A stretch of DNA of 64,000 nucleotides from a bacterium (GTDB lineage: Bacteria > Sysuimicrobiota > Sysuimicrobiia > Sysuimicrobiales > Humicultoraceae). The position numbers were made by a program, and so were the translations under genes. Below are positions 1-64,000 of this stretch, one piece after another; the stretch's first letter is position 1; each line of letters opens with the position of its first letter. The stretch spans positions 199,127 to 263,126 of the forward strand of contig JAVHLI010000001.1 in the NCBI GenBank assembly GCA_031082185.1. The letters are read 5' to 3'. The notes under the pieces were generated by a model. It made no database searches, was not told the DNA's origin, and saw nothing but the letters and a program-made list of their open reading frames with translations.

Positions 1-1
1 C

Positions 2-190
2 AAGGCCTGCGGGGAGGATACGCAGCGGACCCTCCAGATCCTGGAGCACCTCAGCCCGCGGCAGGTCGAGGCGGCTCTCCGGTACTCCCGCGCTTACCCC
101 GAGGAGATCGAGGCGCTGGTGGCTGAGAACGAGCGCTCACCAGACGAGTGGGAGCGCCTGTATCCGCATCTGACGCCGCTCAGTGGGTAG
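2..190 (+). CDS. DUF433-family protein, C-terminal fragment (5' end lies outside window)
   Basis: Frame 2 translates to ...[44 protein letters not shown]. Same C-terminal pattern (AYPEEIE..RRNE) as the DUF433 proteins at 639-1055 and 44230-44706. Confidence 0.5.
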   Translation, partial: KACGEDTQRTLQILEHLSPRQVEAALRYSRAYPEEIEALVAENERSPDEWERLYPHLTPLSG

Positions 191-590
191 CAACAGCGTA
201 GGTGCCGGTTTCCCCGGGGAGCTGCCTGTGCGGCTGTGGCTTGACGAGATGGTCCCCGCCGAAGTCGCCCGCCAGTTGCGCCGGCGCGGGTACGACGTGC
301 AGGCCGCGCAGGAACCGGAGCACCGGTGGGCGTGGGGCCTGGAGGACGCCGAGCAACTCCAGGCCGCGACGCGGGTTGGGCGGGCCCTGGTCACCTTCAA
401 CCTGCGGGACTTCGTCCCGCTGTCCCAGCAGTGGGCCGAAGCCGGCAGGGAGCACGCAGGCATCATCCTGGTCCACGCCAGGGCGGTTCAGCCCGGTGAG
501 ATCGGCGCGCTGGTCCAGAGACTGGCTGCGCTGCTCGACGCCACTCAGGATGATCAGGGGCTGGAGAACCGCGTCGTCTTCCTGCGTTAA
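183..590 (+). CDS. DUF5615 (PIN-like, COG4634-type) putative toxin partner of DUF433
   Basis: Paralogous to 1056-1430 and 44751-45050 (..RGYDV/AV.A....L..A.D...L..A..EGR.L.T.N..DF..L). True start probably an internal GTG near 216-228. Confidence 0.55.
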   Translation: MGSNSVGAGFPGELPVRLWLDEMVPAEVARQLRRRGYDVQAAQEPEHRWAWGLEDAEQLQAATRVGRALVTFNLRDFVPLSQQWAEAGREHAGIILVHARAVQPGEIGALVQRLAALLDATQDDQGLENRVVFLR

Positions 591-608
591 GAACCCCGCA
601 GGCGAAGT

Positions 609-618
609 GTGCTACAAT
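609..618 (+). promoter_or_regulatory. extended -10 element TGcTACAAT
   Basis: Sequence gtgTGcTACAATgtagcgtaGAGGTGacaagaATG. A TGn-TACAAT box 21 nt upstream of the ATG at 639, with SD-like GAGGTG. Confidence 0.4.
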
Positions 619-638
619 GTAGCGTAGAGGTGACAAGA

Positions 639-1055
639 ATGCCTGTGGTTAGGCCGGTTTCAGTGAGGCTAGAGCGAGAGGTCGACGCCGAGGTGCGCGA
701 TATTGCCCGCCGGGACGACAGGCCCCTCGGCCGGGTCATCAACGAGCTCCTTGACCGTGCGCTGCGAATGCGGCGGTTTCCGGGAGTCGTCTTCGTAGAT
801 GGGCCGGCCGGGGTCAGAGCGCACCTCAGCGGCAGCGGGCTCGACATCTGGGAGATTGTGGCGCTGGCGCGCGCGTACGGATCCCCTGAGAAGGCCCGCG
901 AGGCGCTGCCCACATTGTCGGAAGCCGACATGCGGCTGGCCCTGGCGTATGGGGGCACCTATCCGGACGAGATCGAAGAGCGCATCCGCCGCAACGAGCG
1001 GCCCATGGAGGACCTAATGCGCGAGTACCCGTTCGTTCGGAAGATCCCCGCGTAG
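639..1055 (+). CDS. DUF433-domain protein (putative antitoxin/regulator of DUF5615 partner)
   Basis: Translation MPVVRPVSVRLEREVDAEVRDIARRDDRPLGRVINELLDRAL...GSGLDIWEIV...YPDEIEERIRRNER. RHH-like N-terminus plus DUF433 core. ORF track calls start at 609, but the -10 box overlaps it, so the ATG at 639 is preferred. Confidence 0.55.
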   Translation: MPVVRPVSVRLEREVDAEVRDIARRDDRPLGRVINELLDRALRMRRFPGVVFVDGPAGVRAHLSGSGLDIWEIVALARAYGSPEKAREALPTLSEADMRLALAYGGTYPDEIEERIRRNERPMEDLMREYPFVRKIPA

Positions 1056-1430
1056 GTGCCGCCTCGCCTGCTGCTCGATGTTCACTTCTCACGAGCCGTC
1101 GCCTACGCGCTCCGTTCCCGAGGATTTGACGCCGTGGCTGCTCAGGACGATGCCTTGCTCCGCAGCCGCAGCGACGAGCACCTGCTGGCAGCGGCTGCCG
1201 AGCAACGGCGCGCGGTGGTCACGTACAACATCAACGATTTCGTCACCTTGGCGCGCGCGTGGGTTATGGGTGAACGCGGGCACTTTGGGATTGTACTGGT
1301 GCACCCTGGAACGATCGCCCAGGCAGACATCGGAGGGCAGGCACGAGCCCTTGAGCACCTCCTGGCGTCACTTCCCACAGAGGACGCGCTCAGGGGCGTG
1401 ACGGTGTTTCTCGGGAAGCCCGATCTCTAG
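1056..1430 (+). CDS. DUF5615 (PIN-like) putative toxin
   Basis: MPPRLLLDVHFSRAVAYALRSRGFDAV...VVTYNINDFVTLA... Immediately follows the DUF433 gene with a 1-nt gap (stop/start coupling). Confidence 0.55.
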   Translation: MPPRLLLDVHFSRAVAYALRSRGFDAVAAQDDALLRSRSDEHLLAAAAEQRRAVVTYNINDFVTLARAWVMGERGHFGIVLVHPGTIAQADIGGQARALEHLLASLPTEDALRGVTVFLGKPDL

Positions 1431-1703
1431 AAACGGCCTTCCTGGTCCGAACTCCCCCGTCCCCGTCCCTGGACCTCGTCCGCGCTTCGCCTTCGGCTAT
1501 CCAGATTGGGTGGCCCTGTAGATCTTGCTCCAGTGTCCAACGAGATGGACGATGACAGTCTGCTCAGGTCGCCGCCGAGAGGCTCAGGGGCAAGACAATC
1601 CCTCACCAGGCCCACCCGGCCCTCTTTGCAACTTCCTGCCGCAGGATAGCCGGGCAGGAAAGCGGAAACAACGTCCTGCCGAAGCACTCCCTGAGGAGAG
1701 AAG

Positions 1704-2441
1704 ATGAGCACCAGGACCGCAAGCACCGTTCTGCGCGGCCTTGCATACACCGCCGCCGTGGTGGCGATCATCGCAGCGGCCGCCCCCACCGCAGCCCCTC
1801 AACCCAGTCAGCCGTTCTCCGAGGACAACGCCAAGAACCTGATCCGGGGAGCGCTCCTGCAGTACTTCGACGCCGAGTCGGTCCTTGAGATCTCTGCCTC
1901 AGGTACGGTCCTGTTAGGCGATGTCCTTGTAATCGAGGACCTGCTGGTCGTAGGCAGGCCCGTACTGCTGCGCGGTGTCCGCGGAGAGGTACTGGTTCAA
2001 GCGGCCGGGCTTCATCTCGACATGCCGGCCCTGGCCGGTCGGCAGATCCGGGTCGTGATACTGGGGAAGGCGACCGTCGTGGGGAAGAGCACCGCGAGGG
2101 ATATCCAGGAAGGACTGGCCAGGACGTCGCCCAACATCCTCAGGCCGACGGTGAGGTTCCAGGTGGGTCAGTTTGAGGTGGCGGCGACGATCAGGCAGGA
2201 GGCGAAGCTCTATCCTGCTCTGGTGAGGGGGAACCTGACGGTCGAGCAGGAGCAGCGAGTGCGCGTGGTGGTCACCGAGGCGCAGGTTTTGGGCAGCGAC
2301 GTCCCCCGGGGCATGATTGAGAAGGAGCTGGCCAAGCTGAACCCCGTGTTGGACCTCTCGAAGTGGCCGTTCAACCTGCGCATCCAGCGGCTGGTGCTCC
2401 ACAACGACACGGTTGAGGTGCTGGCCGCGAGCGGGCAATAG
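1704..2441 (+). CDS. secreted/membrane-anchored hypothetical protein, DUF2993/LmeA-like
   Basis: N-terminal hydrophobic anchor (AYTAAVVAIIAAAAPTAAP), then repetitive beta-rich segments typical of DUF2993. The antisense ORF 1914-2501 was judged spurious. Confidence 0.35.
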   Translation: MSTRTASTVLRGLAYTAAVVAIIAAAAPTAAPQPSQPFSEDNAKNLIRGALLQYFDAESVLEISASGTVLLGDVLVIEDLLVVGRPVLLRGVRGEVLVQAAGLHLDMPALAGRQIRVVILGKATVVGKSTARDIQEGLARTSPNILRPTVRFQVGQFEVAATIRQEAKLYPALVRGNLTVEQEQRVRVVVTEAQVLGSDVPRGMIEKELAKLNPVLDLSKWPFNLRIQRLVLHNDTVEVLAASGQ

Positions 2442-2466
2442 ACACACATCGCGCCCACGTGCGGGG

Positions 2467-3291
2467 CTACAGGTCCAGATCCGCGGGGTAGTCCTGCTCA
2501 CCCCGGTACTCGACGTTCTTGGAGACGATCGCCCGCAGGACCCGCTTGTCGTATCCGGCGCGCTCCAGGGATCGCAGCATGGACAGCGTGTCCTTCGGGA
2601 GGCACTTCCCAGAGAACCCGCGGCTGTCGCCCCACGAGGCGGTGTGCATGGGGCCCACGCGGGGGTCCAGCATCCACAGGTCCCTGGCTTCCCAGTACGG
2701 CACGCCCCACGCGGCGCACGCCTCCCGCATCTCGTTGGCGAACATGACCTTCCAGGCGATGAACTCGTTCTCGAACGCCTTCACCGCCTCGGCGATGCGG
2801 GCCGACGTGACGCGGTACTGCTTCATCGGGCCGGCGATGGGGGCGAATAGATCTACCACCCGCTCACAGTCCGCCGGATCTCCGCCGAAGATGTAGAAGG
2901 GGCACTCGATCTCGTCCCGCATGAAGCCGTACGGAACCCAGTACTGCGGCTCGCCCACGTACTCCGGGGAGAACACGATCGGCTTGCCCGTCTTCGCCTT
3001 AAGCTCGTCGGTCGTCCCGACCGGGACGGTTGAGCGGAGCAGTATCGTGCCGGCCTCGATCCATCCGACGGCCTCTTCCACAATCGTTGTATCGCACGAG
3101 CCATCCGCGCGCATGGGCGTGGGCACGCAGACGGCCACCAGGGCGCTTCCGTTGATGTCGTCCCGGCTACCGTGCCCATTCGGTGGATCGTAGATGGTCA
3201 CCTCATACCGGTGTCCGAAGAACGCCTCCATCGCCTGCCCGACGCGCCCGTAGCCTACGATGCCGACGCGAGATGTGCCGATCCGAGACAT
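2467..3291 (-). CDS. short UDP-glucose/GDP-mannose dehydrogenase-family protein (N-terminal NAD-binding + central catalytic domain only), copy 1
   Basis: GIVGYGRVGQA Rossmann motif, VCVPTP motif, catalytic-Cys motif GKCLPKD (cf. GGSCFPKD). Only 274 aa, so the UDP-binding C-terminal domain is absent. Paralog of 13903-14742. Confidence 0.5.
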   Translation of the reverse strand: MSRIGTSRVGIVGYGRVGQAMEAFFGHRYEVTIYDPPNGHGSRDDINGSALVAVCVPTPMRADGSCDTTIVEEAVGWIEAGTILLRSTVPVGTTDELKAKTGKPIVFSPEYVGEPQYWVPYGFMRDEIECPFYIFGGDPADCERVVDLFAPIAGPMKQYRVTSARIAEAVKAFENEFIAWKVMFANEMREACAAWGVPYWEARDLWMLDPRVGPMHTASWGDSRGFSGKCLPKDTLSMLRSLERAGYDKRVLRAIVSKNVEYRGEQDYPADLDL

Positions 3292-3390
3292 ATTCTCACC
3301 TCAGTCAGGTGTCCCTGGACACCTTCTCGGCTTCGCTGATGGTGCTGCTACTACCTGCGTTGCGATCGCGCAGCGGCCGCCTCCACGCTG
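2467..3390. repeat. direct repeat copy A (~0.9 kb: udg-like gene + ~100 bp upstream leader)
   Basis: By-eye alignment with 13903-14830 is roughly 85-90% identical. It extends past the start codon: cacctcag..ggacaccttctc.gcttcgctgat.gtg.tgctac. Confidence 0.7.
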
Positions 3391-3674
3391 GGGCCTTTGC
3401 CTCACTCATAATCGTGTATCGCGTGATCGAACTACTACTGACACCTGAGGCTCTCTTAGGGGGCAGACCACCGCAACCGAACGCAATTACGCCCCCGCCG
3501 GAGCTGCGGCGCAGATCCACTCCGCCGCACCCGCAAGGGAGTCGGCCGCGAAGTCGAACGTCTCGGGTCTTGGCTCGTCGTAACCATAGCAGGCAGCAAT
3601 TTCAACTTCATACTTGACGTACCTTTCAACCGACTAGTACTCTTACCAATGATAAGGCAAATTGGAGGCGAGAA

Positions 3675-3953
3675 ATGCGTACTTACGCTCGTACGACGAA
3701 GGCCAAGATAACCCTGACGCTGAGCTCTGATGTGGTATGTCAGCTCGACGCTCTGGCACGCGCGCCGCAATCTCGCTCTCGTAGCCATCTTGTGGAAGAG
3801 GCTCTGCGTCGGTGGCTTGACGAACGCGTCCAGGAGAATATCGAGCAGCAGACTGAGGAGTACTACGGCTCTCTATCGCCCGCCGAGCGCGAACAAGACA
3901 GAGAGTGGGCCGCACTCGCAGCCGAGGCAGCCCGACAACTGTGGGACAAGTAA
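3675..3953 (+). CDS. ribbon-helix-helix (CopG/MazE-like) antitoxin
   Basis: MRTYARTTKAKITLTLSSDVVCQLDALA...SRSHLVEEALRRWL. Precedes the MazF gene by 6 nt. Confidence 0.6.
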   Translation: MRTYARTTKAKITLTLSSDVVCQLDALARAPQSRSRSHLVEEALRRWLDERVQENIEQQTEEYYGSLSPAEREQDREWAALAAEAARQLWDK

Positions 3954-3959
3954 CGCTCC

Positions 3960-4307
3960 GTGTCGTATCCACGCCGAGGTGAGATCTACCTGGTCACCCT
4001 ACCCGGGCACCCTGCCGATCCTAAGGCGCGACCCGCCCTGATCGTGTCAATGGACGTCCGTAACCGCCTGGCGAATGATGTGATGGTGGTGCCGCTGTCC
4101 ACGACTCTCCGCGCGGCCCCGACCCACGTCGAACTGCCCGCAGGGGAAGGTGGCCTGCGGGAAACTTCGATGGCCAAGTGCGAGCAGGTAACCACCCTGG
4201 ATAAGTCGTTCCTGATTCGTGGCCCCTTCGCTGGAACCATCAGTCCCGCGCTCATGCGGGAAATCGAAAAAGCGATCCAGCGGGCTATTGGCATTCCCGT
4301 CGCGTGA
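3960..4307 (+). CDS. mazF: MazF/PemK-family endoribonuclease toxin
   Basis: RRGEIYLVTL.....KARPALIVSMDVRNRLANDVMVVPLST. Classic PemK/MazF N-terminal pattern. Confidence 0.7.
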   Translation: MSYPRRGEIYLVTLPGHPADPKARPALIVSMDVRNRLANDVMVVPLSTTLRAAPTHVELPAGEGGLRETSMAKCEQVTTLDKSFLIRGPFAGTISPALMREIEKAIQRAIGIPVA

Positions 4308-4392
4308 CCGGCGAAATCCGGCGGCATTGGGGTAGCCCTGAGGAGTAGTGCTTCTCTCCGGTGCGCCACTTGCTCACCACCTCCCGCCGGGT

Positions 4393-4803
4393 CTAAGCGA
4401 AGCTGCGCAGACCGAGGCGCAGGACGCGGCGTCACTCGGCGTGGTCGGAGACCAGAAAGGTCGCCGAGCGCCTGAGGCGGAGGAAGCGCGCCGCGGGCAC
4501 CGCCATGAACCTGGCGAGGAGGCGCTCGACCGCCGACTCGCTGATGCGCAGCGCGTCCATGAGCTGGTTGACAATGTGGACCACGTCGTACATGGCGTAC
4601 CCAAGGCTCTTGGCCGGGATGGCGCGGGGGTCGGCAAGGTTGATCGAGTCTATGGGATGGCGGGAAACCGGTACCGCGAAGCGGGTCTCCGTGACGATCT
4701 CCTCGTCGTCGTAGGCCAGGACCGTGGTGTGCCGGGTGCGCACGGTGTCGCCGTTGACCCCGTCCAGATCTATGCTGTAGGATTCATACAGGGTCATGTG
4801 CAC
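4393..4803 (-). pseudogene. partial, internally deleted copy of the YjbQ-like fusion gene at 8988-10358
   Basis: DNA at 4393-4790 matches 8990-9660, with two internal deletions bounded by short direct repeats (e.g. gggggtcggc). Translation matches the C-terminal 50 aa (..AIPAKSLGYAMYDVVHIVNQLMDALRISESAVERLLARFMAVPAARFLRL.RSATFLVSDHAE) and the ..MDLDGVNGDT.RTRHTTVLAYDDEE.. block. Confidence 0.7.
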
Positions 4804-4830
4804 ACGACACTGCAGAAGGGACGAGAGGCC

Positions 4831-5079
4831 ATGACAAAGCGCAGGGTGAACTTGACTCTGCCCGAGAACTTGTGGATCAATCTGCGCGCGCGCGTTCCCG
4901 AGCGCAAGATCAGCGAGTACGTCGCCGAGGCGACGGCGGCGCGGCTGGCCGAAGAGGAGAGGGCCATCCTAAGAGAGCGTCTCAAGGACCAGTACGTGGC
5001 GCGGGCGGCTCAAGACCACAAACTGGCCGAAGAGTTCTTCGCCGCCGAGCAGGAGACCACTGATCGGATCGGAGCCTGA
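4831..5079 (+). CDS. RHH antitoxin (MazE/CopG-like)
   Basis: MTKRRVNLTLPENLWINLRARVPERKISEYVAEATAARLAEEERAILRERL... Start computed from the ORF track (Met162 of ORF 4348-5079). The upstream part of that ORF is antisense to the pseudogene. Confidence 0.6.
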   Translation: MTKRRVNLTLPENLWINLRARVPERKISEYVAEATAARLAEEERAILRERLKDQYVARAAQDHKLAEEFFAAEQETTDRIGA

Positions 5080-5086
5080 AAGACCT

Positions 5087-5584
5087 GTGCGCACCTACAG
5101 GCGCGGCGACGTCTGGCTGGCCAACCTGGATCCGGTCATCGGCTCGGAGCAAGGAAAGACTCGCCCGGTTGTCATTGTCCAAAACGACGTGGCGAACGAG
5201 TACAGCCCGGCGGTCATCGTTGCGGCCGTGACCACTGTGCTCGGCCCCAAGGAATATCCCACGGAGGTGCGGGTGCGGGCCCCAGAGGGCGGATTGAAGA
5301 GGGATTCTGCGATCCTGCTCAACCAGATTCGCACCATTGACCGATTCGCGCGGCAAGCCCCGGACTTCAGGCCGGGGAAGGATAGCGCGAGGTGTGGTAC
5401 AATGTTCATGCGGCCAACGCCGCCTACCGCAGGGCATGCGGGAAGTAACGCCGGGGAGATACGAGCAGCCGATCAGGCACTCGGCCCAGGAACCCACCGA
5501 AGCGATCCCGCCAGGGATTGCCGTAGGAATCCCCCGGCTTCAGGTGGGGGAGGATGTCAAAAGCGGCGCATGGTCGAGCGCTGA
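5087..5584 (+). CDS. mazF: MazF/PemK-family toxin carrying a ~170-bp 3' insertion (C-terminally extended ORF)
   Basis: RRGDVWLANLDPVIGSEQGKTRPVVIVQNDVANEYSPAVIVAAVTTVLG...LLNQIRTIDRFAR. The ORF then reads through inserted DNA to 5584 instead of stopping at the TAG that follows DRFAR in the remnant at 45093. Confidence 0.65.
   Translation: MRTYRRGDVWLANLDPVIGSEQGKTRPVVIVQNDVANEYSPAVIVAAVTTVLGPKEYPTEVRVRAPEGGLKRDSAILLNQIRTIDRFARQAPDFRPGKDSARCGTMFMRPTPPTAGHAGSNAGEIRAADQALGPGTHRSDPARDCRRNPPASGGGGCQKRRMVER
5354..5523. repeat. ~170-bp insertion / repeat unit inside mazF 3' end (hairpin CCCCGGACTTCAGGCCGGGG + extended -10 TGgTACAAT)
   Basis: Flanks tgaccgattcgcgcgg | taggaatcccccggcttcaggtgggggaggatgtcaa are contiguous at 45093-45145 but separated by 170 bp here. 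The insert's 5' end mimics the hairpin that follows it. Confidence 0.55.
5395..5403 (+). promoter_or_regulatory. extended -10 element TGgTACAAT inside the insertion
   Basis: Sequence gtgTGgTACAATgttc, the same motif class as at 609-618. Confidence 0.3.
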
Positions 5585-5740
5585 GGAACTCTCGGCCTAG
5601 AGACGATGAAGAGGCTGGACGAAGTCCTGAAGATCAGCCTGGCGCTGGTACCGATCTGAGGGATTCCGGTCGCGCGCCGGCAGAGCGAGGAGATCCTCCG
5701 CGAGATCTTCGTCCGGAAGAGGACTTCCCCGTGAAGCGCA

Positions 5741-5778
5741 CCCTGGCCGACACCGGCCCGCTGGTGGCCTTGCCGTAG
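5741..5778 (+). pseudogene. remnant of a PIN-domain (VapC) N-terminus
   Basis: Translation VKRTLADTGPLVAL then stop. Resembles the conserved PIN start (..LDTNVLIAL..). Surrounded by other short decayed frames. Confidence 0.25.
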
Positions 5779-5838
5779 AGGCTGCCGGCGGACTCCGGGG
5801 ATGCGGTGCACTATCGCTGTGGAGCGGGCCGCGTTGGC

Positions 5839-6063
5839 TCATCCATCGGGATCCCCGGCGGCGCGCCACGCAGCGAGCGCTTCGCGGAGGGAGGCGGCGG
5901 GCCTTCCGGGCAGCGGGACGAGACGGGCCACAGGAGCGCCGTTGCGCTCGACGATGAAAGAATCCCCCCGGTAGCGCACTCTGCCCAGAGCATCGCCGAG
6001 CCTGCGGGCCAATTCGGTTGCAGAAATCCGGCGCTCCATATTCTGAATCATGCGTAATTCCAT
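5839..6063 (-). CDS. Phd/YefM-family antitoxin (apparently orphan)
   Basis: MELRMIQNMERRISATELARRLGDALGRVRYRGDSFIVERNGAPVARLVPLP... Start computed from the ORF track. No intact toxin downstream. Confidence 0.6.
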   Translation of the reverse strand: MELRMIQNMERRISATELARRLGDALGRVRYRGDSFIVERNGAPVARLVPLPGRPAASLREALAAWRAAGDPDG

Positions 6064-6128
6064 GCAAGCTGTAAAGCCCGGCGCGAACCGCGCCGCGCGG
6101 AGCTTCCGCCTGCGGAGGCTCTTCAGGA

Positions 6129-6320
6129 TCACGCCGCCGGGTGGTCGAGCGGCCGATCGGCCTGGCCCTGGCGCCTGAGCAGCAGCGCGCCCAGCCCCAT
6201 GGTGACGGCGAGGATCCAGGCCGTGGACGCGACGACCCCGGCCATCCGCTGCTGCACCCTCCTCACGCTGAAGAAGAGGAAGTTCACCGTCATCGGCAGC
6301 GTGCTCGCGGCCAGCAACAA
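6129..6320 (-). pseudogene. fragment of a Wzx/MOP-flippase-like C-terminus (copy 1)
   Basis: MTVNFLFFSVRRVQQRMAGVV.ST. DNA block ctcctcacgctgaagaagaggaagttcaccgtcatcggcagc is identical at 6262-6303 and 7330-7371. Confidence 0.4.
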
Positions 6321-6511
6321 CAGGATGGACCGGGCGCTGTCGAGAGCGTATCAGACAAGCCGCGCCTCGTCGTGAGAGCCGTGCGCAAACAGCGACATCG
6401 AGGTCGTCAGTTGACCACCAGCAGCGGCAGCAGGAACACTGGTGCGCCCCGCAGGATCGCAGCCACGTATGGAGATAGCAGACTGGCCCGCTTGATGCGG
6501 TAGCACCCCCG

Positions 6512-6877
6512 GTGCTACCCTCAGCGCGTGGGAAGCGCGAGACATGGGGTCTTCGCCGCACGGAGGTGAGCGGGCACCTGTCACATTTCGAAGGACCAAT
6601 TCGTTGGACCCGTCATGCCCAGCACGACCGCCTCCCTAGGCTTGTCGAAACGGGCAGGGTGCGTGATCTGGCAGATGTTGAGGAGATCCTGCGATCCCCT
6701 GAACGCATCGTGCAGGCGAAGATGGGGCGCCGAGAGGCCCAGCAGCGACGTGGCGGCGGCCTCCTGCGCATTGTCTTCGTGGAGGAGAAGGGTAGCCGTG
6801 TTATCATTACGATGAACTGGACGACAAAGGTCGATAGGTACTGGAAAGGGAGTGCCATAGATGAAGGTCACCTATGA
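6512..6877 (+). CDS. DUF4258-family putative toxin
   Basis: HAQHDRLPRLVETGRVRDLADVEEIL.....VVFVEEKGSRVIITM. Matches the DUF4258 H-A..R...R.I....V..vL.......VITvy pattern. Confidence 0.5.
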   Translation: MLPSARGKRETWGLRRTEVSGHLSHFEGPIRWTRHAQHDRLPRLVETGRVRDLADVEEILRSPERIVQAKMGRREAQQRRGGGLLRIVFVEEKGSRVIITMNWTTKVDRYWKGSAIDEGHL

Positions 6878-7091
6878 TCCGGAAGCGGATGTTCTGTACA
6901 TCCTCCTGCGCGAGGAGGCACGCGAGGCGGACACCGAGGAGATCCGTGGGGGGGTGACCGCAGCGTTCGACCAGCATGGACGCCTCATCTCGCTCGAGTA
7001 CATTGGCGCTGCAGCAGACGGCTTGGTCGTGGACGATACCATCAGGGTATCCGTGGTCAACTATCCCGGGCGTGCAAAGACGAGAGCGTAA
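6861..7091 (+). CDS. DUF2283-family protein (partner of DUF4258)
   Basis: MKVTYDPEADVLYILLREEA. Classic DUF2283 N-terminus. Overlaps the upstream gene by 17 nt. Confidence 0.55.
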   Translation: MKVTYDPEADVLYILLREEAREADTEEIRGGVTAAFDQHGRLISLEYIGAAADGLVVDDTIRVSVVNYPGRAKTRA

Positions 7092-7143
7092 CTCCACTCA
7101 TCAAGCAAGAAGGATGCCGGCCGGTGCGCTCGTCCCCATGGGC

Positions 7144-7365
7144 CTAGAGCAGCCGGCGATCGAAGGCAAGACGGGCAAGCAGTACAAGCGCAACTGAACT
7201 TTGTGCCGCGAACCACCCCAGACCCGCCCCCAACAGCCCCATGCGCGGGAGGAGCAGCACGCTCAGCCCCAGTGTCACGACCAGGATACAGAGGGTGCTG
7301 CCCACGACCCCGGCCATCTTCTGCTGCACCCTCCTCACGCTGAAGAAGAGGAAGTTCACCGTCAT
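7144..7365 (-). pseudogene. fragment of a Wzx/MOP-flippase-like C-terminus (copy 2)
   Basis: MTVNFLFFSVRRVQQKMAGVVGSTLCILVVTLGL. Duplicate of the 6129-6320 fragment. Confidence 0.4.
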
Positions 7366-7430
7366 CGGCAGCGCTTGAATTGGGGTGACGCGCGCGGGCC
7401 GGTCCGGCCGCTACGGTCCGGCCGGCAGGG

Positions 7431-7832
7431 CTACGGAATCAGCTTGATGTCCGGGAACACGGCGCGAAAGACGGCGGGGTCCAGGGTGAGCACCGCCAAG
7501 CCGTGGTGCTCGGCATGGGCGGCGATCAGGAAATCGCCCACGATGCGGCGTGGCAGGGCACCGTCGCGCCGCTTGCGGGCGTACTCACCGAATGCGCGCC
7601 CGGCGCGCTCCCACACTTCAGGCGGCATGGACCACAGCACTTCGATCTCGGCCCGCTCCAGGAAGGTCCGCAGCCCCTCCCAGCTCCGCGAGGCGACAAG
7701 CTCCGCGTAGACCACCGGACAGATGACCGGCGGCTGCGATCCCGCCACAGACAGCCTCCGCCTGGCCTCTTCGTGCAGGGCGTCCCGGGAGTCGAACGCC
7801 GCGAGGATGGCGCTGGTGTCAAGGCTGATCAT
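7431..7832 (-). CDS. vapC: PIN-domain toxin VapC
   Basis: MISLDTSAILAAFDSRDALHEEARRRL....PVVYAELVA...D. Start from Met22 of ORF 7431-7895, overlapping the vapB end. Confidence 0.65.
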   Translation of the reverse strand: MISLDTSAILAAFDSRDALHEEARRRLSVAGSQPPVICPVVYAELVASRSWEGLRTFLERAEIEVLWSMPPEVWERAGRAFGEYARKRRDGALPRRIVGDFLIAAHAEHHGLAVLTLDPAVFRAVFPDIKLIP

Positions 7833-8079
7833 CGCCCCACCGCAGTCTCCGCACGTGGCCTGTCGCGTCTCCGCCCGTCTCCTCGGAAAGAGCACGGAAG
7901 TCGAACTCTTGCAGCAGCGCCTCGATCACCTGCCCTATGTCGGGCCTGACTTTCCGGAGCTCGATGTGTTCACCGGCAGTCGTCACCTCCAGACGGTCGC
8001 CCGCCTTGATGCCGAGGGCCCGCCGGACCTGCGCGGGCAGCGTCAGCTGAAACTTGCGGCTTACGCGGGAGAATGCCAT
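7819..8079 (-). CDS. vapB: AbrB/MazE/SpoVT-fold antitoxin VapB
   Basis: MAFSRVSRKFQLTLPAQVRRALGIKAGDRLEVTTAGEHIELRKV. Swapped-hairpin antitoxin motif. Confidence 0.6.
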   Translation of the reverse strand: MAFSRVSRKFQLTLPAQVRRALGIKAGDRLEVTTAGEHIELRKVRPDIGQVIEALLQEFDFRALSEETGGDATGHVRRLRWGDDQP

Positions 8080-8094
8080 CGCTTTACCAGCTTA

Positions 8095-8137
8095 CCAAGC
8101 GCCGTTCGGCAAAGCAAGGCTTGCTTTACATGCTTGG
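8095..8137. promoter_or_regulatory. imperfect palindrome in divergent promoter region (candidate VapB operator)
   Basis: Sequence ccaagc..ggcAAAGCAAggcTTGCTTTacat.gcttgg. A 7-bp inverted repeat with a 3-nt spacer, nested in an outer ccaagc/gcttgg repeat. Lies between divergent vapB and the 8215 antitoxin gene. Confidence 0.35.
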
Positions 8138-8214
8138 TGGCCCCCGCATTCGCAGCGTGCCATATCTGTGCAAAATGTACATCTTGTGCTATCATGCCTG
8201 TGAGGTGATCGGAC

Positions 8215-8637
8215 GTGCTGGTCCCCACGAGGTTCTCAGAAGCCCGCAGCCGGTTCAGCCGGTTGTTCGATGAGGCCGTGGAAGAGCTGCGGCCGGTGTT
8301 GGTCCGCCGAGGAGCCCGACAAGAAGCGGTGCTCGTGAGCCGCGAGAATCTCGATGCGCTTCTGCAGTCGTTCACCCTGCGGCCCCAGGTCCTGCACGAA
8401 GAAGATGGCTCGGTGACGATAACGGTGGACGAATTGGACTGGGCCGTCAACGCTGCGTCAGTTGAGGAGGCAGTGAGCGCCCTCGTCTCCGACCTGCGCC
8501 AGTACGCGGAGGACTATCTTGAGCGGGCATCGCTGTTTCTACGCGCGCCCAACCGCCGTTCTCATTTCCCCCATGTGCTCAAGATTGTGCTCGCTCGCGA
8601 TGAAGAAGAGGTCCGCCACGGGCTGCTGGGCCTGTAG
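8215..8637 (+). CDS. antitoxin: Phd/YefM-like N-terminus with HicB-like (UPF0150-like) C-terminal extension
   Basis: VPTRFSEARSRFSRLFDEAVEELRPVLVRRGARQEAVLVSRENLDALLQ (Phd pattern), then ..DGSVTITVDELDWAVNAASVEEAVSALVSDLRQYAEDYLE. Confidence 0.45.
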   Translation: MLVPTRFSEARSRFSRLFDEAVEELRPVLVRRGARQEAVLVSRENLDALLQSFTLRPQVLHEEDGSVTITVDELDWAVNAASVEEAVSALVSDLRQYAEDYLERASLFLRAPNRRSHFPHVLKIVLARDEEEVRHGLLGL

Positions 8638-8864
8638 TGCCTCCCACGTTTCGTGACCTCAAGCGGTTCTGCGAGCGCGATCGTTGGGCGCTCATCCGGT
8701 CAACGGACCATTGGTACTACGAGAAAGTGCTCCCGGACGGCCGCATACTCCGCACCAAGGTGAGCCGCGCGCTCCACCGGGAGATTCCCGGGCATCTGTG
8801 GAAGAGCATCCTCAAGCATCAAATCCAGATCCTCGAAGAGGAGTTCTGGAGGAAGATCCGGTAG
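8637..8864 (+). CDS. hicA: HicA/YcfA-family mRNA-interferase toxin
   Basis: 75 aa. ..RDRWALIRSTDHWYYEKVLPDGRILRTKVS....IPGHLWKSILKHQIQI. Fits the HicA G.H..y ... tvP.H ... IlKq pattern. Start overlaps the upstream stop. Confidence 0.5.
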   Translation: MPPTFRDLKRFCERDRWALIRSTDHWYYEKVLPDGRILRTKVSRALHREIPGHLWKSILKHQIQILEEEFWRKIR

Positions 8865-8987
8865 CCTCAACCCCCGCCTCGTAGAGTACGAGGCTCCTCT
8901 TCTCATCAGCCTTCACGCTGCCGGGCGCAGGACATCCTGCTCGGCCAGCCGCGCCAGGACCCTGGTGAGGTCTTTGCGGCTCGAGTA

Positions 8988-10358
8988 CTAAGTGAAGCTG
9001 CGCAGACCGAGGCGCAGGACGCGGCGTCGCTCGGCGCTTGCCGACCACTGGAGGAGGATCGGACTCTGGTAGCGCCCCTGGACGAGGGCCCCGCGCCCGG
9101 GCTCGGCGTGGTCGGAGACCAGAAAGGTCGCCGAGCGCTTGAGGCGGAGGAAGCGCGCCGCGGGCACCGCCATGAACCTGGCGAGGAGGCGCTCGACCGC
9201 CGACTCGCTGATGCGCAGCGCGTCCATGAGCTGGTTGACAATGTGGACCACGTCGTACATGGCGTACCCAAGGCTCTTGGCCGGGATGGCGCGGGGGTCG
9301 GCGAGGGCGCGCTTGCCGGCGCGCATCGCGAACTTGAGCGGGTCGCGCAGGACCTCGGCCAGGTCGTGCCGCATCAGGAGCGTCTCGTGCTCGTTGACCG
9401 TGAGCCCCGCGTTGTGCTCCTCAGGGTCGAGGGTGATGTCCACCCGCCCCTTGGCGACCCCGTGGCGGGCGACGAGATCCTCGATGAACGGGACCAGCCC
9501 GACCCGGGGGTCGGCGAGGTTGATCGAGTCGATGGGATGGCGGGAAACCGGTACCGCGAAGCGGGTCTCCGTGACGGTCTCCTCGTCGTCGTAGGCCAGG
9601 ACCGTGGTGTGCCGGGTGCGCGCGGTGTCGCCGTTGACCCCGTCCAGATCCATGAAGTAGACGGGCTCGCCGGGGCGGTTGATGTAGGTCACGCAGTTGA
9701 GCAGCCCGGAGCCGATGAAGGCGAGGTGGGAGTCGGCGTTCCTGGGCTCCACGCGGCGCTGCTCCTCGGAGAGTTCGGTGCGCAGGTCGAGTCGGTCGTG
9801 GCGGTAGTCGGCGTCGGGCGGGAACAGCGCCCGGAACGCCGCGATGAACGGGTCGAGTTGCTCGCGGCGGTGCTGCAGTCGCCTCGACAGGCTCTGCTCC
9901 AGGTAGCCCGCGGTGGTGTGATAGGAGCAGTACAGGGCCCGGCGGTAGGGCGTGAGGGCATCGCCGTGCGCCTGGCGCACCCTCTCGGTGACGTCGATGG
10001 CGTCGTAGCGAGTGCGCGGCCGCAGCGTGAGGTCGAGCTGGAGCGGGGCCGTGCGGCCCCGCCCACGCCGGCGGCGCACCTCACCGGTCTGACTCACCCC
10101 GACCTCCCCTCGGTCCCCGGCCTCGTGCCCCGGCCAAGCCCCCGCGGCGGCCGGAAGGCGCCCCGGGAGTGGATGTCGCGACTCGAGCGCAGCTTTCCCC
10201 CGCGTGCAAACGATAGACGGAGTCGGGCCGAAAGTCAAAGGCGTGCGGCCGAGGCGATGCTGGCAGTACTGCGCGAGGATGGCGACCCACTGGCACCGGA
10301 AGACGCTACCGCTGGCTATTCGGGGCAGATTCGCCTGAGACTCCCAAGGTCGCTGCAC
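8988..10358 (-). CDS. hypothetical fusion protein: YjbQ/UPF0047-like domain + unknown C-terminal (HTH-like) domain. True start probably internal.
   Basis: PLQLDLTLRPRTRYDAIDVTERV..YCSYHTTAGYL...NADSHLAFIGSGLL..YFMDLDGVNGDTARTRHTTVL echoes YjbQ motifs (HTTAG, D..SH....G..L). The C-terminal ~200 aa (..LRISESAVERLLARFM..) is unassigned. The N-terminal ~90 codons of the ORF abut the IS481 end and are probably non-coding. Confidence 0.4.
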   Translation of the reverse strand: MQRPWESQANLPRIASGSVFRCQWVAILAQYCQHRLGRTPLTFGPTPSIVCTRGKAALESRHPLPGRLPAAAGAWPGHEAGDRGEVGVSQTGEVRRRRGRGRTAPLQLDLTLRPRTRYDAIDVTERVRQAHGDALTPYRRALYCSYHTTAGYLEQSLSRRLQHRREQLDPFIAAFRALFPPDADYRHDRLDLRTELSEEQRRVEPRNADSHLAFIGSGLLNCVTYINRPGEPVYFMDLDGVNGDTARTRHTTVLAYDDEETVTETRFAVPVSRHPIDSINLADPRVGLVPFIEDLVARHGVAKGRVDITLDPEEHNAGLTVNEHETLLMRHDLAEVLRDPLKFAMRAGKRALADPRAIPAKSLGYAMYDVVHIVNQLMDALRISESAVERLLARFMAVPAARFLRLKRSATFLVSDHAEPGRGALVQGRYQSPILLQWSASAERRRVLRLGLRSFT

Positions 10359-10399
10359 GAGCGGGGGTGCAGCAGCGCCAGGTCGGGCTGAGGCTCGGG

Positions 10400-11798
10400 T
10401 GTACTGGTCCAGTAGATGCGAAACACTTTCCTCCTCTCATTGGCCGTGGTGTTGGGTTTGCCACTGGGTTAGGTACTCCTGCGGGGTCCGGTAGCCCAGA
10501 GCTTGGTGGGGCCGGACGGTGTTGTAGGTCCGCTCCCATTCTTGGAGCAGGGCGTTGTGCTCCGCCAGCGGGTCTGGCACTTCTACCAGGTCATAAAACT
10601 CTTCCTGGTGCGTCCGCTGCGCCCGCTCCACGTGCCCGTTCAGCTTCGGGCTCCGCGGCGGCAACACGAACAGCCGAATCCCCATCCGCTCGCAGGCCGC
10701 CTCGAACACCGCCTTGAACTCACTGCCCCCGTCGATCTGAATCGCCCGCACCGGGAACCCAAACCTGGGAAACGCCTCCCGGAGCACCCGCTCCGCTGCC
10801 CGGCTGCTCCCTCGATCATGCGCCGCGACCACGCCCTTACGGCTCACCACATCGCAAGCGCTGAAGTGCACCCGCCTCAGCCCCGGCCGCACCTCTACCG
10901 GCGTCGTATCGATCTGCACCAGATCCCCGGGGGAGTGCACCACGTACTCCCAGGGCTTCCGCTGCGCGTAGCGACGCCTCTGGCGCCTCCGGTGACGCTT
11001 GGCCTGCGCCGCCCGCACCACCGCCGGTTCCCGCAGCTGCCCCAACGCCCGCAAGCGTCTCAGCGTCCGTCCCACCGTCGAGGCTGAGACCTTCCATCCC
11101 TCCCGAGCCAGCAGCACCGCCAGCTTTACCTTCCCCCACCGCGGATATGCCTCCCGCAGCGCCCGGATCCGCCCCACCAGCAGGACCGAGGTCTGCGGCT
11201 GCCTCACACGCCGGGGCCGCCGCGTGCGACGATCATCCTCCAAACTGCTCAGCCGCCGGGGATTGTAGCGCTTCCTCCACCGGTAGAACGTCGCCGAGCT
11301 GATCCCAAAGCGCCGGCAGGTCAGCCGCGCGTTGGGCCCATGCGCCTCGTAGAACTCCATCCACCGCAACCGCTGCCGCGCCTCGCGGGTCAGCGGCGCC
11401 GACATCCGAATCCGTAACCTCTGGGGAAGCAGGCTCTGCTCGATCATCATGCGGCCAGTATAGCCGCCTCCAAGGGGCCGGAAGCCCCCCTTCAACCGGT
11501 ACGGCATCCTCAGTCAGGGTGTTTCGGATCTATCTGAACCAGGGCATGCGCTCCGCGCGGACAGAGCGAAGGGTTAGCGTGCTGCCGCAGCACCTCGGCT
11601 CGGCACGCACGGCCTCCTTGACCACACGCCCACGGATGCGCGGGTCGACCGCCCGGCAGCGCTCGAGTTGGGATGGGTGAATCTGCAGCCTGATCTCCTG
11701 AAGCCGCCACCACATCGTAGCCGAGTTTCTGGAGCGCGTCCGCGACCGCGCGTTCACCTCCAGGAAGGAAAGTGTTTCGTATCTACTGGACCAGTACA
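10400..11798 (-). mobile_element. IS481-family insertion sequence (~1.4 kb) with 33-bp terminal inverted repeats
   Basis: Left inverted repeat at 10400-10432 is tgtactggtccagtagatgcgaaacactttcct. The right end 11766-11798 is its reverse complement with 1 mismatch. TG...CA termini. Single DDE transposase ORF inside. Confidence 0.8.
10437..11507 (-). CDS. IS481-family DDE transposase (HTH + rve integrase core)
   Basis: ..FGISSATFYRWRKRY.. HTH. Integrase-core motifs DLVQIDTTP...HFSACDVVSRKGV...IQIDGGSEF...NGHVER...RPHQALGYRTP. Confidence 0.85.
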   Translation of the reverse strand: MPYRLKGGFRPLGGGYTGRMMIEQSLLPQRLRIRMSAPLTREARQRLRWMEFYEAHGPNARLTCRRFGISSATFYRWRKRYNPRRLSSLEDDRRTRRPRRVRQPQTSVLLVGRIRALREAYPRWGKVKLAVLLAREGWKVSASTVGRTLRRLRALGQLREPAVVRAAQAKRHRRRQRRRYAQRKPWEYVVHSPGDLVQIDTTPVEVRPGLRRVHFSACDVVSRKGVVAAHDRGSSRAAERVLREAFPRFGFPVRAIQIDGGSEFKAVFEAACERMGIRLFVLPPRSPKLNGHVERAQRTHQEEFYDLVEVPDPLAEHNALLQEWERTYNTVRPHQALGYRTPQEYLTQWQTQHHGQ

Positions 11799-11853
11799 TT
11801 CGCTTGACAACACGGATAGGGTGGCTACAATGGCTACTACGGAGGGTTCCGCC

Positions 11854-12135
11854 ATGGGAAGCGTTGGGGTCAAGGAACTGAAGAACCGCCTCACCCATTA
11901 CCTTCGCAGGACCAAGCAAGGCGAGGAAGTCATCGTCACCGAGCGGGGAAGGCCGATCGCGCTCATCCAGCCGATTCGGTCTGCGGAGCGAATCGTTAGT
12001 CTGGAGGCGCGGCTTGCAAGGCTGGCCGCCCGGGGATTCCTGACCCTCCCTACCCACAAGCCCTTGAGCAGAGTGCGGCCAGTGGAGGCCTCCGGCCCGC
12101 CTGTCTCAAGGATCATCCTGGAAGATCGCCGATGA
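11854..12135 (+). CDS. Phd/YefM-family antitoxin
   Basis: MGSVGVKELKNRLTHYLRRTKQGEEVIVTERGRPIALIQPI. Alternative in-frame ATG at 11830. TACAAT box at 11826-11831 upstream. Confidence 0.65.
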   Translation: MGSVGVKELKNRLTHYLRRTKQGEEVIVTERGRPIALIQPIRSAERIVSLEARLARLAARGFLTLPTHKPLSRVRPVEASGPPVSRIILEDRR

Positions 12136-12581
12136 ACTATCTGGATACCAGCGCGCTCATCAAGCGCTTCGTCGCCGAAAAGGGCTCGCCGCTGGTGAGC
12201 GCCATTGTGACGCGCAAGGGGCCCGTCGCGACGGCCAAGATCGCCTATGCCGAAGTCTATGCAGGGCTGACACGGAAGCGCCGGGATGGCCAGCTCTCCG
12301 AGGGTCGGTACGTCGTGGCGTGCAGGCAGTTCGAGCGCGATTGGCAGGCCTACATTCGGGTGGACTTGTGGGATGAGGTCCTCCTGCTGGCCCGCGACCT
12401 GATTCAACGGCACCCGCTCAGGGGTTTCGACGCCATCCACCTGGCTTCTGCCATGGGCTTGAGGAGTGCGCTCGGCGAAGACATCACTTTTGCTGCGGCA
12501 GACGAGCGGTTGCTCCGGGCGGCTGGAGCCGAGGGCCTCCATGTGCTCGACGTCGAGAAAGCCTCCGGCCTGCACACCTGA
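12132..12581 (+). CDS. vapC: PIN-domain toxin VapC
   Basis: MNYLDTSALIKRFVAEKGS...AYAEVYAGL...FDAIHLASA. 4-nt ATGA overlap with the antitoxin. Confidence 0.7.
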   Translation: MNYLDTSALIKRFVAEKGSPLVSAIVTRKGPVATAKIAYAEVYAGLTRKRRDGQLSEGRYVVACRQFERDWQAYIRVDLWDEVLLLARDLIQRHPLRGFDAIHLASAMGLRSALGEDITFAAADERLLRAAGAEGLHVLDVEKASGLHT

Positions 12582-12651
12582 TCGAGGCTGTTCCTTCCAC
12601 CGCCTCTGAGCGGTCCGGGTCGCCGTGACAACCCATGTGCCGATCTACTCG

Positions 12652-12885
12652 CTATAGAACTCCCTTCGTAGCTCGTCCTCCGCAATGAACCGGCACGCTT
12701 CCCGTGGTGGTTACCCGTCGCAGCTTTACATGACTGCCGCGCTGGGAGTGAACCATGAAGCCAAACCTGGCCAGGATAGCGACGACCTGGTCGCCCGATA
12801 GCCGCCTAAGCCTGGGCAAAGTCAGCGGTGTCCTCACCCTCCAGATGCAGGGTGACAGCCTCCTGAAGGTTCGCAAGGGTTTCAT
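12652..12885 (-). CDS. hicA: HicA-like toxin, possibly degenerate (aberrant C-terminus; true start probably internal TTG/CTG)
   Basis: ..LSGDQVVAILARFGFMVHSQRGSHVKLRR...VPVH fits the HicA G-S-H pattern. Overlaps the hicB end. Confidence 0.4.
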   Translation of the reverse strand: MKPLRTFRRLSPCIWRVRTPLTLPRLRRLSGDQVVAILARFGFMVHSQRGSHVKLRRVTTTGSVPVHCGGRATKGVL

Positions 12886-12988
12886 CCAGCGTTTTCCCCT
12901 GAGTCACCACGGCAATCTCCACGCACTCGGCTACATAGTAGTGCTCGCCTTTTCGCACTACAGCCTTCACATTCTGTTGGAGCCTCAT
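12806..12988 (-). CDS. hicB: HicB-like antitoxin (UPF0150 fold)
   Basis: MRLQQNVKAVVRKGEHYYVAECVEIAVVTQGKTLDETLANLQEAVTLHLE. Start from Met31 of ORF 12806-13078. Confidence 0.55.
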   Translation of the reverse strand: MRLQQNVKAVVRKGEHYYVAECVEIAVVTQGKTLDETLANLQEAVTLHLEGEDTADFAQA

Positions 12989-13495
12989 ACGTTCCCCTCC
13001 TGGCAGCCGGTTGGGAAGTCCTTCACCTTCATGGCGGCCTTCTTGCGGATAAGCCTTCTCCTTGTGAAGCGGTATCATTATCCCACAACCCTGTCGTCTC
13101 GTCTCACATCAGCGGCTGACACCGCGCCCTTGGCCGCCGTAGATCAGAAAGGCGATTGGAGTTGACCCGGTTTCGAGGACACCGGCGCGGACGTATAGGG
13201 GCACCTTCACCTCGCGGTCGGCGTCGGCTGAAATACGCACTCAATATCCTTGAGCAGCCACCGCGCCCAGCAAGGCGTCCGTGGCGCCGATGTTGAGGAC
13301 GATGCCCAGGACGGTGGGTGCCGTCTCCGGGGGTCGCCCGCTTACCGACCTGCGCTGTTCAGTCTTTGGGATGGGTCCAAATCGGTCCCGGTCGTACGCC
13401 ACGGGAACGGAACTGGTTCCCCAGCGTCGATGCGCGCGACGACCATGCGGTGCCCAAGCGGCGCCAGCACTTCGGCGAACTCCCTGGCGAGTGCC

Positions 13496-13876
13496 TCAAG
13501 GTCGGCGAGGTCGGCCTTGGCGAGCCTTACGGCGTCTCCATGCCAGGACCACTACCCATGCGGCCAGGACACCAAGCGCGTTCATGAGGAGATCTACGAG
13601 TTCAGCGCTCCGGTAGGAGATGAACCACTGCGCACCTTCAAGCGCGGCGCCGTAGGTCCAGGCCAGTCCCATGGCGCGGGCGGCCGGCAGTTGGGTCTGG
13701 AGGAGAACTGTCAGAATCCCGCTGGCGGCGATATGACCCCCGGGCCCATCGAGAGGGCGAAGGGAACCAAGCCTGGGTGACGGCACCTGGGGCAGGACCG
13801 CCCCGACGACCATTACGACCATCCAGGCCGCCGTGGCCACCCTCCACCAAAAGGTCCGGGTTGAGCGTAGATGCAC
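13496..13876 (-). CDS. VanZ-like membrane protein
   Basis: Multi-TM protein with C-terminal EGAQWFISYRSAELVDLLMNALGVLAAW, matching the VanZ E..Q.f.pgR....D...N..G pattern. Confidence 0.5.
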   Translation of the reverse strand: MHLRSTRTFWWRVATAAWMVVMVVGAVLPQVPSPRLGSLRPLDGPGGHIAASGILTVLLQTQLPAARAMGLAWTYGAALEGAQWFISYRSAELVDLLMNALGVLAAWVVVLAWRRRKARQGRPRRP

Positions 13877-13902
13877 TGCTTTGGGTCTTCCCTACTTGAG
13901 AC

Positions 13903-14742
13903 TCAGCGTTCCGGTGTCTCCACGTCGAGATCCGCAGGGTAGTCCTGCTCGCCCCGATACTCGATGTTCTTGGAGACAATAGCCCTGAGGACCCGCTTGT
14001 CGTATCCGGCATGCTCCAGGGATCGCAACAGCGACAACGTGTCCTTAGGGAGGCACTTCCCAAAGAACCCACGGCTGTTGCCCCACGAGGCGGTGTGCAT
14101 GGGACCCACGCGGGGGTCCAGCGTCCACAGATCCCGGGTTTCCCAGTACGGCACGCCCCATGCGGCGCACGCCTCCCGCATCTCGTTGGCAAACATGACT
14201 TTCCACGCGATGAACTCGTTCTCGAACGCCTTCACCGCCTCAGCGACGCTGGCCGACGTCACGCGGTACTGCTTCATGGGACCGGCTATGGGGGCATACA
14301 GATCAATCACGCGCTCGCAGTCTGCCGCGTCGCCACCGAAGATGTAGAAGGGGCATTCGATCTCGTCCCGCATGAAGCCGTACGGTACCCAGTAGTGCGG
14401 CTCGCCCACGTACTCGGGGGAGAACACTATCGACTTACCCGTCTCGGCCTTGAGCCTATCGGTTGTCCCGACGGGGATGGTCGAGCGGATCAGGATCGTG
14501 TCGGCCCCGATCCATCCGACGGCCTCTTCAGCAATTGATGTATCGCACGAGCCGTCCGGGCGCATGGGCGTGGGCACGCAGACCGCAACCATAGCACACT
14601 CGTTGATGTCGTTCCGGCTGCTGTGCCCCTTCGGTGGGTCGTAGATGGTCACCTCATACCGACGCCCGAAGAACGCCTCCATCGCCTGCCCGACGCGCCC
14701 ATACCCTACGATGCCGATGCGAGCCATGCTGACCCGAGACAC
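13903..14742 (-). CDS. short UDP-glucose/GDP-mannose dehydrogenase-family protein, copy 2 (native polysaccharide-operon context)
   Basis: 279 aa. Same motifs as 2467-3291 (GIVGYGRVGQA, VCVPTP, GKCLPKD). Downstream of the PglC-like transferase gene. Confidence 0.5.
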   Translation of the reverse strand: MSRVSMARIGIVGYGRVGQAMEAFFGRRYEVTIYDPPKGHSSRNDINECAMVAVCVPTPMRPDGSCDTSIAEEAVGWIGADTILIRSTIPVGTTDRLKAETGKSIVFSPEYVGEPHYWVPYGFMRDEIECPFYIFGGDAADCERVIDLYAPIAGPMKQYRVTSASVAEAVKAFENEFIAWKVMFANEMREACAAWGVPYWETRDLWTLDPRVGPMHTASWGNSRGFFGKCLPKDTLSLLRSLEHAGYDKRVLRAIVSKNIEYRGEQDYPADLDVETPER

Positions 14743-14830
14743 ATTCCACCTCAGATGGGGGTTGTTGGATACCTTCTCTGCTTCGCTGATCGTGATGCTA
14801 CCAGATGTGCTGCTATCGCGTAGGCCTTCC
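13903..14830. repeat. direct repeat copy B (~0.9 kb)
   Basis: Aligns with 2467-3390, including the ~100 bp upstream leader. Confidence 0.7.
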
Positions 14831-14917
14831 GCAGCGTCTTGTTCGTATGCCGTCTTGTGAGCAACTGGGTGTTGTGTCGATCGATGAAGGTCTGGACCGC
14901 CGTGCGCGGCCCGTTGC

Positions 14918-15604
14918 TTATCCCTTAGATGTCCTGTCAGGGGACTCTAATTTGGAAGGCTCCGCGTGCGAGCCCATGAACTCGGGCATCGTCTCATACC
15001 CGGGCGCGCTGACCCCTTCGCGGGATAGTACTTTGGGCAGCGTGGCCAGGACTATCCGGAGGTCGAGGGCCAGCGACCAGTTGTCCACATACCACACGTC
15101 CAGCCGGAACTTCTCCTCCCACGACAGGGCGTTGCGGCCGTTGACCTGCGCCCAGCCTGTCAGGCCGGGCCTGACCTCCAGGCGCCTGGCCTGCTCCGGC
15201 GTGTAACGGGCTACGTACTCGGGAAGCAGCGGCCGCGGGCCGACCAGGCTCATCTCCCCGCGCAGGATGTTTGCGAGCTGCGGCAGCTCGTCGATGCAGG
15301 TGGCCCTGAGGAACCTCCCGAGGGGCGTCAGACGCTCTGCGCTCGCAGTGAGGTCTCCTGCCAGATCTCGCGCCTCGGTCATCGTTCGAAACTTGTAGAG
15401 AATGAAGATCCTGCCCCCGATCCCGGCTCTAGCCTGCCGGAAGAGGACGGGAGGCCCCATGGAAAGCCAAACCGCCAGACCCGCCAGCAGGGCCACAGGG
15501 AGAACAACGATGCCGGCGGTTGCCGCGCAGGCCAGGTCAAACAGGCGCTTGGCGCGCGATCGCGCCGCAGGGGCGACCCTCACATGGCGTCTCGTGGCTC
15601 CCAT
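14918..15604 (-). CDS. polyprenyl-phosphate sugar-phosphate transferase (bacterial sugar transferase, PglC/WbaP C-domain type)
   Basis: LFDLACAATAGIVVLPVALLAGLAVWL TM helix. Motifs GPRP....Y and PGLTGWAQV. Size ~200 aa, as for PglC/WecP-type enzymes. Confidence 0.75.
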   Translation of the reverse strand: MGATRRHVRVAPAARSRAKRLFDLACAATAGIVVLPVALLAGLAVWLSMGPPVLFRQARAGIGGRIFILYKFRTMTEARDLAGDLTASAERLTPLGRFLRATCIDELPQLANILRGEMSLVGPRPLLPEYVARYTPEQARRLEVRPGLTGWAQVNGRNALSWEEKFRLDVWYVDNWSLALDLRIVLATLPKVLSREGVSAPGYETMPEFMGSHAEPSKLESPDRTSKG

Positions 15605-15694
15605 CGGGTTCCCGGCCGTCTTCCAGGCCTTTCGCGCGAGTCCTGCTCCGCGCGCGCACTCATGTTGCGGTGGATGTGGGGCTGTGGGGCGCTG

Positions 15695-17563
15695 CTAGGC
15701 CTGCGGGGGGGTGTACTGAGGAACCAGACATCTGAGGGCTTCACGCAGCGCTTCCGGACGCCCATTCTCCGCCAGCGCCCGTATCGCCTCGACGTGCAGG
15801 CGCAGTTCGTCCACCGATGCGAACGGCTCGGGGCGTGCCGCGAAGATCTTCTCGTGCGGAGTCGGTGCAATGCCGTCATCGGACGCCAGCAGTTCCTCCG
15901 TGAGCTTCTCGCCGGGCCGGATGCCGGTGAAGACCACCGCAATGTCAACTTCGGGCTCAAGGCCGGAGAGGCGGATCACCTCGTGGGCCAGGTCGAGAAG
16001 CCGGATCGGCTTTCCCATGTCCAGGACGTAGACTTCGCCCCCGGGCCCGGCGGCCGCTGCCTGCAGCACCAGCAGAACAGCTTCCGAGACCAGCATGAAG
16101 TACCTGTGCATCTCTGGATCGGTCACGGTCACCGGGCCGCCGCCGGCGATCTGCTCCTGCCATGTGGGCACCACGCTTCCTCGGCTGCCCAACACGTTCC
16201 CAAACCGCACCGACATGAACCTGGTCGGTCCGTCACGGTTGAGCGTGGCGACGACCCTCTCGGCCAGCCGCTTGCTGGCACCCATGGCCGACACGGGATG
16301 GACGGCCTTGTCGGTGGATATCAGGATGAAGCGCCCGACCCCGAACTCCCTCGCCAGCCCGGCGGGCACCCAGGTTCCCCAGACGTTGGTCTTTACCGCC
16401 TCGGCCGGGTGCGACTCCATCAAGGGCACATGCTTGTAGGCGGCGGCGTGGAAGACCACATCGGGCCTGGTCGCTTCGAAGACCTGCCGCATTCGCGAGG
16501 GATCCCGCACATCGGCCACCGCCGGTTCCAGGCGTACCGAATTGCGTGCCTCACGGGCCACCCGCAGCTCGAGGTTGAACAGGCCGGTTTCATCCACGTC
16601 CACCATGACCAGCCGCCGCACGCCGAAGCCCACCATCTGCCTGCAGATCTCGCTGCCGATGGAGCCTGCTGCCCCGGTGACAAGGACGGTCCGCCCCCCC
16701 AGCATTCCCCGGATGGCACCGGTCTCCGTGCGGACCACCTGGCGGCCGAGCAGGTCCTCCAGTTGGACCTCACGCAGATCGGCGAGGGTGACGCCACCTC
16801 TCAAGACGCGATCGATCCCGGGTACTATCCGAATCTCCCGCACGCCCGCATCCCGCGCTCGTGCGACGACGTCCCGCACGACCTCCGGTGACGCTGATGG
16901 CATGGCGATCAGTACCGCCTCGGCGTGGTAGGTTCTGACGGCTTCCCCGATGGCCGCGCGCCCGCCGACCACCGGGAGGCCATGGATGAGGTCGCCGTGC
17001 TCACGGGGGTCGTCGTCAATGAAGGCGTAGGGGCAGAAGGGTGGCTCGGGCGAGTCGCGGAGTGCCCGGACCAACTGGTCTCCGGCAGCACCGGCGCCCA
17101 CTATTATTGCGGCCCGGCCATGGTTTCTGCCGTGATTGCGGATGTGCAGGTAGATTCGCCTGCTCAGCCTGAAGCCGCCCACGGCCGCCAGGGAAAGGAC
17201 CAGGTCGAGCAGCAGCACCGAGCGTGAGAACCCGCCCAGCACCGGGGTTAGGCGGAGCGCCATGACAAGCCCCGCGAAGATCAGCCACCCGGCGCCAAGA
17301 CACCGGGCTAGGGTCAGCATATCCCCGAGGCTGAACCGCGACCAGCTCACCCCCTGCAACCGCCGGATCACCAGGAGTGGAAGCTTCGCTGCTAGGCTCA
17401 ACGGGAGGGCGATCCGCAGATGGGCAATGACTTGAGCGGACAGTTCCCACTCAAACCGCAGCAACGCCGCAGTAATAAGGGCGAGGGCCAGCAGCATGGC
17501 GTCCCCGGTGAGGAAGAAGGCGCGCCTGCGGGTGTGGTAGGGGATAGAGAGGAGACTATACAT
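15695..17563 (-). CDS. membrane-anchored NDP-sugar 4,6-dehydratase (PglF/CapD/WbpM family)
   Basis: Four N-terminal TM helices. Motifs ..LVTGAAGSIGSEI....VDVDE....ADVRD.....VFHAAAYKHVPLME. 622 aa. Confidence 0.75.
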   Translation of the reverse strand: MYSLLSIPYHTRRRAFFLTGDAMLLALALITAALLRFEWELSAQVIAHLRIALPLSLAAKLPLLVIRRLQGVSWSRFSLGDMLTLARCLGAGWLIFAGLVMALRLTPVLGGFSRSVLLLDLVLSLAAVGGFRLSRRIYLHIRNHGRNHGRAAIIVGAGAAGDQLVRALRDSPEPPFCPYAFIDDDPREHGDLIHGLPVVGGRAAIGEAVRTYHAEAVLIAMPSASPEVVRDVVARARDAGVREIRIVPGIDRVLRGGVTLADLREVQLEDLLGRQVVRTETGAIRGMLGGRTVLVTGAAGSIGSEICRQMVGFGVRRLVMVDVDETGLFNLELRVAREARNSVRLEPAVADVRDPSRMRQVFEATRPDVVFHAAAYKHVPLMESHPAEAVKTNVWGTWVPAGLAREFGVGRFILISTDKAVHPVSAMGASKRLAERVVATLNRDGPTRFMSVRFGNVLGSRGSVVPTWQEQIAGGGPVTVTDPEMHRYFMLVSEAVLLVLQAAAAGPGGEVYVLDMGKPIRLLDLAHEVIRLSGLEPEVDIAVVFTGIRPGEKLTEELLASDDGIAPTPHEKIFAARPEPFASVDELRLHVEAIRALAENGRPEALREALRCLVPQYTPPQA

Positions 17564-17603
17564 GTCGGACTACAACTGATTGTGGTCGGTGCTGATCTGG
17601 CAG

Positions 17604-18725
17604 CTAGCGGTCAAGCGCACGCCGCAGGGCGTCTGCGGCGTAATCGAGTTCCTCGTCTGTGATCGTGTTGAAGAACGGAAGTGCTAGACACTGCCGCCCC
17701 GCCGCTTCCGTAACGGGGTACATTCCCTCTTGGTAGCCCATCTCTCTATAGAACGGCTGGAGGTGGATCGGCGTGAAGTAGGGCCGGCACTCAACGCCCT
17801 TGCCCAGGAGATCGCGCAGGACGGCGTCGCGATCAATCTCCGGGGCCAGCCGCACCACGTAAACGAACCAGCTCATCCTGGTCACCGCCGGGTGGATCCA
17901 CGGAAGGCGCAGCAGGCCGCGTTCTGCCAGGGGCGCGAGTCGCTCAGCCCACCGACTTGCCACCGACTGACGCGACGCGATGATATCGTCCAGGCGGGAG
18001 ACCTGCGCCAAACCCAGGGCGGCATTCATCTCGGCCATCCTGTAGTTGTAGCCGAGACGTTCGTGGTCCAGCCATCCCCCCTGCTCTGAGCGGCCCTGGT
18101 TACGCATGCTCCGGCAGAGGCGGTAGATCTCCTTGCTGTCGGTGACAATGCACCCACCCTCGCCGGTGGTAATCTGCTTGTTGGGATAGAACGCAAACGT
18201 CGCTGCCTCGGCCCACCGGCCGTTGCCCGCCGGCAACCCCTGGAATGCTGACCCCAAGGACTCGCAGGCATCTTCGATCATGAGCAGGCCCCTGCGTGAA
18301 GCGATCTCTCGGATCCGGTCAAGCGCTGCTGGTTGTCCGAAGACGTCTACGGCCAGGATTGCTCGGGTGCGCGGCGTGATTGCTGCCTCAATGAGATCGG
18401 GGGAAATGCAGAGAGTATCATCGAGGATATCGACGAACACGGGGGTCGCCCGTTCGTACAGGATGGTGTTGGCACTGGCCACGAACGAGAACGGAGTCGT
18501 GATTACCTCATCCCCTTGCCCCATGCCCAGAGCACGAACAACCAGGTGAAGCGCTGCCGTTCCGCTTGAGACCGCCACGGCGAACTGTGTCCCGGCCGCT
18601 TTGGCCATCGCTTCCTCGAACGCCACTAAGCGGGGGCCAAGCGCGAGGGTAGGACCATCGAGGATACCCAGAACTGCTCTTCTGTCAAGTTCTGTGATCT
18701 CGGGCCTAGACAGGGGTACCTTCAC
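17604..18725 (-). CDS. DegT/DnrJ/EryC1/StrS-family sugar aminotransferase (PglE/WecE-like)
   Basis: Motifs ..AVSSGTAALHL....DEVITTPFSFVASAN.....IEDACESLGS....FYPNKQITTGEGG. Confidence 0.8.
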   Translation of the reverse strand: MKVPLSRPEITELDRRAVLGILDGPTLALGPRLVAFEEAMAKAAGTQFAVAVSSGTAALHLVVRALGMGQGDEVITTPFSFVASANTILYERATPVFVDILDDTLCISPDLIEAAITPRTRAILAVDVFGQPAALDRIREIASRRGLLMIEDACESLGSAFQGLPAGNGRWAEAATFAFYPNKQITTGEGGCIVTDSKEIYRLCRSMRNQGRSEQGGWLDHERLGYNYRMAEMNAALGLAQVSRLDDIIASRQSVASRWAERLAPLAERGLLRLPWIHPAVTRMSWFVYVVRLAPEIDRDAVLRDLLGKGVECRPYFTPIHLQPFYREMGYQEGMYPVTEAAGRQCLALPFFNTITDEELDYAADALRRALDR

Positions 18726-18755
18726 AGCGGCTGCTACCCTCCCTCGGCGAGGAAT

Positions 18756-19604
18756 TCAGGGTCCTCCACCGGTATCGGTCTGTTGTGATGTAGTCTCGGT
18801 TTGAGGTGCGTCCTCCAAGGTCCTTACAGGTTTGGCCGGGACGCCCACGGCAACCACCCGCGGCGGAATGTCCCTAATCACGGTCGCGCCCGCACCTATG
18901 ACGCTCCACTCACCTATGGTCACGCGGTTGATGGCGCAGGCGTTAAGTCCGAAGTAGCAACCGGTGCCAACAATCACGTCGCCGGCTAGGTTCACACCCG
19001 GCATGAGACTTGAGAAATCACCGACTCTCGTGTCATGTCCGATGAAACAACCCGGATTGATGATGCAGTTCCGGCCAATCCGGATGTTCGTTGTCAATAT
19101 GCAGCCCGCGCATACTATCGAACCCTGTTCCACTCTGACGTGTCCCGACATTCTCACAGAAGGGTGCACGAGCGTCGCGAAGGGGAACCCCTTGTCTTCC
19201 AGTTCGCGCGCCAGTCGGTATCTGGCGCGCGAATCACCTACTGCGAGCACCACCCAGACCTGGCCCTTAAGGGTGTTAAGGTGCGCGACAGGTCCAAGGA
19301 TTGGCACGCCCTCTGTGGTGTGTCCAGTGGCCCGATCGTCTACGAACCCGAGCAGCTCCCACTCCGGGCTCACTCCGTTGATTTCATCTACAAGCCAGGC
19401 CACCTCGCGGCCGAATCCCCCCGCACCGAAGATTACCAGTGGCTTAAGGTTCTCCACCACGCGCCACTCCCTTGGATAGGCTTGCTCTCTGAGGATCTGG
19501 GACTTGCAGTGGGTCCACCAACCCCGTCGCCGGCCCAACTCCGGAGTGTGGCGTGGCGATGGCGCGCTCGTGAAATGCCAGCGGGCCGGCGACCAACCAA
19601 GCAC
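18756..19604 (-). CDS. hexapeptide-repeat sugar N-acetyltransferase (PglD/NeuD family). Real start likely the internal GTG near 19460.
   Basis: KPLVIFGAGGFGREVAWLV....LLGFVDD, then left-handed beta-helix repeats (IGRNCIINPGCFIGHDTRVGDFSSLMPGVNLAG). Confidence 0.7.
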   Translation of the reverse strand: MLGWSPARWHFTSAPSPRHTPELGRRRGWWTHCKSQILREQAYPREWRVVENLKPLVIFGAGGFGREVAWLVDEINGVSPEWELLGFVDDRATGHTTEGVPILGPVAHLNTLKGQVWVVLAVGDSRARYRLARELEDKGFPFATLVHPSVRMSGHVRVEQGSIVCAGCILTTNIRIGRNCIINPGCFIGHDTRVGDFSSLMPGVNLAGDVIVGTGCYFGLNACAINRVTIGEWSVIGAGATVIRDIPPRVVAVGVPAKPVRTLEDAPQTETTSQQTDTGGGP

Positions 19605-19906
19605 GCCCCTTTGTGGCGTGGCCAGGCGCGCTGATTCTCCGGATGAGAAGAACTGCGATGACGGTTGTTGTTATGATCTGCACGCTTATCGAGAGCGGGT
19701 CGTTGACCATATGCCGGACGTCTAATTCGAACCCGCTTGCGAGGAGGACCCAGTTCGGCAGTAGACAATTGTCAGCCCGGTTCGACCCATGCGTGCGCTG
19801 TGGTGCCAGCGCTGAGAGACAAGAAGACTGCGAGCTCTACGCCGGCACCCAGCACATCAACGGCCCACTGGAGCCGCTGGGCCAACACGAACTCGCTCCG
19901 AGAGTT

Positions 19907-20337
19907 TCATTTGACCACTTCTCGAATCACAGTTTCCAACTTAGAAGCTGGGTGGGAGAAGTCGTGGTTTGCCTCTGCGTACCGCCGTCCCCTCAGGCCC
20001 ATCTCCCAGCGTTCGCGTGGGCTCAAGCGGCGCGTTTCTTGTACTGCCCGAGCCAGCGCCTGCGGGTTACCAGCGGGGACCGTGAGTCCCGCTCCAGCTG
20101 ACGCAACACGTGCGCACGGCCGGGGAGGAGGACAATGGCTCGCACACCTCTGAGCGCTGGCCCCCAATCAACTGGACCGCTTAGAACACCCAACACGATG
20201 CCATCAACTCCGGCAGGGAGAAGCATAGCGCTGTCTTGCCGCCGGAGCGCGGATCGCACGGCGTGACCGCTTGCAGCGAGTGCCCTAACCAGGCGCTTCC
20301 CAATGAACCCTGTAGCGCCTGTGACAAGGATCAGCAT
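19907..20337 (-). pseudogene. chimeric gene remnant: NAD-dependent epimerase N-terminus (104 aa) joined out of frame to a GT4-type C-terminal tail
   Basis: MLILVTGATGFIGKRLV.. stops after 104 aa. The next frame reads ..GNPQALARAVQETRRLSPRERWEMGLRGRRYAEANHDFSH.., a typical GT4 C-terminus. Confidence 0.5.
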
Positions 20338-21527
20338 CGCGTGACTTCCGTGCCGGACTGGTGGCCTTTGAGCCGGAGCAGGCGCGTGTACGTCGCCTCG
20401 ATTCGAGCGAAGATCTGTCGTTCATCGAACAGCAGCTCCACCCGACGTCGCCCCGCCGCCCCCATGGCGAGTCGTCGAGTTTCATCTCGAAGAAGATCGA
20501 GGATAGCCACGGCGAACCTCTCGGGGTCCCCGGGTGGCAAGAGAATCCCGGTCTCTCCGTTCGCCACGACCTCGAGCAGTGCAGGGATGTCACTTGCCAC
20601 GACGGGGACTCCCATTGCCATCGATTCCGCAAGGACTACCCCAAATCCCTCGCGCAGCGTGGGCAGCACGAAGAGGTCCATTGCGGCCATCTGCTCAGGG
20701 ATGTCGCTTCGCATCCCCGCGAAGATTACTCGGTCAGCAATCCCCAGACGCTGGGCCTGTTGTTCCAGTGCTCGCCGCAGGGGACCGTCCCCCACGATGA
20801 GGAATCGAACCCGTTCGTTCAACGCAGCTACTCGGGCAGCAGCGTCGAGGAAACACTCTAGCCCTTTGTCGGGGACAAGCCGCGCTACTGATCCCACGAC
20901 AGGCGCGTCGAAGGGGACCCCCCACTCTTCGCGGATCGCTGCCGGGTTGGTGCGCTGTCTCGAGAACCGTTGGAGGTTGATCCCCATCGGCACGGTGAGT
21001 ATCTTCTCGGGAGGGGCGACCTGGTGGTAGAGTCCATCTAATCGGACCGCATCGGTGGGCACCATGACGAGGTCGGCCCACTTCGCGGCCACTCGTTCCA
21101 TCCATGCATACACCTTGCGACGCATGGCAGGAAGATAAGGGTGGAACGGAAAGGCATATGCGGAGTGAATGATCACCGGGGCACGCGCGAGGGAGGCAGC
21201 AAGGCGCCCAACGAACCCGGCTTTGGTTGTCTGTGTATGTACGATTGCGAACCGCTCCTTGCGGATGAACCGGTATAGTTCGAGGGTCGCACGGAGGTCG
21301 CCGATCGGCTGGATGAGGCGTGGGATCGGGATTTCCTTCATCCGGAATCCGGCTGCACGCATTTCTTCCATCGTGACCCCGATCTCCTGATTCGGATCTT
21401 CCGAGCAGGCGATCGTTACCTCATAGCCCCTTGTCTCAAGGTAACTGGCAAGCGGGGCAACGAAGGCTCGAGCGGTTGACGGGACAGTACAGACATGGAG
21501 CACTTTCAGTATGGGGCATGCAATCAT
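20331..21527 (-). CDS. glycosyltransferase family 4 (GT-B, GT4)
   Basis: Start MIACPILKVLHV.. (Met129 of ORF 20331-21911). Motifs ..VIIHSAYAFPF....GSVARLVPDKG....EGFGVVLAESMAMGVPVVASD (E-x7-E). Confidence 0.75.
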   Translation of the reverse strand: MIACPILKVLHVCTVPSTARAFVAPLASYLETRGYEVTIACSEDPNQEIGVTMEEMRAAGFRMKEIPIPRLIQPIGDLRATLELYRFIRKERFAIVHTQTTKAGFVGRLAASLARAPVIIHSAYAFPFHPYLPAMRRKVYAWMERVAAKWADLVMVPTDAVRLDGLYHQVAPPEKILTVPMGINLQRFSRQRTNPAAIREEWGVPFDAPVVGSVARLVPDKGLECFLDAAARVAALNERVRFLIVGDGPLRRALEQQAQRLGIADRVIFAGMRSDIPEQMAAMDLFVLPTLREGFGVVLAESMAMGVPVVASDIPALLEVVANGETGILLPPGDPERFAVAILDLLRDETRRLAMGAAGRRRVELLFDERQIFARIEATYTRLLRLKGHQSGTEVTRC

Positions 21528-21586
21528 CTGCACGTGCCCTCCGACGCACATTAGCAGCGCTGAAAATGGCCGTCCAGCAATCCACC

Positions 21587-22522
21587 CTACCGATGTTCCA
21601 GGTACCAGTTGATTGTGTTCCGCAGCCCCTTGCGTAGGGGCGTCCGAGCCCGAAATCCGAAGAGGGCTTCTGCACCGGAGGTATCCAGACAGCGTCGGGG
21701 CTGGCCGTCGGGCCTTGTGGAGTCCCACTCGACGTCCCCTTTGAAACCCACTAGGCTGCGAATCTCCTCCACCAGGTCCCGAATGAGCACCTCGCGCCCG
21801 GTTCCCAGGTTCACCGGATCCGAGCCATCGTAGCGCTCCGCCGCCAGGACTATGCCTTCTGCTGCATCCTCCACGTACAGGAACTCCCGACTCACCTGCC
21901 CGGTTCCCCACGCCGTCACGACCCGACCCCCGCGTTCCCGCGCCTCCACGAACTTTCGGATGAGCGCCGGTATAACGTGGCTGGTCTCGAGATCGAAGTT
22001 GTCCCGCGGCCCGTAGAGGTTGGCAGGGATGAGCGCGATCCCGTTCAGTCTATATTGCAGCCGGTACGCCTGCACCATGGCGACCAAGGCCCGCTTGGCG
22101 ACCCCATAGGGGGCGTTCGTATCCTCCGGAAAGCCGCCCCAGAGGTCCTCTTCGCGGAACGGCACGGATGTGACCTTCGGATAGGAGCATGAGGTCCCGA
22201 TCAGCACCAGCTTCTCCACCCCACGCCGCATGGCCCCGTGGACGACGTGGAGGCCCATGGCCATGTTCTCGTAGAAGAACCCCCCCGAGTTAACCTGGTT
22301 GGCACCAATTCCCCCCACCCTGGCCGCAAGGTGGATAACGACCTCCGGCCGGGCATGGTTGAAGAGCCGCTCAACGGCAGGTGCTTGGGTGAGATCGTAG
22401 TCGCGGCTTCGCGGCACGAACACATCAGCCCCTCGGGACAGCAGTCGCGCCACAACGAAGGATCCTAGGAAGCCAGCCCCGCCGGTGACGACGACCCGAC
22501 GGCCGGCCAGGTTAGTAGCCAT
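21587..22522 (-). CDS. fcl: GDP-L-fucose synthase (GDP-4-keto-6-deoxymannose 3,5-epimerase/4-reductase)
   Basis: 311 aa SDR. Motifs ..[12 protein letters not shown]....[13 protein letters not shown].....SCSYP....PYGVAKR. Confidence 0.8.
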
Positions 22523-23567
22523 GGCCTTCCATCGGGACGGCGAACCCCGCGTCCCGGAGTATCTTCTCGCGTCGCGCTAGTTCGAGATCCGCTTCCACCA
22601 TCATCCGCACGAGGTCCCCGAACCGCACGCGCGGTTCCCACCCCAACACCCGCCTCGCCTTGCTAGCGTCTCCTTGCAGCACATCCACCTCAGCCGGGCG
22701 GTAGTAGTGGGGATCAACGGAGACGAAGTCCCGCCAGTCAAGTTCCAGCATACCGAAGGCCGCTTCACAGAACTCCTTCACGGAATGGCTCTCTCCTGTG
22801 GCCACGATGAAGTCACCCGGTTCTGGCTGTTGCAGCATCATCCATACGGCCTCGACGTAGTCGCCCGCGTAACCCCAGTCGCGGCGTGCCTCGAGATTCC
22901 CTAGGTAGAGGCGTTCCTGTAACCCCAACTTGATCCGGGTGGCGGCCCGGGTGATCTTCCTGCTAACGAAGGTCTCACCGCGGCGAGGTGATTCGTGGTT
23001 GAAGAGGATCCCGTTCACGGCAAAGAGGCCATAGGCCTCCCGGTAGTTGACCGTCTGCCAGTGGGCGAAGACCTTCGCCACCGCGTATGGGCTGCGCGGG
23101 TGAAAGGGCGTCTGCTCAACCTGGGGGACTTCCTGGGCCAGGCCGAACATCTCGGAGGAGCCGGCTTGGTAGTATCGGACGATCTTTCCCGTACGCATCT
23201 GGAAGTCGCGGACGGCCTCGAGCAGACGCAGCACCCCCAGCCCGTCCACGTCAGCGGTGTATTCCGGCTGCAAGAAAGAGACCATCACATGTGATTGAGC
23301 GCCCAGATTGTAGACTTCGTCCGGCTGGACGGCCTCCAGGACTCTTCGCAACCCTGTGCCATCCGTCAAGTCCCCGTGGTGCAGGAAGACCCGCGTGTCA
23401 GGATCATGGGGATCCCTGTATAGATGGTCGATGCGCCCGGTATTGAACAAAGAAGACCTGCGGATCATGCCGTGGATCTCGTAGCCTTTTGCCAGGAGGA
23501 ACTCGGCCAAGTACGAGCCATCTTGACCGGTAACACCGGTAATTAGAGTTCGTTTCACGGGCAACAT
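22512..23567 (-). CDS. gmd: GDP-mannose 4,6-dehydratase
   Basis: [43 protein letters not shown]....LHHGDLTD.....SPYAVAK....[13 protein letters not shown]. Confidence 0.85.
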
Positions 23568-23693
23568 AGCAGGTCTCCTACGGTCGGGGAGTCGAGCGTA
23601 CGCTTGCGTTCGCGGCCAAGTTGTCTACGCACGGCTTGTGGCGGTGCCCGAAGAGCGGACAGTGAAGCACCAAGCCCAGCCCCGTACGCGGTA

Positions 23694-24760
23694 TCACGCT
23701 GGCGCGAGCGCACCGCGTTCATGCCCCGCGTCTAGCGCTGCTCTACAATGCTTGAACTCGTGCGTGATCGTCGACGCTGTAGCCGTCCAGATGAACGGGC
23801 GGGGATGCTTGTCCTTCTCCCGCAGGTACTGATAGATGGCCCGCTCCAATTCGCGGGCGCGGCGGAAGGCGCCGGATGTGCTTGCGGGTGAGTTTGGCAA
23901 ACCAGCGATCCACCAGACTGAGTCACTACGACCCGGTAGGGGTGAAGTGGAGAGGGTACTGCGGGAGCGCCGCGAACCACGCCTGTACCCGCAGATGCTT
24001 GTGCGTACCGTAGTTGCCCAGGGTCAGGTGAATCTCGGATCGGCGCGGGCCCCCCCGTTCCACCCGCTTCAGGGAGACCGGGAGTTCCGTGTTGCGGTGC
24101 CGCGGCTGGCAGTGGCCGATTACTGTCCCATCCAAGACCTTGAGGGCTACAAACAGCGTCATGATCCCATGGCGGACGTAGTCCGGGGTCTGGCGCGTCG
24201 GGATCCCCGGCCGCAGCGGCGGGCTCGGCTGCGACCGATCCAGGGCCGGGATCCGGTTCTCTTCGTCCACGCACAGCACCAGCGCTTTGTAGGGCGGGTT
24301 GAGGTACAGCCCCACCACGTCCCGCAGATTGCGGACGAAGTTAGGTTCCCGACTCAACTTGAACGTTTCAGTTCGATGTGGTTGCAGGCCGTGTGCGTGC
24401 CAGATGCTCCGCGCGGTGGCCTCGCTCACCCCCTTCGTGCGCGCCATCCTTCGGGTGCTCCAGTGCGTCGCATCAGGGGGCGTGGCGTGCAGCGTGGGGG
24501 CCACGATGGCCGTTACCTTATGGGCCCCGATCTGCTTTCGAAGGCCCGGCCGGGGCGCGTCTTTGAGGAGGTCGGACACGCCAGCCTGCACATACCGCGC
24601 ACGTCACAAGAGCACCGTCGGCCGAGTGATGCCCAACTGCTTGGCCAGTTGCGCGTTCTACCGCCGCTCGGAGGCGCCGAGCACGATGCGGGCTCGCAGG
24701 GCCACCTTCTACGCCGTGGTGCGACCATACATCAGGCCTTCCAGGAGGGCGCGGTTTTCA
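23694..24760 (-). mobile_element. decayed IS630-family transposase gene (frameshift plus in-frame TAG stops in the HTH region). Element ends not identified.
   Basis: DDE region ..LVLCVDEENRIPALD....HLTLGNYGTHKH (23926-24591). C-terminus ..KHPRPFIWTATA (23694-23900) lies in another frame. N-terminal HTH ..KVALRARIVLGASERR*NAQLAKQLGITRPTVLL has internal stops at ~24600-24740. Confidence 0.6.
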
Positions 24761-24876
24761 GGGGCAACGGCCAGAGCTTTGGCTGGTCTCCACGTTGTAC
24801 TAGGACCATGGCACGAACCACCGTGATTGTTCAGTAATTTGCAACGCACTGCACAAGCCTCGCGACTGCCATACGC

Positions 24877-25803
24877 TCAAGGTCCATGTGGTGCAGAACC
24901 GGCGGGAGAGGTTTGTGCCTGCACGGAGTTCCAGACCCGGCGCCATGCTAGGATTTCTTCCGCCGACGCAGGTCCAGCACGATGGTGGAGGAGACGATAG
25001 TTCAAACCAGTACCGATGGCAACGATGTCCAACGCCGACGACACAAGCTGTTTGAGGAGCATCGGCGAAAGGGAAAGGTATGAGTCACCCTCGCTTTGGA
25101 CGTACCTCAACGCCGACACCGCGAAGCTCCATCTCCTGCCTAGGTTTCTGCGGAGAGCGAGGGAGGGTTCTCGATAGCCTAGGAGGATGTCGCTGAAGTT
25201 CGCAAATCGACTTCTCTTGTGCGCCCTTAGGAGCAGCTCCTGGTCCTCGGCACTATGCGCACGGTGGTCGTAATAGTGCGCCTTGAACCAATCTAGCCGT
25301 CCCAGGAAGGTCGGGTGTATCATTCGAAACCCAGCGATCGGTCGACGACAGATTTCCTCGTGTCTCTCGGGGCAGCCCCTTCTCCCCAACGGCTTGCCAT
25401 TGCTATCGAACACCATTGCGGCCGAGCCGACCAGGTCCACATCCTCGTGCGTATCCATATATGCTACCTGCAATTCAAACCTATCCGGGTATGCTACGTC
25501 GTCACCGTCCATACGGGCAAAATACTCTCCCCGAGCCGCTGCTATAGCCTGGTTAAGCCGGGCGGAAATCCCAAGCCACTGGCCGTCCGAGGATATCTTG
25601 ATGCGCGGATCAGCGAATTGCCGGGCGATCTGCACTGTCTCATCCTGAGAGCCGTCATCTATCAACAGAAGCTCCCAAGAAGTGTATGTTTGGGCAAGCA
25701 GCGACTGTAGGGCCGGCTGTAGCGTGTCCTGACAATTCCGAACGGGCATGCCGATGCTTACTCGGGGGGAGCGTTTGTCCAATGCAGCGTCAACGAAGAT
25801 CAT
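24877..25803 (-). CDS. glycosyltransferase family 2
   Basis: ..VSIGMPVRNCQDTLQPALQSLLAQTY....LLLIDDGSQD....RMDGDD (DxD). Confidence 0.7.
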   Translation of the reverse strand: MIFVDAALDKRSPRVSIGMPVRNCQDTLQPALQSLLAQTYTSWELLLIDDGSQDETVQIARQFADPRIKISSDGQWLGISARLNQAIAAARGEYFARMDGDDVAYPDRFELQVAYMDTHEDVDLVGSAAMVFDSNGKPLGRRGCPERHEEICRRPIAGFRMIHPTFLGRLDWFKAHYYDHRAHSAEDQELLLRAHKRSRFANFSDILLGYREPSLALRRNLGRRWSFAVSALRYVQSEGDSYLSLSPMLLKQLVSSALDIVAIGTGLNYRLLHHRAGPASAEEILAWRRVWNSVQAQTSPAGSAPHGP

Positions 25804-27022
25804 AGAACATTCGCCCAGGCCAGCCCTCAGACGAGTAGGTACGGGCGCCGGTCAAGCGCCAACTCAACTCAAACACCAAACGCCGCGCTGCACGTGGCCC
25901 GATCGCCGAACCCCACGCTGCCGAGCATGCTGCGATCAACGCACGCCGCACGAGCATGAGTCTGCGGTTCACTCGGTGGCGATGAGAGGCTTCTTCAAAT
26001 CTATCCCAGTCTATCTGGAACGTGGGCGCACCTTGGCCTGCAAGGTACTTCTGATGTTGGTTCAGCGCGAACCCTAATACCTGAACCAGTCGTTGATCAT
26101 ACGTATGGACAGCGCGTGTTCGCTCGTAGCCGGCCCACGCAATGGCATCCCGCTGAGCCGGGTGCGCCAGATAGTGCCGGATCTTGTTCTCCATCTCCTC
26201 CAAATCGCGGAAGACCGCAACCTCTCGTTCGCCTTCGTAGTACTGCTCCATGCCGTTTGCCCATTCTGTCAGAAGGAATCCGCCAGCACCGGGAACCTCA
26301 AACATGCGTGCCTTGATTTGGCTAGCCAGGGGGGACAGAATTCCTTGCCATGGCCGACCGCTGTTGGCGAAGTTCAGGCTGATGACAGAACTATGGATGA
26401 TCCGCGGGATGTCCTCAGCGGCCACCGGTCCGTGTGGCCAACCATGTCCGAAGCAGGCTACGTCGATTCCTCGCCGGCGGAGAGCGTCAACCCAGGTCCG
26501 GCGCTTACCATAGGCAGTCCCCACGAAAGAGACAGAGAAGTGGCACTCCCCGGCCGACAGTGGTGGTCGCAGGCCCGCAGCGTTGGCCGCCCATTGGGTC
26601 AAGAGGACGTGCGAGATACCATCACGCTGGTAGCTCGAATAGGCGTCCGGGCAAGTGGTCGTGAAGGCGTGAAAGGCTGGCGCCACAAGTCGTGAGAACT
26701 GGGAATACTTCCAGGAATCATCCGTAGCCCAGTTGACGGTAGCCGCAATACCAGAGCCACGCAGGATCTCCCACGTTTCTAGCCAGATCTCATAGTGCGT
26801 GAGGACGGAGAAGACCACTTCTGGGCGATACTTGTCGACAGCACACAGCAGGGCGCGATTCAACTCGGCAAAGGTGCGATAGTGGTTTCGATTCCATGAG
26901 TCCAGGAAGATTACTTCATGGCCCAGGCGCCGTAGCGCTGGAATGAAGTTTGCATATTCGTATCCCTCGCCACGGGCTCTGTCTCCGTAGTTGTGCTGGC
27001 CAAAGACACACAAGACCCTCAC
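25790..27022 (-). CDS. glycosyltransferase (CgeB/DUF3880-like GT-B family)
   Basis: 410 aa. ..ILLTEWANGMEQYYEGEREVAVFRDLEEMENKIRHYLAHPAQRDAIAWAGYERT.. resembles the CgeB-type C-terminus. Family-level call only. Confidence 0.45.
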   Translation of the reverse strand: MRVLCVFGQHNYGDRARGEGYEYANFIPALRRLGHEVIFLDSWNRNHYRTFAELNRALLCAVDKYRPEVVFSVLTHYEIWLETWEILRGSGIAATVNWATDDSWKYSQFSRLVAPAFHAFTTTCPDAYSSYQRDGISHVLLTQWAANAAGLRPPLSAGECHFSVSFVGTAYGKRRTWVDALRRRGIDVACFGHGWPHGPVAAEDIPRIIHSSVISLNFANSGRPWQGILSPLASQIKARMFEVPGAGGFLLTEWANGMEQYYEGEREVAVFRDLEEMENKIRHYLAHPAQRDAIAWAGYERTRAVHTYDQRLVQVLGFALNQHQKYLAGQGAPTFQIDWDRFEEASHRHRVNRRLMLVRRALIAACSAAWGSAIGPRAARRLVFELSWRLTGARTYSSEGWPGRMFYDLR

Positions 27023-27353
27023 ACGAGATGTCCGGAGACTAGGCGCCTATGCAAAGCTTCGTATTGAGGCGCAATCTTGCTCCAGAGGTGCCTCTCTTGG
27101 AGCCGCGCTCTACCTCGCGCCCCGATCTCGCGGCGCAACTGCGGGTTTTCGACAAGAAGTTTGACCTGATTGCACATCTCAGCAAGGTCTCCTGCAACGA
27201 AACCGCCGACATGTCCTCGCACAGACCCAACATCGAACGATACCCAAGGGACCCCGGCAGCCATGGCTCCCAAGATGACGATGGAGTTAGTTTCCCAAGC
27301 GGTGACGGCAGTTTCGCAATTGCGGACAGGCATGCCGATGCTAAGCAGTGGAC
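27019..27353 (-). pseudogene. chimeric glycosyltransferase remnant (GT2-like N-terminus fused to GT4-like C-terminus), 5' end severed by IS21
   Basis: Reading across the insertion site gives MNDGRPLLSIGMPVRNCETAV (29571-29600 + 27353..), then ..ILGAMAAGVPWVSFDVGSV...LLVENPQLRREIGARGRARLQERHLW. Confidence 0.55.
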
Positions 27354-27431
27354 TGTCAGCGGTCATGCAATAATCCTCAGGTCGGGTCATCGAAAACTCC
27401 CCACCCTCCAACCCAGGAGAGGAGGGTGACG

Positions 27432-28736
27432 ATGACGGCAGTGGACGAAAGAATCCCTGAGCAGAACTCGCTCCGGGAGGCTGAGATGATTAGTCGTGAC
27501 CGATGGGAGGAGATTCACCGGCTTGCGGCCGGGCACGTGACCGTATCGGAGATTGCCCGACGCCTGGACGTCGATCGCAAAACCGTTGCGCGCTGTTTGC
27601 GCCAGGAGGCGTGGCAGCCGTATCGGCGATCGGCGTCGACAGAGACGCTGCTGACGCCGCACGTGAACTTCCTGCAGGAGCGCGCGGCCGCGGTCGGCTA
27701 CTCGGCGCGGATCCTGTGGCAGGAGCTGCGACAGTACCATGGATATGTCGGCAGCTACGAGACGGTGAAGCGCTTCGTCCGGCCGCTGCGCGAGGAGGGT
27801 CTACGGGCCTCGCTGACGTGGACGCGGTTCGAGACGCCGCCTGGCGTGCAGAGCCAGATTGACTGGGGCCAGGCGCGCGTGGTCTTCGGGCACCGGCCGG
27901 TGGTGCGACACCTCTTCGTCCTCACCCTGGGCTTCTCGCGGCGGAGCTTCTACCTCCCATGCCTGGGCGAGACGCTCAGCGAGCTCCTGGACGCGCACGA
28001 ACGGGCCTTCGAGCACTTCGGCGGCCACACGCGCGAGCATCTGTACGACCGTCCGCGCACGGTCTGCCGGCCCACGGACGGTGGCGTGATCTGGAACACG
28101 ACGTTCCGGGCGTTTGCCGACTTCTGGGGCTTCGAGCCGCGGCTCTGCCGGCCGTATCGCGCTCAAACGAAGGGCAAGGTCGAGTCGGGCATCAAGTACT
28201 TCCGGCGCAACTTCCTTCCCGGCCGGATGTTCCGGGACGACGTGGACCTGAGCGAGCAGCTTGGGGAGTGGATCGCCACGGTGGCCGATGTCCGAGAGCA
28301 TGGCACGACGCACGAGCGGCCGATCGATCGCTTCAGCCGCGAGCGGAGTGCGCTTATCGCCGCACCTGGGCACCGGGGCTTTCAGCTCGAGGCGACGCAG
28401 CCACGGATCGCCGCCGGCGACTACCTGGTCAGCTTCGAGACGAACCGCTACTCGGTGCCATTCAGGCTGATCGGCCAGGCCGTCGAGGTGCGTCGGCAGG
28501 GGGACGCCCTGGAGATCCTCCATCGCGGCGACCTGGTGGCTCGACATCACATGCTCGGTGGCCAGCATCAGCTTGCCATCCTCCCTGAACACGGTCCCGG
28601 GGCCCTCGCCCGGACCGCAAGGCAGCGGCGGTCTACACTGCCGGATCACCGGCGGCCACTGCAGGCTACCCCCGAAGTCGCTCACCGCGATCTCGCCTGC
28701 TACGAGGCAGTGTGCCAGATGGGAGGTGAGGCATGA
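27432..28736 (+). CDS. istA: IS21-family transposase IstA
   Basis: HTH ..[19 protein letters not shown].. DDE core ..SQIDWGQ....[15 protein letters not shown]....YDRPRTV. Confidence 0.85.
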
Positions 28737-29509
28737 CGGCGGTCCAGCTCGAGCGCCTGCAGGAGTACTTGCAGCGACTGCGCCTGTTCAAGAGCCGGGA
28801 GCGGCTGGAGGCGTTGCTGCAGGACGCCACCACCAAAGAACTCTCCTATGCGGACTTTCTCGACCAGGTGCTCACCGAAGAGGTCACGGCGAAGACCACC
28901 AAGAATGTGACGATGCGCACCAGCCTCGCCCGATTCCCATTCGTCAAGAGCCTGGACAGCTTCGATTTCTCGTATCAGCCATCCTTGGATCGCAAGCAGA
29001 TCCAGACCCTGAGCACCTGCCACTTCATCGAGCACGGCGAGAACGTCATCCTGCTCGGGCCACCGGGAGTAGGCAAGACGCACCTGGCTGTGGGCCTGGG
29101 GCTGCGGGCCATCGAGCGCGGCTACCGTGTGCTGTTCACCACAGCGGCGGCGATGATCGCGACCCTTACCCGGGCCCTGGCCGAAGGCCGGGTCGAGGAC
29201 AAGCTCAAGGTCTACACTGTGCCGCGCCTGCTGATCATCGACGAAATCGGCTATCTGCCCATCGAGCGGGCCGGTGCTAATCTCTTCTTCCAGCTGATCA
29301 GTCGTCGCTACGAGCGCGGCCCGATGATCCTCACCAGCAATCAGAGCTTCGGGAGTTGGGGGGAGGTCTTCGGCGACCGGGTGATCGCAGCGGCGATCCT
29401 GGATCGCCTGCTACACCATGCGATCACCGTGAACATCCGAGGCAACTCCTACCGTCTCAAGGAGAAGCTGAAGGCCGGTCTGGTTAAGCCGACCGAGACC
29501 CTGGCGTAA
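28733..29509 (+). CDS. istB: IS21-family helper ATPase IstB
   Basis: Walker [18 protein letters not shown]. Walker [12 protein letters not shown]. 4-nt overlap with istA. Confidence 0.85.
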
Positions 29510-29804
29510 GAACCAGGGGGTGGGGAGTTTTCCATGACCGCGGGTGAGGAGTTTTGGGTGACCCTTGACAGTGGACGCCCGTCGTTCATTGGATCTTCCC
29601 CCCCAAGCGGACGGAATGTCCTTCCGGCCAGCCTTCGCCGAGGAAGCTGACTACCGACGAACACCCGTGTCCCACCCCGTCCAGGTGCGCAAGGTGCCCC
29701 TCCTGGTTCAGCCAGACTGACGTCCCCCCGAGAAGGTGGTTGAGGTGCTCCCCAAGTTTGGTCCAGGCCTTACCCGTACAGCGCCACCTCCTTGAGGTGA
29801 ATTT

Positions 29805-31103
29805 TCACCTTTGCCCTGGACCACCTTCTGGGGAGGACGTCAACACGCACGATCTAGTCTTGGTGCGTGCAAAGGGTGACCGACCGCGAAGCACGATGAG
29901 GTTATGGCATGTCCACCCAATTCCGATAGAGAATATGAAAGAGAACCTAATGAATTCGTTGTTCATCGGCGCCATTATTGCAGCGTAAGCAGCATACGAG
30001 TATGCGACGAGATTATGTAACGTCGCTTCCTTTCGAACGCGTTGGTGCAGCCAGGATGCAAGCGCGCCGGTGAAGAACGAACCGACGAGTGCACCAGCTA
30101 TCCCGAAATCGAGCGTGTATACGTCCAGAAAGGTATAGGTGTTCATAGGTATCGGCGCGAGAATGGCGGGCCGAACTATGTCCGGGTAAGAGGGTATGAT
30201 TGATAGTTTGTGAAGAACGAAGTTCAGTGCATCAAGTGAATAGAACCCCGGCTCCCTTGGGAGTGCTCCCCGAATAAGCTCTTCGTATGCCTTGACAGAG
30301 GCCCCGATGTAGGAGAGCAGGGATTCTGCTGGCGTGACTCTGGCGAGGGGATCAGAGAGGGTAAGAGCAGTCTGACTGAGGACCAAGAACAACCACATTG
30401 CCAGCGCCAAGCTGAAACACGCAAGGAGGACTCGTGCAGGTTGTGGTCGCCAGAGTAGGAGCCATGAGACCAATGCCGTCGTCGAGACGTGGAGAAGGGG
30501 GGTTCGTGTTAGTTTGGTAAGTGACGAGAGCAGGGCCGAGGCAAACACCAGTGCAATGAACGGTTTCGAGACAAGGCCCTTTCGCCAGAGCACTAGGCCG
30601 AGTGGGATGTACCATACATAGCTCCAACGCCAGGCCTCCAAGAACCACGGAAGATCCTCCTCCCGCAAGACCCCCATAAGGCGGAGCTCAAGGGTGGGGA
30701 GGAGAAGTCCGTAGAAGAACGACTGCAGTTGACGGCGCGACACTTCATACCCGATCGACAGCCATTGTAGAGCAACCAGCGCGAGGACCAATGACACCGC
30801 AGGGAGCGGGCGGATCTCGGGAATACGGCCGAAATTTCCAGCCTGACGGCGGCCGCCAGTGAGAACGCCCAGCGTCCCTAACAAGTACAACCACCAGGCC
30901 GCAAAGAGAACTAGAAGAGTCTCAGGATCCGGCCTGAGCTTTCCGGATAGTGCGGCCTGAGCAACCGACAGGTTGAGGGCCCATAGAATTGAGAAGAGGT
31001 AGGCGTGCGGAACCCAGCCCCGCCCAAGTCTCGTGACAAGAAACAGAAGGGCCGCTGCAACCAGGAAGCCAACCAAGTTGATCGACCACTGGTCTGCTGT
31101 CAA
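29805..31103 (-). CDS. polytopic membrane protein, O-antigen/EPS polymerase (Wzy)-like
   Basis: ~10-12 predicted TM segments with a larger loop. Lower-GC segment next to a GT2 gene. No conserved catalytic motif can be verified by eye. Confidence 0.4.
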   Translation of the reverse strand: MTADQWSINLVGFLVAAALLFLVTRLGRGWVPHAYLFSILWALNLSVAQAALSGKLRPDPETLLVLFAAWWLYLLGTLGVLTGGRRQAGNFGRIPEIRPLPAVSLVLALVALQWLSIGYEVSRRQLQSFFYGLLLPTLELRLMGVLREEDLPWFLEAWRWSYVWYIPLGLVLWRKGLVSKPFIALVFASALLSSLTKLTRTPLLHVSTTALVSWLLLWRPQPARVLLACFSLALAMWLFLVLSQTALTLSDPLARVTPAESLLSYIGASVKAYEELIRGALPREPGFYSLDALNFVLHKLSIIPSYPDIVRPAILAPIPMNTYTFLDVYTLDFGIAGALVGSFFTGALASWLHQRVRKEATLHNLVAYSYAAYAAIMAPMNNEFIRFSFIFSIGIGWTCHNLIVLRGRSPFARTKTRSCVLTSSPEGGPGQR

Positions 31104-32071
31104 ACTGAGTCCCGTCGAAGCCGTAAGAGGAGTTGGTAGACCGCCTTCGTTCCAAGATCTAACGTGCGGACCGCGAGGAGCAACACAAGGTGGACGTCCG
31201 AAACCAGTAGGTACTTGCGGCAGAAGTAGACCTCGCTTCGCACCTGTTCTAATCCCATCCGCAATCTAAACCTTCGCTGATTATGGCCAGTCGATGTCCC
31301 CTGAAGGTGGTCTACAACTGCCGAGGTGACTAAGCAGGTAGCCTTACCACGCTGGGCGATCTGCATGCCCAGAATCAATTCTTCGGAATACAAGAACGTG
31401 CCAGAGTCGAAGAACCCGATCCCCTCTAAGAAGTCCCGCCTTATTAGGAAGCAACAGCCGTTTATAGTCTCGCATACAAGGACCCGTGAAGCTTCAAGAG
31501 GCGCCAGATCAGCGTATACACTTCTATCAGCAAGTCTCCGAAGGAACGGGAGCCGCCGAAGCCACCAGCTATGGGCTACGAGGAGAGTACTAAACCCGGG
31601 AATTCGCCGGACTTGGATCTGTCTTTCAACAGGTGTGTTCGAAGGCAGAGTGTTGACTAGGGGTGAACAGGCTACCCGGGCCGAATCCTCTTCAAGAGCG
31701 TCGACCAAGGCCCTGAAAGTGGATGGCTGCGGAAGAATGACATCACTGTTCAGCACTAGGACATACTCTGGCCGTGGCAGGATACTTAACTTAGCACCCA
31801 GATTGTTGCCCCCGGAGTAGCCGAGGTTCTCCTCGGACCTGACAATGTGGAAGCTTCCTCCGTTCCTGCACAATGCCTCGTACTGATCGGAACTCGACCC
31901 ATTGTCCACGACGACGATCTGAAGAGGCCGGTAATCCTGTCGGAGAACCGACTCGACCGTAGCGAGGGTCGATGACGTGGTGTTGTAGTTGAGAATGACA
32001 ACGAGAAGCTGAGGGTACGTCAGGGAATCATCCTCGGTGTACACAGCCTGCACTACTTCGGCGGTAGGCAA
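31100..32071 (-). CDS. glycosyltransferase family 2
   Basis: ..LLVVILNYNTTSSTLATVESVLRQDY....VVDNGSSSDQ.....LNSDV. Confidence 0.65.
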   Translation of the reverse strand: MPTAEVVQAVYTEDDSLTYPQLLVVILNYNTTSSTLATVESVLRQDYRPLQIVVVDNGSSSDQYEALCRNGGSFHIVRSEENLGYSGGNNLGAKLSILPRPEYVLVLNSDVILPQPSTFRALVDALEEDSARVACSPLVNTLPSNTPVERQIQVRRIPGFSTLLVAHSWWLRRLPFLRRLADRSVYADLAPLEASRVLVCETINGCCFLIRRDFLEGIGFFDSGTFLYSEELILGMQIAQRGKATCLVTSAVVDHLQGTSTGHNQRRFRLRMGLEQVRSEVYFCRKYLLVSDVHLVLLLAVRTLDLGTKAVYQLLLRLRRDSV

Positions 32072-32179
32072 ACCCCAAGAACCCCGCCATCAGCTAAGAG
32101 ATCCGGTCTCGCGGAGCAAGTGGCGCCGATGCATCGCAGCGTGAGATCCTAGCCTTCGGTCCCTTACGCCCGTTGAGCA

Positions 32180-33705
32180 TCACATCTTCCGTCGGGACGC
32201 GCGCAGTTGCCCAAACGCTGTGGCGACCGCTGTTCGATCCCGTGTGTCGAGGATGGCGTTCCAGGCGAACCAGGCAAACGCGACAAGGAGCGTACCGAAA
32301 GCTACCGATTGCACTACCAGCGAGTATGCGCCCGTCAGGCTGGTTGTTACGTAGGCTCCTCCCGCTAGAAGGAGGAGGGCTATGCCGGGAAATGCTACCT
32401 TGCGGGCAAGGGTGAGACCTCGCTTGAGACCGAAGATTCTACCTGCGGCCAGGAAGAGCAGGCTCGCATCAAGGGTGACGCGGAATGTCCACGCTGCGGC
32501 AGCCCCCGTAACTCCCCAGCGGTGTATCAGAGCCCAGGCTGCCAGGACATGCACGGGTAGCTCAAGGACGTGGAACTTGGCAGGGATATCCGGTCGCCCT
32601 CTTCCTAGGAGGAGCGCATGTGGGACATGGGCGACAGAGTTCATGAAGACTCCGATCGACACGATCATAAGCACAACAGCGCCTCTCGAAGCGAACTCGG
32701 CACCCAGCCACAAGCGTAGGATATCGTCAGCGAACAGCCCTAGAGTAAGCGCGATGGGACCGACCGCGAGAAGGATGTACTTCACGGATCGCGCAAAGAC
32801 CTCTTCTCCTACTTGATGGTCCCCGGAGCCCAGCAGGGTGCTGAATGCTGGGGTTAGCGCGGTTGCCAGCCCCCCGGGAATAAACAGGATGCGTGTGGCA
32901 GCTTCGTGGGGCGCAGTGTAGTATGCCATGGCTGCAACGCCGAGGAGGGAGGCTACGAGGAAGCGGTCCAAGTACGTCAGAAGGGGGTTGACGATGCCCG
33001 AAATCGTGATCCAGCCCCCGAATGCGAAGAGTCGTGGCATGAGATCACTACGAAAGGCCGGCCGTCGCAACTCAGGAATCGCCCTGATACTCATCAACAC
33101 CAAGACAGCAAGCGCCACACACGTAGTGAGCACCATGAGGCCGATGATCCCTGGCAGTTGACAGCCCATAGTCAATCCCAGTAGTGGAATCAGGAAGCTC
33201 AGCACTCGAAGGGGTACCTTGACTGCGTTGAGCAGATCAAACCGTTGCGCGGCTTCTAGTGCCCCCGAGAAGGAGTGTGAGAGGAAGAGAAGTGGGACGG
33301 CCGTAGCAAGCCAGTAGAACATGGCCCGAGCTTCTACTGCGAGTTCCAATGGAATCTTCAGGGTACCAACGAGAGCCGGAGTGAGGCTTGCAAGGCCAAC
33401 TGCAGCGGCACCACAGTCCAGACTATCGCCGATGCTGTCTCCCTTCTACCCTGCCCCAGAGCCTCAGCCCCGAACCTCGCCGTCGCTCGTCCAAGGCCGA
33501 GATCGAAGATGGTGGTGTATCCGAGGACCGCCCACGCCAGCGCCAGCAGGCCAAACCTCTCGGTGCCCAACCCCCGGACAACTGCAGGAATGGTTACGAC
33601 ACCGACCAGCAATGCCGCGACATTCCCACCGAGATTCAGCAGTGTGTTGCGAGCAAGCAGGTTGCTGGTGATCTTGAGACGCGTCACCTTTCGTCTTCCA
33701 TGCAT
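32180..33705 (-). pseudogene. wzx: Wzx-type polysaccharide flippase (MOP superfamily) interrupted by a 1-nt frameshift near 33350
   Basis: N-terminal 115 aa (MHGRRKVTRLKITSNLLARNTLLNLGGNVAALLVGVVTIPAVVRGLGTERFGLLALAWAVLGYTTIFDLGLGRA..) in ORF 33358-34125. Remaining 389 aa (12 TM) in ORF 32180-33349, in an adjacent frame. Confidence 0.6.
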
Positions 33706-34553
33706 CCATGTTCGCGAAGGTAGTCTTGAAGAGCTTCCTGCCAAGGACGCATGGCGAATCCTGGGATTGCCCTCCCCTTCAGCGAGGAGTTCCTGGGGCG
33801 GCGCGCTCGTGTAGGGAACTCGCTGGACGGAACCGGGATGACCGACGTACTGATCTTGAGGTGCGCCAGTGCCTCCTGGGCGAACTCGTACCACGAGCAG
33901 CACCCGGCATTGGTCGCGTGGAAGACCCCGGTACAGCCCTCCGCCACCAGCCGCTCGATTGCCGCCGCCGCATCCGGGGTGTATGTCGGCGACATTACCA
34001 TGTCCGCGACCACCCTCAGCGGCTCGCCGGCCCGGGCCCTGGCGACGATTCGGTCGAGGAAGCTGCCACCCTTGCTGCTGGCCCCACCCGGCCCGAAGAG
34101 GCTGGCAACCCGGACGACCAGCCACCGTTGGCAGGCCTGGCGGGTGAGCACCTCGCCAGCCAGTTTGGAGGCGCCGTAGATGTTGGGGGGGGTCGGGGGA
34201 TCCTCTTCGGTGTACGCCCCGCCCTTGGCGCCGTCAAAGACATAGTCGGTGCTGATGTAGACGGCGCTGGCACCCAGGTTCGCGCAGGCGCGGGCTACAT
34301 GGAGGGCGCCCAGAGTGTTGACCCGGAAGGCCTCCTCCGGTCGGTCCTCGCAGTCGTCCACCCGGTGGAAGGCCGCGCAGTTGATCACGACATCGGGGCG
34401 CAGCGGAGCCAGAGCCCTGGCGACGACACCGGCGTCTGCGACCTCCATCTCGGAATGGGTGAGTCCTGCCACCTCGCACCCGGGGGCGCTACCGAAGGTC
34501 CGCATGAGGGCGGTACCGAGCTGGCCGGCCGCGCCTATGATGGCGATCCTCAT
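33684..34553 (-). CDS. rmlD: dTDP-4-dehydrorhamnose reductase
   Basis: MRIAIIGAAGQLG..L.........................VINCAA...VD.CE......VN..G....A.....GA..V.ISTDYVFDG. Confidence 0.8.
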   Translation of the reverse strand: MRIAIIGAAGQLGTALMRTFGSAPGCEVAGLTHSEMEVADAGVVARALAPLRPDVVINCAAFHRVDDCEDRPEEAFRVNTLGALHVARACANLGASAVYISTDYVFDGAKGGAYTEEDPPTPPNIYGASKLAGEVLTRQACQRWLVVRVASLFGPGGASSKGGSFLDRIVARARAGEPLRVVADMVMSPTYTPDAAAAIERLVAEGCTGVFHATNAGCCSWYEFAQEALAHLKISTSVIPVPSSEFPTRARRPRNSSLKGRAIPGFAMRPWQEALQDYLREHGCMEDER

Positions 34554-35560
34554 GCCTGCTCCTTCCCCTCCAAACGCTTGAGGAAGGCGCCTCTTTCAGC
34601 GAGGTGCCTGTACCATCCCACGGTGATCGTGCGAGGGTCGTGGGGATCGACCTGCTTAGACCGCAGGGCCTCGTGTACCTCCGTAGCACCATCGGCCGGG
34701 GAGTGCGTGGGCTGATACCCTAGAACCTCGTGAATCTTCCTGAAGCTGACGCGGTACGAGCGGTGGTCGGGGAGACCGTACCATTCAAACTGGAACGGCA
34801 GGCCGAGGGCCTCGGCGACGCCGCGGGCCAGGGGCAGGATTTGGCAGTTCTGCTCGTCTGCGCCCACATTAAAGATCTGGCCGTCGATGTGCTCGGCTGG
34901 GGCCTCCAGCGCTAGCAGCATCGCGCGGCATGTATCGCGCACGTGGACGAAGGGCCGCCACTGGGTGCCGTCCTGGAGGACTGGAATCGTACCGGTGAGA
35001 TAGAGTCCGCGCACCATCCCGTTGATGGCCAGATCGAAGCGCATACGGGCGGACAGCCCGTAGACAGTCGCCTGGCGCAGTACCGTGACGCAGAGCCGGT
35101 CGCCGGTGAAGGAGAGGATGTCGCTCTCCGCCTGGAGGTTGGCTTTTGCGTAAGTCGTCAAGGGGTTGGGCGGCGACGTCTCGTCGAGAAGGCCGTCCTG
35201 AAAGCCGTAGATGCTGCATGACGATGGGAACACATAGCGTCGGACTCCCGCGGCCCGAGCCAAGCGGGCGACGCGAACCCGGGCTCGGTGGTTGACCTGC
35301 CAGGTGAGCTCGGGGTCCAGTTCGCCTGCCGGGTCGTTGGAGAGCGCGGCCAGGTCGACCACCGCGTCGACGCCCTCCAGGTGGCCGATCTCCAGGTGGC
35401 GGACATCCTCGGTCACTATGCGTAGCCGTTCATGCATCGGCAACGTGGGGCCGAAGAGGAACCGGTCGACCGCGATCACGGTCCGACCCTCCTCAAGCAG
35501 CATCCGGGCAAGAACGGATCCGATGTAACCGCCAGCGCCTGTGACGAGTACCGTCGTCAT
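34550..35560 (-). CDS. NAD-dependent sugar epimerase/dehydratase family protein (SDR)
   Basis: Start MTTVLVTGAGGYIGS.. (the upstream extension of ORF 34550-35653 is unlikely to be coding). Confidence 0.6.
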   Translation of the reverse strand: MTTVLVTGAGGYIGSVLARMLLEEGRTVIAVDRFLFGPTLPMHERLRIVTEDVRHLEIGHLEGVDAVVDLAALSNDPAGELDPELTWQVNHRARVRVARLARAAGVRRYVFPSSCSIYGFQDGLLDETSPPNPLTTYAKANLQAESDILSFTGDRLCVTVLRQATVYGLSARMRFDLAINGMVRGLYLTGTIPVLQDGTQWRPFVHVRDTCRAMLLALEAPAEHIDGQIFNVGADEQNCQILPLARGVAEALGLPFQFEWYGLPDHRSYRVSFRKIHEVLGYQPTHSPADGATEVHEALRSKQVDPHDPRTITVGWYRHLAERGAFLKRLEGKEQA

Positions 35561-36123
35561 GTGTCTCCCCCGTGGACGAAGTCGATGTCGGCGTCCCGCA
35601 GCGCGGGCATGCGGGCGTCCTTCTCGGACAGCACTGGAGCCGCCACCGGCCATGAGATTGCCAAGTCCGGGTCGTCCCAGCGGATTCCCCGGTCGTACTC
35701 AGGAGCGTATTCGGCTGTTACCTTGTACAACACATCGGCTTCATCGGTGAGTGCGCAGAAACCGTGAGCGAAGCCTTCTGGCACGTACAGCATAGTGTGG
35801 TTCTCGTCCGATAGAATCACGCCAACCCACCGGCCGAAAGTGGGCGAGCCACGACGGATGTCGACAGCCACGTCGAAGATCTCGCCACGGAGCACCATGA
35901 CAAGTTTACCCTGGGCATACGGGGTCTTCTGGTAGTGGAGACCCCGCAGCACGCTGCGGGTCGAGCGGGAGAAATTGTCCTGCAAGAACCCCTGGGGGAT
36001 TCCACTGGCGGCGAACTGAGACATCCGGTAGGACTCCATGAAGTACCCGCGCGGGTCGGGGAAGGCCCGAGCTCGCACCAGTATGACTTCGGGAATGGCC
36101 TGAGGCTCGAATTCGAACGGCAT
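35557..36123 (-). CDS. rmlC: dTDP-4-dehydrorhamnose 3,5-epimerase
   Basis: ..FPDPRGYFMESYR..F...G....F.QDN.S.S...VLRGLHYQ.....KLV.V..GEIFDVAVDIR..SPTFG.W. Confidence 0.85.
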   Translation of the reverse strand: MPFEFEPQAIPEVILVRARAFPDPRGYFMESYRMSQFAASGIPQGFLQDNFSRSTRSVLRGLHYQKTPYAQGKLVMVLRGEIFDVAVDIRRGSPTFGRWVGVILSDENHTMLYVPEGFAHGFCALTDEADVLYKVTAEYAPEYDRGIRWDDPDLAISWPVAAPVLSEKDARMPALRDADIDFVHGGDT

Positions 36124-37236
36124 CTAGAGCAACACCTCCGCGTCATCGCCGACCATGATGCGCAGCGCCTGGTTGTTGCCGCCCGGCCTCCGCACCGAGG
36201 CCCCCCGGCCGAGGATGCTGTCCTCCAACCGCTGCACGCCTTCCAGGCAGACCTTGTCGAGGAGCACACAGTGCTCGACCGAGGAGCGGCGAATTTGACA
36301 GCCGCGGCCTACGCTTGTGAAGGGCCCCACGTAGGCGTCCTCGATGAGCGCGTCTGAACCCACGACCGCGGGCCCCCGGATAGTGCTCCGGTGAACCGCG
36401 CAGCCAGGTTCAAGCAGGACGCGGCCGACGATATTGCTCTCACCATCGACCGTGCCTCGGATATCTCGCTGGACGAAGTCGTCCAGCACGACGCGGTTAG
36501 CTTCCAACAGATCGTCCTTCTTCCCGGTGTCCAGCCACCAGCCATCAAGGGTAGCGCTGCACACATGTCGACCCCGGTCCACCAGGCGCTGGATGGCATC
36601 GGTGATCTCCAGTTCTCCCCTCCAGGACGGTTCGATTTCATCGATCGCCTCATGGATGCGGGCGGCGAAGATGTACACGCCGACGAGGGCAAGATTACTG
36701 GGCGGCACTTGAGGTTTCTCCATCAGCCTCTTGACCCGACCGTGGCCGTCTAACACCCCGACACCGAACATGCGGGGGTCTGAGACCTCCTTCAGTAGAA
36801 CCAGAGCGTCCGCATCCCTCGACCGGAACTCCTCAACGTAGGATCGAATACCCTGACCAATTAGGTTGTCGCCCAGGTACATAACGAACGGATCGTCCTG
36901 GAGGAAGTCCCGGGCCACCTTCACGGCGTGGGCCAAGCCCAGGGGAGAAGATTGCTCGATGAACGTGAGGGCGAGATCCAGCCCCGCAGCAGTGACTGCT
37001 TTTCTTACCTGCGCACCGGTCTCTGGAGAGATCACGATTCCGACGTCTCGGATTCCCGCCTCGCGGATGTGCTCCAACACGTAGAATAGAATTGGCCGGT
37101 TCGCGACGGGGATCAGCTGCTTGGCCATCGTGAAAGTCAGGGGGCGAAGACGTGTTCCTCTTCCCCCTGCCAATACAAGCCCCTTCACGTGCGTATCACT
37201 TGGCCCGCCCAGACTTGTGCTGTCGCGCGTTTGCAC
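36124..37236 (-). CDS. rmlA: glucose-1-phosphate thymidylyltransferase, long form with C-terminal LbH domain. Likely start at the internal GTG near 37188.
   Basis: KGLVLAGGRGTRLRPLTFTMAKQLIPVANRPILFYVLE. C-terminal hexapeptide repeats. Confidence 0.75.
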   Translation of the reverse strand: MQTRDSTSLGGPSDTHVKGLVLAGGRGTRLRPLTFTMAKQLIPVANRPILFYVLEHIREAGIRDVGIVISPETGAQVRKAVTAAGLDLALTFIEQSSPLGLAHAVKVARDFLQDDPFVMYLGDNLIGQGIRSYVEEFRSRDADALVLLKEVSDPRMFGVGVLDGHGRVKRLMEKPQVPPSNLALVGVYIFAARIHEAIDEIEPSWRGELEITDAIQRLVDRGRHVCSATLDGWWLDTGKKDDLLEANRVVLDDFVQRDIRGTVDGESNIVGRVLLEPGCAVHRSTIRGPAVVGSDALIEDAYVGPFTSVGRGCQIRRSSVEHCVLLDKVCLEGVQRLEDSILGRGASVRRPGGNNQALRIMVGDDAEVLL

Positions 37237-37257
37237 AATGTGACTGCAGCGCCCGCT

Positions 37258-39405
37258 TCATCGCCCGCCTACCGCGGCCTTTCCCTTCCCTGCATCTTCC
37301 CCGCCCGCCTGATAGTAGCTGTAGTACCCGTAGTACCCCTTCCCTCGTCTACCAGGGGCGCCTGTCACCACCAACCCCAGCACCCGCGCGCCCACGGCCT
37401 CCAACTGCTGGCGGGCCCGGCGGGCGGCCTCGCGAGGGGTCTTCTCGAGGCGGACGAGCAGCAGCACGCCGTCGGCGGCCGGGGCAAGCACCGAGGCGTC
37501 GGTGACCGGTAGCACCGGTGGGGCGTCCAGTATTATGGCGTCCACCGCGGTGCGTCCGTGCTCGAGGAACGCCCGCATCTTCCGACTGCCCAGCAGCTCT
37601 GCCGGGTTGGGAGGTACGGTGCCGCCGGGCACGAACCAGAGGTTCTCCACCTTTGTTGGATGGAGGGCCCGGTCCGCGGGCAGGCCGTCCACCAGCAGCT
37701 CGGTGAGCCCGCCGGTGCCCTCGGGCTGGAAGGCCCAGCTCAGGCCGGGCCGGCGCAGGTCGCACTCGACCAGCCACACCCGGTGGCCCATCTGGGTGAA
37801 CACCACGGCCAGGTTGGCGGCCACCGTGCTCTTGGCCTCGTCCGGCCCCGGGCTGGTGACCAGCACGGTCCTCAGAGGCCGGTCGGGGCTCAGGTAGAGC
37901 AGGCTGGTGCGCAGGTGCCTGAAAGCTTCGGTGAAGGGCGAGTTCCGGTGCTCTTGTTCAATCATGGGGAATTCCGTCCCGCCCGGGTTACGGCGGCGAT
38001 GGTTCACCCACGGGATGGTGGCGAGCACGGGAAGGCCAAGGGACTGGCCTGCCTCGTCCGGTGTCTTGAAGGTCACGTCCAGTGACTCGAGGACGAACGC
38101 CCCACCGACCCCGAGCATCAGTCCGAGCATCAGGGCGAGCAGCATATTGAGGGCAGGCCGCGGCCGGACCGGGGCCTGCGGCGGGACTGCTGGATCCACC
38201 ACGCGCAGGTCGCCCACGATGGAGGCCTCCGCGATTCTGGCCTCCTGGAGCTTCTGCGAGAGCAGCAGGTATGTCTCCTCTGCGATCCTGAGGTCGCGCG
38301 TCAGGCGCGCCAGGGCCACCTCCCTGGGAGGGAGCGCCTGCACCTCCCTGGCGTATCGGCCCGCGGCGACAGCCAGTGCTGCCTCGCGGGCCTGCAGGGA
38401 CTGCCGCTCAACTTCAAGCTTGATGACCTGGCCGGCGATCTCCCGGTGCAGCGGGTTGAGGGCTGCGGTCTCGGTCGACAAGGTCCGCGCAACCTGCTGG
38501 CGCAGCAGTGCCTTGACCTCCTCGATGCGTGCATTGGTGGCCGCCACACGCGGGTGCCGGTCGGTGAACTGTTCGCGCAGCCCGGCCAGTTCCGTTTCGA
38601 GCTTGACCAGCTCGCTCCTCAGCCCGGCCGAGACCGGATCCTCGGCTGTCACGAACGCCGAGGGAATGGTGGCTTCCAGCTTCCCAAGCGATGCGCGCGC
38701 CTGGCGCAGGCCGGCCTCGGCCGCCTGACGCTCGGCCCCTGCCACGCGGCGCTGCGCCTCGAACTCGGCGAGCTTGTTCACGGCGATCCTGGTCTGCTCG
38801 GAGAGCGCGACCTGGCCAGCTTCGGTCTTGTAGACCGCGAGCGCGTTCTCGGCCGCGCTGAGCTCCTTCGTGAGCCCGACGAGCTGGCCCTCGATGAACT
38901 TCCTTCCGGCCGAGGCCTGGGTGCGGCGCGACTCGACGTGCCACGCCAGGAACGACTCGGCCACCGCGTTGGTGGCCGCCGCCGCATCCTGCGCCGTGGG
39001 CGCCTCGGCCTGGACGCGGATCAGGTCGGCTCCCCTGACCCGCTGCACCTTGAGCCCGTCTTGAAGCTTCTTGAGTTCCTTCTCGAGGTTGTCCTTGGAT
39101 GTGCCCAACCGCGCGAGCGCCCGCTCGCCCACGGACCGGCTCTTCATGATCTCGGCGAGCGTGTCCACGTAGGCCTGCTGACTCATGCCGGTGAAGTCGG
39201 GGATGAGGCCCAGGGCCGAGCCTCCGCGGTCCACGACTATCGTCGCGGTGGCCCTGTAGACCGGCGGGGTAATCAGGGTGCCGGCTACGGCAGCGGCAAC
39301 AGCCAAGCCCACGGCCGCGGCGATCAGCCACCACCTCCTGAGCAACACATTCAGGTAATCACTCAGCCCCGGCTCGCTCTCAGGCGAGCGCCCTTCAGAA
39401 CTCAT
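37258..39405 (-). CDS. wzc: polysaccharide co-polymerase / tyrosine autokinase (Wzc/GumC-type PCP2a)
   Basis: N-terminal TM + Wzz domain + coiled coil, second TM, then P-loop region LVTSPGPDEAKSTVAANLA and C-terminal tyrosine cluster GKGYYGYYSYYQ. Confidence 0.8.
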   Translation of the reverse strand: MSSEGRSPESEPGLSDYLNVLLRRWWLIAAAVGLAVAAAVAGTLITPPVYRATATIVVDRGGSALGLIPDFTGMSQQAYVDTLAEIMKSRSVGERALARLGTSKDNLEKELKKLQDGLKVQRVRGADLIRVQAEAPTAQDAAAATNAVAESFLAWHVESRRTQASAGRKFIEGQLVGLTKELSAAENALAVYKTEAGQVALSEQTRIAVNKLAEFEAQRRVAGAERQAAEAGLRQARASLGKLEATIPSAFVTAEDPVSAGLRSELVKLETELAGLREQFTDRHPRVAATNARIEEVKALLRQQVARTLSTETAALNPLHREIAGQVIKLEVERQSLQAREAALAVAAGRYAREVQALPPREVALARLTRDLRIAEETYLLLSQKLQEARIAEASIVGDLRVVDPAVPPQAPVRPRPALNMLLALMLGLMLGVGGAFVLESLDVTFKTPDEAGQSLGLPVLATIPWVNHRRRNPGGTEFPMIEQEHRNSPFTEAFRHLRTSLLYLSPDRPLRTVLVTSPGPDEAKSTVAANLAVVFTQMGHRVWLVECDLRRPGLSWAFQPEGTGGLTELLVDGLPADRALHPTKVENLWFVPGGTVPPNPAELLGSRKMRAFLEHGRTAVDAIILDAPPVLPVTDASVLAPAADGVLLLVRLEKTPREAARRARQQLEAVGARVLGLVVTGAPGRRGKGYYGYYSYYQAGGEDAGKGKAAVGGR

Positions 39406-40996
39406 GACGCGCCTCCCACCAGAAGTACCAGTCGTGCCGGTTCTGTCCGCTCACGTGCCCTGCATTGGATATTGCCGACCAGGTGAGACTCACGGCCTGT
39501 GACAGGCCGCCCCGCTGCATCCATGAATACCCGAGTCTGAGCGCGTGCGTGGTTTCGATCACGCCCCACATGTAGTGCCTGTCCCGCGCGTCGTCAGGAT
39601 CCGACCAGAACTGTCCCAGGCGCCCTTCGCCTTTGCGGACCAGATCGTATGCTACGCTGGCTGAGGCCTCCGCGGCCAGGCGCCGCGTCAGTTCAACCGT
39701 CCACAGCTCGCAGTCGGGCGCGCACCAGTGGCCCAGCGATCTGCCGTCCCGAACGTAGTCGTTGAGGTTGCGGGAGGTCGTGTAGGTCCAGTTGCTCACC
39801 CTGCTGTGCTCGAAGCGCAGATCGGAGCGCGTCAGGCCGAACGGATTGCTGAGTTGGGCGCCCAACAGGCCGCCGATGCGGTGGGGATAGGGATTGGGCT
39901 TTCCGATTCCCAGCGCGCCGAAGACGATGTCGTCGAAGAGGACCTCGCCGTAGGCCAGGACGCCCGGGCGGACCCGCCAGTCGAAGTCCAGGGTGAAGCT
40001 GTAGTTGTCGTCGAGACCTTGGCCGCGATAGCGGTTCCACAGGGAGAGCGCGTAGTTCAGGCCCGGGATAGGGTTGAAGATGTACGGCGCGTACAGGCCG
40101 CCCGTGCCCACAACCGTTTCTCCGAAGCCCAGCCGAAGGTTGTCGCGGGGCAGCCAGTCGTACCGCATCCCGTAGAGGACCCGGCCCACCTGGTAATCAA
40201 CGGGCGCCACAATCCTGGTCAGCCGGAGCGTGCCCCAGTTGGCCGTCAGCCGCACCGCCTCCAGCGGTCCCGCGTTGTCCGACAGCAGGAACGCCCCCCG
40301 CGAGCCCGGCCCCCACCACAGGGAGTCGCGCCCGGCCTGCGCGCGGACGCCCATCGTCTCACCGCTCACGTATGCCCGCGGCACGCCTCCGAGGCGGTCC
40401 GCGCCCCAGAGGAGGCCGCGCCTGATCTCAGTGCCCGCGGCCAGCGCAGGCCCCAGGCCCAGCACCGCGCGCGCCTCCAACTGGAGGAAGCTTCCCTCGG
40501 AGCGCTCGGGCCAGCGGTCGGTCCAGCGGGGCGTGCCTGCTTCCACCCGCGCCACCACCGCCCGCTCGAACTTCAGTCCCCAGCCGGTCACCGTGCTGGC
40601 CGCGGGCCCCATGGGTGGGTTGATGACCCGGTATCCCAGCAGGGCAAGCTCGTCGGAAAAGGCCAGCACCAGCGATTCCAGGTCCTCCAGGGATGATCGG
40701 GGCGCGGGCCGGCTTGGGCCGGCGCCCGAGGTCCGCTCGGCCGCCAGCCGTTCCAGCCCCCAGGCCACCATCTCCGCCAGCTCCATGCGGGTCAGCGGCC
40801 GGGCCGAGGCCGCCCACAGCGGCGCCAGCCCCCAGGCCGCCAGCCGGTAGAGCGTCTTGTATGCCCAGTGGTCCGCCGGAACCACCTCGAGCGGGAAGGC
40901 GCCGGCCGGCGTCACCGGCATAAGCCAGCCCGCCAGCGCCGCGGTCAGGCACACCGCGAGCAGGCGGCGCCGGGCGCCCGCGGACATCGCTCTCAC
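39395..40996 (-). CDS. secreted beta-rich outer-membrane protein, putatively Wzi-like capsule assembly protein
   Basis: Signal peptide (LLAVCLTAALAGWLMPVTPAGA), then ..PADHWAYKTLYRLAAWGL. Aromatic/Gly-rich barrel-like composition. Position between wzc and wza. Family call uncertain. Confidence 0.35.
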   Translation of the reverse strand: MRAMSAGARRRLLAVCLTAALAGWLMPVTPAGAFPLEVVPADHWAYKTLYRLAAWGLAPLWAASARPLTRMELAEMVAWGLERLAAERTSGAGPSRPAPRSSLEDLESLVLAFSDELALLGYRVINPPMGPAASTVTGWGLKFERAVVARVEAGTPRWTDRWPERSEGSFLQLEARAVLGLGPALAAGTEIRRGLLWGADRLGGVPRAYVSGETMGVRAQAGRDSLWWGPGSRGAFLLSDNAGPLEAVRLTANWGTLRLTRIVAPVDYQVGRVLYGMRYDWLPRDNLRLGFGETVVGTGGLYAPYIFNPIPGLNYALSLWNRYRGQGLDDNYSFTLDFDWRVRPGVLAYGEVLFDDIVFGALGIGKPNPYPHRIGGLLGAQLSNPFGLTRSDLRFEHSRVSNWTYTTSRNLNDYVRDGRSLGHWCAPDCELWTVELTRRLAAEASASVAYDLVRKGEGRLGQFWSDPDDARDRHYMWGVIETTHALRLGYSWMQRGGLSQAVSLTWSAISNAGHVSGQNRHDWYFWWEARHEF

Positions 40997-41934
40997 CGCA
41001 GCAGCGAGCGCAGATCGGCGATGCCCGTAAGGATGAGGACGATATTCTCCAGGGCCAGGGGATTGTCGGGCACGTACAACACGTCGCCCCGCTGCAGGAG
41101 CAAGTCGCGGGCCACGTCACCCGCACGCAGTATCTTGTACAGATCCACCGGGATCAGCCTGAGTGGCGGGCCTGCCTGGCGCGCTACGGTCACCGTGGCG
41201 AGCGGTAGGGGCTCGGCCGCGGCCTCGGCTCCGCGCCGGATCACGTGGGCTCGGCTCAGCATCGCGCGCCGCGTGGGCCCCCCGACCAATCCCAGGGCCT
41301 GCACCACCGTCATCGGCCCCCGCAGGGGTATCATCCCAGGCCGCGCCACCTCACCCAGCACATAGACCCGCGCGGTCAGGTCCTCAGGCACCACCAGCGT
41401 GTCTCCGGTCTCGAGACGCTGGTTGAGGGCCACCTCGCCGCGCAGCAGCAGCCGCTCCAGATCTATCACCACGGGCGGCGCCTGCCCGCGGCTGAGCCTG
41501 ATCTCGCCCAGGCCCGCGGCCTCGGTCAGCCCGCCGGCCGAGGCCAGGGCGTCGAGCACCGACGACCCCAGGCGCAGCTCGTGGACCCCGGGCCTCATCA
41601 CCTGGCCCAGCACCGTCACCCTGACGCGGCGGAACTCGCGCACGATGACCGCAACCTGGGGGTTTCTAATGAAGCGGGCGTAGAAGGGGACCAGCCGCTC
41701 GCGCAACTGCTCGGGCGTCAGCCCCGCGGCCCTGATCTCACCTACCAGCGGCAGTGAGATCATCCCGTCCGGCCGCACGGTGACGACGCGCGATAGGTCG
41801 TCGTTGCCGTAGACTGAGACCTCGACGACGTCCTCCGGCCCCAGGATGTAGGGTTGCTGGGCCCTGACAGGAACCGGGAGTAGCGTGGCGCCAATCAGGA
41901 TCAGCAGGGCGCCCGCTGCGAAGCGTAGGGTCAT
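40993..41934 (-). CDS. wza: polysaccharide export outer-membrane protein Wza (Poly_export + SLBB domains)
   Basis: Start MTLRFAAGALLILIGATLLPVPVRAQQ (signal). YILGPEDVVEVSVYG.........VRPDGMISLPLVGEIRAAGLT..QL. Confidence 0.8.
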   Translation of the reverse strand: MTLRFAAGALLILIGATLLPVPVRAQQPYILGPEDVVEVSVYGNDDLSRVVTVRPDGMISLPLVGEIRAAGLTPEQLRERLVPFYARFIRNPQVAVIVREFRRVRVTVLGQVMRPGVHELRLGSSVLDALASAGGLTEAAGLGEIRLSRGQAPPVVIDLERLLLRGEVALNQRLETGDTLVVPEDLTARVYVLGEVARPGMIPLRGPMTVVQALGLVGGPTRRAMLSRAHVIRRGAEAAAEPLPLATVTVARQAGPPLRLIPVDLYKILRAGDVARDLLLQRGDVLYVPDNPLALENIVLILTGIADLRSLLR

Positions 41935-42057
41935 AGTCTCACCAGGGGTTGGATTTCGGTGGGTAAAGCTCCGCCCAATACGGTGCGCCTTTTCGCGCGC
42001 CACCGCCGGAGGAGGAGGTGGATTTCCGACGCGCTCCAGACAACTATTCGTAGCCTT

Positions 42058-42067
42058 CCTTACCGCC
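42058..42067 (-). promoter_or_regulatory. ops/JUMPstart-like element GGCGGTAAGG on the transcribed-sense strand of the wza leader
   Basis: Reverse complement of ccttaccgcc gives GGCGGTAAGG (ops consensus GGCGGTAGnnTG). 5 nt downstream of the NusG-paralog stop, ~125 nt upstream of wza. Confidence 0.3.
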
Positions 42068-42071
42068 GTAC

Positions 42072-42626
42072 TTAGGCAACCTCCAGGTTGATTTCTTCCA
42101 CTTCCACGGGCGTGCTGTGGCCGAGGACCTCCATCAGCACCCGCACCCGGCCGGCCCGGGAAGTGTGCCGCTCGAAGATCCCCTCCAGACCGGCCAGCGG
42201 GCCGTCCAGCACGCGCACGTGCTGGCCAGCCCGCAGGCCCGAGCCCACGCGCACGAAGCCCGACTCCCCGGACCGCTCTCGGATTGCCTCGATCACATCC
42301 TCGTGAACCGGAAGCGGCCGCTCGCCGTCTCCCAGCAGCCGGCGGACGCCCGGTGTCCAGCGCACCGCATCCCACACCGACGGAGAGAGGCTCATCCTCA
42401 AGAACAGGTAGTTCGGGAACAGCGGCTCCAACACCGTGGCCCGGCGACCCCAGCGCCGCCGAATCACCTCCAGCCGCGGCGAGTAGGGCTCGACTTCCCC
42501 AGACCTGAGCCGCAACTGGGCCAGCACGCGCGACTCATGCCGGGGTTTGATGTGCGCCACATACCAGGCCGGGGCCTGCGTGGAAAGATCCACGGCGAGA
42601 CCCGACGCCGGTCTAGAGAGCCCCAT
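42072..42626 (-). CDS. NusG-family paralog (RfaH/UpxY/LoaP-like operon-specific antiterminator) with KOW domain
   Basis: WYVAHIKPRHESRVLAQL....VEPYSPRLEV....EPLFPNYLFLRM... KOW: GQHVRVLDGPLAGLEGIF. Start at Met45 of ORF 42072-42758. Confidence 0.65.
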   Translation of the reverse strand: MGLSRPASGLAVDLSTQAPAWYVAHIKPRHESRVLAQLRLRSGEVEPYSPRLEVIRRRWGRRATVLEPLFPNYLFLRMSLSPSVWDAVRWTPGVRRLLGDGERPLPVHEDVIEAIRERSGESGFVRVGSGLRAGQHVRVLDGPLAGLEGIFERHTSRAGRVRVLMEVLGHSTPVEVEEINLEVA

Positions 42627-43326
42627 TGCGGAACCCCATGGCGATGGCGCCGGCGCGGTTGCGCGCCCCGGTCTTGCGCAGTATGGAGCGCACGTGGGTC
42701 TTGACGGTGGGCACAGACACTTCGAGGCGGCGCGCGATCTGGGCGTCGGTCTCCCCATCGGCGATGGCGGCGAAGATTTCTGACTCCCGCCGGCTTAGCG
42801 CATTCAGTGTGCCGGCCAGGCCATGGTTGAATTCCTCCCGAAGGCCGAGCTGTTCCGGTGAGAGGGAGCAGTACAGCACGATCCGACCCCCTGCCACCGC
42901 CCTCAGAGCCCAGACGAGAACGTCCTGGGGTGCGTCCCGATGCAGGTAGCCCCAAAGGCCGCTGTTGAGGGCCGGGCCCAGTTCCTCACCGGCGCAATCC
43001 TCGGCCAGGACCAACAGCCGGGTGTGCGGCGAAGCTTCCCGCAACTGGTGGATGTGATCCAGTAGCGGGCCGTCCAACCTGTCGGCATCCAGCACCGCAA
43101 TGTCGGGCGCGGTCCGGCGGACGAAGGCCAGGGCCTCGGGGCCGACCGCTATTGCGCCCGCGACCTCCAGGTCAGGAGCATCGCGCAGGTACGTTACGAT
43201 CGGGATTCTGAATGCGCCTGCTGCCTCCAGCATCAGGACTGAGGAGACCGCCGGCTGAGACGAGTTCGGATGTGCCTCGGTCTGTCGGTTGCTGATTTCC
43301 AATCCAGACCTCACATGAGAAGGCAT
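42613..43326 (-). CDS. NarL/FixJ-family response regulator (REC + LuxR-type HTH)
   Basis: ..DIAVLDADRLDGPLLD.....RLLVL.. (REC-like). C-terminal LSRRESEIFAAIADGETDAQIARRLEVSVPTVKTHVRSILRK. Likely start at the internal MLEAAG. Confidence 0.7.
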   Translation of the reverse strand: MPSHVRSGLEISNRQTEAHPNSSQPAVSSVLMLEAAGAFRIPIVTYLRDAPDLEVAGAIAVGPEALAFVRRTAPDIAVLDADRLDGPLLDHIHQLREASPHTRLLVLAEDCAGEELGPALNSGLWGYLHRDAPQDVLVWALRAVAGGRIVLYCSLSPEQLGLREEFNHGLAGTLNALSRRESEIFAAIADGETDAQIARRLEVSVPTVKTHVRSILRKTGARNRAGAIAMGFRNGAL

Positions 43327-43441
43327 GAGACGGCAGCAACGGGATTCGTCGAACGGATCGCATCTCCTGCTGATGGCTTAGGGGAAAACCACTATTGACA
43401 GGCCCGCCCTCATCGAATGGATGAGCAGTGCCGCTCGCAAG

Positions 43442-43828
43442 CTAATCCGTTTGCGCGAGATCGCCGGCGAGCCCGAGGGAGTCCTCCAGAGCCCGGTCAA
43501 TCCGGCGCATCACCGCCGGTGGGAACCTCCCCAGGCGGCGGACGATCTCTGTGCGCGGCACCGTGGCCACGGTCTGGCAATCCACGACGCTGTCGAGCCT
43601 GAGGCCGGCCTGCTGCCCGGCCGGGCTGTCCTTCTCCACGACCACCTTACATGGCAGCCCGGTGTGTGAGCGCGTGCTCGTGATCGCGGCGATGATGACG
43701 GCGGCGCGCCGCTGGTTGTACCGGTCGGCCTGCACCACCACCGCCGGCCGCAGCTTGCGTTGCACCTTCCCCTCAGTCAGGAACGGGAACGCGAGCAGGA
43801 CGACGTCGCCTCTGGCGATCTCCATCAC
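43442..43828 (-). CDS. mazF: MazF/PemK-family toxin
   Basis: ARGDVVLLAFPF......KLRPAVVVQADRYNQRRAAVIIAAITS. Confidence 0.7.
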   Translation of the reverse strand: MMEIARGDVVLLAFPFLTEGKVQRKLRPAVVVQADRYNQRRAAVIIAAITSTRSHTGLPCKVVVEKDSPAGQQAGLRLDSVVDCQTVATVPRTEIVRRLGRFPPAVMRRIDRALEDSLGLAGDLAQTD

Positions 43829-43831
43829 CTC

Positions 43832-44059
43832 TCAAGCCTCGCCGTAGACATCCAGCGCGGGATCGTCCCACGCCTCAGCCAGCGCCTGCTGCTGGAGCCA
43901 TAGACCTTCGGGGCCGGTCCACGGGTTCGCCATCTCGGCGAACTCGTCGGCCACGAGATCCTCGACGACCTTTCCCATAGGCCGGTTGTGCTGGGCTGCC
44001 AGCAGCCTGAGCCGCTTGTGCGCCCCCTCGGAGACATAAACTATCTTCCCGCGTGGCAT
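43832..44059 (-). CDS. MazE-like antitoxin
   Basis: MPRGKIVYVSEGAHKRLRLLAAQHNRPMGKVVEDLV. Start at Met55 of ORF 43832-44221, 4 nt upstream of mazF. Confidence 0.55.
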   Translation of the reverse strand: MPRGKIVYVSEGAHKRLRLLAAQHNRPMGKVVEDLVADEFAEMANPWTGPEGLWLQQQALAEAWDDPALDVYGEA

Positions 44060-44114
44060 TGGTACCGCCCCCCTGCCCGGTGGTTCTCTGCATAAGTACC
44101 GAAAGCAGTAGTTG

Positions 44115-44136
44115 CTGTATATGCAGTATATACTGC
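44115..44136. promoter_or_regulatory. palindromic operator candidate upstream of mazE
   Basis: ctgtatatgcaGCAGTATATACTGC. Perfect 14-bp palindrome GCAGTATATACTGC with an adjacent half-site repeat. ~60-80 bp upstream of the mazE start on the minus strand. Confidence 0.4.
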
Positions 44137-44229
44137 GCCTGAGGTTCATGCAACGCATCCGTCCTGCCTGTTCTTTGCCGTCCCCGACAGCGATCACGGA
44201 TTGACGCTCCGCGTAACCCAATGTAGTAT

Positions 44230-44706
44230 ATGTCGTACGACCGGATCCGAACCGGCCATGCGCAGCCAGGCGGGAGGGGTGGAATAATGGCCACGGTCCA
44301 AAAGAGCCTACGGATTCCCGAGGACATCGCCAAGGCTATTGAGGAGTCGGCGCAGTCCACCGGACGAGACTTCTCGGCGGTCGCGAACGAACTCCTCGCC
44401 GAAGTGATCAAGATGCGCCGCTGCCCGGGGATCCTCTTTGCGGACGGTCCTACCGGCCGAAGGGCCCGTATCGCTGGCACAGGCCTCGACGTCTGGGAGG
44501 CCATCGCCACGTACAAGAGCCTCAAGAACGATCCCGAGCGTCTCCGCCACGCCTACCACTGGCTCTCGGAGATACAACTGCGGGCTGCGCTTGGTTACTA
44601 CGTCGCCTATCCGGAAGAGATCGAAGCCCAGATCCGACGGAACGAAGCCTGGACACAGGAGCGGCTCGCGCAGCGCTATCCCTCCTTGGCGGTGCGCGGC
44701 TCCTGA
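44230..44706 (+). CDS. DUF433-domain protein (third copy). Probable start ATG at 44287.
   Basis: [22 protein letters not shown]..(RHH-like)..[29 protein letters not shown]....[15 protein letters not shown]. Confidence 0.55.
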
Positions 44707-44750
44707 AGTACTACCTGGACGAAGACCTGAGCCCCACGGTCGCCGAGCTC

Positions 44751-45050
44751 TTGCGCGCGCGAGGCGTCGATGCCGTGAGCGCACACGAAGTCGGCGCGCA
44801 AGGCCTCTCGGATCTGGAGCAGCTCGACCGGGCGGCCCGCGAAGGGCGCTGCCTCGTCACACGTAACCGGGATGACTTCATCGCGCTCACGCTGCGCTTC
44901 TTCGCCGACGGGCGCCCTCATCCGGGGGTCCTGATCGTACCCCGCACGCTCCCGGGCGACCGCTTTCAACTCCTCGCCGATGTCCTCGGCCAGCATGCGG
45001 CGCGCCACCCCGCAGGCCTCCCCCCGTACACTCTCCATTTCCTCTCCTGA
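44751..45050 (+). CDS. DUF5615 (PIN-like) putative toxin. Frame is open upstream to ~44702 (..[17 protein letters not shown]..), so the real start is probably earlier.
   Basis: ..[46 protein letters not shown].. Confidence 0.5.
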
Positions 45051-45092
45051 CGGCCCGCGACCCTCGCCGCCAGTGGAGGCGGGCTCTCGTTC

Positions 45093-45145
45093 AGTATGAC
45101 CGATTCGCGCGGTAGGAATCCCCCGGCTTCAGGTGGGGGAGGATG
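45093..45145 (+). repeat. 53-bp remnant of a mazF 3' end (..DRFAR-TAG) plus hairpin CCCCCGGCTTCAGGTGGGGG
   Basis: Identical to the sequence flanking the 170-bp insertion at 5338-5353 + 5524-5560. Confidence 0.6.
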
Positions 45146-45413
45146 TCAACACGGATACCCTGACGGTATCGTCCACGACCAAGCCGTCTGCTGCAGCGCC
45201 AATGTACTCGAGCGAGATGAGGCGTCCATGCTGGTCGAACGCTGCGGTCACCCCCTCCCGGATCTCCTCGGTGTCCGCTTCGCGTGCCTCCTCACGCAGG
45301 AGCATGTACAGAACATCCGCAGCGCGCCACCGATCACTCCACGACCGTCCCTGAGCGCCTTCTGCCGCACCCGTCCACCCGGTCCGGCTTGACGATTCGT
45401 AACATCGACCCAC
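45129..45413 (-). pseudogene. truncated copy of the DUF2283 gene (cf. 6861-7091)
   Basis: ..ADVLYMLLREEAREADTEEIREGVTAAFDQHGRLISLEYIGAAADGLVVDDTVRVSV.. Lacks the MKVTYDPE start. Confidence 0.55.
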
Positions 45414-45622
45414 AAACCTACCAGCGTCTGAAAGAGCAGGCCCGGCGCCACCGCCGGTCCATCACGCAGGAAGCTGCGGTCATCATCGAGGAAGCCGTGG
45501 CGAGGGCCCAGGACCCTCAGGAGTTCTGGCGGCATGCCCGCCGAGTGCGGGAGGCTGTTCAGGCCAGGTACGGAGCGTTTCCCGACAGCGCCGAGCTCAT
45601 CCGAGAGGATCGCCGGCGGTGA
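45284..45622 (+). CDS. vapB: VapB/FitA-like antitoxin (probable start near 45385)
   Basis: ..LTIRNIDPQTYQRLKEQARRHRRSITQEAAVIIEEAV.. N-terminal extension of the ORF is doubtful. Confidence 0.5.
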   Translation: MPPHAGACTEHPQRATDHSTTVPERLLPHPSTRSGLTIRNIDPQTYQRLKEQARRHRRSITQEAAVIIEEAVARAQDPQEFWRHARRVREAVQARYGAFPDSAELIREDRRR

Positions 45623-46068
45623 CCGCTGTCCCCGCGGTGGTAGTGGACACAAGCGTCGCGGTTAAGTGGTTCTTCGACGAGCCGTACTCTCGCGAGGCCC
45701 TGCACCTGCTCGAGGCGTTCGAGCAGGGTCGGCTCAGGCCCCTGGCCCCGGACCTGATCTACGCCGAGTTCGCGAACGCGGTATGGAAGCGGGTCTCCGC
45801 GGCCCACGTGAGGCCTGAGGATGGGGAGGCGGTGATCGCGGCCTTCCTCGATCTCCCGCTGGAGGTCGTGCCCAGCCCCCTCGTGCTCCTACCGGCCTAT
45901 CGCCTGGCCCTTGAGCACAGGCAGAGCATCTACGACGCCCTGTTTCTTGCGTTGAGCCTTCAGGCTGGCGCTGATCTCGTCACGGCGGATAGGGCCTTCT
46001 ATGAGAGCATCAGCGCCGGCTTCCCTCAGGTCAGGTGGGTAGGCGACGGCGTCCGAGGAGGTGCGTGA
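45619..46068 (+). CDS. vapC: PIN-domain toxin VapC
   Basis: VVDTSVAVKWFFDE.....APDLIYAEFANAV......YDALFLALS......VTAD. 4-nt overlap with the antitoxin. Confidence 0.7.
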   Translation: MTAVPAVVVDTSVAVKWFFDEPYSREALHLLEAFEQGRLRPLAPDLIYAEFANAVWKRVSAAHVRPEDGEAVIAAFLDLPLEVVPSPLVLLPAYRLALEHRQSIYDALFLALSLQAGADLVTADRAFYESISAGFPQVRWVGDGVRGGA

Positions 46069-46108
46069 CGGCGATCGGTCCGCGCCCATGCGCGTCCGGT
46101 CCCTGCTG

Positions 46109-46801
46109 CTAGGGCTGCTCTCCTCGGAGCGCGTTCTTCTCCAAGAAGCGATCGCACGCCGCGCGCAGGGTCGTTTCGGCGTCTACCCCGGCGGCCTGGG
46201 CCAAGGCAACGACCGAGAGGAGCAGTTCCTCGACCAGCTCGCTCGGCACCTGCTCGGCCGACGCCGCATCGGCCGACGCCGCATCGAGGGCCTGCCGGAT
46301 TCCCTCCAGCGCCAGCCTGAAGTCCGGCTCGGTCTTCTCCTCTTCCTGCCGCGCAGCCCGCTCGACAATCTTCTGCGCGCGGGCCAGCGCCGGTAGCGAC
46401 GCCGGGATTCCGTCGAAGACCCCCCGCTGTGGGGCCTCGCGCCGTTTGATCTCGTGCCATTGGGTCAGGACCTCGCCCGGAGTTCCAAGAGCCGTCCCCC
46501 CGAAGACGTGCGGGTGGCGGGAGATCAGCTTGCGCACCAAGCCGTCCACGACGTCGCCCGCATCGAAGGCGCCGGTTTCTTTCGCCATTTGGCCGTGGAA
46601 GACAACTTGAAGCAGCAGGTCGCCCAGCTCGTCGCGCAGCGCGGCGGAATCACCGCGCGAGATCGCCTCCAGGGTTTCGTGGGTCTCTTCCAGCAGGTAG
46701 GGCGCCAGCGAGGCGTGCGTCTGCTCGCGATCCCACGGGCAGCCGTCAGGCCCGCGCAGGCGGGCCATCACCGCGACGAGATCCTCGAAGGTGTGCCGCA
46801 T
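46109..46801 (-). CDS. mazG: nucleoside triphosphate pyrophosphohydrolase MazG
   Basis: ..LRGPDGCPWDREQTHASLAPYLLEETHE..EA........ELGDLLLQVVF. Confidence 0.8.
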   Translation of the reverse strand: MRHTFEDLVAVMARLRGPDGCPWDREQTHASLAPYLLEETHETLEAISRGDSAALRDELGDLLLQVVFHGQMAKETGAFDAGDVVDGLVRKLISRHPHVFGGTALGTPGEVLTQWHEIKRREAPQRGVFDGIPASLPALARAQKIVERAARQEEEKTEPDFRLALEGIRQALDAASADAASAEQVPSELVEELLLSVVALAQAAGVDAETTLRAACDRFLEKNALRGEQP

Positions 46802-46822
46802 GCGCGTGGTCGAGGCCGTTGG

Positions 46823-47254
46823 TTAGCTGCCCGCCGCGTTCTGCCTGAGCACGCGCAGGGCCTCCTGCCTGAACTCCTCGAAGTCCCCCAGCCCTGTCTG
46901 CAAGATCTCGAACACCCTGCGGTCGTCCACGCGCGCGTACTCGTGGACGAGGATGTTGCGGAAGGCTTTCATGCCGCGCAGCCGCTCCTTCAGTTCTGCC
47001 GGAAGCACCCCGGCCGCGTGGAGCTTCTCGAAGAGGTCGTCCTCCTCGCCCGGCAGGCCAAGCCGGAGGCCGGCCACCAGCATGGCGCAAACATCCACGA
47101 CTGCTTCGACGGCGATCTGAAGGAGGCGCTCACAGGCCCGGCGCGTCGCCACATGCCGGTAATCCTCGACGGTCGCGGGCGCGACCTGCCGCAACTCGCG
47201 CAGGTACTGCTCCAGGTCATCCAGGCGCCCGAGGATGCGCTCACGGTCCAGCAT
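46823..47254 (-). CDS. hepT: HepT (DUF86, HEPN-RNase) toxin
   Basis: ..RGMKAFRNILVHEYARVD.. (R-x4-HxY). Start at Met60 of ORF 46823-47431. Confidence 0.65.
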   Translation of the reverse strand: MLDRERILGRLDDLEQYLRELRQVAPATVEDYRHVATRRACERLLQIAVEAVVDVCAMLVAGLRLGLPGEEDDLFEKLHAAGVLPAELKERLRGMKAFRNILVHEYARVDDRRVFEILQTGLGDFEEFRQEALRVLRQNAAGS

Positions 47255-47624
47255 GGAGCACCGCGTCGAGGTACATCTTGTGGATGTGCCGGAAGTCCTC
47301 GAAGGCCGCGATAGTGCGCCGGGCGAGCGTGTAGAGCGCGTCCTCGTCCCGCACGAACAGCACCCTGCCCTCCTTGAGGATTCGCGAGCGCATCGCCAAC
47401 GGCAGGGACTGGAACACCTGGAGGTCCACATCGTGCCGGCTCAGATAATGCAGGCGGCGCTCCAAGGCATCGGCGCCGCCGGTGGGGGAAAGGACCAGGC
47501 ACACGTCGAGATCCGACCCCGCTCCCGCCTGACCGCGCGCCGCGCTTCCAAAAAGCACAACGGCCAGCACCGCGGAGTCTGTCTCGGCCTCCAGGACAAG
47601 CCTATCGAGCGTTCCGTTCTTCAT
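47241..47624 (-). CDS. mntA: MntA nucleotidyltransferase antitoxin
   Basis: VLFGSAARGQAGAGSDLDVCLVL (GS...DxD). Confidence 0.65.
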   Translation of the reverse strand: MKNGTLDRLVLEAETDSAVLAVVLFGSAARGQAGAGSDLDVCLVLSPTGGADALERRLHYLSRHDVDLQVFQSLPLAMRSRILKEGRVLFVRDEDALYTLARRTIAAFEDFRHIHKMYLDAVLHAGP

Positions 47625-47656
47625 CGTGCCGCCCCTGGTTCAAGCCTGCCGGCGCG

Positions 47657-48637
47657 CTACTTCCGCTCGAACCGCTCGACCTTGGCCACCTTCCGCTGCT
47701 CCGTCAGCCAGGCATCAAACGCCTTCTCGCGCCTGGATCCGAGCAGTTGCGCGCGGATCTCTTCCTTGACCTTCTCGAGCGAGCCCTTCTCGGCGATCTT
47801 CGTTTCGTGGACCCGGATGATGTGCAGGCCGTACTGCGTCCGCACCGGGCCGCTGGTCTGTCCGGGCTTGAGCGCCCACGCGACCGTCTCGAACTCCTTC
47901 ACGAGCGTGCCCTTGGTGACGAACCCCAGGTCGCCGCCGCGCTCAGCGCTGCCCGGGTCCTCGGAGTACTGTTTGGCCAGGTCCTCGAACTTCGCGCCGT
48001 CGGCCAGCTTGGCTTGGATTATCTTGACCTTGGCCGCCGCCACCGGCTCGGTGCCCTTCTCGCCTATGCGCAGCAGGATGTGGCTGACCTTGATCTGGGC
48101 AGGCTTGTCGTAGAGCGCCGGGTTGGTGTTGTACTGCTTGCGCACCTCGTCGTCCGACACGCTTGCCACCGCCACGACCTCCGCCACTTTCCGCTGGGTG
48201 ATGCTGATGCTGATCATCTCGCGCAGGCCGGCGAGCGTCAGGCCGTTCCGGGCTAAGGCGGCTGTGAACTCGGCTTCGCCGGGGAACCGCTGCTTGATGG
48301 CGGCAATCTGCTCCTCGATTTCCTTGTCGCCGGCCGCGATGTTGCGCTTCCGCCCCTCCTGAACCACCAGGCGCTGCGCGACGATCTGATCTATCACTGC
48401 CTTGGCGATCTCGCCCTGCTGCTTTGCGAACTCTGCGCCGGTCGGATCCAGGCCAAACTGGGCGGCGGCCCTGGTTACCTCAGCGTCCACCTGCGACCAG
48501 TAGATCGCGTCGCCGTTTACACGGGCGGCCACGGCCGATCCCTTCCGGGCGCCCTTCGTTAGGAACCATGCTCCGACGCCCGCGGCTGCCACGACGGCCA
48601 CCACGGCGACGGCGATAATGACATTGCGTAGCTTCAT
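47657..48637 (-). CDS. parvulin-type peptidyl-prolyl isomerase (SurA/PrsA-like), secreted
   Basis: N-terminal TM/signal. ..KVSHILLRIGEKG.....GGDLGFVTKGTLVKEFETVAWALKPGQTSGPVRTQYGLHIIRV. Confidence 0.7.
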   Translation of the reverse strand: MKLRNVIIAVAVVAVVAAAGVGAWFLTKGARKGSAVAARVNGDAIYWSQVDAEVTRAAAQFGLDPTGAEFAKQQGEIAKAVIDQIVAQRLVVQEGRKRNIAAGDKEIEEQIAAIKQRFPGEAEFTAALARNGLTLAGLREMISISITQRKVAEVVAVASVSDDEVRKQYNTNPALYDKPAQIKVSHILLRIGEKGTEPVAAAKVKIIQAKLADGAKFEDLAKQYSEDPGSAERGGDLGFVTKGTLVKEFETVAWALKPGQTSGPVRTQYGLHIIRVHETKIAEKGSLEKVKEEIRAQLLGSRREKAFDAWLTEQRKVAKVERFERK

Positions 48638-51600
48638 CTGGGAACTCCCTCCTCTGTGCGAACGGAATCAGCATACCGCAGCGCGTCGCGTGCCGCCAGC
48701 CTTCCAACCAGCTCCAGCGTCTCTATCAACGGTCCGGCCTGCTCGGCGAAGGTCCGGCCCACGGCGCGCACCGTGAGACCGGCCGCCGTGACCTGGGCCC
48801 GGCTGCCCAGCGCCAGGCGGAGCCGATCCTGGGCGGTCGCGTCGAGGTGACTACCCTCGTTCAGGCGCACAACGAATCGTCCATCCTTCCGCGTGATCGA
48901 GGTGGCGCCGACGCCGCGTGCCGCGACCCGCAGGCGCACCGCGTCGAGCAGCGCGCGTGCAGGAGGCGGAGGTGGGCCGTAGCGTTCCTCCATTTCGGCG
49001 GCGACGGTCTCTGCCTCCTCGGCGGTACGCGCCGCCCCCAGGCGCCGGTAGCTGGCCATGCGCTCGTTCTCGTCGGGCAGATACGCCACGGGCAGGTGCG
49101 CGTCCACGCCGAGCTCGAGCGCCGGGTCCCGCGCATCCTCGATGATCTCACCGCGCGCCTCGCGGATCGCCTCGTCGAGCAGCCGGCAGTACAGGTCGAA
49201 ACCCACCGCCGCCACGTGGCCGTGCTGTTCAGGGCCCAGGATGTTGCCGGCCCCCCTGATCTCGAGGTCCCGCATCGCCAGGCCCATCCCGGAGCCCAAC
49301 TCGACGAACTCGGCCATCGCCCGCAGCCGCTGCTCGGCTTCGCCCGTCAGCGGTGTCCTGGGCGGGTAGAGCAGGTAGCAATACGCCTGCCGGTCGGCGC
49401 GGCCCACGCGGCCGCGCAACTGGTAGAGCTGCGCCAGGCCCATCAAGTGCGCGTCCTCGATCAGGATCGTGTTGACCTGCGGGATGTCCAGGCCAATCTC
49501 GACGATGGTGGTGCAGACGAGCACGTCGAGACGTCCGCCGAGGAAGTCGAGCATCACGGTTTCCAGCCGCTCCTCGCTTATCTGTCCGTGCCCGATCCCG
49601 ACGCGCGCTTCGGGCACCAGGTGGCGGATGCGTCGAGCAGCGCGCCCGATCGTTTCGACCCGGTTGTGCACCACGTACACCTGCCCGCCGCGCGCCAGCT
49701 CGTGCCGGATCGCGTCGCGCACCAGGTCGTCGTCCTGGGGCCGGATCTCGGTGTGGATGGGCAGACGGGCCTCCGGCGGCGTCTCCATCACCGTGAGGTC
49801 GCGCAGGCCGGCCAGCGACATGTGCAGCGTGCGCGGGATGGGCGTGGCGGTGAGGGTGAGCACGTCCACGCTCCGCCGTAGCGCCTTGAGGTGTTCCTTG
49901 TGCCCTACGCCGAAGCGCTGCTCCTCGTCCACGACCACCAGCCCCAGGTTGGGAAACCGCACATCTTTGCCCAGCAGCCGGTGGGTGCCGATCACCACGT
50001 CCACGGTGCCGGCCGCCAGGCCCGCCAACACCGCCTTCTGTTCAGCGGGCGAGCGGAAGCGGCTGAGCAACTCCACCGTTACAGGGTAGGGTGCGAACCG
50101 TTCGCTGAAGACGCTGAAGTGCTGCTGCGCCAGCACCGTGGTCGGGACCACCACGGCCACCTGCCTGCCGTCCATCACCGCCTTGAACGCCGCGCGCAGC
50201 GCCACCTCGGTCTTTCCGTAGCCGACGTCGCCTGCCACCAGCCGGTCCATGGGCCGCGGCGCCTCCATGTCGCGCTTGACCGCCTCGATGGCCATGCGCT
50301 GGTGCGGGGTTTCCTCGTGGGGAAACGCGGCCTCCATCTCGGCCTGCCAGGGCGTGTCCGGGCCGAAGGCGTGGCCCGCTGCCGTGGCCCTCGCCGCGTA
50401 GAGCGTCAGCAGCGAGGCCGCCATCTCGCGCGTGGCTTCCTTTACCTGGCGCTTCTCACGCTCCCACTCGGCGCCGCCCAGCCGGTGGATCCTGACCTGC
50501 GCGCCCTCGCCGATGTAGCGCTGGACCAGTCCGATCTGGTCGGTGGGAACGTAGAGGCGATCTTCCGCCGCGTACTGGAGCATCAGGTACTCTCGTTCCG
50601 CGCCGCCCTGCTGCAACCGGACCAGGCCCTTGTAGCGGCCGATGCCGTGGTGCAGGTGCACGACCAGATCGTCAGGGGACAGGTCAACCCACGACGCAAG
50701 GCGCTCGCCCTCGCGCAGGAACCGCATCCGGGGCCGGCGCCGCCTCCACCCGACGATCTCGGCGTCGGTCGCCACCGCCAGGCCTGCCGAGTCGAGGCGG
50801 AATCCCCGCGCAAGGGGAACGGGGACGGCCACGATGCGGCCGCGGAGGGGCATCGCGTCGAGGCGCTCGGCCAGCGCCACCTCGATGCCGGAGTCTGCCA
50901 GGATGTGCGCAAGGCGACCGGCCTGGGCAGAGGCGACCACGACGCTCAGGCCCTCATCTGCCAGGCCTGCGAGCATCTTGGCGAACAGGTGCGTCTGGCC
51001 GCCGTGGGCTTCTAGGCCTCCTGCTTCCAGGCGGATCTCGTGCCAGCGTCCCTCGGGCGGTCGCGCGGCCGCGATCGCCATGCGCCGGCGTCCGGGGGCC
51101 GGGCCGGCAATCCGCGACCAGGGCAGGGGTTTGGGATCGGCGCGCTCGCCGAGCAGGCGGACCGCGCCCTCGGCCTCGGCCGGTTCCACCAGGACCAGCA
51201 GCCCGCCGGAGGGGAGATGCTCCGCAAGCGATGTGGCGGCGTCGCTCTCCGCGCGCAGCCACGCCGGCCGCACCGTGACCTCGGGCAGCGCTTCCAGGCC
51301 GCGCTGCGAGAGCGGATCGAACGCGCGCAGCGAGTCCACCTCATCTCCCCACAGATCGAGGCGGACCGGCGCGTCCGCGTCCGGAGGAAACAGGTCCACG
51401 ACGCCGCCGCGTACCGCGAACTCGCCCGGATTGGCCACCAGCCCGACGCGCTGGTAGCCGCCGGACTCCAGGTCGGCCACCAGGCGATCGCGCGGCAGCG
51501 TCTGTTCAGGGCGCAGGCGGAGCGTCGCGGCGGACAGGGCTTCGGGGGAAGGGAGCGGCTCGGCGCACGCGGCCGCGGACGCCACCACGACCACCTGTCT

Positions 51601-51963
51601 TCCGGCGGTGGCGAGGGCGTCTAGGACCCCCAGGCGCTCGCGGACCGCGGCCGGGTCGTCCGGGAAGAGAATTACCTGGATCTCCGCGCCGGAGAGCGCC
51701 GCACGCAGGTCGTCTGTCAGGCGCTCGGCGGCCTCGCGGTTCGGGGCAATCGCCAGGGTGGGCGGCCGGGCGCCCGTCCCGTCAGGGACCGTGCCGGCGA
51801 TCTCGGGATCGGTGATGACCGCGGCCAGCAGGCACGCCGCCGCGCTGCCGCCCGGCCCGAGGGCGGACGGCGGCACATCACCCTCGATCAGGGCCCGGCG
51901 GATCTCTTTGTAGGCAGGCGCCTCCCGGAGAAGCTCCAGGAGACCCTGCAGGAGCAGGGTCAT
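48634..51963 (-). CDS. mfd: transcription-repair coupling factor Mfd
   Basis: 1109 aa. ..DLVVHLHHGIGRY.G.......EYL.LQYAAEDRLYVP.... GDVGYGKTEVA. DEEQRFGV. TATPIPRT. Confidence 0.9.
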   Translation of the reverse strand: MTLLLQGLLELLREAPAYKEIRRALIEGDVPPSALGPGGSAAACLLAAVITDPEIAGTVPDGTGARPPTLAIAPNREAAERLTDDLRAALSGAEIQVILFPDDPAAVRERLGVLDALATAGRQVVVVASAAACAEPLPSPEALSAATLRLRPEQTLPRDRLVADLESGGYQRVGLVANPGEFAVRGGVVDLFPPDADAPVRLDLWGDEVDSLRAFDPLSQRGLEALPEVTVRPAWLRAESDAATSLAEHLPSGGLLVLVEPAEAEGAVRLLGERADPKPLPWSRIAGPAPGRRRMAIAAARPPEGRWHEIRLEAGGLEAHGGQTHLFAKMLAGLADEGLSVVVASAQAGRLAHILADSGIEVALAERLDAMPLRGRIVAVPVPLARGFRLDSAGLAVATDAEIVGWRRRRPRMRFLREGERLASWVDLSPDDLVVHLHHGIGRYKGLVRLQQGGAEREYLMLQYAAEDRLYVPTDQIGLVQRYIGEGAQVRIHRLGGAEWEREKRQVKEATREMAASLLTLYAARATAAGHAFGPDTPWQAEMEAAFPHEETPHQRMAIEAVKRDMEAPRPMDRLVAGDVGYGKTEVALRAAFKAVMDGRQVAVVVPTTVLAQQHFSVFSERFAPYPVTVELLSRFRSPAEQKAVLAGLAAGTVDVVIGTHRLLGKDVRFPNLGLVVVDEEQRFGVGHKEHLKALRRSVDVLTLTATPIPRTLHMSLAGLRDLTVMETPPEARLPIHTEIRPQDDDLVRDAIRHELARGGQVYVVHNRVETIGRAARRIRHLVPEARVGIGHGQISEERLETVMLDFLGGRLDVLVCTTIVEIGLDIPQVNTILIEDAHLMGLAQLYQLRGRVGRADRQAYCYLLYPPRTPLTGEAEQRLRAMAEFVELGSGMGLAMRDLEIRGAGNILGPEQHGHVAAVGFDLYCRLLDEAIREARGEIIEDARDPALELGVDAHLPVAYLPDENERMASYRRLGAARTAEEAETVAAEMEERYGPPPPPARALLDAVRLRVAARGVGATSITRKDGRFVVRLNEGSHLDATAQDRLRLALGSRAQVTAAGLTVRAVGRTFAEQAGPLIETLELVGRLAARDALRYADSVRTEEGVPR

Positions 51964-52086
51964 ATTGAGAAACCGTAACCTCTATTGTACCGAAACCAGA
52001 GGCGGTGGTGAATCAGCTAGAGGACACACGCCCGATGACACGAAGACGATCATCGGTGGAAACTCAATGCGGGTCTTTCGGGAGGT

Positions 52087-53088
52087 GTGGCGCGCGTGAT
52101 TCGGCGGCAACTTGGCCGGGGCGGGTTTGAGGTCTCGGCGTTCGGGCTCGGCTGCATGAGCATGTCGGGAAGTTACGGGTACGGCGTGGGTGACGAGGCC
52201 GAGTCGATCGCCACGATTCACCGGGCCTACGAGCTTGGGGTTGCGTTCTTCGACACGGCGGACGCCTACGGTAACGGGCACAACGAGACGTTGCTGGGGC
52301 AGGCCGTCCGTCCGTTCCGGCGTGAGATCGTTATCGCCACCAAGTTCGGCCACGTGCCCGCCAGAGAAGGCCGGCCCGCGGGCATAAGTGGCAAGCCCGA
52401 TTACGTGAGGGAAGCGTGCGCGGAGAGCCTGCAGCGACTGGGGGTCGATGTCATCGACCTCTACTACCAGCATCGCGTCGATCCCGATACGCCCATCGAG
52501 GATACGGTGGGTGCGATGGTCGGGCTGGTCGAAGCCGGCAAGGTGAAATACCTGGGCCTCTCGGAGGCGTCGGCTGCCACCATCCGGCGCGGGCACGCCA
52601 TTCATCCCATCACCGCGGTTCAGTCGGAATACTCGCTATGGACTCGAGATCCCGAACGCGAGGTCTTGAAGACCTGCCGCGAGTTGGGGATTGGCTTCGT
52701 GCCCTACAGCCCGCTCGGCCGGGGCTTCCTCACCGGTACGGTGCAGTCGCCCGACGACCTGGCGGCAGACGACCGGCGGCGCATTCATCCACGTTTCCAT
52801 CCAGAGAACTTCAGCAGCAATCTCCGGCTGGTCGACCGCCTGCGCGCCATGGCGGAGGCGAAGGGCTGTTCGCTGCCCCAACTGGTGATCGCTTGGGTGC
52901 TGGCGCAGGGCGACGATATCGTGCCCATCCCCGGTGCCCGGCGCCGCGCGCACCTGGAGGAAAACCTGGGCGCCCTGAGTGTCACGCTGACGAAGGACGA
53001 TCTGGCCGCGCTGGACGAAATCGCGCCGATCGGTGTCGCAGCCGGCGCCCGCTATCCGGCGGATGGGATGCGGGCTATCAACCGCTAG
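52087..53088 (+). CDS. aldo/keto reductase
   Basis: ..[22 protein letters not shown]......[24 protein letters not shown].....[10 protein letters not shown]. Confidence 0.8.
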
Positions 53089-53192
53089 ATCCTGCAGCCC
53101 GCAGCGCACCCCGGCACGCGCGCCATGCGCAGTAGCCGGTGGGGGAGACACCCAGGGCGCGGCTCATCCTGGTCACTCGGTCAGGGATGGTC

Positions 53193-55325
53193 TCAGGCCA
53201 GGTTGAAGCGGCGGTGGAGCGCCCCGACCGCATCCTCCGCCCTGTCCCTGGAGATGACGCAGGAGATGCGCAGCGGGGAAGTGCTGATCATGTCAATGTT
53301 GATTCCTTCATCTGCCAGGGCCTCGAACATGGAAGCGGCGACCCCCGCATCCTGCGAGATGCCGGCTCCCACCACGGACACCTTGGCGATCCCCGCATCC
53401 TCAGCAACACGGCGGGCGCCCAACTCAGCCGCCAGATCACGGCATACGCGGCGGGCGTCATCCAGGTGTTCCCTGACCACGGTGAAGGCGATGTCGTTCC
53501 GTCCTTCCCGATGCATGCCCTGCAGGATCATGTCCACCTTCACCCCGGCGTTTGCCAGGGCCCGGAACACCCGGGCCGCCATACCCGGCACGTCGGGCAC
53601 GGCCTCCAACACCAGCTTGATCTCGTCGCAGCTGTGGGTGACCGCTCTAATGATGACTTCCTCCATCTCGTTTCCTCCTCCCACCTGCGTGCCCGGATCG
53701 TCGCTGAAGCTGGACCGAACCACCAGCTCTACTCCGAACCGCTTGGCGACTTCCACTGCGCGCGGCTGAATGACTCGGGTTCCCAGGTCGGCCATCTCCA
53801 GCATCTCGTCGTAGGAGATCCGACGAATGAGCCTGGCCTGGGGGATCACCCGCGGATCGGCCGTGTAGACCCCATCGACATCGGTATGGATCTCGCATCG
53901 GTCCGCCCGAAGGGCTGCGGCCACGGCGACGGCGGTGGTGTCCGACCCACCCCGACCCAGCGTGGTTACATCACCGCCGGCCTCCCGGCCCTGGAAGCCG
54001 GCCACCACCACGACCCTGCCGGTCCTGAGGTGGTTCATGATCTTCTCCCGGTCGATCCGGCGGATGCGGGCCCGACGGTGTGCGCGATCGGTGATGATCC
54101 CAACCTGGGACCCGGTCAGGGAGACGGCTTCCACCCCCTGACGGCTGAGCGCCATGGACAGAAGGGCGATGGAAACCTGCTCGCCGGTGGAGAGGAGCAT
54201 GTCCATCTCCCGAGGCGGCGGCTCAGGGTTGATGGAATTGGCCAGGGCGATCAACTCGTCGGTGGCACCTCCCATGGCCGACACTACCACCACGACATCG
54301 TCACCGGCCCTGCGGGCCTGTGCTACACGGTCGGCCACCTTCCTGATGCGATCTGCATCGGCCACCGAGGTGCCCCCGTACTTCTGGACAACCAGGGAGC
54401 GCACAGGGCGGTCGGTCGTGGAGACCTCGGCGCCGAACAGATCGGCCATTACCACCTGTGTGTCCGTCTTGACGCCGGCGCGGGAGAAGGCGGCCTGCAT
54501 GGCATCGGCCACTTCCGCTTCCACGCGCTCGGGGACGAAGGCCAGCAGGGAGGGTCCGGAGCCGCTTAGGGCCACTCCTGCCGCGCCGGCTGCATGGGCC
54601 GCGGCAATGGCTTCAGCCATACCCGGGATGAGCTCTGCCCGGTAGTTCTGGTGCAGCCGGTCGTCCATTGCAATTGCCAGGTGAGCGTGCTCGCCGCTGG
54701 AGATCCCGGCCATGAACAACGCCACCCGGCCTATGTTGAAGACCGCGTCGTCAAGGGGCACCACCGAAGGTAGGACCTGGCGGGCAAAGGCCGTGGGAAC
54801 CTGGAAGTCCGGTACCACGACGAGGATGTTCAGGCCAAACGACGGGTTGATGCGGACATGCTCCACACGCCCCGCGTGGGGGACAGAAACCACCAACCCG
54901 CCCAGGAAGGCAGGGACCACGTTGTCCGGGTGGCCCTCGCGCTCCACGGCCATCACCATCAGTTGCTCGCGATCGTACGGCCCACCGATGAGATGGTTGG
55001 CTGCCAGCAGCCCACCGACGATGGCGGCGGCGCTGGACCCCAACCCCCGGCCGAGGGGGATGCGGTTGAGGCAATGCACCCGCAGTCCGGGTGGACTCGA
55101 TCCGGCGCGGTCGAAGACCATGTTCATGGCCTGGACCACCAGGTTGGAGCCATCACGGGGTAGCGTATCCGCGCCTTCACCCTCTACCGTAACCACCAGG
55201 CCTTCGGGGATGACCACGGTCTCGATCTCGTTGTAGAGTTCCAGGGCTAATCCCAGGACGTCAAAGCCCGATCCCAGGTTGGCGCTGGTTGCCGGCACGG
55301 TCACCCTGACGCGCATTGCCTTCAC
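53193..55325 (-). CDS. in-frame fusion ORF: homoserine kinase (GHMP) N-terminal ~310 aa + aspartate kinase with two ACT domains (C-terminal ~400 aa)
   Basis: N-terminus VTVPATSANLGSGFDVLGLA....GRGLGSSAAAIVGGLLAANHL....LSGSGPSLLAF. No stop, then VVQKYGGTSVADADRIRKVADRV....VVVVSAMGGATDEL....GRGGSDTTAV, then ACT repeats. Confidence 0.6.
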   Translation of the reverse strand: MKAMRVRVTVPATSANLGSGFDVLGLALELYNEIETVVIPEGLVVTVEGEGADTLPRDGSNLVVQAMNMVFDRAGSSPPGLRVHCLNRIPLGRGLGSSAAAIVGGLLAANHLIGGPYDREQLMVMAVEREGHPDNVVPAFLGGLVVSVPHAGRVEHVRINPSFGLNILVVVPDFQVPTAFARQVLPSVVPLDDAVFNIGRVALFMAGISSGEHAHLAIAMDDRLHQNYRAELIPGMAEAIAAAHAAGAAGVALSGSGPSLLAFVPERVEAEVADAMQAAFSRAGVKTDTQVVMADLFGAEVSTTDRPVRSLVVQKYGGTSVADADRIRKVADRVAQARRAGDDVVVVVSAMGGATDELIALANSINPEPPPREMDMLLSTGEQVSIALLSMALSRQGVEAVSLTGSQVGIITDRAHRRARIRRIDREKIMNHLRTGRVVVVAGFQGREAGGDVTTLGRGGSDTTAVAVAAALRADRCEIHTDVDGVYTADPRVIPQARLIRRISYDEMLEMADLGTRVIQPRAVEVAKRFGVELVVRSSFSDDPGTQVGGGNEMEEVIIRAVTHSCDEIKLVLEAVPDVPGMAARVFRALANAGVKVDMILQGMHREGRNDIAFTVVREHLDDARRVCRDLAAELGARRVAEDAGIAKVSVVGAGISQDAGVAASMFEALADEGINIDMISTSPLRISCVISRDRAEDAVGALHRRFNLA

Positions 55326-55393
55326 CCTCCAACGCTCACACGGAGTTCGGCTGCGGGTTTGCGCAGGACTCTACCACCTTGTGCGGGGGGCGG

Positions 55394-55716
55394 TCAAATG
55401 TTTGAGTCGAGTTGGGCCACCAGCCGGACGAACTCCCGGATCGGGGCGAGCTGATGCATCGCGGCAAGCACCAGGCGGTAATCCAATCCTACATATTCAT
55501 GGACTACGACGTTCCGAAAGCCAGGGAGTCGCACCAGGACCTCGACGACCTCAGAGGGGAAGCCATCTGCGCGATCATCAACAGCGAGAACAGCACGTCG
55601 TTTCGGAGCGAGAGGTTGCTTTCGAGATCCTGCGGGGTCACAACCTCGTCCCTGCGGGCCTCAAGGTGATCGAGGTACCGCTGGATCTCGCTCAGCCTCT
55701 CGGTAAGGAACGTCAT
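55394..55716 (-). pseudogene. hepT: HepT (DUF86) toxin gene with a 1-nt frameshift
   Basis: Frame A: MTFLTERLSEIQRYLDHLEARRDEVVTPQDLESNLSLRNDVLFSLLMIAQ.. Frame B resumes: ..DGFPSEVVEVLVRLPGFRNVVVHEYVGLDYRLV..LDSNI*, which carries the R-x4-HxY motif. Confidence 0.6.
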
Positions 55717-56135
55717 CGGCTCAGCCGCTCGAGCTGCGCCTGCCGCGCCCGCCGGAGGAATGGAATGAGGTCCGCGGCGCGCAGTAAGGTATCGCGCTCG
55801 AACTCGCGCGCCCGCTCCGGGTCGGTGACGTGCACGCGGACCCCTTCGCGAAGGATCTTCGCGGCAAACGGCGCCGGGATCTCGTTGAGGATGACGACGT
55901 CCACGTCGTTCTCCCCGAGGGCGTGAATGAGGTCGCCGATGAGCCGCAGGCGGATCTCGAAGCGGGCCGCGGCGGCGAGGTGGGCGGCCGGATCAAGCAC
56001 CACCCCCACGTCCACGTCGCTCTCAGGCACATCTCTTTCCAGTGCGCGGCTGCCAAACAGGTACGCTGCAAGGACGCCATCAGGGGCCCGATGGCGGAAG
56101 TATTGTTCCAGTTTCTCGCGGAGATCGGGAGTCAT
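55713..56135 (-). CDS. mntA: MntA nucleotidyltransferase antitoxin
   Basis: AYLFGSRALERDVPESDVDVGVVL. Confidence 0.65.
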   Translation of the reverse strand: MTPDLREKLEQYFRHRAPDGVLAAYLFGSRALERDVPESDVDVGVVLDPAAHLAAAARFEIRLRLIGDLIHALGENDVDVVILNEIPAPFAAKILREGVRVHVTDPERAREFERDTLLRAADLIPFLRRARQAQLERLSR

Positions 56136-56174
56136 AAGAATCGGCCGCCCACATCACGATACCACACGCCCGTC

Positions 56175-56540
56175 TCAGCCATCGGCCTTCTTGTTGCTGA
56201 CCTCTGCCAGGACGTTCACGATCGCTGCCTTGAATCCCGGGAGATCCTCACGGATCGTCTGCCACACAACTTCGAGGTTCACTCCGAAATAGTCGTGGAT
56301 CAGCTTGTCGCGCAGTCCGGCAGCCGCCTGCCACGGCACATCGGGGTGCCGTTTCCGGACGGAGGCGGGAACCTTCTTGGCGGCTTCGCCCACCAGTTCA
56401 AGCGCCCGGATTACGGCATAGACCGTCTTCTCGTCTGCCGAGAAGGAGGCGAGGTTCATGCCTTCGGTGAATCGATCGGCCTTTTCGGCGGCGTCCAGGA
56501 TGTCGCGCAGGTAGTCAGCAATGGCGCGCTTTCTAGTCAA
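56175..56540 (-). CDS. hepT: HepT (DUF86) toxin
   Basis: ..GLRDKLIHDYFGVNLEVVW.. (R-x4-HxY). Confidence 0.65.
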   Translation of the reverse strand: MTRKRAIADYLRDILDAAEKADRFTEGMNLASFSADEKTVYAVIRALELVGEAAKKVPASVRKRHPDVPWQAAAGLRDKLIHDYFGVNLEVVWQTIREDLPGFKAAIVNVLAEVSNKKADG

Positions 56541-56875
56541 ACCTGGACGACCTCGTCAAGAATTCTCTTGCCGACGGTTGGTTTCAGGGCGTCCTTCATT
56601 ACCAGGTCTACCTTCACGCCGAGCAGGCGGCTGATCTCGTGTTCGAGTTCGATGAACTTGAAGAGACCAAGTGGACGGTTGAAGTCCACGAGCACGTCCA
56701 GATCGCTGCCCCGCCTCTGTTCGCCGCGGACGTAGGAACCGAACACCCCCAAGGATCTCACCCTGTAGAGATGTCTCAACATCGGTAGGTGCCGCCGCAG
56801 GATGCGGACGTACTGAGCCGTCGATCCTGGCAGAGTGACGACTCCACTTCGGCGCGTTCGACTAGACCGGTTCAT
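56537..56875 (-). CDS. mntA: MntA nucleotidyltransferase antitoxin
   Basis: LGVFGSYVRGEQRRGSDLDVLVDF. Confidence 0.65.
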   Translation of the reverse strand: MNRSSRTRRSGVVTLPGSTAQYVRILRRHLPMLRHLYRVRSLGVFGSYVRGEQRRGSDLDVLVDFNRPLGLFKFIELEHEISRLLGVKVDLVMKDALKPTVGKRILDEVVQV

Positions 56876-56988
56876 CTCAGCGCTCCTGAGAACGTTCAGG
56901 CTGTCTCACAACACCATTCTACCGAATCTGAGATGGGACTACCTAGTTGGGCGCGCGGCTACAAAACAGGTAGGCCGCCATGACGCCG

Positions 56989-57717
56989 TCAGGGGATCGG
57001 CGGCGGGCGCCGCTTGTGCTCGGTCGCGGCGTGCATGCGCTCGATGCGCGTCCGTATCTCCGCCGGCGCCGCCCCGCTGAGGAGGTACGCGTCGAGGACG
57101 GCGTAGGTCAACCCCATTTCACCCTCGTCGGTCTGGCCGGGCCATAGGCCGGCGCTCGGGGTGCGGTCCACGATCGCCTGCGGCACCCCCAGGTGGGCTG
57201 CCAGCTCGCGCACCTCGGACTTCACGAGCCCGCCGATGGGCTGCAAGTCCACGCCGCCGTCACCGTGCTTGGTGAAGTAGCCGACGTAGGCCTCGCTGCG
57301 GTTGCCGGTGCCGACCACCAACCGGTTGAGCCGGTTGGCGAAGTAGTAGAGCGTTGTCATCCGCAGCCGAGGGCGCAGGTTGGCCAGCGCCATGCGGTGG
57401 TCCGCGGGCTGCCCGCCATCCCGCAGCGCCGCTGTCAGCGCATCGAAGGTCGCATCGAGTACGACCGTCGTGTAGGGCAGGCCCAACGCCGCGCAGAACG
57501 CTTCGGCATCCTCTATGTCACGCGGGTCGCTGTGACAGGGGATGATGACACCCAGCGTCGATTCGGGAAACGCGCGCAGGCAGAGCGCTGCGACGGCCGC
57601 GGAATCCACCCCTCCTGAGATGCCCACCACCGCTCCCAGCGTTCCGGCTTCGCCCGCCCGTTCGCGCAGCCAGGCGATCAGGCGCTCTGATACCTCTTGT
57701 GGGGATCTCTGCGGCAT
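56989..57717 (-). CDS. nadE: NH3-dependent NAD+ synthetase
   Basis: ..GISGGVDSAAVAALC.. (PP-loop SGGxDS). ..LVVGTGNRSE...GYFTKHGDGG. Confidence 0.85.
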   Translation of the reverse strand: MPQRSPQEVSERLIAWLRERAGEAGTLGAVVGISGGVDSAAVAALCLRAFPESTLGVIIPCHSDPRDIEDAEAFCAALGLPYTTVVLDATFDALTAALRDGGQPADHRMALANLRPRLRMTTLYYFANRLNRLVVGTGNRSEAYVGYFTKHGDGGVDLQPIGGLVKSEVRELAAHLGVPQAIVDRTPSAGLWPGQTDEGEMGLTYAVLDAYLLSGAAPAEIRTRIERMHAATEHKRRPPPIP

Positions 57718-58113
57718 CTACTGTGAGGGCACGCGGTGGGTGTAGGTGACCAGGCCGAACTCGCGCGTGGTGGAGGACCGGTGCACGGGCTTGCCGGCGA
57801 CCGTTACCTGGATACCGAGCTCGCCTTTGTCCGTGGTCTTCTGCAGCGTGACCGAGAACCCTGACACCGTCTGGAACGCAATGCGGGTCGGTACGGCGCC
57901 GCCAGCGCGCTTCGATTCGCCGAGTTCTCCGTAGGAACCCTCGAACTTCAGCCCTGCGGTGCCGAAGACCTCGACAACCACCGGCATCGCCGGCCGCGGG
58001 CTGGGCTTCGGGATGAGGGGCTCGATGCTGCCCCCCCGGCGGCCGGGCGCCCGACATGAAGCGGTGGCGGCGATCACGACAACCAGTACCACGAGCAGGG
58101 CAACGTGTCTCAT
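57718..58113 (-). CDS. putative lipoprotein of unknown function
   Basis: MRHVALLVVLVVVIAATASC (lipobox-like TASC). No recognisable domain. Confidence 0.35.
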   Translation of the reverse strand: MRHVALLVVLVVVIAATASCRAPGRRGGSIEPLIPKPSPRPAMPVVVEVFGTAGLKFEGSYGELGESKRAGGAVPTRIAFQTVSGFSVTLQKTTDKGELGIQVTVAGKPVHRSSTTREFGLVTYTHRVPSQ

Positions 58114-58297
58114 GGTTAGGCCGTTTCGCAGCGGATGCGCCAACCTCCTTCCGGATTCCGGGGCTTGCCAACGGAGGACGCACGCAGTATCCTCGAATCA
58201 ACTGAATACGGATCACACCTCCGAACGGGCAAACCCGGAGCAATCCGGGGACGCAAAGCCGCAGGGCCACGGCAGTGGCCGGCTGGGTTGCCGAAGA

Positions 58298-58347
58298 GGA
58301 AGCACCGGCGAGGCGAGTGCTTCCATTCGCGCTCGCGTTTTCTTTTT
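58298..58347 (+). terminator. GC hairpin followed (after 13 nt) by T-rich tract. Candidate terminator / end of an unannotated small RNA.
   Basis: GGAAGCACcggcgaggcgaGTGCTTCC attcgcgctcgcg TTTTCTTTTT. No plus-strand CDS upstream within 400 bp. Confidence 0.25.
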
Positions 58348-58744
58348 CCGGGATTGCCCATCGGACGGCGCGCCGCCGCATCCATCCAGACCTCACCGTG
58401 GCGCGGCCGGGATACCGGGGGGAGCACGCCGGTCGCCGAATCCGGCACGGCGATCCGGCGCCACAAGGCGCCATACGGCGCAACGTCGTTTCCCCACGGC
58501 TCTCCCCATCCCGGCCGTCGCCATTCGATCCCCGTATGGACAAGTTGAGTAGCACGGGCGGCGATGTTCTTCGTTGCCCGCCGGAAGGGCAGGGGGGCGT
58601 CGGGCCAAGAGCTTGTCCAGGAAACCGGGGCCGGTGCACCCTCCCGAAGCTACTGATGATCAGGTATTCTATGAGTGACCACGGGTCCGGGCCGGGCCAT
58701 GTGTTGCCATCGGAGGCCGCAAATGAGGACGGGGGGAGGTCTCA

Positions 58745-58972
58745 ATGACACAGATCTTCACGGCGTATGTGGAGTTTGACCCCGATACGCTAATGTACGT
58801 CGGATCAATTCCGGGGCTGCCGGGCGCACATACTCAGGCGGCAACACTGGACGAGCTGCAGCACAACCTTCGCGAGGTTCTTGAACTCATCATCGAGGAG
58901 AGGAAGGCGAAAGGGGAACCTCTCGACATCGAGCACTTCGTTGGGATTCAGCAGATCGCGGTGAGCGTGTGA
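58745..58972 (+). CDS. hicB: HicB-like antitoxin (UPF0150)
   Basis: MTQIFTAYVEFDPDTLMYVGSIPGLPGAHTQAATLDELQHNLREVLELIIEE. Confidence 0.65.
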   Translation: MTQIFTAYVEFDPDTLMYVGSIPGLPGAHTQAATLDELQHNLREVLELIIEERKAKGEPLDIEHFVGIQQIAVSV

Positions 58973-59202
58973 CCAGATTGCCAATCGTCAATGCACGGAA
59001 GATGGAGCGGGTTCTACTTCGGCTGGGTTTCGATGCGGTGCGGCAGAAGGGGGGTCACGTCTTCTACCGGCATCCAAACGGTCGCACGACGACCATTCCG
59101 CACCACCCCGGTCGTGATCTGGCTCGCCCCCTCATCCGAGAGATCCTCCGCGAGGTCGACCTTTCGCCCGAGGACTTCGAGCGTCTGCTTCACGAGATCT
59201 GA
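58969..59202 (+). CDS. hicA: HicA-family mRNA interferase toxin
   Basis: ..KMERVLLRLGFDAVRQKGGHVFYRHPNGRTTTIPHHPGRDLARPLIREILRE. 4-nt overlap with hicB. Confidence 0.7.
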   Translation: MTRLPIVNARKMERVLLRLGFDAVRQKGGHVFYRHPNGRTTTIPHHPGRDLARPLIREILREVDLSPEDFERLLHEI

Positions 59203-59270
59203 TAGATCTGACAGCAGGACAACCCTCCGGCCGGCCTGCCCGATGCCCCCCGACGGCCCGTCCACTTCCG

Positions 59271-59327
59271 TTGACGGCCCGGCCCCAAGGCCGTACAATC
59301 GTTGCGCGGAGTGAGAAAGATTCTCAC
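59271..59327 (+). promoter_or_regulatory. sigma70-like promoter (TTGACG-17-TACAAT) followed by Zur/Fur-box-like inverted repeat GTGAGAAagaTTCTCAC
   Basis: -35 at 59271-59276, -10 at 59294-59299, palindrome at 59311-59327. 19 nt upstream of the zur start. Confidence 0.5.
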
Positions 59328-59345
59328 TTACTGCCCCGGCGGTGA

Positions 59346-59732
59346 ATGGTGGCGGACCCGAAGCGGACGCGCAATTCCCAGCAGCGCCAGCGCATCCTGC
59401 GTGCGATCCAGGCCGCAGGATGCCACCTGACCGCAGGAGAGATCCACCGCAGCGTGGGGCGAGGTGGACGCGCGATCGGGCTCGCCACGGTCTATCGAGC
59501 GCTTGAAGCGTTCGCGCGCGCGGGCATCGTGGAGTCGGTATCCCTGGGCGGCAGAGCGATCCGCTACGGCCTGGCGGTCGAGCACCACGACCACCTGGTT
59601 TGTCTGGAGTGCGGGAAGTGGCAGCCGCTGGGGCGTTGCCCTGCCCCGCGCGCCCCGAGGGGTGCTGCGCCTGGATTTAGGGTAACCGGGCACCGGCTGG
59701 AGTTCTTCGGTTACTGCGTGGAGTGCCGGTGA
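59346..59732 (+). CDS. zur: Fur-family metalloregulator, probably Zur
   Basis: ..QRQRILRAIQAAGCHLTAGEIH.....ATVYRALEAFARAGIV....HHDHLVCLECGK. Immediately upstream of znuACB. Confidence 0.75.
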   Translation: MVADPKRTRNSQQRQRILRAIQAAGCHLTAGEIHRSVGRGGRAIGLATVYRALEAFARAGIVESVSLGGRAIRYGLAVEHHDHLVCLECGKWQPLGRCPAPRAPRGAAPGFRVTGHRLEFFGYCVECR

Positions 59733-59742
59733 GGCGCTTACG

Positions 59743-60693
59743 ATGAACCGGCGCATCGCCATCGTGCTCCTAGTCGTCGCGATCCCGCTGCTGATCCTCG
59801 TGGTCGCACGGTCCCGCAGCGCCCGCGTGCCCACGGCGCGTCCGGTGGTCGTGGCCACGATCTACCCCCTGGCGGAGTTGGCCCAGAGGATCGGCGGCGA
59901 CCGCGTCGAGGTACGGACGCTGGTGCCCGCGGGCACCGAGGCCCACGACTTCGAGCCCGGACCACAGGATGTGGCCGCGATCGGCCGGGCGCGGTTGTTC
60001 ATCTACAACGGCGCAGGGTTCGATCCGTGGGTCGAGCGGCTGCTCCCGATGCTCCCGCCCACGGTCGGCGTCGTCCGGGCCACCGCCGGCCTGCCCCTGA
60101 TCAAGGCGTCGGGCGAGGCGGACGCCCACGGCCACCGTACACACGGCCACCCCACAGCGGTCGGGTTGCCCGACCCCCACGCATGGCTGGATCCCCTGCT
60201 GGCGGCGCAGATGCTGGAGGTAATTCTGATCGCATTTGTGGCCACCGACCCGGCGGGCGCGGAGGCGTACCAGCAGGCCGCCACCGTTGCCCGCGGGGAG
60301 CTCGCCGGACTGCACGCCCGCTTCATCCAGGGTCTGGCACGGTGCGAGCAGCGGCTGGTGGTGAGCACGCACACCGCGTTTGCATACCTGGCGCGGCGCT
60401 ACGGCCTCGAGCAGATCGGGCTGGCCGGGCTGGCGCCCGAGGCAGAGCCGACGCCCGCCGCGCTCGCCCGTCTGGCAAGAACGCTGCGGGCGAGAGGGGT
60501 GCGCGTGGTGTTTGTCGAACGGCTGGCGTCGCCGCGGGCCGCAGAGACCCTGGCGCGCGAGATCGGGGCGCGCACCATGATGCTGCACCCGGTCGAGGGG
60601 CTGACGCCCGAGGAGATCGCCGCCGGCGCCAACTACGTCACGATCATGGACGAGAACCTGCGCGTCCTGCGCGAGGGGCTCGGGTGTCGTTGA
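59743..60693 (+). CDS. znuA: zinc ABC transporter substrate-binding protein (ZnuA/TroA-like) with His-rich loop
   Basis: ..VVATIYPLAELAQRIGGDRVEVRTLVPAGTEAHDFEP... His-rich ADAHGHRTHGHP. Confidence 0.8.
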   Translation: MNRRIAIVLLVVAIPLLILVVARSRSARVPTARPVVVATIYPLAELAQRIGGDRVEVRTLVPAGTEAHDFEPGPQDVAAIGRARLFIYNGAGFDPWVERLLPMLPPTVGVVRATAGLPLIKASGEADAHGHRTHGHPTAVGLPDPHAWLDPLLAAQMLEVILIAFVATDPAGAEAYQQAATVARGELAGLHARFIQGLARCEQRLVVSTHTAFAYLARRYGLEQIGLAGLAPEAEPTPAALARLARTLRARGVRVVFVERLASPRAAETLAREIGARTMMLHPVEGLTPEEIAAGANYVTIMDENLRVLREGLGCR

Positions 60694-61526
60694 TGAGGGC
60701 CGCCGATGGGACACGGGATGAGGCGCCGGCGACGGACCGTGGGGCCCGCGATGAGGCGCCCCTGATGGATCCCGGTGCGCGCACCCCGGTCGTCGAGGTG
60801 CGCGGCGTCTGCTACGCCTACGCTCACGAGCGCGTGATCGAGGACATCTCGCTGACCATTCACGCAGGGGACTTCCTCGGTATAATCGGACCCAACGGTT
60901 CTGGGAAGACCACGCTGTTGAAGATCCTTGTCGGGCTGCTGCGTCCCTCGTGCGGCGAGGTGCTCCTGTTTGGCACCGAGCTGACGCGGTTCACCGAGTG
61001 GCGGCGCATCGGCTACGTGCCCCAGCGCGTTACCGCCTTCGATCCTCGTTTTCCGGCCACGGTAAGGGAAGTCGTGGCCAGCGGCCGCGCCGGGCGGACC
61101 GGATTGCTGCGGGCCCCGGGCAAGGAGGATCGGCGCGCGGTCGAGCGCGCGCTGGAGGTGGTCGGCGTCGCGGAGTTGAGCGGGCGGATGATAGGCCACC
61201 TCTCCAGCGGCCAGCAGCAGCGTGCCTTCATCGCGCGAGCGCTGGTCAGCGAACCCGAGCTGCTGGTGCTCGACGAGCCGCTCGTCGGCGTGGACGCCGG
61301 GGCGCAGGAACGGTTCTACGACCTGCTCCGCCACCTGCACCGCGACCTCAACGTGACGCTGGTGATGATCTCCCACGACGTAGGCGTGATCGCCTCGGAG
61401 GTCACCACGCTGGCATGCATGAACCGCACGCTCGTCTACCACGGCGAGCCGAGCGCGTTCCTGGAGAGCGACGTGCTGAGCGCGGTCTACCACACCGGCG
61501 TGCGCGTCGTCTCGCACGTGCACTGA
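60693..61526 (+). CDS. znuC: zinc ABC transporter ATP-binding protein (start uncertain; a later in-frame Met is possible)
   Basis: GIIGPNGSGKTTLLK... LSSGQQQRAFIARAL... LLVLDEP. Confidence 0.8.
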   Translation: MRAADGTRDEAPATDRGARDEAPLMDPGARTPVVEVRGVCYAYAHERVIEDISLTIHAGDFLGIIGPNGSGKTTLLKILVGLLRPSCGEVLLFGTELTRFTEWRRIGYVPQRVTAFDPRFPATVREVVASGRAGRTGLLRAPGKEDRRAVERALEVVGVAELSGRMIGHLSSGQQQRAFIARALVSEPELLVLDEPLVGVDAGAQERFYDLLRHLHRDLNVTLVMISHDVGVIASEVTTLACMNRTLVYHGEPSAFLESDVLSAVYHTGVRVVSHVH

Positions 61527-62347
61527 TGCCGGAGATCCTGCAGCACTCGTTCATGCAGCGCGCACTGCTCGCAGGGGTGATCGTGGCCGTGGTCTGTCCC
61601 CTGATAGGCGTCTTCCTTGTGCTGCGCCGCCTATCGCTGATTGCCGATACGCTCTCGCACGTGGCGCTGGCCGGCATCGCGATCGGGTTGTTCGCCGGGG
61701 TGCCTCCGATCCTGTCGGCGCTCGTGGTCGCCATCGCGGGCGGCGTGGGGGTTGAGGCCCTGCGCGCGCGCGGCCGGATGTTCGGCGAGGCGGCGCTCTC
61801 GGTGTTCCTCTCGGGCGGGCTCGCGGTGGCGATAGTGCTGATCGGGCTGGCACGCGGTTTCACGGTGGACCTGTTTGGGTATCTCTTCGGCAGCATCACC
61901 ACGGTGACGCCGCTGGACGTGTGGGTGATAGCCGCGCTCGGCGGGCTGACCGCCGCAACCGTGCTGGGATTCTACAAAGAGCTGTTTGCCATCACCTTCG
62001 ACGAGGAGGCGGCGCGCACGAGCGGGCTGCCGGTCCGGGCGCTGAACCTCCTGTTCACGGTGCTCACCGCGCTGGTGGTCGTACTGGCGATGCGGATCGT
62101 GGGCATACTGCTGGTGGGCGCGCTGCTGGTGCTGCCGACTCTCGCTGCGATGCAGGTGGCGTCGTCGTTTCGGGGGACGCTGACGGCGGCGATCACCTTC
62201 GCGGTTGCCGCGGTGGTGCTGGGGCTGGTGGCGGCGTTCTATCTGGACGTGGCAGCGGGCGGGGCGATCGTGCTGGTGGCGCTGGCGCTGCTGGGGGCGG
62301 CGGCGCTGGTCGGGCGCGAGGTCGCGCGCGAGGTCGCGCACACCTGA
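61526..62347 (+). CDS. znuB: zinc ABC transporter permease
   Basis: MPEILQHSFMQRALLAGVIVAVVCPLIGVFLVLRRLSLIADTLSHVALAGIAIG. ATGA overlap with znuC. Confidence 0.8.
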   Translation: MPEILQHSFMQRALLAGVIVAVVCPLIGVFLVLRRLSLIADTLSHVALAGIAIGLFAGVPPILSALVVAIAGGVGVEALRARGRMFGEAALSVFLSGGLAVAIVLIGLARGFTVDLFGYLFGSITTVTPLDVWVIAALGGLTAATVLGFYKELFAITFDEEAARTSGLPVRALNLLFTVLTALVVVLAMRIVGILLVGALLVLPTLAAMQVASSFRGTLTAAITFAVAAVVLGLVAAFYLDVAAGGAIVLVALALLGAAALVGREVAREVAHT

Positions 62348-62455
62348 TCCAACGGACGGTCGTGCCGGTGATGAACTAGGCCTCGTTAGGCCCAGAACCC
62401 TCCCCAGAAATCCCCTGTAGCCGAAGAAGGAATTCGCGGGGCGCGCGGTGTACTG

Positions 62456-62463
62456 TGTCGACA
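62456..62463. promoter_or_regulatory. GntR-type operator candidate TGTCGACA (t.GT..AC.a) within a longer imperfect palindrome gtgtactgTGTCGACAgtatacac
   Basis: ~40 bp upstream of the GntR regulator start at 62502. Confidence 0.35.
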
Positions 62464-62501
62464 GTATACACTCTACCCCACCCGCGACCGGAGGCTGGCC
62501 T

Positions 62502-63197
62502 ATGCGGCCCATCGACAACGCGACCCTCAGCCATCGGGTCCGTGACCACCTGCGGGAGGATATCCTCGCCAACCGACTTCCGCCGGGGACGCGCCTCCAG
62601 GAGAAAGAGATTGCCGGCGCGCATGGGATCAGTCGTGCGCCGGTGCGCGAGGCGCTGCGCCTGCTGGCGGTCGAGGATCTGGTGGCGATTGAGCCCCGGC
62701 GCGGCGCCGTGGTCAAGGCGCTCTCGCCCTCGGAGTTTCTGGCCGCCTACCAGGTACGCGAGGCGCTCGAGATGCTGGCGATCCGCCTGGCGGTGCCGCG
62801 GATGACCGACGAGGACCTCAAGACGCTGAGGGACCTGCACGCCCAGATGGCCACCTACACCGAGAAGCACGACGCGGACCGCTTCTTCCGGAGCAACAAC
62901 GCATTTCACAGCCTGTTTGCCGAGCGGTCGGGCAACGATCTGCTCCAGCGGCTGTACCGGCAACTGATCAACAAGATGCGCCGATACCGCATGCGGTCGC
63001 TCTACCTCCGCGGCGGGCTGGACCGGTCGATTGCCGAACACGCGGCGATCCTCGAGGCGGTCGAGAGCCGCGACGCCGAGGAGGCCATGCGCCTGCTCAG
63101 CGAGCACATCCAGGTCCCGCAGCGGATACTGCGGTCAGTGCCTGAAGACGAGCTCGTGCAGGTCGCTGCGGGTAGGGAGCCGCGGCGGCGGTCGTAG
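62502..63197 (+). CDS. GntR-family transcriptional regulator (FadR/FCD subfamily)
   Basis: MRPIDNATLSHRVRDHLREDILANRLPPGTRLQEKEIAGAHGISRAPVREALRLL. Helical FCD domain follows. Confidence 0.75.
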   Translation: MRPIDNATLSHRVRDHLREDILANRLPPGTRLQEKEIAGAHGISRAPVREALRLLAVEDLVAIEPRRGAVVKALSPSEFLAAYQVREALEMLAIRLAVPRMTDEDLKTLRDLHAQMATYTEKHDADRFFRSNNAFHSLFAERSGNDLLQRLYRQLINKMRRYRMRSLYLRGGLDRSIAEHAAILEAVESRDAEEAMRLLSEHIQVPQRILRSVPEDELVQVAAGREPRRRS

Positions 63198-63239
63198 CCC
63201 GTCGACGCAACGCGTTCCGAGCGGAGAGGAGCACGGCGC

Positions 63240-64000
63240 ATGGTACCAGGATCCCTGAAGTTCGGAGTCAACCTGAACAACCGCGAGCCACTACTGGCGC
63301 CGCAGTACGACATACCGGCGTTGCTGGACCTTTCGGTGGCCGTGGAGGAGGCGGGGTTTGACTCGGTCTGGGTCGGCGACAGCCTCTTCTCCAAGCCACG
63401 CTACGAGCCGCTGGCGCTGCTGGCGGCCATCTCGCAGCGCACCAGCCGGGTGCGACTGGGCACCGCGTGCCTGGTGACGGCCACCCGCAACCCCCTCTAC
63501 TTGGCGCTGGAGTGGGCGACCCTGGACGTCATCTCGCGCGGCCGCACCATCCTGGGCGCCTGCATGGGGAACCCCGAGGAAGGCGTGCGCCGCGAGTACA
63601 AGGCGCTGGGGCTGGACTTTGGGAAGCGGGCGGCGATCTTCGAGGAAGGCCTTCACGTGCTGCGAGCGCTGTGGACCGACGGGCGCGTGTCCTTCCACGG
63701 CCAGTTCTTCCAGTATGACGACATCAGCTTCTCCTCGGGCGTGGAGATGGGACCGCTGATTCCGGTGCAACAGCCGCCGCCCACATGGATCGTGAGTAAC
63801 CCCCGCCTGATCCGCGGCGTACAGGAGGACGTGGTGGGCCGCGTCATCGACCGCGCCGCCGCCCGCATCGTGCGCTACGGCGACGGCTGGATGACGTGCT
63901 GTCGCGCGCGGCACCCAGAGGAGCTCGTTGAGCAGCTGGCACGGATCCGCGATGCCGCCCGAGAGGCGGGCAAGGACCCGTCGTCGCTCGAGGTGGCCTA
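63240..64000 (+). CDS. LLM-class (luciferase-like) flavin/F420-dependent oxidoreductase, 3' end outside window
   Basis: MVPGSLKFGVNLNNREPL......AGFDSVWVGDSLF......GTACLVTATRNPLYLA. Confidence 0.65.
   Translation, partial: MVPGSLKFGVNLNNREPLLAPQYDIPALLDLSVAVEEAGFDSVWVGDSLFSKPRYEPLALLAAISQRTSRVRLGTACLVTATRNPLYLALEWATLDVISRGRTILGACMGNPEEGVRREYKALGLDFGKRAAIFEEGLHVLRALWTDGRVSFHGQFFQYDDISFSSGVEMGPLIPVQQPPPTWIVSNPRLIRGVQEDVVGRVIDRAAARIVRYGDGWMTCCRARHPEELVEQLARIRDAAREAGKDPSSLEVA

What the first reader, a model, noticed from the sequence alone, without database searches (positions are those of the whole stretch)
53193..55325. Single 710-codon ORF fusing homoserine kinase (ThrB) to a complete aspartokinase with two ACT domains
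ThrB motifs (PATSANLGSGFDVLG, GRGLGSSAAA, GSGPSLLAF) run without any stop codon into a canonical monofunctional aspartokinase (VVQKYGGTSV..., VVVVSAMGGATDEL, two ACT repeats). Aspartokinase-homoserine dehydrogenase fusions are well known. A ThrB-AK fusion linking the first and fourth steps of the threonine branch would be unusual. The alternative is an unusual internal translation start (GTG before RSLVVQKYGG), with ThrB terminated by suppression, or a sequencing error.
Basis: seen in the sequence. Interest (0 to 1): 0.5.

Follow-up and report, generated by a model that had tools for sequence, protein, structure and literature searches.

The report
Real homoserine kinase–aspartokinase fusion gene
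One gene really does join two enzymes of threonine synthesis (homoserine kinase and aspartokinase) into a single protein; the fusion is conserved but rare in uncultured bacteria, appears undescribed in the literature, and is labelled only "aspartate kinase" in GenBank.

Summary
The 710-codon ORF (53193-55325, minus strand) exists as described. It holds a complete ThrB (residues 6-302) and a complete aspartokinase with two ACT domains (310-709), joined by about 7 residues. It is not a sequencing artefact. About 56 protein clusters (90% identity level, down to 44% identity to the query) have the same architecture, and I confirmed uninterrupted ORFs in DNA from nine independent contigs. Catalytic motifs of both halves are nearly invariant, and dN/dS is 0.14-0.18 in each part. 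No start codon or ribosome-binding site is conserved at the junction. In contrast, a strong GGGAGGAGG-7 nt-ATG sits at residue 554, which aligns with residue 1 of the β-subunits of solved α2β2 aspartokinases. The gene therefore probably yields a 74.7-kDa ThrB-AKα and a 16.8-kDa AKβ. Related lineages carry thrB, a stop, then the AK gene as neighbours in hom/thrC/asd operons, so the fusion arose in place, probably twice (Atribacterota and a Bacillota-like group). It is rare: about 4 of the 50%-identity representatives. GenBank already holds this exact gene (MDQ7839646.1, 707 aa) named only "aspartate kinase". I found no paper describing the architecture. Verdict: a new partner for bifunctional aspartokinases, of moderate interest.

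The parts
53193..55325 (-). Complete open reading frame as listed mechanically (GTG start, 710 codons plus stop)
53193..55316 (-). Probable true coding sequence: ATG start, 707 aa, 74.7 kDa, ThrB-AK(alpha) fusion; identical to GenBank MDQ7839646.1, which is named 'aspartate kinase'
   Evidence: relatives such as P0011 start at the residue aligned with M4
55368..55397 (-). Sigma-70-like promoter match, TTGACC-18 nt-TAGAGT with an extended -10 TG. A consensus match only.
   Evidence: 1 found; 0.4 expected in shuffles
55326..55330 (-). Shine-Dalgarno GGAGG, 9 nt upstream of the ATG at 55316
   Evidence: read from the sequence
54420..55316 (-). Homoserine kinase (ThrB, GHMP kinase) domain, residues 4-302, with motifs PATSANLGSGFD, PLGRGLGSSAAA and GSGPS
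54399..54419 (-). Inter-domain linker, residues 303-309 (TTDRPVR). No stop, no conserved start, no SD; AlphaFold confidence dips here.
53667..54398 (-). Aspartokinase catalytic (amino-acid kinase) domain, residues 310-553, with motifs KYGGTS, VVSAMG, GRGGSD and TDVDGVYTADPR
53674..53682 (-). Internal Shine-Dalgarno GGGAGGAGG (made of three rare GGA Gly codons), 7 nt upstream of ATG-554
   Evidence: -13.5 kcal/mol; GGA is 15% of Gly codons; chance of three in a row about 0.003
53193..53666 (-). Regulatory region with two ACT domains, residues 554-710. It is also the predicted in-frame beta-subunit ORF (157 aa, 16.8 kDa) starting at ATG 53666.
   Evidence: M554 aligns with residue 1 of beta chains 3ab4_B, 2dtj_A, 5yei_D; aligns with CgAK V250

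Best explanation
This is a genuine bifunctional gene of the aspartate-to-threonine pathway. From the ATG at 55316 it encodes one 707-aa polypeptide. An active homoserine kinase (step 4: homoserine to O-phosphohomoserine) is joined by a short flexible linker to the N-terminus of the alpha chain of an alpha-beta-type, ACT-regulated aspartokinase (step 1: aspartate to aspartyl phosphate). A second ribosome entry at the internal GGGAGGAGG-ATG (residue 554) most likely also yields the 157-aa aspartokinase beta-subunit, as in C. glutamicum, T. thermophilus and P. aeruginosa enzymes. The assembled enzyme would then be an alpha2beta2 aspartokinase core carrying two ThrB domains. The fusion arose in place by loss of the thrB stop codon and the short spacer in an ancestral hom/thrC-thrB-AK-asd operon. 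Its likely benefit is fixed 1:1 co-expression and co-localisation of the pathway's entry kinase with the kinase that commits homoserine to threonine, both under feedback by threonine (possibly with lysine). This follows the same logic as ThrA (aspartokinase-homoserine dehydrogenase). Shown here: the ORF, both complete domains, conservation, purifying selection, the precursor arrangement, and the sequence signals for the beta start. Inferred: both enzyme activities, beta-subunit expression, the quaternary structure, the effector identity, and the selective advantage.
For: An uninterrupted ORF with two complete domains above curated cutoffs. About 56 clusters, 92% down to 44% identical, share the architecture. 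I verified uninterrupted ORFs in DNA from L001, L002 and L082-L087. Catalytic motifs of both halves are nearly invariant in 57 sequences. dN/dS against L001 is 0.145 (ThrB), 0.179 (AK catalytic) and 0.136 (ACT) at dS about 0.3. The junction has a variable linker, no conserved start (mostly xPIIVQKYGG) and a weak SD in the window (-1.4 kcal/mol). Beta start: SD of -13.5 kcal/mol, ATG-554 aligned with residue 1 of solved beta chains and with CgAK V250, a start-compatible residue conserved across the family, and an SD in other fusion loci of -8.5 to -11.8 kcal/mol. [quoted passage not shown] The AlphaFold model has pLDDT 87 and pTM 0.78 with a dip at the linker; its halves match solved aspartokinases (TMt 0.76-0.84) and homoserine kinases (TMt 0.82-0.88). 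Context: hom-thrB::AK-asd in L085/L086 and thrC-thrB::AK in L002 and L087, with unfused counterparts hom-thrB|AK-asd (L003) and hom-thrC-thrB|AK (L005, L053). Regulatory-site residues of CgAK (D274, G277, A279, Q298, N374, I375) are invariant in the family (mutation list in PMC10464499).
Against: There are no protein-level data for any member. The organisms are uncultured, known only from metagenome-assembled genomes, and read-level data could not be inspected. In the window and in L001 the gene stands alone, with no hom, thrC or asd within 64 kb, so local context adds nothing in this lineage. Steps 1 and 4 are not consecutive, so substrate channelling cannot explain the fusion. Whether an N-terminal ThrB is sterically compatible with the alpha2beta2 assembly was not modelled. 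Some fusion loci have moderately SD-like purine runs near the junction (L083 -9.4, L087 -8.5 kcal/mol), although no start codon follows them.
Confidence: 0.82

Rival explanations
1. Sequencing or assembly artefact: two adjacent genes, thrB and an aspartokinase gene, falsely joined because a stop codon or frameshift was missed at the junction.
For: Adjacent but separate thrB and AK genes do exist in other lineages, sometimes in the same frame and separated by only a few codons (L004, L005, L003). A single base error could therefore mimic a fusion. The source is a metagenome-assembled genome.
Against: The same uninterrupted junction is present in L001 (91% identical, an independent assembly) and in about 56 clusters from many samples and assemblers. 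Within the window's own clade the linker differs in sequence (STTDRPV, STTDRPS, SSVDRPQ, SSLGQDK, SPVGQAR) yet always stays in frame without a stop. No SD or start codon remains at the junction, whereas the truly unfused loci keep both.
Confidence: 0.02
2. It is a single ORF, but the two enzymes act as separate proteins. Either the aspartokinase alpha chain is also or mainly made from an internal start near the junction (for example GTG-308), or the short linker is cut by a protease after translation.
For: A GTG codon sits at residue 308, just before RSLVVQKYGG. The aspartokinase family already uses internal initiation for its beta-subunit. The linker is predicted to be flexible (pLDDT 66). 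NCBI's pipeline called an AK-only 419-aa product from an internal start in L001.
Against: Codon 308 is S, Q, K or R in the closest relatives, and most family members have xP before IIVQKYGG, so there is no start codon. The SD duplex energy at the window junction is -1.4 kcal/mol, against -13.5 at the beta start. ThrB alone cannot be released without proteolysis because there is no stop. If separate proteins were favoured, selection would not have kept the frame open across lineages that differ by more than 50%.
Confidence: 0.08
3. Only one half is an enzyme. The other is a degenerate domain reused as a sensor, for example a ThrB-like domain that binds homoserine or threonine to regulate the aspartokinase.
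For: Neither activity has been measured. Fused domains often become regulatory modules. In the window's lineage the gene is no longer in a threonine operon.
Against: GHMP motifs I, II and III and the aspartokinase KYGG, SAMG, GRGGSD and TDVDG motifs are invariant or nearly so in 57 sequences. Both halves score above the curated equivalog cutoffs. dN/dS is equally low in both halves. No second thrB or AK was seen next to any fusion locus, and in the hom-thrB::AK-asd operon (L085/L086) the fusion supplies the only steps 1 and 4.
Confidence: 0.06

Closest known systems
Alpha2beta2-type 'monofunctional' aspartokinase LysC (Corynebacterium glutamicum 3AAW/3AB4; Pseudomonas aeruginosa 5YEI; Thermus thermophilus; Bacillus subtilis AKII)
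   Same: Residues 310-709 align end to end at 44-54% identity and share the fold. There are two ACT domains. An in-frame internal start lies exactly at the position of the known beta-subunit start (CgAK V250, equivalent to M554). Regulatory-site residues are conserved.
   Different: The alpha chain carries a complete 300-residue homoserine kinase on its N-terminus, so it is not monofunctional. No solved or described member has this extension.
Bifunctional aspartokinase-homoserine dehydrogenase (E. coli ThrA and MetL; plant AK-HSDH)
   Same: The logic is the same: the pathway's first kinase is fused to a downstream enzyme of the threonine/methionine branch, with ACT-type regulatory domains.
   Different: The partner is homoserine dehydrogenase (step 3), not homoserine kinase (step 4). 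In ThrA the aspartokinase is N-terminal, whereas here it is C-terminal. ThrA-type profiles score far below cutoff (NF006959: 260 bits against 726), and there is no Homoserine_dh domain.
Bifunctional aspartokinase/diaminopimelate decarboxylase (NCBIfam NF006515; I recall it from Xanthomonas-type LysC-LysA, from memory)
   Same: An aspartokinase is fused to a non-adjacent, branch-specific enzyme (first and last step of lysine synthesis), which is another first-step-plus-branch-enzyme fusion.
   Different: The partner, the branch and the domain order all differ. The profile scores 160 bits against a cutoff of 802.
Stand-alone homoserine kinase ThrB (M. jannaschii 1FWK, C. glutamicum 5WAT, M. tuberculosis 6CYZ)
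   Same: Residues 4-302 match full length, with the same GHMP motifs and fold (TMt 0.82-0.88, rmsd 2.4-3.4 A).
   Different: The C-terminus continues without a stop into an aspartokinase.
Unfused thrB-AK gene pairs in hom/thrC/asd operons (L003 Atribacteria UBA6251; L005 Thermacetogeniaceae; L004 Clostridia; L051, L053, L058, L077 Chloroflexota-type MAGs)
   Same: Same gene order and same operon partners. L003's AK is the well-supported sister (100% bootstrap) of the Atribacterota fusion AKs.
   Different: There is a real stop after thrB, a spacer of 7-110 nt, and a separate SD and start codon for the AK gene.

Membership tests
Homoserine kinase ThrB (TIGR00191, GHMP kinase superfamily) | Full-length match to the equivalog profile above its curated cutoff | tested here: met
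   260.1 bits against cutoff 168.25; residues 6-302 against profile 1-302/304
Homoserine kinase ThrB (TIGR00191, GHMP kinase superfamily) | GHMP motifs I (PAxxANLGxGFD), II (PxGxGLGSSAA, the phosphate-binding loop) and III (GSGP) | tested here: met
   All three are present, and invariant or nearly so in 57 fusion sequences
Homoserine kinase ThrB (TIGR00191, GHMP kinase superfamily) | GHMP-kinase fold like solved ThrB structures | tested here: met
   The AlphaFold model matches 1fwk, 5wat, 6cyz, 4p52 and 4rpf at TMt 0.82-0.88, rmsd 2.4-3.4 A
Homoserine kinase ThrB (TIGR00191, GHMP kinase superfamily) | ATP-dependent phosphorylation of L-homoserine | not testable with these tools
   Needs an enzyme assay or thrB complementation
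Aspartokinase, monofunctional class, alpha-beta type (TIGR00656 / NF005155) | Full-length match above the curated cutoff | tested here: met
   TIGR00656: 437.7 bits against 402.25. NF005155: 559.4 against 346. NF005154: 510.5 against 376. Residues 310-709
Aspartokinase, monofunctional class, alpha-beta type (TIGR00656 / NF005155) | Amino-acid-kinase catalytic motifs (KYGG, SAMG, GRGGSD, TDVDG) and two C-terminal ACT domains | tested here: met
Aspartokinase, monofunctional class, alpha-beta type (TIGR00656 / NF005155) | In-frame internal start that yields a beta-subunit equal to the C-terminal ACT region | tested here: met
   This is sequence-level evidence only. GGGAGGAGG-7 nt-ATG at residue 554; aligned with residue 1 of beta chains 3ab4_B, 2dtj_A and 5yei_D and with CgAK V250; a start-compatible residue is conserved. 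Expression was not tested.
Aspartokinase, monofunctional class, alpha-beta type (TIGR00656 / NF005155) | Monofunctional: no other catalytic domain on the polypeptide | tested here: not met
   A complete ThrB domain precedes it in the same ORF. The protein therefore works like this class but is a bifunctional variant of it.
Bifunctional aspartokinase/homoserine dehydrogenase (ThrA/MetL; NF006959, NF007003) | N-terminal aspartokinase followed by a homoserine dehydrogenase domain; profile above cutoff | tested here: not met
   260.5 bits against 726 and 152.4 against 582. There is no PF00742 or PF03447 hit
Bifunctional aspartokinase/diaminopimelate decarboxylase (NF006515) | Aspartokinase fused to a PLP-dependent decarboxylase; profile above cutoff | tested here: not met
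   160.1 bits against 802

The most novel reading that the evidence does not exclude
The fusion may be more than a co-expression device. The ThrB domains could be physically coupled to the ACT regulatory core, so that one threonine (or threonine plus lysine) sensor switches off both the entry step and the branch-committing step. Alternatively, dimerising ThrB domains could link alpha2beta2 cores into a higher-order assembly, possibly one that docks Asd and Hom. Either would be a new allosteric architecture for the aspartate pathway. One ORF would then deliver three functional products: ThrB, AK-alpha and AK-beta.
Probability: 0.2. Interest if true: 0.6.

Novelty: new variant of a known kind. 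Interest (0 to 1): 0.4.

Why it matters
Bifunctional aspartokinases are textbook examples of how branched amino-acid pathways are controlled, and this adds a third partner, homoserine kinase, alongside homoserine dehydrogenase and diaminopimelate decarboxylase. The fusion has a practical consequence for annotation. Pipelines label it only "aspartate kinase", or cut it to an AK-only product as in GCA_016869025.1. Pathway reconstructions for these uncultured lineages (Atribacterota, Bacillota-like MAGs) will then wrongly report thrB as missing and may predict threonine auxotrophy. Both fused and unfused states exist in otherwise identical operons, which makes a clean natural experiment on what a fusion buys the cell. 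The retained internal beta-subunit start makes it a compact case of one ORF encoding two enzymes plus a regulatory subunit. The effect on understanding is incremental, not transformative.

Tried and rejected
1. I first counted L003, L004 and L005 as fusions because tblastn gave a single HSP across both domains. Translating them showed in-frame stops followed by an SD and a start codon, so they are unfused neighbours. My first reading that L004 was a second, independent Clostridia fusion was therefore withdrawn.
2. P0009, a 419-aa AK-only protein 90% identical to the query, looked like a split ortholog. Its contig holds the intact 711-codon fused ORF, so the short call is an annotation artefact.
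3. I looked for a riboswitch, T-box or other leader upstream. Rfam at gathering threshold over the whole window, and at E<=1 over 55250-55750, found nothing relevant. No intrinsic terminator was found either.
4. I looked for other pathway genes or second AK/ThrB copies in the window by tblastn with hom, asd, thrC, ThrB and AK queries. There were none.
5. Five full-text literature searches, using several phrasings for a ThrB-AK fusion, gave no relevant hit. The CgAK structure paper PMC2930746 is not held, so effector-site residues came only from a review's mutation table. I make no firm Thr versus Lys call.
The window's own lineage was not recovered there.
7. The long plus-strand ORFs that overlap the gene (for example 53139-54569, 476 aa) are antisense shadows typical of 65% GC DNA, and I did not pursue them.
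Full report
OBSERVATION. The ORF is real and lies on the minus strand, 53193..55325, 710 codons with a GTG start. Pfam finds GHMP_kinases_N and _C (residues 61-143 and 215-281), AA_kinase (311-537) and two ACT domains. NCBIfam shows a full-length homoserine kinase (TIGR00191, residues 6-302 against profile 1-302/304, 260 bits, cutoff 168). It also shows a full-length monofunctional-class aspartokinase (TIGR00656, residues 310-709, 438 bits, cutoff 402; NF005155, 559 bits, cutoff 346). Only about seven residues (303-309, window 54399-54419) separate the two domains, and there is no stop.

The likely true start is the ATG at 55316 (residue 4). GGAGG at 55326-55330 touches the GTG but lies 9 nt before this ATG. 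GenBank protein MDQ7839646.1 (707 aa, "MAG: aspartate kinase [bacterium]") equals window residues 4-710 exactly. The window's Mfd protein is MDQ7839644.1 on the same 451-kb contig. So the window comes from that MAG, and the deposited annotation names only one of the two activities.

IS IT AN ARTEFACT? No. A search of 5.8 billion proteins returned 56 clusters of 705-823 aa with both GHMP and AA_kinase/ACT domains, at 92% down to 44% identity. The one apparent split ortholog, P0009 (419 aa, AK only, 90% identity), is an annotation artefact. Its contig L001 (GCA_016869025.1) has an intact 711-codon fused ORF that is 91% identical over residues 1-710, in the same nadE-fusion-mfd synteny. Uninterrupted fused ORFs were confirmed in DNA for L001, L002 and L082-L087.

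In an alignment of the 57 sequences, the linker is short and fast-evolving but always in frame. It is 6-8 residues in most members and 25-60 low-complexity residues in eight clusters. No Met or Val is conserved before the aspartokinase domain; most members read xPIIVQKYGG. Its upstream region pairs with the anti-SD at only -1.4 kcal/mol.

ARE BOTH HALVES FUNCTIONAL? The ThrB motifs (PATxANLGxGFD, P..RGLGSSAA, GSGP) and the aspartokinase motifs (KYGG, VVSAMG, LGRGGSD, TDVDGV.TADP) are invariant or nearly so. Nei-Gojobori dN/dS between the window and L001 is 0.145 for ThrB, 0.179 for the AK catalytic domain and 0.136 for the ACT region, at dS about 0.3. An AlphaFold2 model built on 33 family members has mean pLDDT 87.2 and pTM 0.78, with a dip to 66 at residues 301-310. 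By Foldseek its aspartokinase half matches P. aeruginosa and C. glutamicum aspartokinases (TMt 0.76-0.84). Its ThrB half matches solved homoserine kinases (TMt 0.82-0.88, rmsd 2.4-3.4 A). No PDB chain covers both halves (TMq at most 0.49) (sequence search).

A SECOND PRODUCT. [quoted passage not shown] The fusion keeps this feature. GGGAGGAGG (53674-53682) lies 7 nt before ATG-554 (53666), with a duplex energy of -13.5 kcal/mol. M554 aligns with residue 1 of the beta chains 3ab4_B, 2dtj_A and 5yei_D and with V250 of C. glutamicum LysC. The SD is built from three consecutive GGA glycine codons. GGA makes up only 15% of Gly codons in the four genes examined, so the chance of three in a row is about 0.003. 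The position holds M in most family members and V or L in a few, and other fusion loci have an SD there of -8.5 to -11.8 kcal/mol. The predicted products are 74.7 kDa (ThrB-AK-alpha) and 16.8 kDa (AK-beta). Expression itself is inferred.

ORIGIN. Each has a real stop, a 7-110 nt spacer, and its own SD and start. These are L003 (Atribacteria UBA6251), L004 (Clostridia), L005 (Thermacetogeniaceae), and L051, L053, L058 and L077 (Chloroflexota-type).

Operon context gives matched before-and-after pairs:
- hom-thrB|AK-asd in L003 against hom-thrB::AK-asd in L085/L086.
- hom-thrC-thrB|AK in L005 and L053 against thrC-thrB::AK in L002 and L087.

So the fusion arose in place by loss of the stop codon and the spacer. 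Neighbour-joining trees of the AK domain, with 200 bootstraps, give these supports:
- Atribacterota fusions as a clade: 100%.
- That clade with the unfused L003 as its sister: 100%.
- The remaining fusions (Bacillota-labelled MAGs, the window's lineage, and the long-linker group) as a clade: 89%.
- All fusions plus L003 together: only 60%.

This points to two independent fusions, or one fusion followed by a fission in L003. Source names place the large 713-720 aa group in Atribacterota/Caldatribacteriota. The window's lineage is labelled "bacterium" or "Armatimonadetes" and its taxonomy remains uncertain.

RARITY AND PRIOR KNOWLEDGE. In an exhaustive HMMER scan of 1.84 billion 50%-identity representatives, only about four full-length fusion representatives appear (P0011, P0029, P0047, P0057), against 6,667 hits at E<=1e-30. 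No NCBIfam model exists for this architecture: the best full-length models are plain aspartokinase or plain ThrB. Five full-text searches found no description of it, and a 2026 survey of amino-acid biosynthesis gaps does not mention it. That library lacks most subscription journals, so "undescribed" is provisional.

MECHANISM. Shown: one ORF, two intact catalytic domains, a conserved regulatory region, and an internal SD plus start. Inferred from established knowledge of the families: the protein phosphorylates aspartate (step 1) and homoserine (step 4). The ACT pairs of the alpha and beta chains form the effector sites. Residues equivalent to CgAK D274, G277, A279, Q298, N374 and I375 are invariant in the family, and Q298, A279 and I375 are among the CgAK positions listed in a review's table of feedback-deregulating mutations (PMC10464499). 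Feedback control by threonine, with or without lysine, is therefore likely. I cannot assign the effector with confidence, because positions equivalent to CgAK T311, T361 and E382 differ (A613, A663, P684). Steps 1 and 4 are not consecutive, so the benefit is probably stoichiometric co-expression and co-regulation, as in ThrA, and not channelling.

LOCAL CONTEXT. In this window the gene stands alone. It has a sigma-70-like promoter match at 55368-55397, no leader RNA, and no other pathway gene within 64 kb. Compared with L001, an aldo/keto reductase and two MNT/HepT toxin-antitoxin modules have been inserted on either side of it.

VERDICT. The thing is a conserved, rare and under-annotated ThrB-aspartokinase fusion that also keeps the aspartokinase beta-subunit start. 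It is a new variant of the known class of bifunctional aspartokinases and is of moderate interest.

Noticed in passing
window 58219-58296 (+): An Rfam match to the c-di-GMP-I-GGC riboswitch aptamer (RF03167), 60.2 bits, just above the gathering score of 59. It was the only Rfam hit in the 64-kb window.
   Followed up: no
window 55504-56875 (-): Two nucleotidyltransferase/HEPN-type toxin-antitoxin modules lie between the fusion gene and nadE. One is MNT 56537-56875 plus HepT 56175-56540. The other is MNT 55713-56135 plus a 70-aa ORF at 55504-55716 with no Pfam hit. The syntenic locus L001 lacks them, so they look like insertions.
   Followed up: partly
window 52087-53088 (+): An aldo/keto reductase gene, convergent with the fusion gene, sits between it and mfd. 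It is absent at the same place in L001, where the fusion is followed directly by mfd.
   Followed up: partly
P0154 (723 aa) and P0182 (824 aa): These proteins have homoserine dehydrogenase (NAD_binding_3 plus Homoserine_dh) at the N-terminus and an aspartokinase with ACT domains at the C-terminus. That is the reverse domain order of classic ThrA/MetL.
   Followed up: partly
L083 7072-7875 and L084 3121-3924: In the Atribacterota lineage carrying P0017 (seen on 27 contigs), the hom gene upstream of the fusion is called as three small ORFs (90, 48 and 116 aa; only a weak NAD_binding_3 hit). The related L085/L086 has an intact 436-aa hom. This may be a pseudogene or recurrent frameshifts.
   Followed up: no
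L001 4001-5260 (GCA_016869025.1, VGFA01000021.1): The deposited annotation calls only a 419-aa aspartate kinase from an internal start and leaves 958 nt upstream without a gene. The intact fused ORF is L001:3125-5260. Any pathway reconstruction for that genome would therefore report thrB as missing.
   Followed up: yes
P0124 and P0126 (158 aa; members of the P0001 cluster): Independent gene callers (JGI, Logan) produced 158-aa 'aspartate kinase' proteins that begin exactly at MEEVVIRAV, the predicted beta-subunit start. I did not check whether the upstream sequence on those contigs is truncated or broken.
   Followed up: no
P0014, P0025, P0039, P0043, P0047, P0055, P0056, P0057 (alignment): A subgroup of fusions has long (25-60 aa) Pro/Ala/Gly/Asp-rich low-complexity linkers in place of the usual 6-8 residues. 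P0056 and P0057 also have N-terminal extensions (800-823 aa in total).
   Followed up: no
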